Virus record (IMG/VR): IMGVR_UViG_3300002461_000115
Coordinates: 1-41,312 of that record
DNA from: a virus
DNA: 41,312 nt
Reading direction: 5' to 3' (one strand)
Translations under genes and position numbers: made by a program
The notes under the pieces: generated by a model
What the model saw: the letters and a program-made list of their open reading frames with translations, nothing else
Told to the model about the DNA's origin: nothing
The model's database searches: none
Shown: positions 1 to 41,312 of the stretch, in pieces
Layout of the letters: each line of letters opens with the position of its first letter
Position numbering within the stretch: position 1 is the first letter of the stretch

Positions 1-94
1 AGCAGGTACGCCAGCGCGTAGGTCATGGCAAATACCCAAACACAAGCGCAGCGATCACGCCAACCACGCCTACCGCGCTCATGGCGTAGCTCAC
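1..94. repeat. 94-bp direct terminal repeat, identical to 41219..41312 (circular-assembly overlap or terminal redundancy)
   Basis: Read base by base: agcaggtacgccagcgcgtaggtcatggc...ggcgtagctcac occurs at both ends of the window. Confidence 0.95.
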
Positions 95-136
95 AAGCCA
101 GCCCAGAGACTCAAGCATGTCTTCGTCGCGGTTCAT
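23..136 (-). CDS. small hypothetical membrane peptide (37 aa, MNRDEDMLESLGWLVSYAMSAVGVVGVIAALVFGYLP)
   Basis: Hand translation. ATGA overlaps with neighbours at both ends; one hydrophobic helix. Below the ORF-track size cutoff. Confidence 0.3.
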   Translation of the reverse strand: MNRDEDMLESLGWLVSYAMSAVGVVGVIAALVFGYLP

Positions 137-246
137 GCTGGCAACCTCAAGTGAATCTCCGCACACTCAAGCGCGGCGTCGTGATCGGTGAAGCCGAGCA
201 GCCAGAAAAGCTGGTAGGCGGCGTGGAGTTGGATGGCGTAGGTCAT
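133..246 (-). CDS. small hypothetical protein (37 aa, MTYAIQLHAAYQLFWLLGFTDHDAALECAEIHLRLPA)
   Basis: Hand translation. ATGA-coupled to the 243..713 stop and to the next small ORF. Confidence 0.3.
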   Translation of the reverse strand: MTYAIQLHAAYQLFWLLGFTDHDAALECAEIHLRLPA

Positions 247-713
247 GCAACCTCCTTCTCATCCGCAATCCGCTCATCAGCCAGCTCACTCGCACGCGCC
301 AGCACATGCACGCTGTTGTCTTGAAGGAAGCGGTCGGCCAGTTCGTTCAGTGCCGCGATTCGGTTCGCTTGCTTCTGGCCGCGATCAAAGGCGAAGGCGA
401 CGAGTGCCACGGTGCCGATGCAAGTCGGGTCAAGCTCGCGAATCTGTGCGCTCCACGGCTGCACTGGCTTGCCAATGCACGCATCGCAGAGCCAGTCTTG
501 GAGCGTGTCCACGTTGCGCAGCAACTCGTCCTCGGCTGCGCTGATGTCGCTGCCAGCGTCTATCTGCTCGTCGGTAAGTGCAGCTTTGGGCAACACGCAC
601 GTTCCGGTGAGGCAGTGACCAAGACCTTCTGCGCCGTGGTCAATCGCGTATTGGCATCGGCCATCTGATCGGCATGCGATTGCCACTTGCGTCTCGTTGC
701 TCATCGTGCTCAT
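243..713 (-). CDS. hypothetical early protein (156 aa, Cys-rich N-terminal half)
   Basis: Track ORF. ATGA overlap with upstream gene 710..949; same strand as the leftward operon. Confidence 0.6.
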   Translation of the reverse strand: MSTMSNETQVAIACRSDGRCQYAIDHGAEGLGHCLTGTCVLPKAALTDEQIDAGSDISAAEDELLRNVDTLQDWLCDACIGKPVQPWSAQIRELDPTCIGTVALVAFAFDRGQKQANRIAALNELADRFLQDNSVHVLARASELADERIADEKEVA

Positions 714-949
714 GCGGACACCCTGATGTCGATGTACTTGCGCGTCGTGGTGTTGCCGCCGTAGTAATGACGGAACCGCGTTTGCGGGCGGCCCGCACGA
801 TCAAACCTCTTCACCTTCAGCACAAGGCCACTTGGCAAGGTGAGTTGATAGGTCTTCGGCGTCTCGCGTAATGGAAGGCTGATGACTTCGTTCCACTCGG
901 AAGCGAACTCTTTGCCGTTCCACTCAAACCACTCAGCTTTGCATTCCAT
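710..949 (-). CDS. hypothetical protein, first gene of the leftward operon (79 aa)
   Basis: Track ORF. GGGAGA Shine-Dalgarno 7 nt upstream of the ATG; about 36 nt downstream of a predicted promoter. Confidence 0.6.
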   Translation of the reverse strand: MECKAEWFEWNGKEFASEWNEVISLPLRETPKTYQLTLPSGLVLKVKRFDRAGRPQTRFRHYYGGNTTTRKYIDIRVSA

Positions 950-992
950 TTCGTCGTCTCCCTGGCACCGCGATGTGCGATGCGATGGAGAG

Positions 993-1022
993 AATTTACC
1001 GGATCAGAAACTAGGCTGTCAA
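993..1022 (-). promoter_or_regulatory. leftward sigma70-like promoter (TTGACA-18 nt-TAAATT on minus strand)
   Basis: Reverse complement of 1017..1022 is TTGACA and of 993..998 is TAAATT. Faces gene 710..949. Confidence 0.5.
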
Positions 1023-1029
1023 CAACATT

Positions 1030-1047
1030 CGCAAATTTATTTTTGCG
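1030..1047. promoter_or_regulatory. operator-like inverted repeat CGCAAA-N6-TTTGCG between the divergent promoters
   Basis: Perfect 6-bp arms in the AT-rich spacer between the two early promoters. Confidence 0.3.
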
Positions 1048-1065
1048 ATTTGGTGCCGAATTGTG

Positions 1066-1095
1066 TTGACATGGCAAAACGCGATGCGCTAGGAT
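1066..1095 (+). promoter_or_regulatory. rightward sigma70-like promoter (TTGACA-18 nt-TAGGAT)
   Basis: TTGACA at 1066..1071 and TAGGAT at 1090..1095. The ATG at 1103 is only 7 nt past the -10, so the mRNA may be leaderless. Confidence 0.5.
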
Positions 1096-1102
1096 CGTGT
1101 CC

Positions 1103-1348
1103 ATGAAAAAAAACCTCATGACCGCAGCAGACGTTCGCGAGCGTCTTTCTCCACTGAACATCAAGCAGGTTGACCGGCTCTCTGAGCTGTCGGGCGTGCC
1201 GCCATCCACGATCTACAAAATCAAGATGGGCAAGACCGGCAATCCTGGCATTGAGACGGTGCGCCAGTTTTTGCCGTTCGTGACCGCCGCGAGGTCGAAG
1301 CGGCGTGCGAAACCAGCGGCAGCCGTGGTCGCAGAGCAGGCGGTGTAG
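1103..1348 (+). CDS. Cro/XRE-like helix-turn-helix regulator
   Basis: Track ORF 1097..1348 (GTG start); ATG at 1103. HTH-like segment QVDRLSELSGVPPSTIYKIKMGK. First gene after the rightward promoter. Confidence 0.6.
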   Translation: MKKNLMTAADVRERLSPLNIKQVDRLSELSGVPPSTIYKIKMGKTGNPGIETVRQFLPFVTAARSKRRAKPAAAVVAEQAV

Positions 1349-1350
1349 CC

Positions 1351-1560
1351 GTGACCAACAAAAAGAAGGCGAGCTTGTTCTTACTGCTCCGCAAGCAGTA
1401 CGTCACCCCCATCGACGCATTGAACAAGTGCGGCATCTTCTCGCTGGCCCAGCGGGTTTCCGAGTGGAGGCGTGACGGGCACGTGATTGGCGACAAGTGG
1501 GTGATCTCGCCATCGGGTGCGCGGTTCAAGGCGTATCGGCTGTTGAAGGCTGCGCAGTGA
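1351..1560 (+). CDS. winged-helix DNA-binding protein (HTH_39-like)
   Basis: 69 aa. YVTPIDALNKCGIFSLAQRVSEWRRDGHVI matches my recollection of the HTH_39 pattern. GTG start. Confidence 0.5.
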   Translation: MTNKKKASLFLLLRKQYVTPIDALNKCGIFSLAQRVSEWRRDGHVIGDKWVISPSGARFKAYRLLKAAQ

Positions 1561-2108
1561 CTGACCGCCGCGCACACCTTGACGCCATCGTTGCCCACTA
1601 CAGGGCCGCGATGCCGGACATCATGGACGCGTCTGATGACTGGGGCATTGATCCCTACGCCTGGGAGCAAGTCGGCATCTCTCTGACTCCCATTGAAGCC
1701 GCTTTGTGGAGCGACATCCGCTTGGTGGATCTTGTGATGTACCCGCAGTTTCCGGTGTCAGGTTACTTCGTGGACTTTGGCAATCCGGCTGCTCGAGTGG
1801 CGATTGAGTGCGATGGCGCACGCTGGCACCAAGACAAAGACCGTGACGACGCCCGCCAGAAGCATCTGGAGGCAAAGGGCTGGACCGTCTACAGGATCAC
1901 GGGGCGGAATTGCTTTCAAGAGCCCGAGGAGTTTGAAGACATCCACGGCACCGCCTACGCATTACCCAGCCCTGCACGCCGCTTTATCAAGCGGATTGCC
2001 GAGGCGCATCCCGTGCAGCGCGGAAGGCGTCCGACGCCAATAGGCGCAACACCAATTCAGTCCGCGTTGATTGACCGCATCGGTCGGATGCTCGAGCAAC
2101 TGGGATGA
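1557..2108 (+). CDS. DUF559 / Vsr-like restriction-endonuclease-fold protein
   Basis: YFVDFGNPAARVAIECDGARWHQDKDRDDARQKHLEAKGWTVYRI is the DUF559-type core. GTGA overlap start at 1557 (track ORF starts at 1497). Confidence 0.6.
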   Translation: MTDRRAHLDAIVAHYRAAMPDIMDASDDWGIDPYAWEQVGISLTPIEAALWSDIRLVDLVMYPQFPVSGYFVDFGNPAARVAIECDGARWHQDKDRDDARQKHLEAKGWTVYRITGRNCFQEPEEFEDIHGTAYALPSPARRFIKRIAEAHPVQRGRRPTPIGATPIQSALIDRIGRMLEQLG

Positions 2109-2899
2109 ATTACTACGAGCGCCACATCGGCGACTACCTCAAAGACACGGCTCATCTGAGCCTGCTCGAGCACGGCATATACAGCCGGTTGCTTGACGTG
2201 TACTACACGCGCGAAACCGGCATTGATGCGGCAGCAGTGGCACGGTTGATCGGCGCTCGCAGCAAAGACGAGATTGCCGCCATGAACACGGTGCTCGAGG
2301 AATTCTTTGTGCTTGAGGGCGGTACATGGAAACAGAGCCGGTGCGACCGCGAAATCTCCAAGTATCAGGACAAGCAGCGCAAAGCGAAGGCATCCGCAGA
2401 TGCTCGGTGGACGCACACCGAACGCAATGCGAACGCAATGCGAACGCATACCGAACGCACAGCAAACGCAGTGCCAACGCAATCCGAAGGCAATGCTCTC
2501 CAGACACCAGACACCAGTAACCAAATAGAACCTATCGGTTCTAGGGCGGCGAAGCCGCAGCGGGCCAGCCGGAAGTGTCCCGCTTCGTTTGAGCCTACAG
2601 AGCCCGAAGCCTTCATTGCCGAGAGCGCTCCCGGCGTGGACTGGCGAGCCGAAACGGCGAAGTTCCGCGACCACACGTTCAAGACCGCTCGGACGGACTG
2701 GGACGGCACTTGGCGCAACTGGATGCGAACCGCTTCAGAAAGCCTTCGGCCAGCACAGCCCCTGTCCTTTCGGGAGCGCGAATCAGCCGCCGCAGCCGCT
2801 CGAGTCCACGAGATGACCGGTGGACTCGTCTCAGCCAACAAACCGCGCCACGACGCGCTACAGGAGGTTTTCGATGCAGCTCCCCGGCTCGTGGGTTGA
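2105..2899 (+). CDS. DUF1376 (YdaU-like) replication initiator-like protein, lambda O analogue
   Basis: N-terminal YYERHIGDYLKDTAHLSLLEHGIYSRLLDVYY is the DUF1376 signature. Followed by a P-like gene; contains the iteron array. Confidence 0.7.
   Translation: MNYYERHIGDYLKDTAHLSLLEHGIYSRLLDVYYTRETGIDAAAVARLIGARSKDEIAAMNTVLEEFFVLEGGTWKQSRCDREISKYQDKQRKAKASADARWTHTERNANAMRTHTERTANAVPTQSEGNALQTPDTSNQIEPIGSRAAKPQRASRKCPASFEPTEPEAFIAESAPGVDWRAETAKFRDHTFKTARTDWDGTWRNWMRTASESLRPAQPLSFRERESAAAAARVHEMTGGLVSANKPRHDALQEVFDAAPRLVG
2409..2496. repeat. eight tandem 11-bp units, consensus GAACGCAATGC (iteron-like array, candidate ori)
   Basis: Units start at 2409, 2420, 2431, 2442, 2453, 2464, 2475 and 2486. 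The units at 2420 and 2431 are identical; the others differ at 1-4 positions. Confidence 0.8.
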
Positions 2900-3338
2900 C
2901 TCCCTCTTTGCCCGCTTTGCGGTGCGCTATGGGGCCGCGTGGCTGCGCCAATGGGACGGAGTGGACATCGCCGCAGTCAAGGCCGATTGGGCTGCTGAGT
3001 TGGGCGGCTACGGCGAGAACCCGGAAGCGATCAAGCACGCGCTCGAGCACCTTCCCGCCAGCTTCCCGCCGAAGGTGGGCGAGTTTCTCGAGTTGTGCCA
3101 CGCAGCGCCTCGGCCAGAACAGAAATGGTTGACCGTGGACAAGGCCGACAAAAAGGTTGTCGGGGCAATCATGACCGGGCTGAAGCGTGCCGAGAAATGC
3201 GGCCCGAGGGATTGGGCGCATCGGCTTCGTGCTCGAGAAGTGCGGTGCGACCGGCTGACGAAGTTTCAGCGCAGCGCATGGCGGGAAGCCCTCAAGACTG
3301 AACTCGAGAACGAAGCCAGAACCGTGGAGATGGCATGA
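2874..3338 (+). CDS. lambda P-like replication protein (putative helicase loader)
   Basis: AGGAGG SD before the ATG at 2874. ...WLRQWDGVDIAAVKADWAAEL...PASFPPKVGEFLELC resembles the lambda P N-terminal region as I recall it. Confidence 0.5.
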   Translation: MQLPGSWVDSLFARFAVRYGAAWLRQWDGVDIAAVKADWAAELGGYGENPEAIKHALEHLPASFPPKVGEFLELCHAAPRPEQKWLTVDKADKKVVGAIMTGLKRAEKCGPRDWAHRLRAREVRCDRLTKFQRSAWREALKTELENEARTVEMA

Positions 3339-3544
3339 CCAAAGACGAAGCCCACAAGCTGCTCGACGGCCTGAAAAACGGTGTGAGCGCACCGGATTGG
3401 AAGATCAACGAGGCACTCATCGAAACCGGCGATCTTGCATGGTCAGAGAGTGCCTATCAGGTCGTTCGACGTGCTGGCACATGGGAGCGCAAGCAATCTC
3501 GCACGTTGGCGAAAGCTGGGCCTTGGGATGGGTTGGCAGCATGA
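3335..3544 (+). CDS. hypothetical protein (69 aa)
   Basis: Track ORF with ATGA overlap to the upstream gene. Confidence 0.5.
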   Translation: MTKDEAHKLLDGLKNGVSAPDWKINEALIETGDLAWSESAYQVVRRAGTWERKQSRTLAKAGPWDGLAA

Positions 3545-3879
3545 GCGAAGAAAATTTGTCCAGCGATGCTCAGCGCCGTTTGATGTGGTCGGCGCTCGCG
3601 GATGTATCGCGGCAAGTGAAGTGGCCCGTCGATGGCGTCATGCAATGGCTCGACAAAGACGACTGGAAACACATCATGACTGCGGGCTTGAAGCGCCATC
3701 AGCGCATGGCCGCTGGCATCTTCGGCGGCTTCGTGCTTCTCGGTCAGTCAACCAAGAAATTGACGGTGGCTGACGAGGCCGAACTCATCACGATCATCCA
3801 CGCATTCGGAGACGAGCGCGGCGTGAAGTGGTCTCGAACTTCGCTCGGACGTGACGTTCCGGAGGAAGTGTTCGGATGA
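3541..3879 (+). CDS. ninB: NinB/Orf-family recombination mediator
   Basis: QRRLMWSALADVSRQVKWP...GFVLLGQSTKKLTVADEAELITIIHAFGDERGVKWS parallels lambda NinB (LWACLGDVSRQVEW...VVIGQSTSRM...IQAFGTERGVKWS). ATGA start at 3541. Confidence 0.75.
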   Translation: MSEENLSSDAQRRLMWSALADVSRQVKWPVDGVMQWLDKDDWKHIMTAGLKRHQRMAAGIFGGFVLLGQSTKKLTVADEAELITIIHAFGDERGVKWSRTSLGRDVPEEVFG

Positions 3880-4547
3880 GCGGCAAACCCTGGACGCCCG
3901 AAGAAGTGGCAACCCTACGCGCTGAGTTTGCCGACAGCCGCACCGACGACCTGGCCGCGAGGCTGTGCCGCAGCTACACCACCGTTGCGCAAAAGGCGGC
4001 GAAGCTCGGATTGCGTAAGAGCGCGGCCTATCTCGCCAGCCCCGAGTGTCATCGGTTCGACGGCATCAAGGGAATCGGCAGTCGCTTTGTCGCAGGCCAT
4101 CAGACCTGGAACAAGGGCAAGCCCGGATCAACAGGCGTTCAGGCTGCGTGCCGTGCGACTCAGTTCAAGCCTGGCCGGCCAGCAAATGAGGCACGGAACT
4201 ACAAGCCCATCGGCTCTGTGCGTGTGTGCGCTGACGGTTACCTTGAAAAGAAGCTGTCAGATGACCTGAACCTGCTGCCGAAACAGCGATGGGTGTCCGT
4301 GCATCGGCTGGTGTGGGAGTCCGCAAACGGCCCGATTCCTGACCGAATGATCGTTGTGTTCCGCCCGGGCCAAAAGACGACAGACGAAGCCGCGATAACT
4401 CTTGACCGGCTCGAAATGCTGACGCGCTCCGAGAACATGAAGCGCAACAGCCTGTACGCGAAGTACCCGCCCGAGCTGGCTCGCCTGGTTCAACTGCGCG
4501 GCGTACTCAACCGACAGATAAACAGCAAGGCCAAGGAAACAGCATGA
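3876..4547 (+). CDS. HNH_3-like endonuclease homologue, probably degenerate, with N-terminal Myb/SANT-like HTH
   Basis: HRLVWESANGPIPDRMIVVFRPG...LEMLTRSEN keeps the family scaffold, but the expected HH/N catalytic positions appear substituted. Confidence 0.5.
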   Translation: MSGKPWTPEEVATLRAEFADSRTDDLAARLCRSYTTVAQKAAKLGLRKSAAYLASPECHRFDGIKGIGSRFVAGHQTWNKGKPGSTGVQAACRATQFKPGRPANEARNYKPIGSVRVCADGYLEKKLSDDLNLLPKQRWVSVHRLVWESANGPIPDRMIVVFRPGQKTTDEAAITLDRLEMLTRSENMKRNSLYAKYPPELARLVQLRGVLNRQINSKAKETA

Positions 4548-4795
4548 GCAACAACATCGAAGGACTACGCCAGCGCCTATTCGAGACGATTGACGCGGTT
4601 CGGAACAACAGCATTGATCTTGACAAAGCCAAGGTCATCAGCGACCTGTCGCAAGTCATCGTCAATTCAGCGAAGGTTGAAGTCGATTTCCTGCGCGTGA
4701 CGGACGGCGCCGAAAGCGACTTTCTGCGGCCTGCGTTGAAAGTGGAGCAGGTTCCTGCTGGCATCACCGGCCGGACGATTCACCGCATCGGCTGA
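4544..4795 (+). CDS. hypothetical protein (83 aa)
   Basis: Track ORF with ATGA overlap. Confidence 0.55.
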   Translation: MSNNIEGLRQRLFETIDAVRNNSIDLDKAKVISDLSQVIVNSAKVEVDFLRVTDGAESDFLRPALKVEQVPAGITGRTIHRIG

Positions 4796-4796
4796 C

Positions 4797-5243
4797 ATGA
4801 CCTTCACCCGCCCCGCACCCCGCGTCAAGCAAATGGACGACTACACCCCGAAGCCGAAAACGGTGGTGCTGCGCCGCGACCCGCCAGCAACGATGTGCGT
4901 GCCGCTGCCGAAGGAGAAGCCGTGGCGATGTGAAGCCTATCTCCGCATCGTCGCTCACTACCCGTGCGCTCACTGCGGCATAGAAGGCCGCTCACAGGCC
5001 GCACACGCTGACGAAGGCAAGGGGCTGGGCATCAAGGCATCGGACGCCACCGCCATACCCCTATGCGCTGATTCTCCAGGCCGCAGGGGATGCCACACGC
5101 TCATCGGCAACTTCGGGCTGTTCACGCGCGATCAACGCCGCACGCTTGAAAAGAGGTACGCACAGCAGACACGCGAGCGCATCAAGGCAGATGGACTGTG
5201 GAAGCCGGAATGGCCGGAATTTGAACAGGAGCAAGCAGCATGA
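4797..5243 (+). CDS. Cys/His-rich protein, DUF968/DUF1364-like (NinG-position nuclease-related)
   Basis: YPCAHCGIEGRSQAAHADEGKGLGIKASDATAIPLCADSPGRRGCH resembles the C..C...AH...G.G.K..D...PLC...CH pattern. Confidence 0.4.
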   Translation: MTFTRPAPRVKQMDDYTPKPKTVVLRRDPPATMCVPLPKEKPWRCEAYLRIVAHYPCAHCGIEGRSQAAHADEGKGLGIKASDATAIPLCADSPGRRGCHTLIGNFGLFTRDQRRTLEKRYAQQTRERIKADGLWKPEWPEFEQEQAA

Positions 5244-5677
5244 GATGGGAACTCACCAACACCGTAGCAGGCCGATCCATGAAGCTGGCCCAAACGGCCA
5301 AGGGCGTGCAATCCAGCGACTTGAAGGGCAAGGCTGCGAGCGATGTCGGGAAGGTGCTGCGCAAGTTGGTCAATCAAGGCTACATGACCTGCATTGATGA
5401 GAGCCGCCGCCCATACGTCTACAAGGCCACCAAGGAACAGGCTGACAAGTGGGTGGCAGATCACACGAAGCAGCCGAAGGCCATGACGATCAAGCCGCCG
5501 AAGCAGCGAGTGCAGCCGGTACTCAGCCAGCCGAAGCCGCGCCCGATCTCAAAGCCAAAGGAAGCCATCGAGCCGTACTACCCAGTCGATGCGGACGGCA
5601 ATCCGCTCTACAAGGTGACGATCGCCAAGCCATTCCCGCAGCCGACGCGGACGAACACGCACACAGGGGCTTACTGA
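5240..5677 (+). CDS. hypothetical protein with possible winged-helix N-terminus and Pro/Lys-rich tail
   Basis: Track ORF with ATGA overlap. Confidence 0.5.
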   Translation: MRWELTNTVAGRSMKLAQTAKGVQSSDLKGKAASDVGKVLRKLVNQGYMTCIDESRRPYVYKATKEQADKWVADHTKQPKAMTIKPPKQRVQPVLSQPKPRPISKPKEAIEPYYPVDADGNPLYKVTIAKPFPQPTRTNTHTGAY

Positions 5678-5886
5678 TGGGCCACCCAGCCTACGGCAGC
5701 ACGTTCCAAGGGAGCCTGCGCAGCCGGATCAAAGCCTACTTCTCGGCCAACCCCGACGAGTGGCTGACGATCACCGATGCCGCAGTCAAGTGGGGGGTGC
5801 GCGAGCCATCTGTGCGGCAAACCATGACCGATATGCGCAGGCGCGGCGAGCTGGGGCCGGGGCCGGATTTGAGGTTGCCAACATGA
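5677..5886 (+). CDS. hypothetical small HTH-like protein (69 aa)
   Basis: The ATG at 5677 overlaps the upstream TGA (TGATG). Lies inside track ORF 5449..5886. Confidence 0.45.
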   Translation: MGHPAYGSTFQGSLRSRIKAYFSANPDEWLTITDAAVKWGVREPSVRQTMTDMRRRGELGPGPDLRLPT

Positions 5887-6218
5887 GCAAGTACGGCGCG
5901 AGGAAGATCGAAATTGATGGAATCACGTTTGACAGCCGAGCCGAGGGCCTGCGGTACCTAGACCTGCGCGCCATGCTGACGGCGAAGCAAATCAGCGGCC
6001 TTGAAATGCAGGTGCCCTACGTTTTGGCCCCCAAAGCCAAGCTGTACGGCGAACAGCGCAGTCGGCCAGCTATCCGCTATTTAGTCGATTTCCGCTATCG
6101 AACACGTCAGGGAGAAGTTGTGTGCGAAGACGTGAAGGGCATGGATACGCCGCTAGGAAGGCTGAAGCGCCACTTCATGAAAACGGTTCACGGCATCGAC
6201 GTGCGGGTGGTGCGATGA
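5883..6218 (+). CDS. DUF1064 protein (endonuclease-fold, resolvase-like)
   Basis: MSKYGARKIEIDGITFDSRAEGLRYLDL...YLVDFRY...EDVKG is the DUF1064 pattern. ATGA start at 5883. Confidence 0.65.
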   Translation: MSKYGARKIEIDGITFDSRAEGLRYLDLRAMLTAKQISGLEMQVPYVLAPKAKLYGEQRSRPAIRYLVDFRYRTRQGEVVCEDVKGMDTPLGRLKRHFMKTVHGIDVRVVR

Positions 6219-6386
6219 CTATGCCGCTGGCCGCCCCCGAGGCAGCGCAGGCAGATTCGCCCGCGCCCGTGCACGCACTAGCGTCGATGGTGATACCCCA
6301 ACGCGCTCGGCGGCGGTGCGCAGTGGCATGCCGTCGGCAATCAGGCGCATGCCGCGCTCGGTGGCGGCTGAGGGGCGGCCGGTCAT
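6219..6386 (-). CDS. small HTH protein (resolvase/Hin-type HTH), last gene of the reverse cassette
   Basis: MTGRPSAATERGMRLIADGMPLRTAAERVGVSPSTLVRA. ATGA-coupled to the upstream small ORF. Confidence 0.5.
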   Translation of the reverse strand: MTGRPSAATERGMRLIADGMPLRTAAERVGVSPSTLVRARARANLPALPRGRPAA

Positions 6387-6520
6387 TTGCTGTAAGACCA
6401 AGAGTAGTCATTGCTGCCGTAGTTATCGGCCGCCCACTTTTCGCACTCGTCGTTGGACGATCCGGTGTACTCAGCGACGATTCGCCCAGTCTCGTTGGAT
6501 GTGATGTAGATGGTGCACAT
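6383..6520 (-). CDS. small hypothetical protein (45 aa, MCTIYITSNETGRIVAEYTGSSNDECEKWAADNYGSNDYSWSYSK)
   Basis: Hand translation. GGAG SD 8 nt upstream of the ATG at 6520. Confidence 0.45.
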   Translation of the reverse strand: MCTIYITSNETGRIVAEYTGSSNDECEKWAADNYGSNDYSWSYSK

Positions 6521-6535
6521 GCTGGTCGCTCCAAC

Positions 6536-6733
6536 TCAAAACGGCAACAGAGTGCGCAACTCAGCGTCAATCGCCTGGTACCGAGACATTTTGTCGGCAA
6601 TCACTGCATTGATTTGGGCCGAGGTGCGGCCAGAGATTGCCATGTCGCCAGCTTTGTTGTGCATTGCACGCAGCAGGGCCGACTGCTCGGCGTTAAGGAC
6701 CGCGCGGCGCTGAAAGATTTCTGTGGTGGTCAT
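6536..6733 (-). CDS. small hypothetical protein (65 aa)
   Basis: AAGGAGAG SD before the ATG at 6733 (track ORF extends to 6760). Confidence 0.5.
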   Translation of the reverse strand: MTTTEIFQRRAVLNAEQSALLRAMHNKAGDMAISGRTSAQINAVIADKMSRYQAIDAELRTLLPF

Positions 6734-6778
6734 CTTGCTCTCCTTTGCGCCGAAGGACATCCGCAGCGCATGAGTAGT

Positions 6779-6807
6779 AATGTACGCATGTTGCGCACGA
6801 TATGCAA
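6779..6807 (-). promoter_or_regulatory. candidate promoter of the reverse cassette (TTGCAT-17 nt-TACATT on minus strand)
   Basis: Reverse complement of 6802..6807 is TTGCAT and of 6779..6784 is TACATT; about 40 nt upstream of the 6733 start. Confidence 0.35.
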
Positions 6808-7278
6808 GAACTATTTGCCAGTGAAAACCCTGTGACCGCCACCTACGTAGAGCTGATCAATGGCGAGATCGTGCTGCGCGACGCCGAACAGTGGAGAGCC
6901 GAGACATTGCAGCGAAAACCGCACATCGACTTCAACGCCGTCTCATTTGCTCATGAGCCGATCCACGAAAGGCTCACAAACTGGGCGCGCTGGGTACGTC
7001 CAAGGGCGTCAAGCTGGGTGCACCCGATGTGGCGGAACTACAAGCCGGACAACTGGTATCGAGTGGTGTCGGAAAACGCTGGAATTGATCCACTCGACGC
7101 ACAGGCAGTAGAGAAGGGCGTCAGCGCACTGCCCGACGCGCACAAGTTCGCAATCAGGTGGTGCTACGTGTACGGCGGACAGCCGAGGAAGGCAGCGGCG
7201 CATGTGGGGGAGACGCTGGAAGGGCTGCAAGTGCTGATCGTGGGCGGGCGGCAGATGCTGATAAATCGTCGGGTATAG
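6802..7278 (+). CDS. Q-like late-gene antiterminator (phage antitermination protein Q family)
   Basis: HERLTNWARWVRP...DPLDAQAVEKGVSALPDAHKFAIRWCYVYGGQPRKAAAHVG matches my recollection of the Q-family layout. Sits just upstream of the late promoters. Start uncertain. Confidence 0.5.
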   Translation: MQELFASENPVTATYVELINGEIVLRDAEQWRAETLQRKPHIDFNAVSFAHEPIHERLTNWARWVRPRASSWVHPMWRNYKPDNWYRVVSENAGIDPLDAQAVEKGVSALPDAHKFAIRWCYVYGGQPRKAAAHVGETLEGLQVLIVGGRQMLINRRV

Positions 7279-7300
7279 GGTTTGTCCCTGCAAAAAGATG

Positions 7301-7328
7301 TTGACGTTACGCGTAACGGTGCTATAGT
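7301..7328 (+). promoter_or_regulatory. sigma70-like promoter TTGACG-16 nt-TATAGT with a perfect 12-bp palindrome GTTACGCGTAAC (7306..7317) overlapping the -35 element and spacer
   Basis: Read directly; lies 23 nt after the Q-like stop codon. Confidence 0.5.
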
Positions 7329-7359
7329 TCATTCACACCAACCGCAACGGAGAAAAAAC

Positions 7360-7569
7360 ATGAACAAGCCAGCCAACAACGAAATTGCCCTTTTCACCAA
7401 CTCTGGCCTCGTGCAGTACGCATGCAGCGTCGAGGAAATGCTTAACGTTTACAACCGCGGCGGCCGTGTTTACGAAATTAGGATGGACGCTCAAGGGAGG
7501 GAAATACTCTGGCACAAGGGCCACCAGTACGAAGTCGGCTTCTTCTCTGCATCGGATCGCCAGCAATGA
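7360..7569 (+). CDS. hypothetical protein (69 aa)
   Basis: GGAGAAAAAAC SD before the ATG at 7360 (track ORF from 7282). Confidence 0.5.
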   Translation: MNKPANNEIALFTNSGLVQYACSVEEMLNVYNRGGRVYEIRMDAQGREILWHKGHQYEVGFFSASDRQQ

Positions 7570-7736
7570 GTCAGGCGGGTCTGGCCAAAACCAACGCAGA
7601 GCGCCAGCAAGCATTCCGCGACCGCCAGCCGCCAGAAGTGCGCGGCATCTTTGCCCCTCAAGACATGCACGACAAGATCAAGGCGCAGGCGGCGAATATG
7701 CTCAAGCGCAAGCCTGTTGACAAGCCCAAAGCATAG
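7566..7736 (+). CDS. small hypothetical basic protein (56 aa, MSQAGLAKTNAERQQAFRDRQ...)
   Basis: Hand translation with ATGA overlap. Below the track cutoff. Confidence 0.35.
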   Translation: MSQAGLAKTNAERQQAFRDRQPPEVRGIFAPQDMHDKIKAQAANMLKRKPVDKPKA

Positions 7737-7746
7737 CCGCTACAAT
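7717..7746 (+). promoter_or_regulatory. near-consensus promoter TTGACA-18 nt-TACAAT (candidate PR'-like late promoter)
   Basis: TTGACA at 7717..7722 and TACAAT at 7741..7746. Confidence 0.55.
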
Positions 7747-7811
7747 CGCGCCAATTGATCCGCGAATACGCAAAGAATCGTTGTCCGTGAGGATGGACAG
7801 GCGACACCAAG

Positions 7812-7837
7812 GCCACCGCTAACCACGGTGGCTTTTT
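7812..7837 (+). terminator. rho-independent terminator (GCCACCG-loop-CGGTGGC + TTTTT)
   Basis: 7-bp GC-rich stem (7812..7818 / 7826..7832) followed by T5. About 85 nt downstream of the predicted start site. Confidence 0.65.
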
Positions 7838-8223
7838 GCATTGCGCGGCACGTTTCGCCCGGCAGACCTACACCCATACAGCGGCAATGCCTCTAGGGTC
7901 TGACCGGGCACCTAACCACGGCAGGCGCACCGTGACCACAGCAGAACGCGACGAGCAGGCATATCAGCACGCCCTGCGCTGGGCTAAGTCAGCACAGAGC
8001 GGGCAACCACTCCCATTGCCACCGCACCCGATTCAATCGCGCATGTGGCAAGCATTCACACCGCTCGGGAAGAGCGAAGTCGCGAAGCGGAACGCTGCGA
8101 CATAAAGCACCGCAGCCCAGCGACGTGGTGACGAGCCGCGCTGACCCCTCCACAGCGTAGGCGGCGGGCGCTGGCACTTATCAATTGAACAAGCCGGAAG
8201 GCACTCAATGAGCAACAACCGTT

Positions 8224-8658
8224 ATGGCGCGTCCTTCAAAGTTCAAACCTGAGTTCATCCAGCAGGCCGAAAAGCTGTGCCGACTCGGGGCAACTGATCT
8301 AGAGATCGCAGACTTCTTTGAGATTGACGTTCGCACGCTGTACCGCTGGAAGGGTGACAACGAAGCGTTTTGTCAGGCCCTAAAGGTTGGCAAGGATGTG
8401 GCTGACGAGCGGGTTGAACGCAGCCTGTTTGCCCGTGCCAATGGGTATGAACACGAAGAGGTAGACATTCGTGTTGTCGGCGGCGGGATTGTTCAGACGC
8501 CAATTCGGAAGTTCTACCCGCCAGACACGACGGCTTGCATCTTCTGGCTCAAGAACCGCAAAGCCGGTGAGTGGCGAGAGAAGCAGGAAGTCGAGCACTC
8601 TGGCGAACTGAAGGTTTCCAAGATCACGCGCACCATCGTTGACCCGGTAGCGCGGTGA
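8224..8658 (+). CDS. terS: terminase small subunit
   Basis: MARPSKFKPEFIQQAEKLCRLGATDLEIADFFEIDVRTLYRWK is a typical TerS HTH N-terminus. Overlaps the TerL start. Confidence 0.8.
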   Translation: MARPSKFKPEFIQQAEKLCRLGATDLEIADFFEIDVRTLYRWKGDNEAFCQALKVGKDVADERVERSLFARANGYEHEEVDIRVVGGGIVQTPIRKFYPPDTTACIFWLKNRKAGEWREKQEVEHSGELKVSKITRTIVDPVAR

Positions 8659-9959
8659 GGGAGCTTGATATTGAGACAGCGCGGGTGTTTCTCCCGGCGC
8701 TTGATGCAACGCGAGACACGGCCATTCACGGCGGGCGAGGCTCAGGGAAGTCCCACTTCGTTGCAGAGCACTTGATCGAAGACGCTCTAGCCGAACCCGG
8801 CAACAGTGGGGGCGAGGGGCTCAGAACAGTTTGCATCCGTGAGGTGCAGAAAGACTTGGCGCAGTCCTCCAAGGCGCTGATTGAGTCCAAGCTGAGGAAG
8901 TTCGGCCTTGGCGAGAAAGACGGGTTTGGCGTTTATAAGGATGTAATCACCGCTCCTGGCGATGGGCTGTTCATCTTCAAGGGGATGAACGACTACACCG
9001 CCGACAGCATCAAGTCGCTGGAAGGTTTCAAGCGCGGCTGGTGGGAGGAGGCGCATAACGCATCCAAGACATCGATTGGTCTGTACCGCCCGACGATGCG
9101 GGCGAGCGGTTCGCGGATGTTTTGGACGTGGAACCCACGCAAGAAGACAGACGCTGTAGATGTACTGTTCCGTGGCCCTGAAAAGCCAACAGGCGCGGTT
9201 GTCATTCAATCAAGCTGGCGTGACAACCCTTGGTTCACAGCGGAGCTAGAGCAAGAGCGGCTGGATTGCCTGCGCATCAACCCGGATCAATACGATCACA
9301 TTTGGGACGGTGGCTACGTCAGCTTGATCGAAGGCGCGTACTTCGCTAAGCAACTGTCGAAGTGCAAGGAAGACGGTCGCATTGGCGTTGTGCCAATCGA
9401 TCCAATGCTCACGATCCGGCTGTTTGCTGACATCGGCGGCACCGGAGCAAAGGCAGACAACTTTGTCTTCTGGGCTGCTCAGTTCGTCGGCCTAGAGATT
9501 CGGGTTGTCGATCACTACGAAGCGCAAGGCCAGCCGTGGGACGCTCACGTTGCATGGCTTCGCAAGCGTGGCTACACGTCAGACAGGGCGCAAATCTGGC
9601 TCCCTCATGACGGCGACACGCAGGACAAGGTAATCGATGTGTCCTACCGCTCGGCATTCGAGGGCGCAGGCTACACAGTCAACGTGATTCCGAATCAAGG
9701 CAAGGGTGCTGCGATGGCGCGGGTTGAGAAGGCCCGCGAGTTGTTCCCCAAAGTCAGGTTCAACGAAGCAACGACAGAAGCAGGGCGCGATGCGCTGGGC
9801 TGGTATCACGAGAAGCGGGACGACATTCGCGGTATCGGGCTTGGCCCGGATCACGACTGGTCAAGCCACAGCGCAGATGCCTATGGGCTCATGTGCATCG
9901 TGTACGAAGAGCCGGTGACATCCGCGCCGTTGGCCTACCCGAAGCTCAGCTACGCATAG
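8655..9959 (+). CDS. terL: terminase large subunit (PBSX-type)
   Basis: Walker A HGGRGSGKS; 434 aa; nuclease-half motifs; position after TerS. Confidence 0.9.
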   Translation: MRELDIETARVFLPALDATRDTAIHGGRGSGKSHFVAEHLIEDALAEPGNSGGEGLRTVCIREVQKDLAQSSKALIESKLRKFGLGEKDGFGVYKDVITAPGDGLFIFKGMNDYTADSIKSLEGFKRGWWEEAHNASKTSIGLYRPTMRASGSRMFWTWNPRKKTDAVDVLFRGPEKPTGAVVIQSSWRDNPWFTAELEQERLDCLRINPDQYDHIWDGGYVSLIEGAYFAKQLSKCKEDGRIGVVPIDPMLTIRLFADIGGTGAKADNFVFWAAQFVGLEIRVVDHYEAQGQPWDAHVAWLRKRGYTSDRAQIWLPHDGDTQDKVIDVSYRSAFEGAGYTVNVIPNQGKGAAMARVEKARELFPKVRFNEATTEAGRDALGWYHEKRDDIRGIGLGPDHDWSSHSADAYGLMCIVYEEPVTSAPLAYPKLSYA

Positions 9960-9997
9960 AGACACGGACGCATCCGCCGAGAGGCGCTGCGAAGTAA

Positions 9998-12466
9998 ATG
10001 GCAAGAATGTCGGAAGACACACTGCGGGCGATCACCGACCAGCAGATGCGCTCTGCCGTGGGCGTGTACGGCGGCAGGCTGTCGCACCAGCGGCGCAAGG
10101 CCATGCAGTATTACCTTTGCGAGCCGGTGGGCGATCTGTCCCCGCCTGAGGTGGATGGCCGCTCGTTAGTCGTCAGCCCTGATGTGCGCAACACCATCGA
10201 AAGCATGCTCCCGCAACTGATGGTGAAGTTCGCAGGCTCTGAGCGTGTTGTGGAGTTTGAGCCGAACAAGCCGGGTGACGAGCAGAAAGCCGAGCAGGCC
10301 ACCGACTACATCAACTACGTCTTCCACCAACGCAATAACGGCGAAGGCATCTCCTACAACTGGATGAAGGACGCGCTGCTCGGCAAGAACGGCATCGTCA
10401 AAGTCTGGTGGGACGACAGGAAAGTAGAGAAGCGCGAAGACTACAAGGGGCTGAGTGCCGAGGAACTGGCGCAGTTAATGGACGACGACGAAATCGAAGT
10501 CACCGAGTCCAAGTCCTACCCCGACGAAGAAGACGCAGAGCAGCGCCAGAAGGCCATCGAGCAACTGACGCAGCAGCTACAGCAGGCCCAGCAAGCCGCC
10601 GAGATGGGCGATCCGCAGGCCATGCAAGCCGTGGAGATGCTCACGCAGCAGATGCAAGGCATCCAGTCTGCGCCGCCCGTCCTGGCCTATGACGTGACCT
10701 GCAAGCGAAGCGACAAGTGCGGGCAGATTCGCGTGGACAACGTGCCACCGGAAGAATTCCTCATCAGCCGCGAAGCGAAGACGATTGAAGGCGCGAAGTT
10801 CGTCGGCCATCGCGTGCCACGGACTGTCAGCGATCTGAAGTCGATGGGGTACAAAAACCTCGAAAACCTGTCCTCCGACGATCAGAACGTCAACTTCAAC
10901 AGCGAGCGCGTTGAGCGCCTCGCCTATGACGACGAGATGGCCGCGCTGACTGTGGATCAGACGGACACCTCCGACGATTCACAGCGCATGGTGTGGGTGA
11001 CGGAGTGCTATCTCCGTGTGGACTTCGACGGCGACGGGATTGCAGAGCTTCGCAAGGTTGTCCGTGCTGGCAACCGCGTGCTTGAGAACGAGATCATCGA
11101 CTGGGCACCGTTCGTCAGCATCACGCCGGTTCCGATGCCGCACAAGTTTTACGGTTTGTCCATCGCTGACCTGGCGCTCGATGCCCAACGAATCAAAACC
11201 AACATCCTGCGCGGCATGTTGGACAACATGTATCTGGCGATTAACGGTCGCCACTTCGCGGTTGAAGGGCAAGTCAACCTAGACGACCTGTTGGTGTCGC
11301 GTCCTGGCGGGGTTGTCCGGGTGAAGCAGCCCAACGCAGTCGGCAGGCTCGATCAGGGCGCTCCAGACTCCCAGCTCGGCCTCGGGATGATGGAGCACAT
11401 GCAGGGGTACTTGGAGGACTCCACGGGCTGGTATCGCGTCAGTCAGGGCAACGACCCATCCAGTCTGCAAGGCTCCGAGACAGCGACCAAGACCAACATC
11501 GTCACCAACAAGGCCGACATGCGGCTTGATCTGGTGGCGCGGAACTTCGCGGAAGGCTTCCGCAACCTGTTCCGCATGATGCTCAAACTGTCGGCTCAGT
11601 ACACCAACAAAGAGCAAGTCATTCGGCTTCGTGGTGAGTGGGTGACGATGGACCCGCGAGAGTGGCGCAACGGCTTCGACACCTCAATCAACGTGGGCCT
11701 GGGCACCGGCTCCAAGGATCAGCAAGTCGCGCACCTTTCCAACCTGCTGGCGCTTCAGAAAGAAGGCTTGATGATCGGCGTGGCGACACCCGAAAACATC
11801 TACCAATCAGGCGCAGAACTCATCAAGGCGATGGGCTTCAAGAACGCTGACAAGTTCCTGACCGACCCCGCAAAGATGCCTCCGCAGCCACCAGCGCCTG
11901 ACCCTGAGCAGATCAAGGGGCAGAACGCCATGCAACTGAAGCAAATGGAGCTTCAGGCCGACGCGCAGAAGTTCCAAGCCGAGACGCAACTTCGGCTGCA
12001 AGAGATTCAGATGCAGGCGCAGTCCAAGCTGCAAGAGGTTCAGGCGAATCTTGAGCTTCAGGCAGCGAACGACCAGCGAGACAGCGAGCGCGAGACGCTG
12101 AAGGCGCAACTCGACGCACAGCTTGCCCAGGCAGAGCAGGAAAACAAGCGGGCAGTGGCCGAGCTACAGGCCACGGTCGATAAGTACAAGGCTGATCTGG
12201 ACTCACAGACCAAGCTGACCATCGCGCAGATGAACGCCCAGCAGTCGATGGAACTGGCTTCAATGCAGACGCAGCAGAAAGCCGAGTCGGCTCCGCAGAT
12301 CGACTTGGCACCCATTCAAGACGCCTTGAAACAGATCATGGACTACGCCAACGCGCCCGTGGAGATTGTCAGAGGCCCAGACGGACGCGCGGCGGGCATC
12401 CGAAGGGGCGGCATGACCAAAACGATCAATCGCGGGCCTGACGGTCGCGCTATGGGGGTCGCATGA
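9998..12466 (+). CDS. portal protein with long Q/A-rich C-terminal coiled coil
   Basis: 822 aa following TerL. N-terminal RRKAMQYYLCEP...DGRSLVVSPDVRNTIESMLPQLMVKF is a portal-type motif. C-terminal about 200 aa are heptad-like. Confidence 0.85.
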   Translation: MARMSEDTLRAITDQQMRSAVGVYGGRLSHQRRKAMQYYLCEPVGDLSPPEVDGRSLVVSPDVRNTIESMLPQLMVKFAGSERVVEFEPNKPGDEQKAEQATDYINYVFHQRNNGEGISYNWMKDALLGKNGIVKVWWDDRKVEKREDYKGLSAEELAQLMDDDEIEVTESKSYPDEEDAEQRQKAIEQLTQQLQQAQQAAEMGDPQAMQAVEMLTQQMQGIQSAPPVLAYDVTCKRSDKCGQIRVDNVPPEEFLISREAKTIEGAKFVGHRVPRTVSDLKSMGYKNLENLSSDDQNVNFNSERVERLAYDDEMAALTVDQTDTSDDSQRMVWVTECYLRVDFDGDGIAELRKVVRAGNRVLENEIIDWAPFVSITPVPMPHKFYGLSIADLALDAQRIKTNILRGMLDNMYLAINGRHFAVEGQVNLDDLLVSRPGGVVRVKQPNAVGRLDQGAPDSQLGLGMMEHMQGYLEDSTGWYRVSQGNDPSSLQGSETATKTNIVTNKADMRLDLVARNFAEGFRNLFRMMLKLSAQYTNKEQVIRLRGEWVTMDPREWRNGFDTSINVGLGTGSKDQQVAHLSNLLALQKEGLMIGVATPENIYQSGAELIKAMGFKNADKFLTDPAKMPPQPPAPDPEQIKGQNAMQLKQMELQADAQKFQAETQLRLQEIQMQAQSKLQEVQANLELQAANDQRDSERETLKAQLDAQLAQAEQENKRAVAELQATVDKYKADLDSQTKLTIAQMNAQQSMELASMQTQQKAESAPQIDLAPIQDALKQIMDYANAPVEIVRGPDGRAAGIRRGGMTKTINRGPDGRAMGVA

Positions 12467-12660
12467 ACGAGCCAATGATCTACACAAGCCGGGGCAACCT
12501 GCCGCTGGCGCAACTGCAAGAGCGCGTGGTCTGGACTGACAACGAGCAGGAAACCATTTGCGCCATTGAGCATTGGTTTGAAGGTGAGTGCGTCCGTCGC
12601 TCGCCGCACATCTACAAACGGCAAGGGCTTGAAGTGCTCGGCCAAATAGGGGCTATCTAA
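12463..12660 (+). CDS. hypothetical protein (65 aa)
   Basis: ATGA overlap with the portal stop. Confidence 0.5.
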   Translation: MNEPMIYTSRGNLPLAQLQERVVWTDNEQETICAIEHWFEGECVRRSPHIYKRQGLEVLGQIGAI

Positions 12661-13128
12661 ATGGCGAACACAGCAGGCGTTGCAAACTCATTCAAGTCCG
12701 AGATTCTTGTCGGGCGACACCAACTCGGCTCGGTCACGCTGACATCGCGCACCAGCTTGACGGCCCCGACGACCGACACCGTGAAGGCGGCGCTCTACAA
12801 CTCTTCGGCCACGATCAACGCATCGACCACGGCCTACACGGCAACCGACGAAGCATCGGGCACTGGATACACCGCAGGCGGCATCACCGTCACCAACGCC
12901 ACGGCACCCAGCACATCGGGCACCACGGGCATCTGGACGCCTTCGGCATCGCTGGTCTATACGACCGTGAGCATCGGCCCTGTTGACTGTGTGCTGCTCT
13001 ACAACTCGACGCAGAGTAACGCGGCGATTGAAGTCTGCACGTTCACCGCCCAGACGCCTGTGGCTGCAACGCTAACGCTGACGATGCCGACGAACAACGC
13101 ATCGAATGCATTGCTTCGCATCGCGTAA
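12661..13128 (+). CDS. hypothetical virion-module protein (155 aa, Thr/Ser/Ala-rich)
   Basis: Track ORF located in the structural operon. Confidence 0.55.
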   Translation: MANTAGVANSFKSEILVGRHQLGSVTLTSRTSLTAPTTDTVKAALYNSSATINASTTAYTATDEASGTGYTAGGITVTNATAPSTSGTTGIWTPSASLVYTTVSIGPVDCVLLYNSTQSNAAIEVCTFTAQTPVAATLTLTMPTNNASNALLRIA

Positions 13129-13137
13129 GGAGCCGCT

Positions 13138-13689
13138 ATGTCACTGACTCCCGCACAACTCACCACGATCAAGGCCGCGATCCTGGCCGAGACTACGCCC
13201 GCGCTCGTCACGCTGCGCCAGGCCAATAACGAGCAAGGAATGGCCGACTTCTACAACGCGGACAGCGGCACGGTGGTGTGGCAGACAGCCGCGCCTGTGA
13301 ACGCTGTCCAAGACGCAGTGGACTACACAGCCTACACGCCGAACGGCACCATTGACGGTACCGCAGTGGTGACGAACCGGCTGCTGGCGGCGCAGACAAA
13401 ACAGATCAATCTGCAACTGATGTTGCAGGGCAAGACGACGCTTGACGCAACGCCCAACCGAGTACGGACGGCCTTGCTGGACGCCACCACGAACTTGCCG
13501 ACCGGCAACAACGGCACATTGCAGTCAGCCGCTGGCGTCGATGGCGTCCGTGTTTTGAATGCGCTAATCCGGCCCGCTACTCGCGGCGAGCGGCTCTACA
13601 CCTTGTCGGCCACTCAGACCGGCTCGGTGAGCGCGTTCCGGCTGACCTTTGAGGGCGGCTTACCGCCCAAAACATCAGCGATGCACTGA
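13138..13689 (+). CDS. hypothetical virion-module protein (183 aa)
   Basis: Strong AAGGAG SD before the ATG at 13138. Confidence 0.6.
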   Translation: MSLTPAQLTTIKAAILAETTPALVTLRQANNEQGMADFYNADSGTVVWQTAAPVNAVQDAVDYTAYTPNGTIDGTAVVTNRLLAAQTKQINLQLMLQGKTTLDATPNRVRTALLDATTNLPTGNNGTLQSAAGVDGVRVLNALIRPATRGERLYTLSATQTGSVSAFRLTFEGGLPPKTSAMH

Positions 13690-13699
13690 GGGCTTAATC

Positions 13700-14209
13700 A
13701 TGGCGACCTCTGGCGTTACCTACGGCACCTACACCGCGCTGACGGTCACAAACCTTCAGTCGCTGGCGAACGATGCGACCGACCCCTTCGGCGCGTGGCA
13801 GTCGGCGCGGATCAGCAACCTATCCGACCTTGCCAACGACCGTGAATTCATCATTGATCTGAGCACTGCCAACACAGCGCCAGCGAACGATTCTGGCGCT
13901 TACGTTTATGTCGTTCCGTGGATGAGCACCGACGGCGGCACGACGTGGATTCCCGGCGGGAACTTCGGCACGACCACCGCTCCTACAGGGAGCGAAGGCA
14001 CGGCCAGTATCAGCGACCCAAATTCAATGGGCGGCCCGCTGTTCATGCCATACAAGATCGCGCAGCAGCGGTTGCAATTGGCGTTTTCCGTCGTCACTGT
14101 TCTTGGCTGGATGCCAGACGCCGTGTCGCTTGCCATTCGCAATTGCACTGGCGCCGCCCTTTCGACAGGCTGCGTCGTCGCTCATAACCCGCTCAAGTAC
14201 ACAATCTGA
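13700..14209 (+). CDS. hypothetical virion-module protein (169 aa)
   Basis: ATG at 13700 within track ORF 13649..14209; avoids overlapping the upstream gene. Confidence 0.55.
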   Translation: MATSGVTYGTYTALTVTNLQSLANDATDPFGAWQSARISNLSDLANDREFIIDLSTANTAPANDSGAYVYVVPWMSTDGGTTWIPGGNFGTTTAPTGSEGTASISDPNSMGGPLFMPYKIAQQRLQLAFSVVTVLGWMPDAVSLAIRNCTGAALSTGCVVAHNPLKYTI

Positions 14210-15690
14210 TGTACCGCTCGTCTAGGCTCGTAAGGCAGCCGAATGCCCCGGTAGGGATAAACCACAGCAATCCCCTTGCCAAAGGCATTGCCATCGCCAT
14301 CACGTCGCAAGGCGGGGCGACTATCGACGCGGTATCAGGCGCGCTTCCGGCATCAGGCAACGGAACGCGAGCGGCTTCGGCTTACAGCTTCGGCAAGGCG
14401 AGGCAATACACCAGCGGGTCAGACTGGTTCCTGACGCCAGCATCCCTGAATGCGCCGACGCGCTATTCGTGGATGGTTCGCGCGAAGTTCACCAGCATTT
14501 CAGGCTTCAACGGTATATTTTGCAAGACAGCGAACCTTGGTACAACGAACGGGTTTGGTACTTTCAGAGACAGCGGGGTAGGCGACAATATAGTATTTTC
14601 TCATGATGCAGCAGCAGGCACTGTATTTGAGGCGGCGTCAAATCTTGTAAATGCTGGTTTGGTCACGATTGTCGTTACCTGGGATGGTGCGACAGCCAGG
14701 TATTACAGGGACGGAAGGTTTGTTGCAAGCGGCGCATACACAACTTTAGTCACAAGCGGGAATGGTTATCTAAAAGTCTGCTCAAACCGCGATACAAGCA
14801 CAACATCCGCATATCACGACCACACTATAGTTTGGCCGGGTAGAGTGCTTCGCGAACAAGAGGCTGAATATCTAAGCCTTGGCGATAACTCATATTCGCT
14901 GTTTACCAACCGTCGCATCTGGGTGCCGGTGTCGGTGGTGACAGGCGACCCTGCGCTAACAGGCAACACCGCCACAGCATCGACAGGAGCGCTCACCCCG
15001 AGTGAGTCGCTAGGCACAACAGGCAACCAGGTTACCGGCTCACAGGGCGCGGTAGCCCCGAATCTGAGCCTTGCCACGGCTGGCAACGCGGCTACGTCAA
15101 GCACTGGGGCGTTGGTAGCTTCGCTGACCATCGGACTGACGGGGCAAGGCGCAACGGCAAGCGCAGGCAGTATTGCGGTGGGTGGCGCAGGGGCGGTGGC
15201 GCTGTCTGGGAATGCAGCAACGGCCAACGCCGGGACGCCTGTTGCATCTCTGACGGTTGGGTTGCTCGGCAGCGCATCAACCGCGACTGTTGGCTCAGTC
15301 GGCGCGCCAACTGGCGACATCACGCTGGCGCTAACAGGAAGCGGAGTAACAGCCAGTGCAGGCGTGCTCGGCACGGGTGCTGTGGGGGTTGGCGGGTATG
15401 GGGACGACAAGCCAAGGCGGAAGAAACGGTTTGTCGTCAAGGTCGGCGACAAGTTGGTGGAGTACGGCAGCGCATCGGCAGCAGCCAAGGCACTAAACGC
15501 AGCGCCTGAAGCGAAGCCTGAGCCGGTGGCAGAGGTGCCGATCAGGAAGATCAAGGCACAGGCCCGCGTGTTCCAAGCCGAGCAGCAGATTCAGAACCTG
15601 TTCAAACAGCAGGACTTTGAAGCCATGCTCGCGCTGTATGAGCAGATGCAGGATGAAGACGATGTTGAATCTCTGTTGATGGCCCTATGA
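14209..15690 (+). CDS. LamG/concanavalin-A-like lectin-domain protein with Gly/Ala/Thr tandem repeats and an acidic C-terminal helix
   Basis: FNGIFCKTAN...GLVTIVVTWDGATARYYRDGRFVASG is Laminin_G_3-like. Repeats of the type L(T/S)G(N/Q)xAT(A/S)SxG lie between aa 250 and 400. Confidence 0.65.
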   Translation: MYRSSRLVRQPNAPVGINHSNPLAKGIAIAITSQGGATIDAVSGALPASGNGTRAASAYSFGKARQYTSGSDWFLTPASLNAPTRYSWMVRAKFTSISGFNGIFCKTANLGTTNGFGTFRDSGVGDNIVFSHDAAAGTVFEAASNLVNAGLVTIVVTWDGATARYYRDGRFVASGAYTTLVTSGNGYLKVCSNRDTSTTSAYHDHTIVWPGRVLREQEAEYLSLGDNSYSLFTNRRIWVPVSVVTGDPALTGNTATASTGALTPSESLGTTGNQVTGSQGAVAPNLSLATAGNAATSSTGALVASLTIGLTGQGATASAGSIAVGGAGAVALSGNAATANAGTPVASLTVGLLGSASTATVGSVGAPTGDITLALTGSGVTASAGVLGTGAVGVGGYGDDKPRRKKRFVVKVGDKLVEYGSASAAAKALNAAPEAKPEPVAEVPIRKIKAQARVFQAEQQIQNLFKQQDFEAMLALYEQMQDEDDVESLLMAL

Positions 15691-15974
15691 CACTTGAAGA
15701 ACAACTGCACAACGGCTCACGGGCCAAGGAAGTGCTGGAAAACGAGCAATTCCAAGCCGCGTTTGAAGCCACAGAAAAGGAACTGATCGAAGCATGGAAA
15801 AGCAGCCCTGCAAGAGATAACGAGGGCCGCGAAAAGTGCTGGGCATATCTGATGGTGTTGGGCAAGGTGAAGGCTCACCTTACATCCACCCTTGAAAGCG
15901 GGAAGCTAGCTGAATTAGAGGTGCGTCACAAGCAGGGGGTTGCAGACCGGATTCGATCTGCGTTTATGGGGTGA
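15687..15974 (+). CDS. small conserved head-module protein whose 3' end has been replaced by the HNH cassette
   Basis: ATGA start. Residues AYL...RHKQ (15843..15935) are re-encoded downstream at 16501..16593. Confidence 0.6.
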   Translation: MTLEEQLHNGSRAKEVLENEQFQAAFEATEKELIEAWKSSPARDNEGREKCWAYLMVLGKVKAHLTSTLESGKLAELEVRHKQGVADRIRSAFMG

Positions 15975-16462
15975 TGCCAAAGTTCGCCACTAACAATTCG
16001 GCAAACTGTGCGCTGTGTAATTCCGAACTCAGCAGCCAGCGCCTTGGACGATCCTCGCTTGCGTGAGTAGCGGCGCCGAATGTCCTCCGCTATCTCGCGC
16101 GTAATCTTTGCCCCTGACAGTGAAATGCGCCCGATAGAAACGGCATGGCGCGTGTTTTCTAGCCGAGTGCAGTACTCAAGATTGCTGACATCGTTGTTCA
16201 GCTTGTTGCCGTCAATGTGGTTAACAGTCATCCCCTCGCTGGGTGCGCCAAGAAACGCAGCCGCAACGAGTCTGTGCACGGCGTGTGTAGATATTTTCCC
16301 CGGCCTGCTTAGTTTTAGGCGCGCATACCCGCGATGGTCAACGTATTGCGTGACGGGGCGTTGCTCAGTGCAATATGGCCCAACCAAGCGCACGACTGTG
16401 CCGCAGCGAGCAACGGCGTAAACGCCTTCAAAGTCAAGTATTGGAGCGAATGTGAGCGACAT
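15926..16462 (-). CDS. free-standing HNH homing endonuclease (HNH_3 type with C-terminal HTH), antisense to the late operon
   Basis: YVDHRGYARLKLS...HAVHRLVAAAFLG...VNHIDGNKLNNDVSNLEYCTRLENTRH. Probable start MSLTF at 16462 (track ORF extends to 16645). Confidence 0.8.
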   Translation of the reverse strand: MSLTFAPILDFEGVYAVARCGTVVRLVGPYCTEQRPVTQYVDHRGYARLKLSRPGKISTHAVHRLVAAAFLGAPSEGMTVNHIDGNKLNNDVSNLEYCTRLENTRHAVSIGRISLSGAKITREIAEDIRRRYSRKRGSSKALAAEFGITQRTVCRIVSGELWHHPINADRIRSATPCL

Positions 16463-16500
16463 AGTGGAACCAAAGAGACGCGGACGGCCACCAAAGTATA

Positions 16501-16629
16501 GCGTACCTGTCCCTGTTGGCGAAGGTGAAATCGCACCTGGTTTCGACGTTGGAGACGGGCAAGCTGGCGGAGTTGGAAGTGCGCCACAAGCAGAGCCTGT
16601 TCGACAAAGCGCGGCAGTGGGCGGCGTGA
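16501..16629 (+). pseudogene. orphaned original 3' end of gene 15687 (AYLSLLAKVKSHLVSTLETGKLAELEVRHKQSLFDKARQWAA*)
   Basis: Hand translation. 25 of 31 residues identical to 15843..15935, with many synonymous differences. No start codon of its own. Confidence 0.7.
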
Positions 16630-16643
16630 GTTGGGCCAGTTTC

Positions 16644-16811
16644 ATGGCGCAGGTTCTCGATATCGTGAACAGCCGAGGCCATGACTACATCGCCAAGGCC
16701 ACGCATCCGGCCCCAGAGGCGTCGGAGATCGTCGCTTGGTACACGGTGCCAGTTGAACAAGGAAACGCGGGCTACGTCACCAAGCACGGCCAGCGGTACG
16801 AATTGATCTAA
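16644..16811 (+). CDS. possible small hypothetical protein (55 aa)
   Basis: ATG at 16644 inside track ORF 16452..16811. Weak SD. Confidence 0.3.
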   Translation: MAQVLDIVNSRGHDYIAKATHPAPEASEIVAWYTVPVEQGNAGYVTKHGQRYELI

Positions 16812-16834
16812 GGCGTTAGACAACCGCCTATGAG

Positions 16835-16854
16835 CCGCCTACGGGCGGTTTTTT
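16835..16854 (+). terminator. rho-independent terminator (CCGCC-TACG-GGCGG + T6)
   Basis: Read directly. An outer AGACAAC/GTTGTCT pairing flanks it. Confidence 0.5.
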
Positions 16855-16901
16855 GTTGTCTGTAGCTGATGTGGCATCGCTGAGAAGCGCCCCACGGGAG
16901 A

Positions 16902-17837
16902 GTGAACTTGGACAATCCTGAACAGGAATCCACACCACTGACAACTGAGTCAGCAGCCGCCCTGTTTGCGAACTTGGGCGCACCAGAAACCGAAATCGAG
17001 CGCAAGCCCGAGCCGGTTGAAGAAACCGCAGATGAACCAGTGCTTGAACTGGAGCCGGAAGCGGAAGCCGAGGCAGAGGAAGAAGATCCACTCGTCACCG
17101 TCAAGATCGACGGCAAGGCGGTGGAAGTCAAGCTGTCCGAGCTAAAGAACGGCTATCAGCGTCAAGCTGATTACACCCGCAAGACGCAAGAAGTTTCAGA
17201 AGTGAAACGGGCTGCGGAAGCGGAGTTCACCAAGGCGCAGCAAGAGCGCCAAACCTACGCGCAGAACCTCCAGCGCCTGCAAATCCAGACGGAAGCCCTG
17301 TTGCAACAGCAGCAGGCAACCGACTGGCAAGCACTGTTGGAAAGCGACCCGGTTGAGTATCTGAAACAGCAACGCATTGCCCAAGAGCAACACGCGAAGC
17401 TGAATCAAATCCAACAGGAACAGCAGCGCGTCCAACAGCAGGAAGCCTACGAAGCCCAGCAACGCCACGCCCAACACTTGCAGGATCAGCGAGAGCAACT
17501 GCTCGCCAAGATTCCGCAGTGGAAGGACGAGGCCAAAGCCAAGACCGAGAAGGCTGCACTGCGCGACTTCCTTCTGAACGAAGGCTACGACGATGAGACG
17601 GTAGGAAGCCTCGCCGACTCTCGCGCGGTAGTCATCGCCCGCAAAGCCATGCTGTACGACCAGATGGTTGCCAAGGCATCGGCAGCGGCCAAGAAGGTCT
17701 CCACCCTCCCAACGCGCGTAGAGCGTCCGGGTGTGGGTGACAACCCCTCACTGGACAAGCGCTCTGCCGCATTCCAGAAGCTGAGCAAGTCGGGCCGCGT
17801 AGAAGACGCGGCCGCCTTGTTCGCGAACCTCATTTGA
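16902..17837 (+). CDS. scaffolding protein
   Basis: Acidic N-terminus; KIDGKAVEVKLSELKNGYQRQADYTRKTQE motif; Q-rich coiled coil. Located immediately upstream of the capsid gene. Confidence 0.75.
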   Translation: MNLDNPEQESTPLTTESAAALFANLGAPETEIERKPEPVEETADEPVLELEPEAEAEAEEEDPLVTVKIDGKAVEVKLSELKNGYQRQADYTRKTQEVSEVKRAAEAEFTKAQQERQTYAQNLQRLQIQTEALLQQQQATDWQALLESDPVEYLKQQRIAQEQHAKLNQIQQEQQRVQQQEAYEAQQRHAQHLQDQREQLLAKIPQWKDEAKAKTEKAALRDFLLNEGYDDETVGSLADSRAVVIARKAMLYDQMVAKASAAAKKVSTLPTRVERPGVGDNPSLDKRSAAFQKLSKSGRVEDAAALFANLI

Positions 17838-17872
17838 TTTTCTAACGCCGAGAGGCGCTGAAAGGACGTGCC

Positions 17873-17938
17873 ATGACTGCACCAACCGGAACATTCCTCA
17901 CCACGGCTGCTATCGGCAACCGCGAAGACCTGACGGAT
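17873..17938 (+). CDS. major capsid protein, exon 1 (MTAPTGTFLTTAAIGNREDLTD)
   Basis: AAAGGA SD. Matches the N-terminus of SU10/DUF5309-type capsid proteins. In-frame TAA follows immediately in the unspliced sequence. Confidence 0.85.
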
Positions 17939-18195
17939 TAAATTGGTCCCCTTGCAGAGCGATCTGCATTGAACAATCGCGTGAATTGCTGGAACCCCCT
18001 AACGGTTGGTAGCCGAGGGCAATCAGCAGCCAAGCGTCGCAGGAATGCGGTGAAGGTTCAACGACTAGGGCACGGAGTCCAGACCGGACGGTAAAGCCCC
18101 ACGAGCGCGCGACACCCCTAGAGGGTGATGAGATAGTCTGAGCTGCAATGAAAGTTGCAGAGGGTGGGATAAAGAGCCCACCGATAACAAAACTG
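17939..18195 (+). mobile_element. group I intron 1 (257 nt, ORF-less)
   Basis: Begins after U17938 and ends with G18195. GATAGTC J8/7-P7-like element, CAGAC/GUCUG P7 candidate and a GAAA-tetraloop hairpin. Splicing restores the frame. Confidence 0.8.
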
Positions 18196-18273
18196 ATCAT
18201 TTACCGCATCAGCCCGACGCAAACGCCGGTTCTGAACATGTCGGCCAAAGCCAAGGCCACCAACACGCTGCAT
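18196..18273 (+). CDS. major capsid protein, exon 2 (IIYRISPTQTPVLNMSAKAKATNTLH)
   Basis: 26 in-frame codons matching the conserved IY-ISP-TP...H block of the family. Confidence 0.85.
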
Positions 18274-19127
18274 AGCCTATAATTTGTGCAGTTAAAACCG
18301 AGCTAATTGCTGGAACATCCTTAGAGGCCCATTCCCCGCAGTGGAAAAGTAATGGACATTGGACAATCAGCAGGAAAGAGTTACGGATACATCCTCGGGG
18401 TGTATCTAGGTGATGGATGCGTCACCTTGCAAGTCAGTCACAACAGCGGACACACTACAAAGTGGTATCCGGTGTTCCGAGTCAACACTATTGACGAAGA
18501 TTTTGCAGTCGCCATCAAACAGGCGCTTGCAGAACTGACTGACAGGCCAGTGAACATCTGTAAGCATGACGTGAAGAAGAGCAGCAAGCCGAACTATTCG
18601 CTGCGCTGCGGCTCCCCTGAGCTTTGTCAAAAGCTCGTAGACGACACGAACTCCAAAGCCATGATTCCCGCGTATGTGTGGGGCTGGTCAAAGTCTGAAA
18701 AGCTGGCGTTTATCGCTGGGTTGATGGACAGCGAGGGGTTTGTCAGCAAGAACCACCAAAAGGACACTTCCTTTTACATGGGGTTCAAGTGCTGCGAATC
18801 GTGGGTGCCTGATTTCGTCAAGCTGTTGGAATCCGTGGGGATCATGACTGGCAAATTGTCAGTCTGCCCGCCATACAAAGACGGATACCGAACACCGATG
18901 CGGTTCCACATCAAGATGGAATCATGGGTACGCGAAGGCGCGTATTTCAAGATTCAGCGCAAACAAGCGCGGATTGATGAATGGAAAAGCCGTAGGCTAT
19001 CCTCAGAGACTATATGCTTGGCCGCATAACCGGCGGATGATATAGCCCGAACTGCATCGAAAGTTGCAGAGGCAGCAGAAATGACTGCCCGCCAGCAGAG
19101 TATCGCTGGTCCTCAAGTAACAGAATG
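18274..19127 (+). mobile_element. group I intron 2 (854 nt) carrying a LAGLIDADG homing endonuclease ORF
   Basis: Begins after U18273 and ends with G19127. 6-bp P1 of CTGCAT (18268..18273) with GTGCAG (18286..18291), with U.G at the splice site. Shares core blocks with intron 1. Confidence 0.85.
18352..19029 (+). CDS. double-motif LAGLIDADG homing endonuclease (intron-encoded)
   Basis: Motifs YILGVYLGDGCV and FIAGLMDSEGFV. About 50 percent GC in sampled lines, against a visibly more GC-rich genome. Confidence 0.9.
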   Translation: MDIGQSAGKSYGYILGVYLGDGCVTLQVSHNSGHTTKWYPVFRVNTIDEDFAVAIKQALAELTDRPVNICKHDVKKSSKPNYSLRCGSPELCQKLVDDTNSKAMIPAYVWGWSKSEKLAFIAGLMDSEGFVSKNHQKDTSFYMGFKCCESWVPDFVKLLESVGIMTGKLSVCPPYKDGYRTPMRFHIKMESWVREGAYFKIQRKQARIDEWKSRRLSSETICLAA

Positions 19128-19934
19128 GAATGGCAGACCCAAGACCTGGCCGCTGTTGCAACCAGCCCGTTCAACGCGCAGGTTGAAGGCGACGTTGCAG
19201 GCGCTGGCACGACCGTGCCTGTCGGCAAGACGATCACCCCGACCGTCCGCCTGACGAACCGCACGCAGATCAGCGCCAAGACCGCCATTGTCTCGGGCAC
19301 GCAGCAAGCCATGAACCAGGCTGGCCGCAAGGACGAGATGGCCTACCAAATGTCGCTGATTTCCTTGGAAGTCAAGCGCGACATGGAAGCGGGCCTGACG
19401 CAATCCGACGTGTTGGCAACGGCTCCGCGTCAATCGCGTGGCCTGCGTGGCTGGGTGGTGGACAACGTGAACCGCAACGGCGGCACGCTGGCTTCGTACA
19501 CCGCCAACACCGGCTACACCGCTGGTACCTTGCGATCGTTCACTGAGTCTCAGGTGAAGGACGTTCTCCAGCAGGTCTATACCGCTGGTGGCGAGCCCGA
19601 CACCATCATGCTGCCGCCCGCCCTGAAGCAAACCTTCAGCGGCTTCACCGGCAACGCGACCCGCATGGACAAGTCTGAGGACGCCAAGCTGTATAGCTCG
19701 GTGGACTTCTACGTGTCCGACTTCGGCACGCTCCAGTGCGTTCCAAATCGCTTCATGGCGACTCGCGACGTGTTTGTTCTGGAGTCCTCGAAGATTGCCA
19801 TCGCCTACCTGCGTCCGTTCATGACGGTTGAGTTGGCGAAGCTGGGTGATTCGATGCAGCAACAGTTGATCGTGGAATACACGATGGAATGCCGCGCACC
19901 GAAGGCCCACGGCGCGATTTATGATGTTAACTGA
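19128..19934 (+). CDS. major capsid protein, exon 3 (EWQTQDLAAV... to stop)
   Basis: Track ORF 19125..19934. HEWQTD junction restored by splicing. Family blocks NRTQISAKTAIVSGTQQA and GRKDEMAYQ...EVKRDME. Confidence 0.9.
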   Translation, partial: EWQTQDLAAVATSPFNAQVEGDVAGAGTTVPVGKTITPTVRLTNRTQISAKTAIVSGTQQAMNQAGRKDEMAYQMSLISLEVKRDMEAGLTQSDVLATAPRQSRGLRGWVVDNVNRNGGTLASYTANTGYTAGTLRSFTESQVKDVLQQVYTAGGEPDTIMLPPALKQTFSGFTGNATRMDKSEDAKLYSSVDFYVSDFGTLQCVPNRFMATRDVFVLESSKIAIAYLRPFMTVELAKLGDSMQQQLIVEYTMECRAPKAHGAIYDVN

Positions 19935-19951
19935 TTGATTCTGCTATACTG

Positions 19952-19973
19952 CACTCCTGTTTACTCAGGAGTG
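19952..19973 (+). promoter_or_regulatory. perfect 8-bp hairpin CACTCCTG-tttact-CAGGAGTG that sequesters the HNH gene Shine-Dalgarno
   Basis: The 3' arm contains AGGAG, 5-9 nt upstream of the ATG at 19978. Confidence 0.55.
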
Positions 19974-19977
19974 TGGT

Positions 19978-20646
19978 ATGCGGGCATCAAGAGTTGGATC
20001 GTTTGCAGAGCGGTTTGGGTCAAGATTTCAGGTTGACAAAGAGACTGGTTGTTGGAATTGGGATGGCCCTAAAACGCCTAAAGGTTACGGGCGTATTGCT
20101 GGCGTCGTGATTGATGGTGTGCGGCACACGGAGCGGGAGCGGGCCATGCTTGCTCATCGTGCATCGTGGCTTTTGTACTGCGGCCCGATCCCAAAAGGTG
20201 AGGGCGCTCACGGTACGGTTGTGATGCACAAGTGCGACAACCCAGCATGTGTGAACCCGCATCATTTGGCCTTAGGGACGCAAGCAGACAACGTGCGGGA
20301 CATGATCCAGAAGGGCCGCAAGGTTTCTGGCACGCCATCCGGCGTTGAGCATTGGCGCTCCAAGTTCAAGTCTCAAGAGGACATTGACCTGATCTGCGCA
20401 ACAAGGGGCCGCACCAAGGAATTGGCAGAGCGGTTCGGGGTTGATGTTTGCACCATCAAGCGGATTCGCATTCGCAATGGCGTCAAGGTGGCCCAGCCTG
20501 AGAAGTTCAAGAACAAGCCGCTTACGCAGGAAGCGATAGACCACATCCGAAGCACGCCACCCGGCACGCGAGGGTTGGGGAAGTTGTACGGGGTCGGCAA
20601 GACAACCATTGCCAACATCCGCAAGGGCTTGACTCACGCCCGCTGA
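19978..20646 (+). CDS. free-standing HNH homing endonuclease with two C-terminal HTH repeats
   Basis: GCWNWDGPKTPKGYGR...AHRASWLLYCGPIPKG...VMHKCDNPACVNPHHLALGTQADNVRD. Sampled GC about 48 percent. Confidence 0.85.
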   Translation: MRASRVGSFAERFGSRFQVDKETGCWNWDGPKTPKGYGRIAGVVIDGVRHTERERAMLAHRASWLLYCGPIPKGEGAHGTVVMHKCDNPACVNPHHLALGTQADNVRDMIQKGRKVSGTPSGVEHWRSKFKSQEDIDLICATRGRTKELAERFGVDVCTIKRIRIRNGVKVAQPEKFKNKPLTQEAIDHIRSTPPGTRGLGKLYGVGKTTIANIRKGLTHAR

Positions 20647-20667
20647 CTGAACGAAACACATCAACAA

Positions 20668-20689
20668 GGCACCTTCGGGTGCCTTTTTT
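20668..20689 (+). terminator. rho-independent terminator, GGCACC-UUCG-GGUGCC + T6
   Basis: Read directly; UUCG tetraloop. Confidence 0.75.
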
Positions 20690-20706
20690 GTTTAAAGGAA
20701 CAAATC

Positions 20707-21153
20707 ATGTCTATCGACATTCGACAAGGGGCTGACGGCTCCCTTGAGATGGTGGGCAACCAAGACAGCACGCGGAACCCGACCGCAGGCGTGGGCTGGT
20801 TGACCGCATCCATCAACTACAACGTCCCGGCTGCTGATGCCACGTTCTTCATTGCTGACCGCGCATATGTCGTCAAAGGCATTCGCGGCGTCACTGATGT
20901 GGCAGGCACGGGTGGTGCGTGTACCGCAGTGATCCGCAAAGTGCCCTCGGGTACTGCGCTGGCCTCTGGCACGGCACTTCACACCGGCACGTTCAACCTC
21001 GTCGGCACCGCTGCCACCAATCAGATCCTCACGCTGGTGAATACGGTGTTGGCTGAGCCGCTGTTGGCTGCTGGTGATCGCTTGGCCTTTGACCTGACCG
21101 GCACGGCCACATCGGCCATCGGTTGCGTCACGGTGACGCTGGCACCGGCCTGA
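20707..21153 (+). CDS. hypothetical head-associated protein (148 aa; decoration/cement candidate)
   Basis: AAAGGAA SD. Own terminators on both sides suggest high expression. Function inferred from position only. Confidence 0.55.
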   Translation: MSIDIRQGADGSLEMVGNQDSTRNPTAGVGWLTASINYNVPAADATFFIADRAYVVKGIRGVTDVAGTGGACTAVIRKVPSGTALASGTALHTGTFNLVGTAATNQILTLVNTVLAEPLLAAGDRLAFDLTGTATSAIGCVTVTLAPA

Positions 21154-21166
21154 TTCACTCCTTGAT

Positions 21167-21189
21167 GCCCACTTCGGTGGGCTTTTTTT
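21167..21189 (+). terminator. rho-independent terminator, GCCCAC-UUCG-GUGGGC + T7
   Basis: Read directly; second UUCG tetraloop terminator. Confidence 0.75.
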
Positions 21190-21222
21190 CGTCTCTTAAC
21201 GCTGCGAAGCGCTGGGGAAAAC

Positions 21223-21537
21223 ATGGCACAGATTTACAACGGCGCTTTCTTGAGCGTCTCGACGGTGGGCTTTTCTGCCGCCACGGGCGCAGCGTCTGCG
21301 CGGTCAACCATCCCCGTCGATGGCTCCGGCAACCGGCCCAACTACATCCGAGTCGCAGCACGTAACGAGTGCTACGTGAAGATCGGCGATGTCACGGTTG
21401 CAGCGACCACCAACGACATCCTGGTTCAAAACGCCGATTCGGTGATCCTGCAAGTCCCGAGGGCTGCAACGCACATCGCGTACATCCAAGGCACGGCAGC
21501 GGGCCAGGTCAACGTCACGCCGCTGGACAACTCGTGA
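21223..21537 (+). CDS. hypothetical virion protein (104 aa)
   Basis: Track ORF with an SD-like GGGGAAAAC. Confidence 0.55.
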   Translation: MAQIYNGAFLSVSTVGFSAATGAASARSTIPVDGSGNRPNYIRVAARNECYVKIGDVTVAATTNDILVQNADSVILQVPRAATHIAYIQGTAAGQVNVTPLDNS

Positions 21538-21845
21538 TGCGCACGAACATCAACAACGGCGACGGCACAACCACTGTCGTTGCCCTTGAAGACGGGGCAC
21601 TGCACACCGGCTCCATTCAAGACTGCACACCCTACGCGGATCGCGCCAAGGCCATGCACAACGAAGGCTTCCACGGCTCTGCTGATATGAAGCTGGCGGC
21701 ATCTGTGCCCACAGTGCTGGTTGAGAAGTACCTCAACGACAACCGAATCCTGATGAGCGAATTTATCGGCTCACCAGATCACCAGCGGCGGTTTCTGAAC
21801 GATCCCGCGCTCGCCCATTTCCGCGTGTGGCGCGGCAAAGTTTAA
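21537..21845 (+). CDS. hypothetical protein (102 aa)
   Basis: The ATG at 21537 overlaps the upstream TGA. Lies within track ORF 21369..21845. Confidence 0.5.
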   Translation: MRTNINNGDGTTTVVALEDGALHTGSIQDCTPYADRAKAMHNEGFHGSADMKLAASVPTVLVEKYLNDNRILMSEFIGSPDHQRRFLNDPALAHFRVWRGKV

Positions 21846-21854
21846 GGGCGCACC

Positions 21855-22331
21855 ATGCCCAATTACTCAGGCACCGTCAGGTCGTCTCAGGGCGTTCTGA
21901 CGCTTGATGTCACTCCGCGTGATGTCATCACCTTTACCCCGACATCGGCCACCTACACGGTGGAATATCCGATAGGCACCGTGGCACTCAACGCGGTGGC
22001 AACAAGTCAAAGCATTACTGCCAACAGCACAGCAACTCTGACGCAGACATGGTTCGGGTGTCTTGCCAGAGCTACTGACATGGCCGACGACCTGACGCCA
22101 AAGCCCAAAGACGAACACTGGCCGACCTATTCGTGGCGACCGTTCATCGGCTTCACGTTCGGCGTCTCCTTCTTCGGCATTTACTTTGTGCTGCCGCTGC
22201 TGAAGTTGCCCGTGCCTTCAATCCCGTTTGAGGCGTGGACAGCATTCGGGGCCATCTTGGGCGTGGCGTCGTGGTTCCGGGGTAAGGCGCAGACCGACCC
22301 AGCGAACCCAATTCCTGCCGAGAAGGGGTAA
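21855..22331 (+). CDS. hypothetical protein with soluble N-half and two C-terminal transmembrane helices
   Basis: WRPFIGFTFGVSFFGIYFVLPLL and AWTAFGAILGVASWF segments. The C-half resembles the 3TM-holin family loosely. Confidence 0.5.
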   Translation: MPNYSGTVRSSQGVLTLDVTPRDVITFTPTSATYTVEYPIGTVALNAVATSQSITANSTATLTQTWFGCLARATDMADDLTPKPKDEHWPTYSWRPFIGFTFGVSFFGIYFVLPLLKLPVPSIPFEAWTAFGAILGVASWFRGKAQTDPANPIPAEKG

Positions 22332-22334
22332 AGC

Positions 22335-22952
22335 ATGGCCCTCGCAAACTACACCGATCTACAAGCCAGTGTCGCGTCATGGCTCAACCGCACCGATCTG
22401 ACGGCGGTGATCCCTGACTTCGTGACGCTTGCAGAAGGCCGGATCGCCCGCGACCTTCGGCTTCGTAGACAAGTCACAAGCGTCAACCTGAGCACGGTCG
22501 CAGCCACGCAGACGGTGGCGCTGCCTTCGGACTTCCTTGAGGCGGAAAACCTGACCATCACCAGCGGTTACCCGCCTGGTGCTTTGTCAGTGGTGACGCC
22601 TGAGATTCTGGACCGCACGTTTCCCGACAACATCCTCGCAGGCCAGCCGGTTGTGTACGCCATCATCGGCGACAACCTCGCCTTCGGCCCAACACCGGAT
22701 GCTGTCTACACGGTGAAGCTGGAGTATTACCAGCGCTTCGCCGCGCTCTCCACATCGGGCACGAACTGGCTGCTGACGAACCATCCGAGCCTGTACCTCA
22801 ACGCCTGCCTGGTTGAAGGCCATGCCTACCTGCTGGACGCTGACAAGGCCCAAGCCTATGACGCTCGCTACCGGGCGGATGTAGAGATGCTGCAAACCAC
22901 CGACGACGCTTCACTGCGCTCCGGTTCAGCCATGAGAGTGCGCGTGCTGTGA
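22335..22952 (+). CDS. putative head-tail adaptor protein
   Basis: LANYTDLQASVASWLNRTDLTAVIPDFVTLAEGRIARDL N-terminus is typical of podovirus adaptor/connector proteins as I recall. Position before the tail genes. Confidence 0.45.
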   Translation: MALANYTDLQASVASWLNRTDLTAVIPDFVTLAEGRIARDLRLRRQVTSVNLSTVAATQTVALPSDFLEAENLTITSGYPPGALSVVTPEILDRTFPDNILAGQPVVYAIIGDNLAFGPTPDAVYTVKLEYYQRFAALSTSGTNWLLTNHPSLYLNACLVEGHAYLLDADKAQAYDARYRADVEMLQTTDDASLRSGSAMRVRVL

Positions 22953-24385
22953 TCCCACTCATCGGCTTCTCTCCAGACCTTGACCCGATGACGCCGGGTG
23001 TGTTGACCGACTGCACGATGGTTGTCCCGTATGAGTCGGGGCTGAAGGGTGCGCCAGCGGCGGTGTCTCCCGGCGTCACTGCTCTGGCTGCGGCCTGTAT
23101 CGGATCGGCTGTCACCACCGACCTGTCGGACGCGCGGCGGTTTCTCGCGGGGACGGCAACGAAGCTCTATGAATGGGACGGCGCGACATGGAACGACCGT
23201 TCCCGCGGCGGCAACTACAGCGCAGGCACTGATGATCGGTGGTGCTTCGTTCCCTACGGCAACTCGACATTGGCCGCGACACCGACCGCCAAGATTCAAC
23301 GCAGCACCGGCAGCGGAGTGGCGTTCGCAGACATCGCCACGGCCCCGCAGGCCAAAGTCGTCGAAAACGTGCTCGGGTTCGCCATCGCGTTCAACACCAG
23401 CACATCAAGCGATCAATGGGCGTGTTCAGCCCTGAACGATGAAACCGACTGGACGCCATCCATAGCGACTCAGTCTACGACAGGACGGTTGATTGGTGGG
23501 TCAGGCCCACTTACCGCTGCCAAGCGCTTTGGTGACGATGTAGTGGCCTACAAAGCCCGTTCCGTGTTCGTCGGGCGGTATGTCGGCTCCCCGACCGTGT
23601 GGGAATTCCGGCAAGTGTCCAACGATGTCGGTTGCGTCGGTCAGGAAGCGATTGCCGACACGATGATCGGGCACATCTTCGTCGGTGAAGACAACGTGTA
23701 CCTGTTCGACGGGACGACACCGCGCCCGCTCGACAACAGCCTGGCATTGAGAAACTGGCTGTTCCGCGACATGAGCCCGGCCTATCGCTATCGAACGATT
23801 GTTTCGTGGGACAAGGCCAGCTACACCGTCACCATTCACTACTGTTCAGCAGGATCAACCACGCTTGACAGCGCTGTTGTGTATCACGTCCTGACGAAGC
23901 AATGGGGCAGGGCGAATCGGGCGGTCCAGGCGGCGGTGCTCTACACATCGGCGTCACTCACCTACGCTGGCGGGGCGGGCATCACCACCTACGACAGCGG
24001 GCCGATGATCCCCTACGACTCCGCTTTCTGGATCAGCGGATCGTCTGCGCTTGCGATCTTCGACACAACCAACACGGTGCAAACGCTCTCTGGTTCGACC
24101 GCATCAAGCTCGTTCACCACAGGCGACAGCGGCGACGAGTCTGGGTACACCTTCTGCGACAACTTCCGCGTGCGATATGCCCAAGTGCCGACCACTTCAA
24201 GCGCAACGGGGTTCAGCCGTGACGAAGAAGGCGGCGCACTGACCACCGGGCAGACATCGAGCAAGGCAGACGGCAGATACAACATGAGGCAGCGGGGACG
24301 ATTCCACCGCTTCTCAGTCTCACTGACAGGCGATTGGAAGGCCGAAGCAGTGCGGGCTGATACCAAGCCAGCGGGGGTGCGATGA
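22949..24385 (+). CDS. putative tail tubular/hub protein (478 aa)
   Basis: GTGA-coupled. Call rests on size and position after the adaptor; no motif-level identification. Confidence 0.4.
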   Translation: MIPLIGFSPDLDPMTPGVLTDCTMVVPYESGLKGAPAAVSPGVTALAAACIGSAVTTDLSDARRFLAGTATKLYEWDGATWNDRSRGGNYSAGTDDRWCFVPYGNSTLAATPTAKIQRSTGSGVAFADIATAPQAKVVENVLGFAIAFNTSTSSDQWACSALNDETDWTPSIATQSTTGRLIGGSGPLTAAKRFGDDVVAYKARSVFVGRYVGSPTVWEFRQVSNDVGCVGQEAIADTMIGHIFVGEDNVYLFDGTTPRPLDNSLALRNWLFRDMSPAYRYRTIVSWDKASYTVTIHYCSAGSTTLDSAVVYHVLTKQWGRANRAVQAAVLYTSASLTYAGGAGITTYDSGPMIPYDSAFWISGSSALAIFDTTNTVQTLSGSTASSSFTTGDSGDESGYTFCDNFRVRYAQVPTTSSATGFSRDEEGGALTTGQTSSKADGRYNMRQRGRFHRFSVSLTGDWKAEAVRADTKPAGVR

Positions 24386-24687
24386 GACTCGACATCCGCC
24401 CACGCTTCCCAGCGGATCCAAAGCTCATGGAGCGCAAGCTGACGGACTTGTTCGTTGAAACCAACACGCAGGTTAACCGGCTCACCGAAGGCACCGTTTC
24501 GGCGGTTCACAACGCAGGCACCGCAGCGCCGACAGCGGGCACGTTTGCAGTGGGCGACTTCATCCGCAACAGCGCGCCGGCTGAACTGGGTGCGGCAACA
24601 ACGAAGTACGTCGTGATCGGTTTTGTATGCGTCACCGCAGGCACGCCGGGTACATGGGTTCAATGCAGGTGTCTGACAGGTAATTGA
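24382..24687 (+). CDS. hypothetical small virion protein (101 aa)
   Basis: ATGA overlap, in the tail module. Confidence 0.5.
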   Translation: MRLDIRPRFPADPKLMERKLTDLFVETNTQVNRLTEGTVSAVHNAGTAAPTAGTFAVGDFIRNSAPAELGAATTKYVVIGFVCVTAGTPGTWVQCRCLTGN

Positions 24688-25094
24688 TGGAACTCTGCCC
24701 CGTACCTTCCGAGCGTATTGACAAGGCTTGGAAGGATGGGGCGTCCCTTCTCTCCGAAGCCTGCGAGACATCAGGCGGCGAGATCACAGGCGATCAACTC
24801 AAGATGATCCTGTCGCGCGGTGAACGCACGTTGTTGTGCATGCGGGAAGGCGACAAAACGGTTGGCTGGGGCTGCGTCCGTGTGGATCAATTACCCAACC
24901 TGCGTGTTCTCCACGTCACTGACCTGGTTGCCCACAACGGCGGGTTTGAGCGGTTCTTTGAGGAACTGAAGGCAATGGCCGAACGCTTGGGATGTTCTCG
25001 GGTTCGCTGCTCATGCAAAGAAGCGCAGGCCCGTTTGTACCGAATGAAGTGCGGGTTCCGCCCCGTTTACACGACTGTAGAGGTAGAGGTATGA
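24687..25094 (+). CDS. GNAT-like N-acetyltransferase-fold protein
   Basis: About 135 aa. VGWGCVRV...LHVTDLVAHNGG...LKAMAERLGCSRVRC...RLYRMKCGF resembles the GNAT strand/helix order. Weak, motif-level only. Confidence 0.4.
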   Translation: MELCPVPSERIDKAWKDGASLLSEACETSGGEITGDQLKMILSRGERTLLCMREGDKTVGWGCVRVDQLPNLRVLHVTDLVAHNGGFERFFEELKAMAERLGCSRVRCSCKEAQARLYRMKCGFRPVYTTVEVEV

Positions 25095-25909
25095 CGTACA
25101 TCTCACGCGAAAAGCTCTATTCCTTGGGCGAGCCATTCGGCAACGAATGCACTCGCAAAGAAGCAGGCCGGATCATCTACGGCAGTGGCGGCGGCGGCGG
25201 TGGGTCGTCAACAACGGTTCAGAGCATCGCACCGGAACTGAAGCCGCTCGCCACGGCCTACACCAGGAAGGCGATCAACCTTGGAAACCAAGGGTTCAAG
25301 GCATTTAACGCGCCGCGCTATTCCGGGCCGACAGGTGCGGAGCAAGTTGGGTTGGATCAGATCGCCAACCGCGCGATCAATGGAAGCCCGCTCATCAATC
25401 AAGGCAGCGCGGCTCTGAATCAGATGCTCAAGCCGGGGCAGTCCAACCCGTACCTTGACGACACCGTTCGACGTGCGCAATCCAGCGTTGTCGATCAGTT
25501 CAACAACATGTCAAAGCCGCAGACTGAATCTGCGATGGTTCGCAGCGGCAGCTTCGGCAACTCGGGCCTGCAACAGACGCTTCAAAACCAGCAAATCGCA
25601 GCGGGCAAGCAACTGGGTGACATCGCCAGCCAAATCTACGGGCAGGACTACGAAAACAGCCAAGGCCGCGCCCTGCAAGCCGCCCAGCTCGCACCGCAAT
25701 ATGCAAACAGTCAATACAACGACGCGCAGCAACTGCTGAACGCAGGTTCGTATGCGCGGAACTTCGACCAGCAAAACAGGGACTTCCAATACCAACAGTT
25801 CCAAGACTCGCAAGACCTTCCATACAAACAACTGGCAGCAATGTCCGGTGTGTTCGGCAGCAACCTGGGCGGCACGTCCACAACCAAAAGCAGCGGGGGT
25901 GGCAAATGA
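25091..25909 (+). CDS. internal virion / ejection protein candidate (Gly- and Gln-rich, 272 aa)
   Basis: ATG at 25091 overlaps the upstream stop. G7 run and low-complexity Q/N-rich sequence. Confidence 0.5.
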   Translation: MTYISREKLYSLGEPFGNECTRKEAGRIIYGSGGGGGGSSTTVQSIAPELKPLATAYTRKAINLGNQGFKAFNAPRYSGPTGAEQVGLDQIANRAINGSPLINQGSAALNQMLKPGQSNPYLDDTVRRAQSSVVDQFNNMSKPQTESAMVRSGSFGNSGLQQTLQNQQIAAGKQLGDIASQIYGQDYENSQGRALQAAQLAPQYANSQYNDAQQLLNAGSYARNFDQQNRDFQYQQFQDSQDLPYKQLAAMSGVFGSNLGGTSTTKSSGGGK

Positions 25910-26184
25910 GCGGCGGCGGATTGACCCCAGTGTTTGGCGAAATCACTGGACCAGTCGGCGGTGTTGGCAATCAAGTCAACAACCCATACATCGGCACTGG
26001 GTTTGCCAACCCGTTGTTTCAGTCGGCACCCATGCCGAATCTGCAAGTGCCAGGCTTGAATCGCCAATCGAACAACCTTTTTTCTCCGACATCGCAAGTT
26101 CCTGACACGTCAGGCATGTTGGGCAATCAAGCGGCTGCTGATGCTTACAAGCAGTACGTAAAAGCAAATCCTGGAGGTAAGTGA
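25906..26184 (+). CDS. hypothetical virion protein (92 aa)
   Basis: ATGA overlap. Confidence 0.5.
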   Translation: MSGGGLTPVFGEITGPVGGVGNQVNNPYIGTGFANPLFQSAPMPNLQVPGLNRQSNNLFSPTSQVPDTSGMLGNQAAADAYKQYVKANPGGK

Positions 26185-26309
26185 TGGCCGGACTATTTGG
26201 ACTCGATTGGCTGACGCCTGAAATGCTCGCAGCGGCTGGGCTCACCGCAGCCACGGCAGGCGCAGCGACTCCAGCATTGGCAGCGGGGGCGGCAAATGAT
26301 AGGCGTTGA
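26184..26309 (+). CDS. small Ala-rich hydrophobic peptide (41 aa)
   Basis: Hand translation MAGLFGLDWLTPEMLAAAGLTAATAGAATPALAAGAANDRR. Start overlaps the upstream TGA. Confidence 0.3.
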   Translation: MAGLFGLDWLTPEMLAAAGLTAATAGAATPALAAGAANDRR

Positions 26310-26775
26310 TATGCCTGTCGCGTCGCAGCAAAACACACCATCCGCCATGCGGGAACGCGCTGCAATCATGCGAATTCAGAACGAGTGCCAAGCCCTGCCG
26401 GACGGCCACCGCATGGACGAATCGCCGCCGCTGAGGCACTGGCTCGCACCGGGCATCTACGCCCGCGAGATTCATCTGCCCGCGAATTCCGTTGTGGTCG
26501 GCAAGATCCACAAGCACCGGCACCTGAACATCCTGTCGGCGGGCCGCGTGACGGTGATGACGGAATTCGGGATGGAGGAGTTGACCGCTCCGGCATCGTT
26601 TATTTCAGAGCGCGGCACCAAGCGAGTGGTCTACACGCACGAAGCCGCGATATGGACAACCATCCACCCAAACCCTGATGAAACCACCGACACGGCGGAG
26701 CTAGAGCGCATGTTCGTCACAGAAAGCTACGCCGAACTCGGCATGAAGGTGGCGGATTTGGAGGAGTTGAAATGA
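26296..26775 (+). CDS. cupin-like beta-barrel protein (hypothetical)
   Basis: VVGKIHKHRHLNILSAGRVTVMTEFG resembles a cupin G-x-H-x-H...G core. The start could be 26311. Confidence 0.4.
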   Translation: MIGVDMPVASQQNTPSAMRERAAIMRIQNECQALPDGHRMDESPPLRHWLAPGIYAREIHLPANSVVVGKIHKHRHLNILSAGRVTVMTEFGMEELTAPASFISERGTKRVVYTHEAAIWTTIHPNPDETTDTAELERMFVTESYAELGMKVADLEELK

Positions 26776-27362
26776 GCTATTGGATTGCTGGCGCGGCTGC
26801 CGTTGGCGCATTGATGGACCGCAAGCAGCCTTTGCGCGGTGCGGCTCTTGGCGCGGGGACTGCTTTGACGGGCGGCGCTGCTTTGGGGGCTGTCGGCGGC
26901 GGAGCCGCGGCGGGCGGTGCGGCAGCAGGCGGGGCCGCTACGGCTGGCAGTGCAGCAGGGGCGGGCGGACTGCTCGGCACTGGAACTGCTGCAACAGCAG
27001 GCACGACCGCAACGATCGGCGGTGCCAGCGCGGCCGCTCCGGTAGCCGCGTCTGGGGCAGCGCCTGTGGCGGCTGGAAGCACGGGCTCGTTCGGCACGCA
27101 GGCGATGGGCTACCTAGACAGCGCCAACAAGGTGCTGAAGCCTATCGGGCAAGCAGCCAACGCAGCGGGCGCAGTGCAAAGCATGTTCCCAGAATCGCAA
27201 CCCGTCACGACGCCCGCACCACAGTTCGGCGGCGGCGCAGGCAGTCAAACATTCACCGGGCTTCTTCAAGACAGCATGAACACCGAACAGATGCGGGCGC
27301 AGGAAGAGATGCGCCGACGCGAAGCACAGCAAAAGCTGATCGGACTGATTGGGGGCATGTAA
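26772..27362 (+). CDS. Gly/Ala-rich internal virion protein candidate (196 aa)
   Basis: ATGA overlap. N-terminal hydrophobic segment followed by low-complexity G/A/T sequence. Confidence 0.5.
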   Translation: MSYWIAGAAAVGALMDRKQPLRGAALGAGTALTGGAALGAVGGGAAAGGAAAGGAATAGSAAGAGGLLGTGTAATAGTTATIGGASAAAPVAASGAAPVAAGSTGSFGTQAMGYLDSANKVLKPIGQAANAAGAVQSMFPESQPVTTPAPQFGGGAGSQTFTGLLQDSMNTEQMRAQEEMRRREAQQKLIGLIGGM

Positions 27363-28603
27363 TGGCGGGACTCCTAGACTTCATCAAGACACCAGAAGGT
27401 CAAGGGCTGCTGTCTGCGGCGTTTGGCGGGCTTGCAGGCGCACGCAGGGGCACACCGTTCAACAACCTGGGGCGGGCGGGTTTGGCGGGCTTGGGCGGGT
27501 ATGTCGATGCCACTGATCGCATGACGCAGCAGGCGCAGATTGCCAAGCGCGATCAGATGTATGACCTGCAACTGAAGCAGGCGCAGCAGCAGATGGCGGA
27601 CGCGGAAGCACGCAAGCTGCTCGCACAGCAAAGCGCGATGTCACCCGGTGCAATGGCGGTGTCTCAGAACGGCGGGCCGACGCTGGCCGCTGCACAGGCA
27701 CTGCCAACGACACAGCCGGGGTTCGACTTCAACCGCTACGCGCAGGGATTGGCGGGGCTGGGCGATGTGCAGGGGGCAATGGCAATTCAGCAGGCCATGA
27801 AAAAGGACACCACGCCGATCAAACTTGCTGCGGGGGAGACGCTTGTTGAGCCCGGCACCTACAAACCTGTTTTCTCGGCTCCAAATAAACCCGCAGAGCA
27901 GCCGTCCGCTGTGCGTGAGTACGAATACGCCAAGTCTCAAGGCTACGGTGGCACGTTTGAACAGTTTCAACTTGCACAACGCAAAGCGGGGGCAACAAAC
28001 ATCGGCATGCCAAAGATTGAAGTGAAGATGGGCGAAAGCGTTGCTGGGCAAATTGGACCGATGGCGAAGGACTCGCGCACACAGGCGCAGGGCGCTGTCG
28101 GGATGTTTGATTCAGCCGACCGCATTCAGAAGGCTCTAGACAGTGGCAAGGTGAGCGCAGGCCCATTCACAACGCAAGTGCAAACCGTGAAGCAACTAGT
28201 GCAAAAAGTCGGCGGCGGCAACGATGAAGGCATCCGGCAAACCCGGCAAGTCATCAAGGGGCTGGCGCAGATGTCGGTTGAAGCCCGCAAACAACTGGCA
28301 GGCCAAGGCCAAATCACAGAGAGCGAAGCGGCTGCGGTTGCCAAAGCCGAATCAGGCGACATCAACGACCTGACAACAGGCGAGCTTCAAGACTTGGTGA
28401 CGCTGACAAAGCGGGCCGCGCACTACCGCGCCAAAAACCATCAGTCCATTCTTGATTCAATGGGCGCAAGCGATGCCACCAAGGGCATGGTGCCGTTCTA
28501 TCAAATTCAAAACATGGACAAGCTGTTGAAGTACACGCCACAACTGCCGCAGATTGGCGGCGGCTCTGCGGTTGACGCTGCGTTGCAGAAATACGGGAAG
28601 TAA
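27362..28603 (+). CDS. internal virion / ejection protein candidate (413 aa)
   Basis: The ATG at 27362 overlaps the upstream TAA. It lies in the frame of track ORF 26780..28603, whose first 194 codons run out of frame over the Gly/Ala-rich gene and look non-coding. Confidence 0.55.
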   Translation: MAGLLDFIKTPEGQGLLSAAFGGLAGARRGTPFNNLGRAGLAGLGGYVDATDRMTQQAQIAKRDQMYDLQLKQAQQQMADAEARKLLAQQSAMSPGAMAVSQNGGPTLAAAQALPTTQPGFDFNRYAQGLAGLGDVQGAMAIQQAMKKDTTPIKLAAGETLVEPGTYKPVFSAPNKPAEQPSAVREYEYAKSQGYGGTFEQFQLAQRKAGATNIGMPKIEVKMGESVAGQIGPMAKDSRTQAQGAVGMFDSADRIQKALDSGKVSAGPFTTQVQTVKQLVQKVGGGNDEGIRQTRQVIKGLAQMSVEARKQLAGQGQITESEAAAVAKAESGDINDLTTGELQDLVTLTKRAAHYRAKNHQSILDSMGASDATKGMVPFYQIQNMDKLLKYTPQLPQIGGGSAVDAALQKYGK

Positions 28604-28605
28604 CG

Positions 28606-30285
28606 ATGGCCTCGTTGCAGGAAGTCGAATCCGCGTTCATGCGGGCGCACGAAGCTGGCGACACTCAGGCGGCATCCGTGCTCGCGCAGGAAGTCAAGCG
28701 CATGCGCACCATGTCGGCGGGAGCATCGCCTGCGACGGCTGCTGATCGAATTGGCATGGGCATGGTTGACCCCATCCAAGGCGGCGCACAACTGCTCACG
28801 AAGATGCTGCCCGAGAGCGTTGTCCAGGCGGGTAACAGCTTGAACAACCTGATTGCTGACAAGACTGGATTGGTGGCCCGGCTTCCTGAAGGCGGGGTTG
28901 ACCAGCAAACGAAAGAGCGTGAGCAGGCATATCAAGCGCAGCGGGCGGCAGCGGGGCAGTCTGGGTTTGACGGATTGCGCGTGCTTGGCAACGTCGCCAG
29001 CCCTGCAAACATCGCCATAGGCGGTGTCACGCCAGCGGCGGCAACGCTTGCAGGCCGCATGGGCATGGGTGCGGCTGGCGGCATGGCGGCAGGGGCATTG
29101 AACCCCGTTACTGAAGGTGACTTCGCATCGGAGAAACTGAAGCAGATCGGCGTCAGCGGCGCGGCAGGCTGGTTGACTCCGGCGCTTGTCGCTGGTGTCG
29201 GACGAGTCATCAGCCCCAAAGCATCCGTCAATCCAGACGTTCAACTGCTCCGCGATGCTGGCGTCAAGCCAACCATCGGCCAGACTCTCGGCGGGCGGGC
29301 GAACGCCTTGGAAGAGAAGCTGCAAAGCCTCCCCATCATGGGCGATGCGATTGCGAACGCTCGCGGAAGTGCGCTCCAGCAGTTCAATAACGCGGCGATC
29401 AATCGTGCCGTGGCACCTGTCGGCGGCAAGGTGGAGGGCGCAGGACAAAAGGCGGTTGCAGAAGCTGGCGACATGCTCGGCCAAGCCTATGACGACGCCA
29501 TCGACAAGCTCAAGTTTGTTCGCTTCGACAACACGTTCAAAACCGACTTGCAGCAACTGAAAAGCATGTCTCGCGGGCTCACCCCGCCGATGCGCGACAA
29601 GTTCTCCGCTACCCTGAAAAACATCGTCGGCGGCAGGACAACCAACGGCGGCACCATGCTTGCCGAGACCGTCAAAAAGACGGACAGCGAGCTAGGACAG
29701 GCGGCGGCGAAGTTTGGCCGTTCATCGGTTGCCAGCGAGCAAGAGTACGCAGACGCGGTGAAGCAGTTGCAAGCCCTGTTGCGTGCTCAGGTGGCCCGGA
29801 GCAGTCCGGAAGCGTCCAAGGCGCTCAAGGCAGCAGACAAGGGGTATGCAAGTCTGGTCCGGGTTGAGGGCGCTGCAAAGGCTGCAAAGAACGCGGAAGG
29901 GGTGTTCACGCCAGCACAACTCAATACCGCCATTCAGACGGCAGACAACAGCGTTCGCAAGCGGGCTGTATCTCGTGGCACCGCTTTGATGCAAGACCTC
30001 GGCACGGCGGGGCAAAACGTGCTCGGCGGCAAGGTGCCGAACAGTGGGACGGCGGATCGGATGCTTATGGGGGGTGGTGCGCTGGGGGCGGGGCTTCTAC
30101 ACCCGGCCATCCCGGGCGGCTTGCTGGCTGGCGCTGCGGCTTACACCCCGTGGGGGCAGGCGCTACTCAGGAACGCTTTTGCGAGTCGCCCATCTGCGGC
30201 CAAGCCGGTAGCAGAACTGCTGAACCGGACCTCTCCCATGCTTGGCTCTACTGGCGGCTTGCTTGGTCTCAATGTAATTGAATAG
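28606..30285 (+). CDS. large internal virion / ejection protein candidate (559 aa)
   Basis: Track ORF. Gly/Ala-rich hydrophobic segments; last gene before a terminator. Confidence 0.55.
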   Translation: MASLQEVESAFMRAHEAGDTQAASVLAQEVKRMRTMSAGASPATAADRIGMGMVDPIQGGAQLLTKMLPESVVQAGNSLNNLIADKTGLVARLPEGGVDQQTKEREQAYQAQRAAAGQSGFDGLRVLGNVASPANIAIGGVTPAAATLAGRMGMGAAGGMAAGALNPVTEGDFASEKLKQIGVSGAAGWLTPALVAGVGRVISPKASVNPDVQLLRDAGVKPTIGQTLGGRANALEEKLQSLPIMGDAIANARGSALQQFNNAAINRAVAPVGGKVEGAGQKAVAEAGDMLGQAYDDAIDKLKFVRFDNTFKTDLQQLKSMSRGLTPPMRDKFSATLKNIVGGRTTNGGTMLAETVKKTDSELGQAAAKFGRSSVASEQEYADAVKQLQALLRAQVARSSPEASKALKAADKGYASLVRVEGAAKAAKNAEGVFTPAQLNTAIQTADNSVRKRAVSRGTALMQDLGTAGQNVLGGKVPNSGTADRMLMGGGALGAGLLHPAIPGGLLAGAAAYTPWGQALLRNAFASRPSAAKPVAELLNRTSPMLGSTGGLLGLNVIE

Positions 30286-30356
30286 AAGACCCCAAAAGGC
30301 CGCGCCCGCACCGCTGGCGACTGCCGTCAATAGTTGATCGTTGCTCATGACAGATG

Positions 30357-30380
30357 GCCCGCCACAGAGCGGGCTTTTTT
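30357..30380 (+). terminator. rho-independent terminator (GCCCGC-cacaga-GCGGGC + T6)
   Basis: Read directly. Confidence 0.7.
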
Positions 30381-30401
30381 GCGTCCGACGAAGGATAACA
30401 A

Positions 30402-31076
30402 ATGCCCGTACCTACAACATTCGCCGACCTGAGCACCACGCCGGGATCGAACAGCCCCGCAGGCTCGGAAAACGTGTTTCCAAGTCTTGACGACTACATC
30501 CGGTTCATCAACGCTGCCTTGGCCTCGATCAAGGCCAATACCGCCACAAACGGTTGGGTGTCCCCGTACATCGCGGGCACGGGTTCGTGGGCCATCCCCG
30601 GCACCATCGGCAGCACGACTCCGAACACGGGGGCGTTTACCACGCTGTCGTCTAGCGGGCTGACTACCGCCAATTCGCTGGCCGTCACGAACGCCAGCAC
30701 ATTCTCCGGCGCGCTGCGGGTTATCGGGGCGTCTGCGCTCGGGTATGGCGCGGGGGCGGGCGGCACAGTTACTCAGGCCACCGACAAGGCAACGCCTGTC
30801 ACGCTCAATAAGCCAACCGGCCAAATCACTATGAACGCGGCGGCTTTGGCGGCTGGAGCCACCGTGACATTCCAAGTCAACAACTCGCTAATCACAACCG
30901 CAGACACAGTTTTGTTGACTTGCCCGTTTTTCACGGTAGGCCCAAACAATTACCGAGTGGAGGTCTCGTTTTCCTCTAACGGCTCTTTCAACATTCGAGT
31001 GACAAACATTAGCGTGGGCAGTCTTTCCGAAGCGCTCGTTATCAATTTTGCGCTCATCAAGGGGGCCACAGCATGA
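30402..31076 (+). CDS. tail fibre protein
   Basis: N-terminal PTTFADLSTTPGSNSPAGSENVFPSLDDYIRFINAALA is a common fibre-anchor motif in proteobacterial phages. GAAGGA SD. Confidence 0.65.
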   Translation: MPVPTTFADLSTTPGSNSPAGSENVFPSLDDYIRFINAALASIKANTATNGWVSPYIAGTGSWAIPGTIGSTTPNTGAFTTLSSSGLTTANSLAVTNASTFSGALRVIGASALGYGAGAGGTVTQATDKATPVTLNKPTGQITMNAAALAAGATVTFQVNNSLITTADTVLLTCPFFTVGPNNYRVEVSFSSNGSFNIRVTNISVGSLSEALVINFALIKGATA

Positions 31077-31516
31077 TCGTAAGCAAAGTGATTCGCTACC
31101 AAGACACCAACAGCGTTGAAGTGACGTGGGTTGAGAACGGCGCGCCGGTTCGCTGCCAGTCATACGCCGATGTGCAGATGGATCAATTGGTGGCCGACCT
31201 TGGGGCCGGTGCTGCGGCGTATGCGGCACTGATTGCCACTGTCAGGGCGGCAATTGTTCCTGTGCCACCGGCTCCGCCATACGTCCCGTACACCGTAACC
31301 CCCTTCCAAGCCAAGGCCGCAATCTACGCAGCCGGTTTGCTGCCTGCCGTAGAAGCAGCCATCGCCGCTGCGCCGAAGGTTGCTCAACTCGCATGGAGTG
31401 ACGCCACCGAGTTCACTCGCGACTCCCCAACCATCGCAGCCCTGTCAGCACAACTCGGCCTGACATCGGAGCAGGTTGACGATCTGTTCATCGCTGCCGC
31501 TGCCATCGAGGCGTGA
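31073..31516 (+). CDS. hypothetical protein downstream of the fibre (assembly/chaperone candidate)
   Basis: ATGA overlap. Function is from position only. Confidence 0.4.
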   Translation: MIVSKVIRYQDTNSVEVTWVENGAPVRCQSYADVQMDQLVADLGAGAAAYAALIATVRAAIVPVPPAPPYVPYTVTPFQAKAAIYAAGLLPAVEAAIAAAPKVAQLAWSDATEFTRDSPTIAALSAQLGLTSEQVDDLFIAAAAIEA

Positions 31517-31920
31517 CCATGCGCCGCGCCATCCACGCCTTCCTCAACTTCCTCGGGGTACTGGCGTGGCTCGTTGCCTATGCGGCCATGCAGATCGTGT
31601 TTTGGCTGTCCTTGCTCGGCGACAAGGTGCTTCCCAATGCGCGGATCGGCAACTGCTGGACGTTCGTCTGCCCGCGTCTGATGAAGTTCGGCGGGTACAT
31701 GGTGGTTCGATCAGTGCGGCGCGGGCGGTTTTTCGGGGTCGGACTGATCCCGCACGTTTCGTGGTTGCAGTCGATCACGGCTGACTCGGTGCTGCTGCAA
31801 ACCGAACCCATTGACCGCTACGAAGGTCGGTGGAAATTCTGGCGGTTCTTCTACTTCAACTTCCGCATCAAAAGCTCCGAAACCGGCCGCCCTGGCCCAT
31901 GGCGCAACCTCAAAGACTGA
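31513..31920 (+). CDS. membrane-anchored hypothetical protein (135 aa)
   Basis: N-terminal transmembrane segment FLNFLGVLAWLVAYAAMQIVFWLSLL. Precedes the lysis genes. Confidence 0.5.
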   Translation: MTMRRAIHAFLNFLGVLAWLVAYAAMQIVFWLSLLGDKVLPNARIGNCWTFVCPRLMKFGGYMVVRSVRRGRFFGVGLIPHVSWLQSITADSVLLQTEPIDRYEGRWKFWRFFYFNFRIKSSETGRPGPWRNLKD

Positions 31921-31921
31921 C

Positions 31922-32203
31922 ATGACCCCGACTCCCATCAAGCCGGAACCTTGGCACATCAAGCGCGAAATTCAGATCGGCCACCTCATCACAACGATGT
32001 CCGTTGCCTTCTCCGTCATTTGGTACGCGGGCAAGTTGGAGCAGCGGATCGCGTTGGTTGAGCAGTCCATCGTCATGCAGCGCGAGCGCGATATGTCGCA
32101 GGACAACCAGGCGTCCATGTCGTATCAGCAGATGCGGCAGCAGCTTGATCGGATTGACTCGAAGCTGGACAGATTGATTGAAGCGAAAGGCATACGGCCA
32201 TGA
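31922..32203 (+). CDS. single-TM lysis-cassette protein (holin/antiholin candidate)
   Basis: ATG at 31922 within track ORF 31811..32203. One TM (IGHLITTMSVAFSVIWYAG) plus a coiled coil. Confidence 0.45.
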   Translation: MTPTPIKPEPWHIKREIQIGHLITTMSVAFSVIWYAGKLEQRIALVEQSIVMQRERDMSQDNQASMSYQQMRQQLDRIDSKLDRLIEAKGIRP

Positions 32204-32397
32204 ACCTGCGCACTCTCGGTGGCACGAAGTTCCTCCTGTCGGTCGGCTCCGGGCTGGCGACGACGATTCTTCAATGGGCAGGCAAGCTAGACGCGGCGGG
32301 CTCTACCTACGCGCTGGTGATCGTCGGCACCGTGGGCGCGTACATCGCAGGCAACGTGACGCAGACCATCAAAGGCCCACCGGAGACTGCGAAATGA
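32200..32397 (+). CDS. two-TM holin candidate (65 aa)
   Basis: ATGA overlap. Two hydrophobic helices; lies immediately upstream of the endolysin. Confidence 0.55.
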   Translation: MNLRTLGGTKFLLSVGSGLATTILQWAGKLDAAGSTYALVIVGTVGAYIAGNVTQTIKGPPETAK

Positions 32398-33008
32398 TTA
32401 CCGTCGCCACGCTGGTGCAGTGCGGGGTGGCCCCGACTCAGGCGCGGTTGTATGCGCAGCCGCTAGAGGCAGCGGCGGCACGATTCGGCATCACGACGAA
32501 GGCGCGTGTTGCGGCATTCCTCGCCCAGCTTCACCACGAATCGCAAGCCTTCACGCGCACCGAAGAGAACCTCTACTACACCACGCCGGAACGAATCCGC
32601 GCCATGTGGCCCACTCGCGTGCCTACGCTGGCCGATGCTGCGAAGCTGTGCCGTAACCCGCGAGCGTTAGCAACGGCGGTGTATTCAAACCGGCTTGGCA
32701 ACGGCGATCCAGACTCAGGCGATGCCTATAGGTTCATTGGCCGTGGGCTGATTCAGCTAACCGGACGCAGCAACTACCACGTCGCGTCCGATGCGCTCGG
32801 TGCCGACTACGTGCGCGATCCTGACGCTGTTGCCGCACCCGAAGGCGCATGTCTGACAGCGGCATGGTTTTGGGCATCGATCCACGGCAACGAACTGGCC
32901 GACGCAAGCCTGATCGACACGCTGACGAAGCGCATCAACGGGCCAGCGATGGCCGGGGCGGACGCCAGGCGCTCACGGTACGACGACAACTTGAGGGCGC
33001 TCGCATGA
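32394..33008 (+). CDS. endolysin, glycoside hydrolase family 19 (chitinase-like)
   Basis: AAFLAQLHHESQAF...FIGRGLIQLTGRSNY motifs. ATG at 32394 within track ORF 32178..33008. Confidence 0.85.
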   Translation: MITVATLVQCGVAPTQARLYAQPLEAAAARFGITTKARVAAFLAQLHHESQAFTRTEENLYYTTPERIRAMWPTRVPTLADAAKLCRNPRALATAVYSNRLGNGDPDSGDAYRFIGRGLIQLTGRSNYHVASDALGADYVRDPDAVAAPEGACLTAAWFWASIHGNELADASLIDTLTKRINGPAMAGADARRSRYDDNLRALA

Positions 33009-33556
33009 TGCGCATCCTTGCCTTCTTCACCGGCGGCTGGATCGGCCCGTTGTTAATCTCTGGCGGTCTTGTTGTAACGCTGTGGGCTGGCTATGCCTAC
33101 ATCACGCATTCGGCACGCTCTGAAGGCCGCGCAGAGGTTCAGGCGCTATGGGACGCCGACACCCAGTCACGCGCATTGTTGGCAGCAGCGGCGGCAGAGG
33201 AAAAGCGCATCAAGGAGAAGCAGCATGAAATGGACATCGCATCAGAGCGCAAGCAACGCGAAGCGGACGGCGTGGTTGTTGGTCTTGTGCTTGCTGATAC
33301 TCGTCGTCAGCTTGAGCGGCTGCGCAGCACCACGGCCACCGTCTCCGCCAGTGCTGTTCAAACCGGCGAAGATCATGACGGCAGACCCGGCGCTGATGAT
33401 CCCGCCGAAGCCCTCGGGGCAGTATTTGCAGAGTGTTCAGGAGAGCTTGTCGAGATGGCAGAGCAGACTGAGCAACTCGGGGTCAGGCTGCGAGGATTGC
33501 AAGCCTGGGCAGGGTCAGCCCTGAGTGTCTGCGGGGAGCCGTCAAGTAATCCTTGA
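33005..33556 (+). CDS. Rz: i-spanin (Rz-like)
   Basis: ATGA overlap with the endolysin. N-terminal TM followed by a charged coiled-coil periplasmic domain. Confidence 0.7.
   Translation: MMRILAFFTGGWIGPLLISGGLVVTLWAGYAYITHSARSEGRAEVQALWDADTQSRALLAAAAAEEKRIKEKQHEMDIASERKQREADGVVVGLVLADTRRQLERLRSTTATVSASAVQTGEDHDGRPGADDPAEALGAVFAECSGELVEMAEQTEQLGVRLRGLQAWAGSALSVCGEPSSNP
33225..33524 (+). CDS. Rz1: o-spanin lipoprotein (Rz1-like), fully embedded in the +1 frame of Rz
   Basis: Signal peptide with lipobox LSGC (WLLVLCLLILVVSLSGCAAPRPP), Pro-rich mature part. Lies within track ORF 33093..33524. Confidence 0.7.
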   Translation: MKWTSHQSASNAKRTAWLLVLCLLILVVSLSGCAAPRPPSPPVLFKPAKIMTADPALMIPPKPSGQYLQSVQESLSRWQSRLSNSGSGCEDCKPGQGQP

Positions 33557-33561
33557 CAGTT

Positions 33562-33798
33562 CTATGCGGACTGCGCGATTTTGTGCGCTCCGGGCTTCTT
33601 CAGTTCAACATGAAACGCCTCGACCAGCCGAAGTGGGTTATCGCCCGGTCGAGCCCATAGCTTTACGCCGTTGAACCCCGCTTCGCAACGCACGCCAACG
33701 CGGTCTGCAAGTTGGCACAACTCAACGGCCACGTCCTTGATGTCGCTGCCAGCGAATGGCTCGACTTGCAGCACAAAGGTTTTCAGCATTTCCATCAC
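33562..33798 (-). CDS. hypothetical protein (78 aa), last gene of the leftward operon
   Basis: Track ORF with ATGA overlap to the upstream gene. Confidence 0.5.
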   Translation of the reverse strand: MMEMLKTFVLQVEPFAGSDIKDVAVELCQLADRVGVRCEAGFNGVKLWARPGDNPLRLVEAFHVELKKPGAHKIAQSA

Positions 33799-34064
33799 TC
33801 CCCCCTAGCACGGATAGCGGCGGCGCACCCTTCGGCTTCATCGCTCGCATGCTCTGATCTAGGCATCCCACGCACGCCTAACGGCCCATCCTTGTAATCG
33901 TGCCAGTGGTCGGCGCTTCGGGTGTCGCACAGCGCAGCACACGCAGCCCGTTCCGCCAGTACCGCAGCTTGGGCGTACTCAGTGATCCACGCAATTTCCA
34001 AGTCGCTCCAGATCATCGTTGGTGAGCAGGGGTGATCGCCGATCTTGATGGGTGGCAGCGTCAT
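33795..34064 (-). CDS. hypothetical protein (89 aa)
   Basis: Track ORF. Its C-terminus ...AAAIRARGE is similar to the neighbouring gene's end ...WAIRDRGTT. Confidence 0.5.
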   Translation of the reverse strand: MTLPPIKIGDHPCSPTMIWSDLEIAWITEYAQAAVLAERAACAALCDTRSADHWHDYKDGPLGVRGMPRSEHASDEAEGCAAAIRARGE

Positions 34065-34099
34065 GGGCGTCCTTTTAGTGGGCCGATGCGGGAGCGGTT

Positions 34100-34378
34100 T
34101 CAGGTCGTTCCTCGATCGCGAATAGCCCAGCCGATCTGATTCCCGGCATCCTGCCAGCCGTCCAGATAGGTGTCCTCGTAGGGCTTGTATGGCGGCGTCT
34201 TGTTTGCCGCGTGGGCCATTGCGATTTCCATGCAGGCGAAGCGTTCCGCCTCCATTGCCGCCCGTAGCTGGTCGGCGGTGTAGAACGGCTGCTTCCTGAC
34301 TGCTCCGCCTTTCAGCATCGGCAGATCGACGGACAGCAGGATTGCTGGCTCTGGCAAGGAAATCGGCTCCATCGTCAT
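34100..34378 (-). CDS. hypothetical protein (92 aa)
   Basis: GAAGGA SD before the ATG at 34378 (track uses GTG at 34390). Confidence 0.5.
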   Translation of the reverse strand: MTMEPISLPEPAILLSVDLPMLKGGAVRKQPFYTADQLRAAMEAERFACMEIAMAHAANKTPPYKPYEDTYLDGWQDAGNQIGWAIRDRGTT

Positions 34379-34386
34379 TCCTTCGT

Positions 34387-34506
34387 TCACCTCACTGGTT
34401 TCAATTTGTCGCCACTGCGATAGTGCCGCTGCGTCACGCTCTGCGATGAGTGCTGCAACAGCGTCGAAGCCTCGGCCAGTCGGGCGTAGTCTTTTGGCCT
34501 GCTCAT
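34387..34506 (-). pseudogene. 39-codon ORF resembling the extreme C-terminus of a tyrosine integrase (possible integrase remnant)
   Basis: Hand translation MSRPKDYARLAEASTLLQHSSQSVTQRHYRSGDKLKPVR. Compare the integrase box II end LLGHSS..vTe.HY. Confidence 0.35.
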
Positions 34507-34507
34507 A

Positions 34508-34735
34508 TCAGCCCTTGAAGTGTTCGGGATCAAGCGGGCCACCGGGCGCGTACATGGCCTCTAGTTGGCTGTCCCACAGCACAAGCGTGCGCGTTCCATC
34601 GTGCATTCCAAACGATTCTTGGCAGCGGTCGCACCGGAGTTTTCGCGCGCCTGGATTCATCACGCGAACCACGCGGTAGTCATGACCGAACAGCCAGCAC
34701 ATCAGCCGTGCGGCGTAGTGGCGGGGGCGGCTCAT
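34508..34735 (-). CDS. DUF1660-like prophage protein
   Basis: LMCWLFGHDYRVV...LRCDRCQESF matches my recollection of the DUF1660 C.LFGH signature. ATG at 34735. Confidence 0.5.
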   Translation of the reverse strand: MSRPRHYAARLMCWLFGHDYRVVRVMNPGARKLRCDRCQESFGMHDGTRTLVLWDSQLEAMYAPGGPLDPEHFKG

Positions 34736-34736
34736 G

Positions 34737-34961
34737 TCACTTTTCAGCGAACGCAATCACATCGGCTGGCACGCTGCGCTTGGATTGGTTCGTGACTTGA
34801 AGCTGAACCTTGACGGTGCGCAGAATCTCGCGTGCCTGTGCTGCGATGGCATCGCCTTGTCCCGGCTGAACAGTGCCGGTTTTCAGGTCGTTTAACGTCT
34901 CCCAAAGCGCGGCTTTGAGGTTGCTGGCGTTCAGGTCTTTACGGTCGGTGGTCGTGGTCAT
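34737..34961 (-). CDS. hypothetical protein (74 aa)
   Basis: Track ORF with ATGA overlap upstream. Confidence 0.5.
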   Translation of the reverse strand: MTTTTDRKDLNASNLKAALWETLNDLKTGTVQPGQGDAIAAQAREILRTVKVQLQVTNQSKRSVPADVIAFAEK

Positions 34962-35467
34962 AGTGCTCTCCTGCGCATCTGCGCTTTGTTCAGGGTTCCG
35001 TTCATGATTCGACGTTCGTAGGGCGTGGCCTGCGAGTCAATCTCTCGTTCAACGTCCTGCAAAAGCAGGGCGGCATCGGCAAATTCGCCGAAGACTTTGC
35101 GGGCTCGGTGACGCCGGTCGTAATCCGATTTCCACTCCCGGTATTCAGGGCGGCGGCAATACTCAACGTGCTGTGGCATTCGAGATTTGCGGGCTACACG
35201 CTCTTTCTCGCGGTCGCGAGTTCGCCGGTAGTGATCGGCCTTCTGCGCTTTTCGCTTCTCGGCATGGCGCGCTCGGTACTTCCGGTCATATGCTGATTTC
35301 GCGGCCTTGCGTTCAGCCTCGGTTGGCGGATTTGCAAGTCGGCGCGCCATCCCGGCACAAGCCCTGCCGCAGTACAGCGGAGCGCCAATGGACGCAGCGC
35401 GATTGATGCGACCTGTTGCCGCCTGAAACGACTGCTGGCACTGCGGGCACTGTGCGATCCGGCTCAC
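34958..35467 (-). CDS. hypothetical basic protein with N-terminal zinc-ribbon-like CPQC...C motif
   Basis: Track ORF. CPQCQQSF...YCGRAC, then an Arg/Lys-rich region. Confidence 0.5.
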   Translation of the reverse strand: MSRIAQCPQCQQSFQAATGRINRAASIGAPLYCGRACAGMARRLANPPTEAERKAAKSAYDRKYRARHAEKRKAQKADHYRRTRDREKERVARKSRMPQHVEYCRRPEYREWKSDYDRRHRARKVFGEFADAALLLQDVEREIDSQATPYERRIMNGTLNKAQMRRRAL

Positions 35468-36078
35468 GGTGTCACCGCCTTCCCGCCTTCCAAACTACCC
35501 CGCAGATCGCGCACCCACTTTGTCCGGTCGGCGGCTCGTTGGCATTCCTCGGCATGTGCTGCTTCGTGATAACCGATGTCGCGGTTCAATCTGGCTGACT
35601 CGCTTGCGGCCCACTCGCCGCCAGTTAGGCGCGGCGTAGGCTTTGTGCCGTACTCGCCACCACAGTCGAACTTGATGCTTTGCTGGATCTGATCGCGCAT
35701 AAAATCTTGAAGCCCGGCGTGGTCGCCTGTTGGCGGACTCCAAGCGTCTACCTGTGCCAGCATGACCTCGTAGGCTTCGCGGGTCTTCCGCCGCTCGTCC
35801 AACATTTGCATCCGCGCAGTCTCGGCGTCGTCCCATGCTTTGTTGGCGCACTGGTTACGCTGCGCAGGTGTCAACGTCAGCAGGTGGGCCAGTTCCTCGC
35901 GGGCTTTCTGAGCAGCCTTCGAGTGGTAGTCGCTGGGCGTGAATTCATCGGGTATCTGATCGCCACCGGCTGGCTCGTCGCGCAGCAGCACACACGCACC
36001 AAACGCACGGGCGCAGTTCAGGGCAAAGGTCTTGAAGCTGATGCCGTCCTTGATGTCGGCGGTGTATCCAGTTGGCAT
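35464..36078 (-). CDS. hypothetical protein (204 aa)
   Basis: Track ORF, tightly packed in the operon. Confidence 0.55.
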   Translation of the reverse strand: MPTGYTADIKDGISFKTFALNCARAFGACVLLRDEPAGGDQIPDEFTPSDYHSKAAQKAREELAHLLTLTPAQRNQCANKAWDDAETARMQMLDERRKTREAYEVMLAQVDAWSPPTGDHAGLQDFMRDQIQQSIKFDCGGEYGTKPTPRLTGGEWAASESARLNRDIGYHEAAHAEECQRAADRTKWVRDLRGSLEGGKAVTP

Positions 36079-36079
36079 G

Positions 36080-36490
36080 TCACTCTCCTGATTGGTTGTC
36101 GTGTGGCTCAGCCGCCTTCCCGGACTGCATGGCGGCGTTGCGTTTCAATGCGTTTTGACGGCGCGCGGCGGGGTTTCTTTTGTAGCCCCTTCCGTTCCTC
36201 CCCTTCGCGTGCATGTCGCGCATGTTGTCCTGATGCGTGCCAATGAATAGATGCGCTGGGTTGCAGCATGATCGGTTGTCGCAGCGGTGCAAAACGTGCA
36301 TCTGCTCAGGAATAGGGCCGACGAAGATTTCGTAGGCATACCTGTGTGCCGATGTGAACCTAAATCGGTCGCGGCTCCCCATCTGAATCTTCATGCGCCC
36401 ATAGCCTCCGCGATCTTTCTGAAGCATCCACTCCCAGCATCCAGACTCGGCAATCGTTGTTGCTCGCTGGATGCGAACCTCCGGGTTCAT
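36080..36490 (-). CDS. free-standing HNH endonuclease
   Basis: GCWEWMLQKDRGGYGR...AHRYAYEIFVGPIPEQMHVLHRCDNRSCCNPAHLFIGTHQDNMRD. ATGA-coupled start at 36490 (track gives 36505). Confidence 0.8.
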   Translation of the reverse strand: MNPEVRIQRATTIAESGCWEWMLQKDRGGYGRMKIQMGSRDRFRFTSAHRYAYEIFVGPIPEQMHVLHRCDNRSCCNPAHLFIGTHQDNMRDMHAKGRNGRGYKRNPAARRQNALKRNAAMQSGKAAEPHDNQSGE

Positions 36491-36687
36491 TGGTTTTGTC
36501 GGCATTCGATCAACTCCTTATTTAGGCGCTCCGCATCTGCCCGCAGCGCCTCAAGTTCGCGGGCCTGCTTTGCGATGGTTGCGGCCTGGGCGGTCAGGGC
36601 GTCGGCGGCGTCACTCACCAAGCATCTTTCTTCGGCGTCATCCAGCCACGCCCCGCGCAGCCTTGCAATCAGGTCGGTGCTACTCAT
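36487..36687 (-). CDS. hypothetical coiled-coil protein (66 aa)
   Basis: The ATG at 36687 is preceded by the GGAGGG of the repeated junction motif. Confidence 0.5.
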   Translation of the reverse strand: MSSTDLIARLRGAWLDDAEERCLVSDAADALTAQAATIAKQARELEALRADAERLNKELIECRQNQ

Positions 36688-36856
36688 TGCGCGGCCCTCC
36701 GATGCCCGGATAACATTCTTCGCAGCACGGCCCACAAAGCGGGCCTAGATCGGTGCCGTTCGGATCAGCCGATGGCAGGTAGATCGCGTCCTCTTCGCAC
36801 CGCCCGGTGGGTTCGTCGCACACGCAGCATCGCTGCAATGGAAGCTGCTTACTCAT
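36680..36856 (-). CDS. small Cys-rich protein (58 aa; CCVC...C...C..CC..C)
   Basis: Hand translation MSKQLPLQRCCVCDEPTGRCEEDAIYLPSADPNGTDLGPLCGPCCEECYPGIGGPRNE. Start and end both lie in the junction repeat. Confidence 0.45.
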   Translation of the reverse strand: MSKQLPLQRCCVCDEPTGRCEEDAIYLPSADPNGTDLGPLCGPCCEECYPGIGGPRNE

Positions 36857-37154
36857 TGCGCGGCCCTCCGATCCAAGTCACATCAAGATCAATGTTCTCG
36901 ACGCCGGGACATGTTCCAAGAAGCTCGCGGCCAGTGAAACCGATGCTTCCTTCAAACACATGCGCGCCGTAGTTCGCGGTGCTGGTTATCACGCCGTCGC
37001 TGTTGATGCCGAGAAGGTTCACAGCGCGCTCGCTAAGCCCCACGACGATCCAGTAGTGCGTCTTTCCACCACCTTTGCAGCGGTAGACGTTGCCGATCCG
37101 CAGCGAAGTGTCGAACTCCGGGGCCGGCGCTGGCTTCGGTAGGTTGAATCTCAT
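36849..37154 (-). CDS. hypothetical protein (101 aa)
   Basis: Track ORF. Ends with ...IGGPRNE, like the following gene. Confidence 0.55.
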   Translation of the reverse strand: MRFNLPKPAPAPEFDTSLRIGNVYRCKGGGKTHYWIVVGLSERAVNLLGINSDGVITSTANYGAHVFEGSIGFTGRELLGTCPGVENIDLDVTWIGGPRNE

Positions 37155-37345
37155 TGCGCGGCCCCCTTTAACAATCTAGCAATATCAGAGGCCGATTCCT
37201 GTACCTCAATAGTCCGACCATCAAACGTGCGAACGTAGGCGCGAATGCCATGCCACTGAGACGATGCCCCGGCCTCTAGAACCTCGGCAATTGCCGACGG
37301 GGCAAGAAACACTTTTTGTCCGTAGGTGTTGTTCAGTTCAATCAT
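37151..37345 (-). CDS. hypothetical protein (64 aa)
   Basis: The ATG at 37345 is ATGA-coupled to the 478-aa gene. Lies within track ORF 37151..37561. Confidence 0.5.
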   Translation of the reverse strand: MIELNNTYGQKVFLAPSAIAEVLEAGASSQWHGIRAYVRTFDGRTIEVQESASDIARLLKGAAQ

Positions 37346-38778
37346 TGCTTCTCTCCCCGATCTGCGGCGATGACGGCGCGGGCGAAGGCTCGGTGTGCCT
37401 TGAATATCACGCCGGGGTGAGTGCCCCATTGCTCGGCGATGATCTTGTCGAGGTCTGAGTCCATCAGCGGCGTGCGGGGTGGGGCTGCACGGTTCAGCCC
37501 CTGCGCATAACCCTGCTGCCATGCTGCCGTTTTTTCCATGTCGATGCGATGCAGCCACCACTGTTCGGTGTGCGCCACCGGCTCAGGCTCCACTGCTGGC
37601 GCAACAGCTTCAGCCCGTCCACGATCAATCAACGCCTGAGCTTCAGACGAAATAGCAGGGTCTAGGGTCATTTCACATTCTTGGCGTATCAGGTCGGACA
37701 GCGCCTTTCTCGGGTTGGTTTCATGTTCCTTTCGATACGCCCAATTAACCACAAGTCGATCAATCACGGCTTCTTTCCACGGGTTTGACTCCACCACCGT
37801 GGGCGCTGCCTCGCGCAATGGCGATCCAGTCGCGCCACCGTCGGCACAAAAGCGCAGGATCGTCGCGGCCCAATCTTCTTTGCGATGGCGTGCCGCGTAC
37901 AAGCGGCAGTTCTCAAGCGCCTGAAGTTCGGCGGTGTGCCTCTGGAAGCGATCCCATGCCTTGCCCGCCATCTGGTCGAGTGTTGCGTCCGTGGGCGCTG
38001 CCTGTAACGGCTCTTCAATCGTGTACTGGCGGCAGTGCTTGCACCATCCGGGCGCGGGTTCCGTGGGCGCTGCTGGCTCTGGCTGAGACATGGCGGCTTT
38101 CTCGCGAGAGCATTCTTTACAAACGACTGGGCCACCGCATCTAGCCCTGACCCCATCAGGACGCGGCCTCACATGCCCGTGTCCGGTGTTCTTGTTCGAT
38201 GGCTCTGGCTGCGCGGGTGCGCGGCGGCGATTCAGCACTTCATCCGGCACGCGCTTGCACAGTGCGTAGCCGTTTTCCCAAAGCCATTCAAGCATCAACT
38301 TGTCGTCGGACGGGTTGCCGAAGGATCGGTTGTGCATGGACTGATGCAGGGCCAGCCGCGAGTCGTCGCGGTTCAGAGGCTTCCATCGCGTCAGCACGGG
38401 TTCGCCCATGAAAGTGTCTGGCGTTGGCGCTGCTGGCTCTGGCTGCGCGGGTGCGTCACACGGCAACAAGGTTGCATTGGCTGGCCCGCACAGCGCGTAG
38501 CAAAGGTTCTGCACCAGTGCGTCGGGGTCGAAGTCCTGTTCTTGCCCACACATCGTGGCACCCCGAACGGCATAGCGGCCCGCTGCGATCACGGCGTCTA
38601 GCTGGGCGTTGGTCAAGATCGGGAGCGGCGTTTCTGCAAAGTCGTCGCGCACGTTGTCCCACTCACCACGCGGCGCGTACAGCCAATGATCCTTCGGCAG
38701 CGGCCATGAGGCTGTAGCGAACGCGCTGCCGTCTGGCAACACGGTTATGCCATCTGTGGGTTTCAGTTCTTCACTCAT
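37342..38778 (-). CDS. large multidomain hypothetical protein with repeated (Q)PEPAAPT linkers (478 aa)
   Basis: Track ORF. AAPT-type linkers occur at least 4 times, encoded by repeated DNA blocks. Confidence 0.6.
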   Translation of the reverse strand: MSEELKPTDGITVLPDGSAFATASWPLPKDHWLYAPRGEWDNVRDDFAETPLPILTNAQLDAVIAAGRYAVRGATMCGQEQDFDPDALVQNLCYALCGPANATLLPCDAPAQPEPAAPTPDTFMGEPVLTRWKPLNRDDSRLALHQSMHNRSFGNPSDDKLMLEWLWENGYALCKRVPDEVLNRRRAPAQPEPSNKNTGHGHVRPRPDGVRARCGGPVVCKECSREKAAMSQPEPAAPTEPAPGWCKHCRQYTIEEPLQAAPTDATLDQMAGKAWDRFQRHTAELQALENCRLYAARHRKEDWAATILRFCADGGATGSPLREAAPTVVESNPWKEAVIDRLVVNWAYRKEHETNPRKALSDLIRQECEMTLDPAISSEAQALIDRGRAEAVAPAVEPEPVAHTEQWWLHRIDMEKTAAWQQGYAQGLNRAAPPRTPLMDSDLDKIIAEQWGTHPGVIFKAHRAFARAVIAADRGEKQ

Positions 38779-39152
38779 GTCTGCTCCTGTGGTGATGGGG
38801 CGGCTGGCAAGGGCATCCAGTGCGTTGGCTTAGGCGACATGCCGCCACCCCAATCAATCCACCCTTCATAGCCTTCGTCTTCGTCTTGATCGATGTAGCG
38901 GCCATCGATGTCTCGGCGCTCACGAATTCCACCTTCGTGAAACAGCCAATGCCCCTCTGCAACGTCAACACCATTCGACAAAAGAATTTCGGTGCCATCC
39001 TTCGGCGCTGTCTCAATCGCTTGCCACCCGGCTGGCATGGATAGGGCGGCGCGCAACGCATCGATGTACTCGCCCGTGTGCGGAACGTCCTTCCACAGCG
39101 GCGTGTCCCAGCGGTCAACAAGTGCCTGTGCGGCTTGTTGTAGTGGCGTCAT
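38775..39152 (-). CDS. DUF551-domain protein
   Basis: GWQAIETAPKDGTEILL...PTHWMPLPAAP is the DUF551 pattern. Probable start at 39152 (track gives 39254). Confidence 0.6.
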   Translation of the reverse strand: MTPLQQAAQALVDRWDTPLWKDVPHTGEYIDALRAALSMPAGWQAIETAPKDGTEILLSNGVDVAEGHWLFHEGGIRERRDIDGRYIDQDEDEGYEGWIDWGGGMSPKPTHWMPLPAAPSPQEQT

Positions 39153-39162
39153 GGCTGGCCTT

Positions 39163-39420
39163 TCACAGTTCGTAGAGTGCGACATCGCCATCCTTCCGCT
39201 CGTGCCCACATTGCTCCCAAAGTCGGTAAGACATCCCGCTCGGGACTTCGGCAAACCATCCGGCGAAACGCATGCCGTTTAGGTTTAGCAGCGCATCCCT
39301 CTCAGCCACAAGCCGATCAACCGCAAGCCGCAGCGCCTGCTGTTTCTGCGCTGAGTCGATCACGTTGTCTGCATTGGCGTAGTCGTTGGCGAGCGACATG
39401 ATGTCGGCTGTCGTTTTCAT
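39163..39420 (-). CDS. hypothetical protein (85 aa)
   Basis: The ATG at 39420 is ATGA-coupled to the exonuclease stop. Confidence 0.5.
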   Translation of the reverse strand: MKTTADIMSLANDYANADNVIDSAQKQQALRLAVDRLVAERDALLNLNGMRFAGWFAEVPSGMSYRLWEQCGHERKDGDVALYEL

Positions 39421-40154
39421 GCTGCTGCTCCGATGTCTGCAAACGTCATCCGACGCCACACTTCCCGCGTCTTGCGAACGTCATCAGCGCAGTAGTCGGC
39501 AATCTCTTTGAACCGCCCAGCCTGCGCCATCGGCCAAACATCAGCACCGCTGATAGCGCCCTTCCCATCAATGCCGAAGGCGCGGCACAGCTTGTCGAGG
39601 CTGATCGTTTTTCCGACGCCAGCGAACTGCACCATCGTGTCAAAGATGGCTTCGTCCCAAGGCTTCGCATCGAACGGGATCGACAGTGGCGGGCGGATGC
39701 CGAGCACCATTGCCCGCTGCTTCAGAAACCGCAGATCAAAGGCCGAGACGTTGTGCCCAATGACGCACGCCTTCCGAAAGCCAACGGGCATGTCGAGGAA
39801 GAACTCAAGGATCGTGTCGTGCTCGCCCGCGCCCGTCAGGCTGGTGGAATAGGCGGTGCGGATTGGACCATCGTTCCAAGCCCAGCCGATGCACAGCACT
39901 TGTCCAAAAGCCCCGTCGAGTCCGGTTGCGTGAATCTTCTCGGCCAGCTTCGCGTCAAACTCTGCTTTGATGCTCCCGCGCTTTTGGCAGACGAACTCCG
40001 TGATCTTTTCTTCGTCTTTGTAGTTGGCCGGGGCCTTCACTTCGCTCAACGCAGCGGCCAGATCGTCACGCAACGATTCTTCAATGTGCGCAAGGATGTC
40101 CGGCCGCTGGGCGGGGACAGTTTCGATATCCAGAGTGAGTCTGTCCACAGCCAA
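39417..40154 (-). CDS. DnaQ-like 3'-5' exonuclease (PolB-exonuclease-domain-like)
   Basis: Exo I LDIET, Exo II GHNVSAFDLRFL, Exo III YCADDV. Start uncertain (TTG at 40154 or GTG at 40148). Confidence 0.75.
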   Translation of the reverse strand: MAVDRLTLDIETVPAQRPDILAHIEESLRDDLAAALSEVKAPANYKDEEKITEFVCQKRGSIKAEFDAKLAEKIHATGLDGAFGQVLCIGWAWNDGPIRTAYSTSLTGAGEHDTILEFFLDMPVGFRKACVIGHNVSAFDLRFLKQRAMVLGIRPPLSIPFDAKPWDEAIFDTMVQFAGVGKTISLDKLCRAFGIDGKGAISGADVWPMAQAGRFKEIADYCADDVRKTREVWRRMTFADIGAAA

Positions 40155-40157
40155 CTC

Positions 40158-40817
40158 CTAGAACGGCTCATCAACCGTTGCTTCGTCTGGAATGTCCTGA
40201 AACGCATGCGATGCGCTCTCAGTGATATTCCGGCGCGTGCCCTTCGTTTTCCACTCCATGCTGGCTTGGATCGTCTCGCGCAGCTTGTCGTAGAAGGTGG
40301 CGTACACCTTCATGTCAGGCGCGTCAATGTCGAACAACACAACATCGTGAACACCCTTCGGCTTCGCGTTCTTCAGTGCAGCCGGAAGCGGCGTCAGGTT
40401 CGCGACATTGCTGTACGTCTTGCCGTTCGTCTCGCTGGTGGTGACGTTCACCATGCAGTAAGCCCCGGCCAGTTTCGACACATCGAACTGCGCCAGTTCT
40501 TCGGGGGTGAAGTCACGGCCCCGCCAAGCCGCCAGATCGGCCCGCAGACGCGATTTATCGGACAGGCTGACCGTGTACCGCTTGCTGATCGTCAGCGGCA
40601 TTTCACGGCCGTCTATTTCGATGGTGAGCGGGGCACCTTGTTCGTCCTCGCCAAACAGTTCCCACTTCAAAATCATCTTGTGCTGAAACTTCTTGTCGCC
40701 TTGCCACTCGACTTCTTGAGTGCCGAGGTCGATGACGCCGATGCAGCGTCCGATGTGAACGCCTGCCGGGACTCGCTTGAAGTCGCCGCCGCCTGTGTCT
40801 TTTGCAATGAAGCCCAT
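40158..40817 (-). CDS. single-stranded DNA-binding protein candidate (DUF669-like) with acidic C-terminal tail
   Basis: AAGGAAA SD. The C-terminus DIPDEATVDEPF resembles SSB protein-interaction tails. Adjacent to the exonuclease. Confidence 0.55.
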   Translation of the reverse strand: MGFIAKDTGGGDFKRVPAGVHIGRCIGVIDLGTQEVEWQGDKKFQHKMILKWELFGEDEQGAPLTIEIDGREMPLTISKRYTVSLSDKSRLRADLAAWRGRDFTPEELAQFDVSKLAGAYCMVNVTTSETNGKTYSNVANLTPLPAALKNAKPKGVHDVVLFDIDAPDMKVYATFYDKLRETIQASMEWKTKGTRRNITESASHAFQDIPDEATVDEPF

Positions 40818-40923
40818 TTGATATTTCCTTTTTCAATGCTGCCGTTGCGGGTGGCAGTTGACCCATCTTCAAAGTAGTCGGCACCCGGCTCGTCATCGCC
40901 GTGGTGCATCGGATTGCTGCGGC

Positions 40924-41244
40924 TCATTTCCACCGCGCCCGGCCCAGCCGCTGCGCCAAAACGGTGATGTGCGCCTCATACGCTTCAATGCGCTGGGACA
41001 GCCGATCCGCGTGCGCATAGGCCGCAACGCGGTCTTGCCGGATGTGCAGCACGTCGCGCTCGGCATGCTTGATGCGCCATGCCAGATACTTGACTTCGGC
41101 CCATGCGAACAGCTTCCAAAGGAGCGGGCGGCGCGTCGGTGTGTAGGTCATCATTTCGTGTTCCTCGTCAGTGAATCGAGCAAGTCGGCACCACAGCACG
41201 CCAGCGCACAGGCTTAGTAGCAGGTACGCCAGCGCGTAGGTCAT
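40924..41244 (-). CDS. hypothetical protein with N-terminal TM (106 aa); start lies inside the terminal repeat
   Basis: Track ORF. The ATG at 41244 equals position 26 of the window start. Confidence 0.55.
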   Translation of the reverse strand: MTYALAYLLLSLCAGVLWCRLARFTDEEHEMMTYTPTRRPLLWKLFAWAEVKYLAWRIKHAERDVLHIRQDRVAAYAHADRLSQRIEAYEAHITVLAQRLGRARWK

Positions 41245-41312
41245 GGCAAATACCCAAACACAAGCGCAGCGATCACGCCAACCACGCCTACCGCGCTCAT
41301 GGCGTAGCTCAC
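41219..41312. repeat. second copy of the 94-bp terminal repeat
   Basis: Identical to 1..94. Confidence 0.95.

Follow-up and report, generated by a model that had tools for sequence, protein, structure and literature searches.

A free-standing HNH endonuclease cassette that probably separated two overlapping genes upstream of a podophage scaffold gene

The locus described here lies in a window of 41,312 nt (the whole stretch of viral DNA that was analysed, positions 1 to 41,312 of IMG/VR record IMGVR_UViG_3300002461_000115), in a podophage group of the SU10-portal type in which two small genes, here called X and Y, are found upstream of the scaffold gene. Gene X (15687..15974, plus strand; phrog_8161) encodes 95 amino acids and is a chimera, with codons 1-38 native and codons 39-95 imported. 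Gene Y (16452..16811, plus strand), taken from the list of open reading frames and from homologous ORFs in relatives, encodes 119 amino acids from a GTG start with a GGAG 5 nt upstream. Between them, on the minus strand, lies an HNH gene of 178 codons (15926..16462), which shares 49 nt with X, 3′ end against 3′ end, and 11 nt with Y, start against start. A terminator-like hairpin followed by a T run (16832..16851, plus strand) stands after Y and before the scaffold gene. A bidirectional terminator at the X/HNH overlap was also considered and dropped, since the imperfect palindrome found there is no more stable than shuffled sequence (z = -0.30). Neither megablast nor blastn of the region against INPHARED phages gave a match, and the isolate relatives are distant and recognised at the protein level only (Sinorhizobium phiM5, Methylophilales phage Venkman and Sulfitobacter pCB2047, with ~30% identity in the scaffold protein). 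The AlphaFold model of X (pLDDT 90.7) has helices at residues 3-18, 20-39 and 45-94, and X is thus predicted to be a small three-helix protein; its structure matches are only uncharacterised podophage or viral proteins, and a structure search of the PDB gave no function, all matches having E > 0.6.

A stretch of 31 residues is encoded twice at this locus, at 15843..15935 within X as AYLMVLGKVKAHLTSTLESGKLAELEVRHKQ and at 16501..16593 as AYLSLLAKVKSHLVSTLETGKLAELEVRHKQ, with the minus-strand HNH gene between the two copies. The repeat, which the first-pass annotation had reported, is real (25/31 amino acids and 64/93 nucleotides identical, that is 69% identity with a longest exact match of 9 nt) and is not due to chance, given a BLASTP E = 7e-14 in a window-sized search space. 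Codon by codon, 10 positions are identical, 15 differ synonymously and 6 non-synonymously, and third positions match in only 11 of the 31 codons, which confirms that the copies differ mostly at synonymous positions. A fainter likeness reaches upstream to about 16471-16474. The X-type reading frame of the downstream copy continues past 16593 to a TGA at 16627..16629 and, as had also been noticed, is without a start codon, stops being found directly before it (...LERM*AT*WNQRDADGHQSIAYL...). The lower GC ascribed to the intervening segment holds only weakly (0.553 over the 703 bp defined below vs 0.595 for the window, within the lowest 5.7% of 703-bp windows), and the contrast in GC3 is clearer, with 0.58 in the upstream copy and the HNH gene vs 0.90 in the X frame of the downstream copy. 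We refer below to the two copies, with their extensions, as copy A (upstream) and copy B (downstream).

The HNH product matches Pfam PF13392 HNH_3 at residues 61-105 (53.8 bits vs a cut-off of 24.8) and phrog_59, 'HNH endonuclease', at 3.5e-44; in phmmer it aligns over its full length with I-HmuI (PDB 1U3E, E = 3.5e-14, query 8-165 vs chain 6-164). The HNH motif of its HNH_3 catalytic core is intact, a helix-turn-helix-like region is found at the C-terminus, and its homologs carry NUMOD4. The gene is antisense to X and Y, and no intron was found within 15801..16503 in an Rfam scan of 15300..19400 (E <= 1), which placed group I introns at 17930..18160 and, weakly, at 18776..19069; it is therefore not intron-encoded. 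From its domain content and its setting, the gene is predicted to be a free-standing homing endonuclease gene of the I-HmuI type. Its closest homologs (51-54% identity) occupy the same X/Y site at loci L053 and L163, and a scan of viral contigs found only homologs of <=44% identity over comparable lengths, in unrelated contexts. No Shine-Dalgarno sequence is recognisable for the gene. A sigma-70-like match upstream of it (TCGCCA-16-TATACT, 16495..16522, minus strand), with its -10 in the imported DNA and its -35 in native DNA, is a hint only, as the scan gave 1 site vs 0.6 expected in shuffles, which is not significant.

Relatives lacking the HNH gene make it possible to read the downstream copy. 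Loci L165-L172 are 93-95% identical to the window at the nucleotide level downstream of 16470-16504 and have the same site empty. In these loci, and in the HNH-less relatives P0035/P0036, we found the uninterrupted gene that had been predicted from the window, composed of the N-terminal part of X followed by exactly the copy-B residues (...YLSLLAKVKSHLVSTLETGKLAELEVRHKQSLFDKARQWAA). In these naive alleles X and Y overlap, whereas in the window the pair is apart, with X ending at 15974 and Y starting at 16452. Naive Y begins at an ATG across X codons 36-37, and its +2 frame covers the final 55-65 codons of X. Y-like ORFs that start inside X with an ATG or GTG at the same position and run past the X stop were found in 58 of 66 related loci, 54 of these 58 with an AT-hook-like motif, and the out-of-frame overlap in about 60 HNH-less relatives measures 171-198 nt (46 loci passing the strict motif). 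Outside the overlap, synonymous codon identity in X is 0.50; it climbs to 0.84-0.97 at codons 44-49, the codons that correspond to the hook of Y. Over the entire overlap the synonymous-site test is modest (0.57 vs 0.50), and as the signal is strong at the hook codons only, the Y linker appears to be weakly constrained. The conservation of Y is partly a passive consequence of X.

At its N-terminus the predicted Y protein is AT-hook-like (PKRRGRPPK), and a low-complexity linker leads to a conserved C-terminal domain of ~55 amino acids. A word-indexed protein search with Y gave no match, an exhaustive search found full-length Y-like proteins in database representatives, PHROG gave no significant match for Y or its C-terminal domain, and Pfam none for that domain. 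At four naive loci with a called downstream ORF, the gene callers had retained only the last 55-64 residues of Y. Copy B (16504..16629, plus strand) is native DNA that encodes the Y linker and that corresponds, in the X frame, to X codons 54-94 and the old TGA. From 16501 to 16629 the window matches naive locus L167 at 124/129 nt, with 5 differences and no indels (89/93 nt in the 31-residue segment), copy B is 90% identical to locus L001 at the nucleotide level, and from codon 19 on the Y of the window is almost identical to the naive Y of L167. As judged from these alignments, copy B is the native 5′ half of a conserved gene and not an orphan. The earlier view that the ancestral 3′ end is orphaned and decaying thus does not stand, since this DNA makes up the 5′ half of Y and has just 5/129 nt changed relative to the naive allele. 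The first-pass annotation had also allowed that the copy-B frame might belong to a separately translated conserved gene; the finding of Y, with Y-like ORFs in 58/66 loci, comes close to this, except that Y uses another frame of the same DNA.

The upstream copy has a different history. The native 5′ part of X (15687..15800, plus strand; ...GAAGCATGGAAA) was delimited by alignment with naive L165/L167/L169 and with L164, which carries the HNH gene, and X begins to diverge from the naive allele at 15801. Copy A (15801..15974, plus strand; containing 15843..15935) comprises the imported X codons 39-95 and the stop, and its type of X C-terminus reads ...SSPARDNEGREKCWAYLMVLG...GVADRIRSAFMG. Third-position identity to L001 is 0.41 for X codons 38-83 vs 0.73 for the N-terminal part of X and 0.87 for copy B (Fisher tests, P = 0.007 and 0.0004). 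The nearest relatives of the two parts of X differ as well: the N-terminal part is closest to relatives with a naive-type C-terminal part (35/38 with P0032), and the imported part, whose best match outside its own cluster is 36-38/57 amino acids, has its nearest relatives in another X subtype. Copy A is of foreign origin, an orthologous 3′ end of X. Natural X variants such as GREKCW.YLM.L.KVKAHLT resemble it, and rather than a deliberately recoded sequence it looks to be the ordinary C-terminus of an ortholog in some unsampled lineage, freed from the second reading frame. It still contains a dead relic of the original Y start (15794..15820, plus strand), ATG GAA AAG CAG CCC TGC AAG AGA TAA (MEKQPCKR*).

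Junction alignment defines an imported cassette of 703 bp (15801..16503) that stands in place of 48 bp of the naive allele (6115..6162 in L167), with the left junction at 15800/15801 and the right junction at 16503/16504. The first-pass annotation was therefore right about an inserted segment, which is 703 bp instead of roughly 658 bp, and its left boundary at 15843 has to be moved to 15800/15801. It was likewise right that a replacement X 3′ end is carried, but this account of the cargo was incomplete: besides X codons 39-95 and the antisense HNH gene, the cassette brings a new RBS, start codon and AT-hook for Y (MSDIVEPKRRGRPPKYS; 16452..16503, plus strand), a segment with more likeness to the beginning of Y in L053 (CCAAAGAGACGCGGRCGG..ACCAAAGTWT) than to the naive sequence. 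Changes from the naive allele are confined to X codons 39-95 and to Y codons 1-18. The replaced 48 bp, which code for SPQRD..GRE (SPQRD.EGRE) in X and for the AT-hook in Y, are missing from the HNH+ genomes, and both hook copies present there have diverged from them.

The cassette was assembled in four independent samples and is carried by the window, L164, L173 and L174. Over the tract 15774..16503, which includes 27 invariant nt to the left of the cassette, the window differs from L164 or L173 at 1/730 nt, whereas its flanks differ from those of L164 at 49/374 nt on the left and 76/1434 nt on the right (Fisher, P = 3.5e-23 and 5.8e-13). Between L164 and L173 there are 0 differences over 15774..16562 (789 nt), but the adjoining 83 nt on the left contain 26; at site 15773 the three cassette genomes have A, T and G, and L173 provides a third background, with the portal gene directly upstream of X and the same cassette. 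As the tract has 0-1 differences and the flanks among these three genomes differ by 4-31%, the cassette moves as a unit, and it has moved recently between diverged genomes. Together with the naive relatives and the foreign copy A, this bears out the proposal that the HNH gene is a mobile cassette bringing a divergent replacement 3′ end. Frequent recombination with selection, instead of repeated homing, could also leave identity tracts that end at the cassette edges.

An HNH gene has settled at this site in other lineages too. In both L053 and L163, X is complete and includes a stopped Y relic, the HNH gene runs antisense and Y has a start of its own; the relics (MEDIPRKRPGRP in L053 and MDEITRKRR in L163) end in stop codons that differ from that of the window, and neither cassette includes a copy B, so that the right junction of the window clade may stem from homologous or from illegitimate joining. 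Overall, the HNH gene occupies the X/Y site in three narrow lineages vs overlap of the two genes in about 60 diverse lineages.

The anatomy of the locus, its junctions, the foreign copy A, the existence of Y and the recent movement of the cassette are established at the level of sequence, and we consider it probable that a free-standing homing endonuclease cassette has un-overlapped a dual-coding gene pair. The starting state would have been the overlapping X/Y arrangement, in which an I-HmuI-like HNH cassette took the place of 48 bp at the start of the overlap, delivering an orthologous foreign 3′ end for X, the HNH gene on the opposite strand and the RBS, start and AT-hook of Y. Native DNA resumes at 16504 and is needed as the remainder of Y, which would be why the old X 3′ end is still present, and the apparent duplication would be the footprint of the un-overlapping. 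Copy A keeps the X frame only, as its Y frame is stopped, and copy B the Y frame only, as its X frame is without a start. We infer that naive alleles are nicked or cut by the HNH enzyme within the replaced 48 bp or close to them, and that the cassette is copied in through repair from an HNH+ genome in co-infection; resistance of HNH+ genomes would come from their two diverged hook copies. At 69% identity, copies A and B would be poor partners for deletion by repeat recombination, which would anyway remove the Y start. A bolder version, which we offer tentatively and hold to be rather doubtful, is that the enzyme specifically targets the dual-coding 48 bp, the most constrained stretch because it is read in two frames, and that the cassette escapes through its two diverged single-frame copies. 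This would act as a one-way ratchet, since copy A has lost the Y frame and the sole Y start is on the cassette, so that repeat collapse would delete an intact gene.

Other explanations can be weighed against the same data. The original reading, in which X obtains from the cassette a 3′ end that is recoded and resists cleavage, copy B being left as a functionless decaying orphan, accommodates the missing X-frame start and the stops before copy B, the mainly synonymous differences between the copies and the uninterrupted gene in HNH-less relatives. We nevertheless consider it unlikely, as copy B is the 5′ half of the conserved Y in the other frame and shows no decay (5/129 nt, no indels), and as the likeness of copy A to natural X variants makes recoding for resistance unnecessary. 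An in situ tandem duplication of the overlap, with quick divergence of copy A and a later or independent HNH insertion, would formally yield a direct repeat around an insert, and faster synonymous change would be expected in a copy A freed from the Y frame. Yet the third positions of copy A are 59% diverged from L001, about twice the total divergence of the non-overlapping N-terminal part (27%), copy B is just 10% diverged over the same period, and the nearest relatives of copy A are of another X subtype than those of the N-terminal part. Given also that the entire 703 bp is identical in three diverged backgrounds (0-1 differences) and that the replaced 48 bp are missing from HNH+ genomes, such a duplication seems very improbable.

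Repeat recombination can remove inserts, and the HNH+ arrangement could in principle be ancestral, with the X/Y overlap derived by deletion. Every HNH+ X, however, has a stopped relic of the internal Y start, each with a different stop codon, which shows that the overlap came first; moreover, crossing over of copies A and B would not restore the naive hook, leaving instead an X in which the Y frame is dead and the Y start missing, and the overlap is found in about 60 diverse lineages as against three narrow ones with the HNH gene. We regard this polarity as extremely unlikely. Lastly, the HNH gene might be a resident, non-mobile phage gene, for example a domesticated nuclease, the pattern having been made by ordinary modular recombination; its lack of a clear ribosome-binding site or, in the promoter scan, of a promoter, and the mere handful of carriers, would fit. 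This too is improbable in our judgement, given that its presence is polymorphic among genomes that are 93-96% identical, that the near-identical cassette sits in divergent flanks with the tract ending at its edges, and that its product resembles the homing enzyme I-HmuI over its full length with an intact HNH motif.

For annotation, what has the look of a gene-end pseudogene turns out to be the front half of an overlapping gene, one cut short by the gene callers. The insertion also amounts to a natural experiment, in which Y is used from its own start, detached from X, in three lineages; with a separate start in each, Y is more credibly an independent protein than a frameshift product or a spurious ORF. 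The homing event is well resolved, with both junctions placed at single-nucleotide precision, the cassette known from three diverged backgrounds, and naive alleles at hand, and it suggests that dual-coding DNA can be invaded when replacement ends are provided for both genes. Should the enzyme indeed target the 48 bp, selfish endonucleases may be a general route by which overlapping phage genes are separated, and their insertions a natural experiment telling which overlapping ORFs are real genes.

Among known homing enzymes, I-HmuI is a nicking enzyme encoded in a group I intron of a DNA polymerase gene (see also PMC3428280). The window HNH shares its predicted full-length architecture and HNH_3 core with I-HmuI of Bacillus phage SPO1 (PDB 1U3E) and with the NUMOD4/HNH_3 phage enzymes, but it is free-standing, antisense to its neighbours and outside any intron. 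In its genomic setting it is closer to the free-standing seg and mob endonucleases of T4-like phages, known for 'intronless homing' (reviewed in PMC2988022; for mobE see PMC2790892), whose genes likewise lie between host genes, carry adjacent host sequence along and spread by break repair from an endonuclease-positive genome in co-infection, as we infer here. Their usual position is between separate genes, and the distance over which they co-convert flanking markers varies, whereas the window insertion lies in a dual-coding overlap, has fixed edges and provides replacement ends for both neighbours. In Aeromonas phage Aeh1, insertion of mobE splits nrdA (PMC3045599), and there too a free-standing HNH-family insertion makes new C- and N-terminal ends with function kept; that event turns one gene into two polypeptides that must reassemble, while here two independent overlapping genes were pulled apart, each with an orthologous replacement end.

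Partial C-terminal duplications of fungal mitochondrial atp6 and cob beside GIY-YIG or LAGLIDADG ORFs (e.g. PMC6279837) were the model behind the earlier orphan reading. They share with the window a second host-gene 3′ end downstream of the endonuclease ORF, and a foreign in-frame 3′ end is indeed present here (15800/15801), but the displaced copy, a non-coding remnant in the fungi, is kept in the window as part of another gene and is not non-functional. Barth et al. 2023 (PMC10448857) describe no host-gene duplications beside endonuclease genes.

The closest parallel to the separation of an overlapping pair is found in the spanin genes of T5-like phages, where Shivani and phiR201 were compared with T5 (PMC6139136). 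Genes coding for the i-spanin and the o-spanin share a 70-bp overlap in T5 and stand ~700 bp apart in Shivani, with a GIY-YIG gene between them (PMC6139136). As in the window, a pair that overlaps in endonuclease-less relatives is set apart by an endonuclease gene, the upstream protein being altered only at its extreme C-terminus and the downstream one only at its N-terminus. The Shivani case differs in the endonuclease family (GIY-YIG vs HNH), in the gene pair, in its short overlap and in that no retained diverged duplicate was reported. Which way that event ran was left open (PMC6139136), whereas polarity, junctions and recent mobility are resolved in the window. The cassette thus offers one route from overlapping to separated genes, a transition at which only the T5-like spanins had hinted before (PMC6139136).

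The podophage contig of about 41 kb that makes up the window belongs to the NCBI WGS set LNFM01 and carries genes for a terminase, an SU10-type portal, several small proteins and a 493-aa lectin-fold protein, followed by X (15687..15974, plus strand, 95 aa), the antisense HNH endonuclease gene, a small downstream gene (here gene Y), a scaffold gene and an SU10-type capsid gene. No DNA match to it was found among sequenced phage isolates. The scaffold gene is common to 80 viral contigs from uncultured relatives, almost all of which have one X homolog directly upstream of it. X is predicted to fold as a three-helix hairpin (pLDDT 90.7), and its structural likeness is only to uncharacterised podophage proteins.

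The stretch AYLMVLGKVKAHLTSTLESGKLAELEVRHKQ, encoded inside X at 15843..15935 (copy A), is encoded again as AYLSLLAKVKSHLVSTLETGKLAELEVRHKQ at 16501..16593 (copy B), in a frame that runs on to a TGA at 16627..16629. Over these 31 residues the copies share 25 of 31 amino acids and 64 of 93 nucleotides (BLASTP E = 7e-14 in a window-sized search), so that the repeat reported by the first-pass annotation on either side of the HNH gene is real; only 11 of 31 third codon positions match and the longest exact match is 9 nt. In the X frame copy B lacks a start codon and has stops upstream. The minus-strand reading frame between the copies (15926..16462) is indeed an HNH endonuclease gene (HNH_3, 53.8 bits; phrog_59, 3.5e-44), and its product aligns over its full length with the homing enzyme I-HmuI (PDB 1U3E, E = 3.5e-14). 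No clear ribosome-binding site was found for it, and a promoter scan gave a single, non-significant promoter-like site (16522-16495, minus strand). The lower GC claimed for the segment is present but slight (0.553 in a 703-bp unit vs 0.595, which ranks the unit among the lowest 5.7% of windows of this size); GC3 gives a clearer contrast, with 0.58 for copy A and for the HNH gene and 0.90 for copy B in the X frame. X and the HNH gene converge over 49 nt (15926..15974), where X ends in ...GVADRIRSAFMG and the HNH gene in ...INADRIRSATPCL; both strands encode the peptide ADRIRSA because the DNA there is an imperfect palindrome (GCAGACCGGATTCGATCTGC), and the hairpin predicted from it did not exceed shuffled sequence in stability (z = -0.30).

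A protein search with X returned close relatives of two kinds: P0028, 95% identical and with the C-terminus of the window, and P0035 and P0036 (94 aa), whose C-terminal half, ...YLSLLAKVKSHLVSTLETGKLAELEVRHKQSLFDKARQWAA, is exactly copy B of the window. The contigs encoding the latter proteins (L165-L172) are without the HNH gene. Downstream of 16470-16504 they share 93-95% identity with the window, and in them the downstream gene and then the scaffold gene come directly after X. The uninterrupted gene that had been predicted for HNH-less relatives thus exists, and it ends as copy B does.

In these HNH-less (naive) loci, the reading frame of Y starts within X, at an ATG spanning X codons 36-37 (xxA TGG), proceeds in the +2 frame through the remainder of X and ends 33-189 nt past the X stop. 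Its product has an AT-hook-like motif at the start (M..P.KR[RP]GRPRK, the hook), then a low-complexity linker, and usually ends in a conserved domain of about 55 aa, which gene callers annotate alone. A start codon at this position with a frame passing the X stop was found in 58 of 66 loci, 54 of which also have the hook motif. Among the 66 naive X genes, synonymous-codon identity was 0.50 outside the overlap vs 0.84-0.97 at X codons 44-49, the stretch that encodes the hook, and an exhaustive profile search of public data recovered predicted Y-like proteins of full length (101-123 aa). All three observations are evidence that Y is a real gene. No informative family match was found for it, and exact full-length Y sequences were absent from a collection of 15 billion proteins. 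The automatic calls downstream of X in L165-L172, where listed, contain only the last 55-64 residues and omit the AT-hook and linker overlapping X. The C-terminal motif (Y residues 87-116) matches ten separate stretches of P0157, a 1158-aa protein of the representative library, and several stretches of two further large proteins; these matches raise the possibility that other proteins use the C-terminal domain as a repeat unit.

We aligned the window and L164, both HNH carriers, with the naive loci L165, L167 and L169. Agreement extends on the left through ...GAAGCATGGAAA (last position 15800) and resumes on the right at TACCTGTCCCTG (first position 16504); the interval between these junctions measures 48 bp in the naive allele (L167 6115..6162) and 703 bp in the window (15801..16503), where it comprises X codons 39-95 and stop (copy A), the antisense HNH gene and the first 17 codons of Y (MSDIVEPKRRGRPPKYS). 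A 703-bp unit has replaced 48 bp of dual-coding DNA, and the two reading frames of the former overlap are now divided between its copies, one to each. In the window Y (16452..16811, plus strand) starts with GTG, 5 nt downstream of a GGAG, and hardly differs from the naive Y of L167 from codon 19 on. Copy B had been read as an orphaned, decaying gene end; since it encodes the linker of the conserved gene Y, and differs from the naive allele at only 5 of 129 nt with no indels, that reading is not supported.

Copy A is foreign, judging from its codon-level divergence and its nearest relatives. Third-position identity to the related locus L001 was 0.73 for the N-part of X, 0.41 for copy A and 0.87 for copy B (Fisher tests, P = 0.007 and 0.0004). 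The N-part is closest to proteins with a naive-type C-terminus (35/38 with P0032), and the best match of copy A outside its own cluster was 38/57. Its features GREKCW.YLM.L.KVKAHLT and ..ADRIRS.. are also seen in natural X variants, which indicates that copy A is the normal end of an ortholog in some unsampled lineage; the recoding proposed by the first-pass annotation is not required. Copy A also contains a dead Y-frame relic at 15794..15820 (plus strand; ATG GAA AAG CAG CCC TGC AAG AGA TAA), and the new Y start in the cassette is nearer to that of L053, another HNH carrier, than to the naive allele.

Comparison of carrier genomes indicates that the cassette is mobile. The window and L164 show one difference across 15774..16503, vs 49 in the left 374 nt and 76 in the right 1434 nt of the flanks. 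L173, which represents a third background, with the portal gene immediately next to X, carries the same cassette; over 15774..16562 it does not differ from L164, but the two disagree at 26 of 83 left-flank sites and at 14 of 210 right-flank sites. At position 15773 each of the three genomes has a different base (A, T and G). A contig from a fourth sample (L174) is identical to the window. HNH carriers are a minority: X with the copy A ending occurs on four contigs (the window, two with P0028 and one with P0152), and naive X on 26 (two with P0035, 24 with P0036).

In two further HNH lineages, L053 and L163 (HNH proteins 54% and 51% identical to that of the window), X is complete, the HNH gene is antisense and Y has a start of its own (MSDIEPPKRRGRRPK... 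and MDNTPSVGKRRGRPPR...); a stopped Y relic lies inside X (MEDIPRKRPGRP* and MDEITRKRR*, respectively), and the Y linker is short and without X remnant. The un-overlapped X/Y architecture is thus common to all three lineages. Compared with its closest naive relative, L049, L053 has its right junction near the end of the overlap, whereas that of the window clade lies just after the hook; only in this clade, therefore, is a duplication visible.

The surrounding region is variable as well. The portal-to-X block (window ~12450..15690, including the 493-aa gene) is missing from L169, L171, L172 and L173, where the portal gene directly abuts X, and the DNA of this tail-fibre-like gene is not alignable with L001. 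The scaffold N-terminus (16900..16999) is a hypervariable patch with indels, with 26 differences per 100 nt from L164 vs 1-6 per 100 nt over most other scaffold sequence. Relative to L164 and L167, the major capsid gene (SU10_MCP type, 17873..19940) is interrupted twice, by an ORF-less group I intron of 257 nt (17939..18195; Rfam Intron_gpI, 80.3 bits, E = 5e-20) and by an 854-nt insert (18274..19127) with a LAGLIDADG ORF (18352..19029) and a weak group I match (18776..19069); joining 17873..17938, 18196..18273 and 19128 onward restores collinearity of the capsid protein with its L167 counterpart. The LAGLIDADG proteins of L015 and L074 (6193..6867) are 87% identical to that of the window, vs only 55-57% for the scaffold genes upstream, which suggests that the intron of the capsid gene, or else its endonuclease, also passes between distant relatives. 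In the scaffold-capsid interval some HNH-less relatives have a different 225-aa ORF (L165 4158..4835, weak HNH match), L001 has an insert of ~860 bp (~5145..6008) and the window has the intron only; selfish elements seem to have a second hotspot at this junction.

From what is established for free-standing homing endonucleases (reviewed in PMC2988022; mobE, PMC2790892), we infer that during co-infection the HNH enzyme would nick or cut a naive genome in or near the replaced 48 bp, I-HmuI-type enzymes being nickases (PMC3428280). The left end would then pair with donor X and the right end with donor Y, and the recipient would acquire copy A, the HNH gene and the new Y start by repair synthesis. 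Carrier genomes are without the naive 48 bp, from which both of their hook copies differ, and this fits a resistance of the carrier allele. Given that no exact match between copies A and B exceeds 9 nt, repeat-mediated deletion should be rare, and it would also take away the only Y start. Among the closest precedents are the free-standing T4-type endonucleases, mobE of Aeh1, whose insertion gives the split nrdA new tails (PMC3045599), and the C-terminal duplications adjoining endonuclease ORFs in fungal mitochondrial atp6 and cob (PMC6279837). In outcome the nearest precedent is that of the spanin genes, which overlap in T5 and have a GIY-YIG endonuclease gene between them in Shivani and phiR201 (PMC6139136). 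Unlike these precedents, the present case involves a long out-of-frame overlap and a native second copy that is kept, with clear polarity of the event, junctions at the nucleotide level and direct evidence of recent spread.

Follow-up and report, generated by a model that had tools for sequence, protein, structure and literature searches.

The major capsid gene of this phage is divided into three exons by two insertions, which we interpret as mobile group I introns whose removal from the capsid transcript would yield an SU10-type capsid protein. From comparative sequence evidence we assign this reading a probability of about 0.88. The window analysed is the whole 41,312-nt stretch of an IMG/VR virus record (IMGVR_UViG_3300002461_000115), and the exons, introns and intron-borne gene described here lie on its plus strand. 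Exon 1 (17873-17938; 66 nt, 22 codons, M1-D22, MTAPTGTFLTTAAIGNREDLTD) is preceded by a Shine-Dalgarno-like AAGGA, read from the sequence (17862-17866), 6 nt 5' of the start codon. Its last codon is GAT, placing a U at position -1, and TAA follows directly after 17938. Exon 2 (18196-18273; 78 nt, I23-H48, IIYRISPTQTPVLNMSAKAKATNTLH) is an in-frame mini-exon of 26 codons that ends in CAT, again with U at -1. Exon 3 (19128-19934; 807 nt) opens with EWQTQDL and encodes E49-N316 and the stop codon (19932-19934). A first-pass annotation, made from the letters of the window, had proposed these three pieces, a 22-codon ORF followed at once by TAA, no intact capsid ORF, and gaps of 257 and 854 nt each preceded by a T (17938, 18273) and closed by a G (18195, 19127). 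The pieces and gaps were borne out to the nucleotide, and the remaining features can be read in the sequence.

The window holds no uninterrupted capsid ORF, and joining the three exons (66 + 78 + 807 nt, stop codon within the 807) creates a single reading frame of 316 codons. Residues 11-315 of the joined product align with positions 5-291 of the 292-position Pfam profile SU10_MCP (PF17236, formerly DUF5309), scoring 298 bits. Along its full length the product shares 98% identity with P0001, an uninterrupted metagenomic protein of 316 aa (E 2e-198), and exon 1 encodes a sequence identical to P0001 residues 1-22. The DNA encoding P0001, locus L002, lacks both introns and is colinear with the three exons, fixing both insertion sites without ambiguity. 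Both junctions sit in invariant, gap-free columns of the protein alignment. The joined product is continuous over both junctions when compared with the solved capsid proteins 9ny2_A (E 8e-46, residues 1-315) and SU10 7z45 (E 2e-22). An SU10 portal gene (9998-12466) is located 5' of the capsid gene. The capsid assignment of the first-pass annotation, and the family motif it gave, agree with the Pfam match, P0001, L002 and the solved capsid proteins. The predicted exon 1/exon 2 junction reads CTGACGGAT|ATCATTTAC (peptide LTD|IIYR), and the predicted exon 2/exon 3 junction reads ACGCTGCAT|GAATGGCAG (peptide TLH|EWQ).

Gene callers annotate this region as a 269-aa ORF opened by ATG 19125 plus "hypothetical" pieces, and the same mis-annotation recurs in public records, including a Roseovarius genome. 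Taken at face value, this ORF would make a truncated capsid from M19125 and leave the upstream pieces as unused relics. We consider this very improbable: the ATG lies within intron 2 and is not conserved, being TTG in L195 and other sequence in L123 and L127, whereas residues 14-51 hold the family's most conserved motifs and are present in solved capsid structures. The upstream exons are moreover in frame and under selection. Exon 1 has a pN/pS of ~0.15-0.3 against other intron-bearing loci, and exon 2 shows pS of 0.47-0.69 and pN of 0.07-0.15 against L123, L127 and L195; these sequence comparisons indicate that both exons are under purifying selection among intron-bearing genomes.

The lack of an intact ORF could also mean that the capsid gene is dead, the insertions being disruptive mobile DNA in a phage that is decaying or defective, or that the split arose in assembly, with no full-length capsid made from this locus. 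This too has very little probability. The contig, whose ends overlap by 94 nt, has the look of a complete genome of ~41.2 kb and contains no second capsid gene, and independent assemblies from several samples gave this architecture too. Both insertions can be removed cleanly, to the nucleotide, purifying selection acts on exons 1 and 2, and compensatory change maintains the ribozyme helices and the P1 guides, as detailed below.

Intron 1 (17939-18195; 257 nt) contains no ORF, has an in-frame UAA at +1 and ends in G18195. It matches the full Rfam model RF00028 (Intron_gpI; positions 1-253) at 80.3 bits (E 5.5e-19), passing the gathering score of 50. P1 (17935-17949) pairs GGAUUA (17935-40) with UGGUCC (17944-49), extending the GGAT/GTCC helix already noted in the first-pass annotation, and its U17938-G17946 wobble marks the 5' splice site. 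This P1 is short, with two G-U pairs among its 6 bp; homologues form GACGGAU/GUCCGUC. The catalytic core and 3' domain (17977-18182) comprise P3 (17977-83/18106-12), P4 (17987-92/18023-28), P5 and P5a, P6 (18029-31/18055-57), P6a (18035-40/18047-52), a 5-bp P7 (18063-67/18134-38, GACUA/UAGUC), P8 (18113-17/18123-27), J8/7 (18128-33), a GAAA-capped P9 (18143-60) and P9.1 (18163-82). Subgroup IA introns, including IA2-like phage introns, carry extra P7.1/P7.2 elements between P7 and the P3 3' strand. At this place intron 1 has a 32-nt insertion (18068-18099), within which P7.1 and P7.2 can form as GGGC/GCCC around GUCC/GGAC; by eye, the outer stem is CGGC/GCCG in L123, GCGC/GCGC in L206 and GGGA/UCCC in L127. 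Position -1 is T and position -4 is G in every one of the 13 site-1 intron alleles, compared with 25/70 and 10/70 intron-less alleles, a suggestive association with p of 0.066 and 0.17 once identical flanks are collapsed. A match to the sR12 snoRNA at 18123-18168 (22 bits, gathering score 38) was rejected as a chance match within the J8/7-P9 region.

Intron 2 (18274-19127; 854 nt), also a group I intron, carries a homing endonuclease gene, has an in-frame UAA at +7 (18280-82) and ends in G19127. The P1 proposed in the first-pass annotation is present (18268-18291), with CUGCAU (18268-73) facing GUGCAG (18286-91) and the U18273-G18286 wobble at the 5' splice site. This guide co-varies with the exon, reading CUACCAU/GUGGUAG in L328 and CAUGAGU/GCUCAUG in L123 and L127, and it changes along with the exon even in a capsid only 33-54% identical. 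The 5' core (18298-18375) holds the 5' strands of P3 (18298-303) and P6 (18373-75), together with P4 (18308-13/18367-72), P5 (18318-20/18361-63) and P5a (18329-32/18352-55), whose 3' strand includes the endonuclease AUG. The 3' core (19000-19109) holds the 3' strands of P6 (19000-02) and P3 (19016-21), P7 (19008-12/19043-47, GACUA/UAGCC, with one A-C mismatch), P8 (19022-25/19033-36), whose loop contains the endonuclease stop codon UAA (19027-29), J8/7 (19037-42), a GAAA-capped P9 (19052-69), P9.1 (19071-89) and P9.2 (19092-109). With P7 at 19008-12, only 3-4 nt separate P7 from the P3 3' strand; an alternative 5' strand, GGCUA at 18995-99, would give five perfect pairs. The J8/7-P7-like elements and GAAA-tetraloop hairpins that the first-pass annotation had picked out occur in both introns, as GA(G/T)ATAG(T/C)C (18131-18138, 19039-19047) and as P9 hairpins with GAAA loops (18143-18160, 19052-19069).

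A search with RF00028, the check that the first-pass annotation had suggested, recovers intron 1 (80.3 bits) and leaves intron 2 below the gathering score, at 20.0 bits versus 50 (E 0.023, for 18776-19069), because a 678-nt LAGLIDADG ORF splits its core; the homologues in L127 and L123 score 33.9 and 23.5 bits. We therefore base its group I membership on flank homology, covariation, guide/exon co-variation and exact frame restoration. An nhmmer profile trained solely on the site-1 introns of other loci finds intron 1 at E 1e-56 and, in the right order, both flanks of intron 2 at E 9e-8 and 2e-4, with no other significant match in the window. A permissive Rfam scan and the nhmmer scan revealed no further introns in the window.

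Covariation was measured on small sets of five intron-2-type and seven intron-1-type sequences, and the helices used were partly derived from these same sequences. A first pairwise alignment of intron 1 with intron 2, and a MAFFT alignment covering the 5' portions of the introns at site 1, lost register owing to the unequal sizes of P2 and P5, so formal pair counts start at P3 and, likewise for register, exclude P1, P7.1/P7.2 and intron 2 P9.1/P9.2. In the intron-1 family, 97.8% of cells are paired (29-42% in slid registers), and 30 of 57 pairs have changed on both sides, a count reached by 0 of 500 shuffles; its P7 is invariant in all seven loci, so that covariation speaks neither for nor against this helix. 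For the intron-2 type the paired fraction is 95.0% (35-42% in slid registers), with 11 of 42 pairs changed on both sides (2/500 shuffles reach that) and a covariation score of 0.298 versus 0.129 (0/500 shuffles). Taken together, the ORF pieces, boundaries, P1s, core elements and P9 hairpins are far beyond chance. The identity of both insertions as group I introns, as first interpreted, is thus supported, by Rfam for intron 1 and by the combined evidence above for intron 2. An intein and programmed bypass were considered and rejected as alternatives to introns.

The weakest helix of the intron-2 type is P7, the guanosine-binding helix, in which 72% of cells are paired and the window has its A-C mismatch. 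This weakness, the Rfam score of only 20 bits and an ORF running through most core strands would fit a situation where only intron 1 self-splices, while intron 2 is non-autonomous, needing the LAGLIDADG protein as maturase or a host factor, or splices poorly, thereby limiting or timing capsid production. LAGLIDADG proteins of organellar introns can indeed serve as maturases. Nevertheless, we judge this improbable. All other core helices have 95-100% of cells paired, with compensatory changes, and the window's A-C position is G-U in L328, a change that is isosteric and fits a maintained P7. Moreover, the intron-2 type persists in capsids 33-61% identical, which implies that its excision from the phage's most abundant structural mRNA is efficient. 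Self-splicing of both introns remains our preferred reading.

Within intron 2 lies a gene on the sense strand (18352-19029; 225 aa) predicted to encode a single-chain LAGLIDADG homing endonuclease, a gene absent from the first-pass annotation. It runs from P5a to P8 and overlaps P5a, P5, P4, P6, P7, P3 and P8, an arrangement that could hinder ribozyme folding. The protein contains the motifs ILGVYLGDG and IAGLMDSEG, whose catalytic D21 and E128 do not vary across 40 homologues, and it scores 27.9 bits against Pfam LAGLIDADG_3 (cutoff 22.5). Its AlphaFold model (pLDDT 90.7) has an intact LAGLIDADG double-domain fold (alpha-beta-beta-alpha-beta-beta-alpha), and a Foldseek search with this model retrieved PI-PfuI (TM 0.72), PI-SceI and I-DmoI, each at probability 1.0. 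Like the domains of these three enzymes, the predicted protein combines two LAGLIDADG motifs, a catalytic Asp and Glu and the same fold; the likeness lies in the modelled fold, whereas phmmer against PDB sequences returned no match to any chain. A tblastn search of 50,697 isolate-phage records likewise found no match. LAGLIDADG homing endonucleases cleave the intron-less allele site-specifically and leave 4-nt 3' overhangs. The predicted intron-less target sequences here are CTCCATGAGTGG (L002 type) and CTGCATGAATGG (window type with the intron deleted). In every locus examined, homologues of 58-84% identity occupy the same capsid site or one 4 nt away.

The two-intron arrangement recurs among metagenomic relatives and is not unique to the phage of the window, and more than 119 loci share the intron 3' motif. 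Some relatives have no intron, some have one at either site 1 or site 2, and some have introns at both; all four states occur even within a capsid cluster of 90% identity. Such a sporadic, polymorphic distribution is typical of homing, which we infer from these alleles. In one lineage the insertion site lies 4 nt downstream, so that homologous endonuclease-bearing introns are found at two sites exactly 4 nt apart (CAT|GAGT|GG), each with a matching guide; one lineage has a third intron. Among site-1 introns, some lack an HNH gene and others have one at either of two positions; HNH ORFs lie within those of L145, L166, L206 and L372. A free-standing HNH gene (19978-20646) lies 3' of the capsid gene in the window. 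"Collaborative homing" of the ORF-less intron 1 by this gene was rejected as unsupported: it has the same place in the intron-less L002, as well as in L123 and L372, and its similarity to intron-borne HNH proteins is marginal (E ~1e-4) and confined to the helix-turn-helix part.

Among isolate phages we found no split copy of an SU10-type capsid gene, and a megablast search of 50,697 phage records with 17000-21000 gave no match, which leaves the phage with no close relative among isolates. Our literature search also found no report of introns in SU10-type capsid genes. The novelty claimed in the first-pass annotation holds to this extent; capsid-gene introns and multi-intron phage genes were already known. 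Group I introns interrupt the capsid genes of mycobacteriophage LittleE (Cluster J) and lactococcal phage Tuc2009 (PMC3706429). The LittleE intron contains a LAGLIDADG-like ORF and is absent from close relatives, and its splicing was established by RT-PCR and N-terminal sequencing (PMC3706429). As in those tailed phages, the introns described here sit in the gene for the major capsid protein, follow an exon ending in U and themselves end in G. However, LittleE and Tuc2009 have one intron each, in other capsid families and Gram-positive hosts, whereas here two lie 78 nt apart in an SU10-type gene. In LittleE the ORF lies on the opposite strand, whereas our predicted endonuclease gene has the sense orientation and shares sequence with the ribozyme core; splicing, experimentally documented in LittleE, is here deduced from sequence.

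Several related group I introns in one essential gene, all of which must go to restore the ORF, are a feature shared with Staphylococcus phage Twort, for which three introns in orf142 (cited in PMC6669764) and two in nrdE (cited in PMC3984707) are listed, and with Jug phage terL, which is split into 2-3 pieces (PMC12363816). In 34 Staphylococcus phage records there are sequences with 60-90% identity to the core of intron 1. The host gene differs from those of Twort and Jug, and among relatives of the present phage the two sites are occupied independently. The nearest known sequences to intron 1 are introns in phage DNA polymerase genes, including those of Bacillus phages (the Bastille-like Hakuna and Megatron), Enterococcus phage vB_EfaS_TV16 and other phages, with 77-87% identity over 36-83% of the ribozyme and P3-P9 laid out in the same way. 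Next to the Enterococcus matches, annotations show HNH endonuclease genes, which recalls the HNH ORFs within some site-1 introns. Those introns interrupt a replication gene and use other guide sequences, whereas intron 1 of the window interrupts a structural gene and has no ORF. Pseudomonas phage LUZ24 (Bruynoghevirus), a podophage with an SU10-type capsid, has a verified 669-bp group I intron in its DNA polymerase gene (PMC10914365); capsids of its genus are ~36% identical to that of the window, and the matching capsid genes are uninterrupted.

These observations suggest the following mechanism. The late capsid transcript would contain two group I ribozymes of a widespread family of phage introns, the type known from phage DNA polymerase genes. 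Each intron would fold, bind free guanosine and be cut after the exon's last U, held by the guide sequence in a U-G wobble, and exon ligation would follow the intron's own terminal G. Loss of the 257-nt and 854-nt introns would leave a single mRNA for the SU10-type (HK97-fold) major capsid protein. The UAA codons at +1 of intron 1 and +7 of intron 2 would keep ribosomes off the ribozyme cores. During co-infection, the LAGLIDADG enzyme of intron 2 would cleave the conserved sequence encoding TNTLH|EWQ in the intron-less capsid genes of relatives, and break repair would then copy intron 2 into them. The ORF-less intron 1 may be a deletion derivative, or may be carried along by co-conversion, which is conceivable because it lies only 78 bp from the intron 2 cut site.

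A more speculative extension, which we regard as doubtful, casts the N-terminal coding region of the capsid as a contested arena, where the enzyme would spread intron 2 and at the same time cripple the late gene that a rival needs most, the two introns travelling as a unit. On this view the two insertion sites 4 nt apart could correspond to either side of a 4-nt staggered cut made by the enzyme, the guide having been re-tuned after a shift. The analogy is with the intron endonuclease of phage PhiPA3, for which interference competition has been shown (PMC11620839). The locus would be a good test case for intron endonucleases as weapons between co-infecting phages. With near-identical capsids that have no intron, either or both, it is also a compact natural system for intron and endonuclease turnover. 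Once the introns are recognised, the main structural gene of a widespread group of environmental podophages can be annotated correctly. It further suggests that a phage can tolerate two ribozymes in its most needed mRNA, one of them with core strands that mostly double as coding sequence.

The capsid gene of this virus is split into three pieces on the plus strand, and no intact form of its ORF was found in the window. Exon 1 (17873–17938) is a 22-codon ORF, MTAPTGTFLTTAAIGNREDLTD, with AAGGA upstream and TAA directly 3' of it. Exon 2 (18196–18273) consists of just 26 in-frame codons, IIYRISPTQTPVLNMSAKAKATNTLH, and exon 3 (19128–19934) runs from EWQTQDL through to the stop. A first-pass annotation had drawn these boundaries and assigned the joined pieces to the SU10/DUF5309-type capsids; every coordinate holds, and so does the assignment. 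Joined in silico, the pieces form a 951-nt ORF encoding a 316-aa protein, residues 11–315 of which match positions 5–291 of the 292-position Pfam profile SU10_MCP in a single stretch (298 bits). Over residues 1–315 the product aligns with 9ny2_A, a capsid protein of solved structure (E = 8e-46); it also aligns with the head protein of phage SU10 (7z45), and both alignments are unbroken across the junctions.

An empty-site allele is the decisive control for exon joining. P0001, an uninterrupted 316-aa homologue from an independent metagenome, is 98% identical to the spliced product and fully identical over its N-terminal ~160 residues, which include both junctions. L002, the DNA encoding it, aligns to the window in three blocks (up to 17931, 18196–18273, and from 19128) and reads exactly ...GAC-ATC... 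at the insertion point of the first gap (site 1) and ...CAT-GAG... at that of the second (site 2). Because the bases on the two sides of each boundary differ, neither junction can be shifted. The split capsid gene is real, and its interpretation as a gene with two introns is supported.

Positions 1–94 of the window recur at 41219–41312; this 94-nt end overlap suggests that the genome is complete, at about 41,218 bp, and either circular or terminally redundant. The window has 59% GC and no tRNA genes; a terminase gene, an SU10 portal gene and a scaffold-like ORF lie upstream of the capsid gene. Independent assemblies of several samples recovered the same capsid and intron architecture. Between intron-bearing genomes, exon 2 shows a pS of 0.47–0.69 versus a pN of 0.07–0.15, and exons 1 and 2 are both under purifying selection. 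A 269-aa capsid protein starting at the ATG at 19125 is unlikely, since that codon belongs to intron 2 and is not conserved.

Two free-standing HNH_3 endonuclease genes, at 15926–16645 (minus strand) and 19978–20646 (plus strand), bracket the scaffold–capsid module. The latter, tested as a mobilizer of intron 1, was dropped from consideration because it keeps its position in L002, L123 (60% identity) and L372 regardless of intron status. A 265-aa ORF antisense to exon 3 (19113–19910, minus strand) most likely does not represent a gene but a GC-rich shadow ORF. Between the portal and HNH/scaffold genes lie three consecutive ORFs of 183, 186 and 493 aa (13138–15690), the last with a weak Laminin_G_3 match; L123 has a single 747-aa gene in the corresponding region.

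Intron 1 (17939–18195, plus strand; 257 nt, no ORF) is a group I intron, as first proposed: it scores 80.3 bits against Rfam Intron_gpI (RF00028; gathering score 50; E = 5.5e-19), covering the full model. We aligned its core with six site-1 introns of metagenomic relatives (n = 7) and counted pairs in a hand-specified structure (P3, P4, P5, P5a, P6, P6a, P7, P8, P9 and P9.1). Standard pairs filled 97.8% of cells, versus 29–42% with partners slid, both sides changed in 30 of 57 pairs, and none of 500 shuffles matched any measure. The stretch of intron 1 between P7 and the P3 3' strand (18068–18099) may form an extra hairpin domain of the kind seen in subgroup IA introns. A hit to the archaeal snoRNA family sR12 within its J8/7-P7-P9 region (18123–18168; 22 bits, gathering score 38, E = 0.048) was rejected as chance resemblance. 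Among the matches listed, which show 77–87% identity over 34–83% of the ribozyme, the nearest annotated relatives are DNA polymerase-gene introns of Enterococcus and Bastille-like Bacillus phages. Intron 1 also matches Alteromonas, Pseudomonas and Staphylococcus phage records, and identity across all 83 matching phage records is 60–90%. The family motif occurs at no fewer than about 120 loci in each of two scans of viral contigs, so the intron family is very common.

Intron 2 (18274–19127, plus strand; 854 nt) holds a 225-aa ORF (18352–19029) on which the first-pass annotation was silent. Its score on Intron_gpI is only 20 bits (gathering score 50), so it is not accepted on that basis; the Rfam check proposed for the two introns held for intron 1, and intron 2 is supported instead by flank homology and covariation. 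A nhmmer-type sequence profile built solely from other loci's site-1 introns matched the window at intron 1 (E = 1e-56), 19032–19075 (E = 9e-8) and 18286–18371 (E = 2e-4), with no further significant match; the latter two are colinear, one on each side of the ORF. With the ORF trimmed, we counted pairs in a P3-P4-P5-P5a-P6-P7-P8-P9 model for the window and four homologues (L195, L123, L127 and L328; n = 5). The counts for both introns are supportive, not independent proof, because they use only five and seven sequences, from which the helices themselves were partly derived; here 95.0% of cells were paired versus 35–42% slid, 11 of 42 pairs changed on both sides (2 of 500 shuffles), and the covariation score was 0.298 versus 0.129 (0 of 500). 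P3 reads CCGAGC/GCUUGG in the window, UCUGGC/GCCAGA in L123 and UCUAGC/GCUAGA in L127, and P6 is GGA/UCC but GGU/ACC in L328. P7 is the weak point (GACUA/UAGCC, with an A-C mismatch and 72% of cells paired), and an alternative 5' strand, GGCUA at 18995–99, would form five perfect pairs in the window. For the 5' strand of P7, 19008–12 is preferred on two grounds: UCAGAGACUA-UAU-P3' resembles UCAaAGACUA-AA-P3' in the Rfam consensus, and the A-C pair turns into an isosteric G-U in L328.

The splice sites are as initially described, with the last base of both 5' exons a U, paired with a guide G, and the last base of both introns a G. P1 is GGAUUA/UGGUCC for intron 1 and CUGCAU/GUGCAG for intron 2. 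Across loci the guide tracks the exon: at site 2 of L328, whose capsid is just 33–54% identical to the window's, exon CUACCAU faces guide GUGGUAG. In 13 of 13 site-1 intron alleles position -1 is T and position -4 is G, versus 25 and 10 of 70 intron-less alleles, an association that is no more than suggestive once identical flanks are collapsed (p = 0.066). Every site-1 intron opens with TAA or TGA; such stop codons are a known feature, believed to bar ribosomes from entering the ribozyme (PMC3984707).

The intron 2 ORF encodes a putative LAGLIDADG endonuclease, matching Pfam LAGLIDADG_3 at 27.9 bits (cutoff 22.5). The protein carries two motifs, ILGVYLGDG and IAGLMDSEG, whose acidic residues, D21 and E128, do not vary among 40 homologues. 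A sequence search of the PDB gave no match; the protein's AlphaFold model (pLDDT 90.7) matches PI-PfuI (TM 0.72), PI-SceI and I-DmoI at Foldseek probability 1.0. The ORF starts within the P5a 3' strand, where AUGG pairs with CCAU, runs through P5', P4' and P6, exits in the P6 loop, re-enters via P6', J6/7, P7 and P3', and stops in the P8 loop. ORF/ribozyme overlap accompanies tight control of ORF expression (reviewed in PMC3984707), and by analogy this ORF may be tightly controlled. The metagenome protein set contains 515 relatives of this family, and none of the isolate phages sampled encodes the endonuclease. The genomic context of three homologues with 58%, 66% and 84% identity was inspected, at 8 loci: each lies inside an SU10-type capsid gene, at site 2 or 4 nt away, and one of the three proteins also occurs in a Roseovarius genome assembly.

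In L123–L129 the homologous LAGLIDADG intron sits 4 nt downstream of site 2, after CAU GAG U and inside the Trp50 codon, and its guide is GCUCAUG. Homologues of window 18274–19127 in this position include L123 5927–6798 (endonuclease 84% identical) and L127 5926–6795 (66%). LAGLIDADG cuts have a 4-nt stagger, and the two sites may therefore lie on either side of the cleavage overhang. L127, L128 and L129 carry a third capsid intron of the same family (about 7352–8081 in L127) after D241, in the invariant motif VD-xYVSDFG. Its P1 is GUGGAU/GUUCAC, it scores 43 bits on Rfam, and its 165-aa LAGLIDADG-like ORF scores 19.5 bits on Pfam, below cutoff.

Neither site is occupied in most capsid loci sampled. 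Site 1 alone is occupied in L145, L162, L163, L165, L166, L206 and L372, site 2 alone in L195, L196 and L328, and both in the window and L123–L129, which is the pattern of gain and loss that homing elements should show. The window's capsid falls in a 90%-identity cluster of eight full-length 316-aa members and five fragments of 269–280 aa. Endonuclease genes have turned over among the site-1 introns. An HNH plus helix-turn-helix ORF (Pfam HNH) lies near the 5' end of those of L145 (321–1324), L166 (118–1110), L206 (2517–3512) and L372 (about 1963–2957). That of L127 (5098–5843) has an HNH-like ORF in the P8 loop, its motif recognized by eye and without a match in a Pfam search, and those of the window, L123, L162 (1685–2026) and L165 have no ORF. 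The L162 core is identical to that of L166, which suggests that L162 arose by deletion of the ORF. Of the 58 silent differences that separate the window from L002, 7 cluster within 12 nt of the junctions (48 of 951 nt; p = 0.022), which fits either co-conversion or P1 constraints.

The L328 locus (4781–6647; protein P0151, found also in a Roseovarius sp. SK2 genome assembly) is a distant SU10-type capsid gene with the site-2 intron alone. The public record annotates the endonuclease as a 'hypothetical protein' and breaks the capsid into fragments of 48 and 232 aa; this kind of mis-annotation is therefore probably common. At loci L333–L336 and L360, capsids 68–71% identical to the window's come from isolate assemblies of Variovorax and of Pseudomonas, among the latter the complete P. 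nitroreducens TX1 chromosome, and one at 64% from a Devosia MAG contig, so the lineage includes prophages of Proteobacteria.

The analysis shows the anatomy, the empty-site alleles, homology, covariation, guide/exon co-variation and the endonuclease fold. What is known of group I introns and of LAGLIDADG enzymes suggests a likely course of events. Both introns would undergo GTP-initiated two-step splicing, restoring the 951-nt ORF. The endonuclease would cleave intron-less alleles at the sequence encoding TNTLH-EWQ, and repair of the cut would lead to homing of intron 2. Intron 1, lacking an ORF, would spread by co-conversion or by an endonuclease since lost.

The arrangement's suggested novelty stands in part. 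Full-text literature searches did not turn up any intron in an SU10-type capsid gene, and none of the isolate phages sampled has a split copy, but capsid-gene group I introns are already documented in LittleE (verified by RT-PCR) and Tuc2009 (PMC3706429). Phage genes with several introns are likewise on record, in Twort (PMC6669764) and in Jug phage terL (PMC12363816). Distinctive here are a pair of introns around a 26-codon exon, a capsid gene family with at least four insertion sites, an insertion site displaced by 4 nt together with a re-tuned guide, and, in intron 2, an ORF that overlaps heavily with the ribozyme core.
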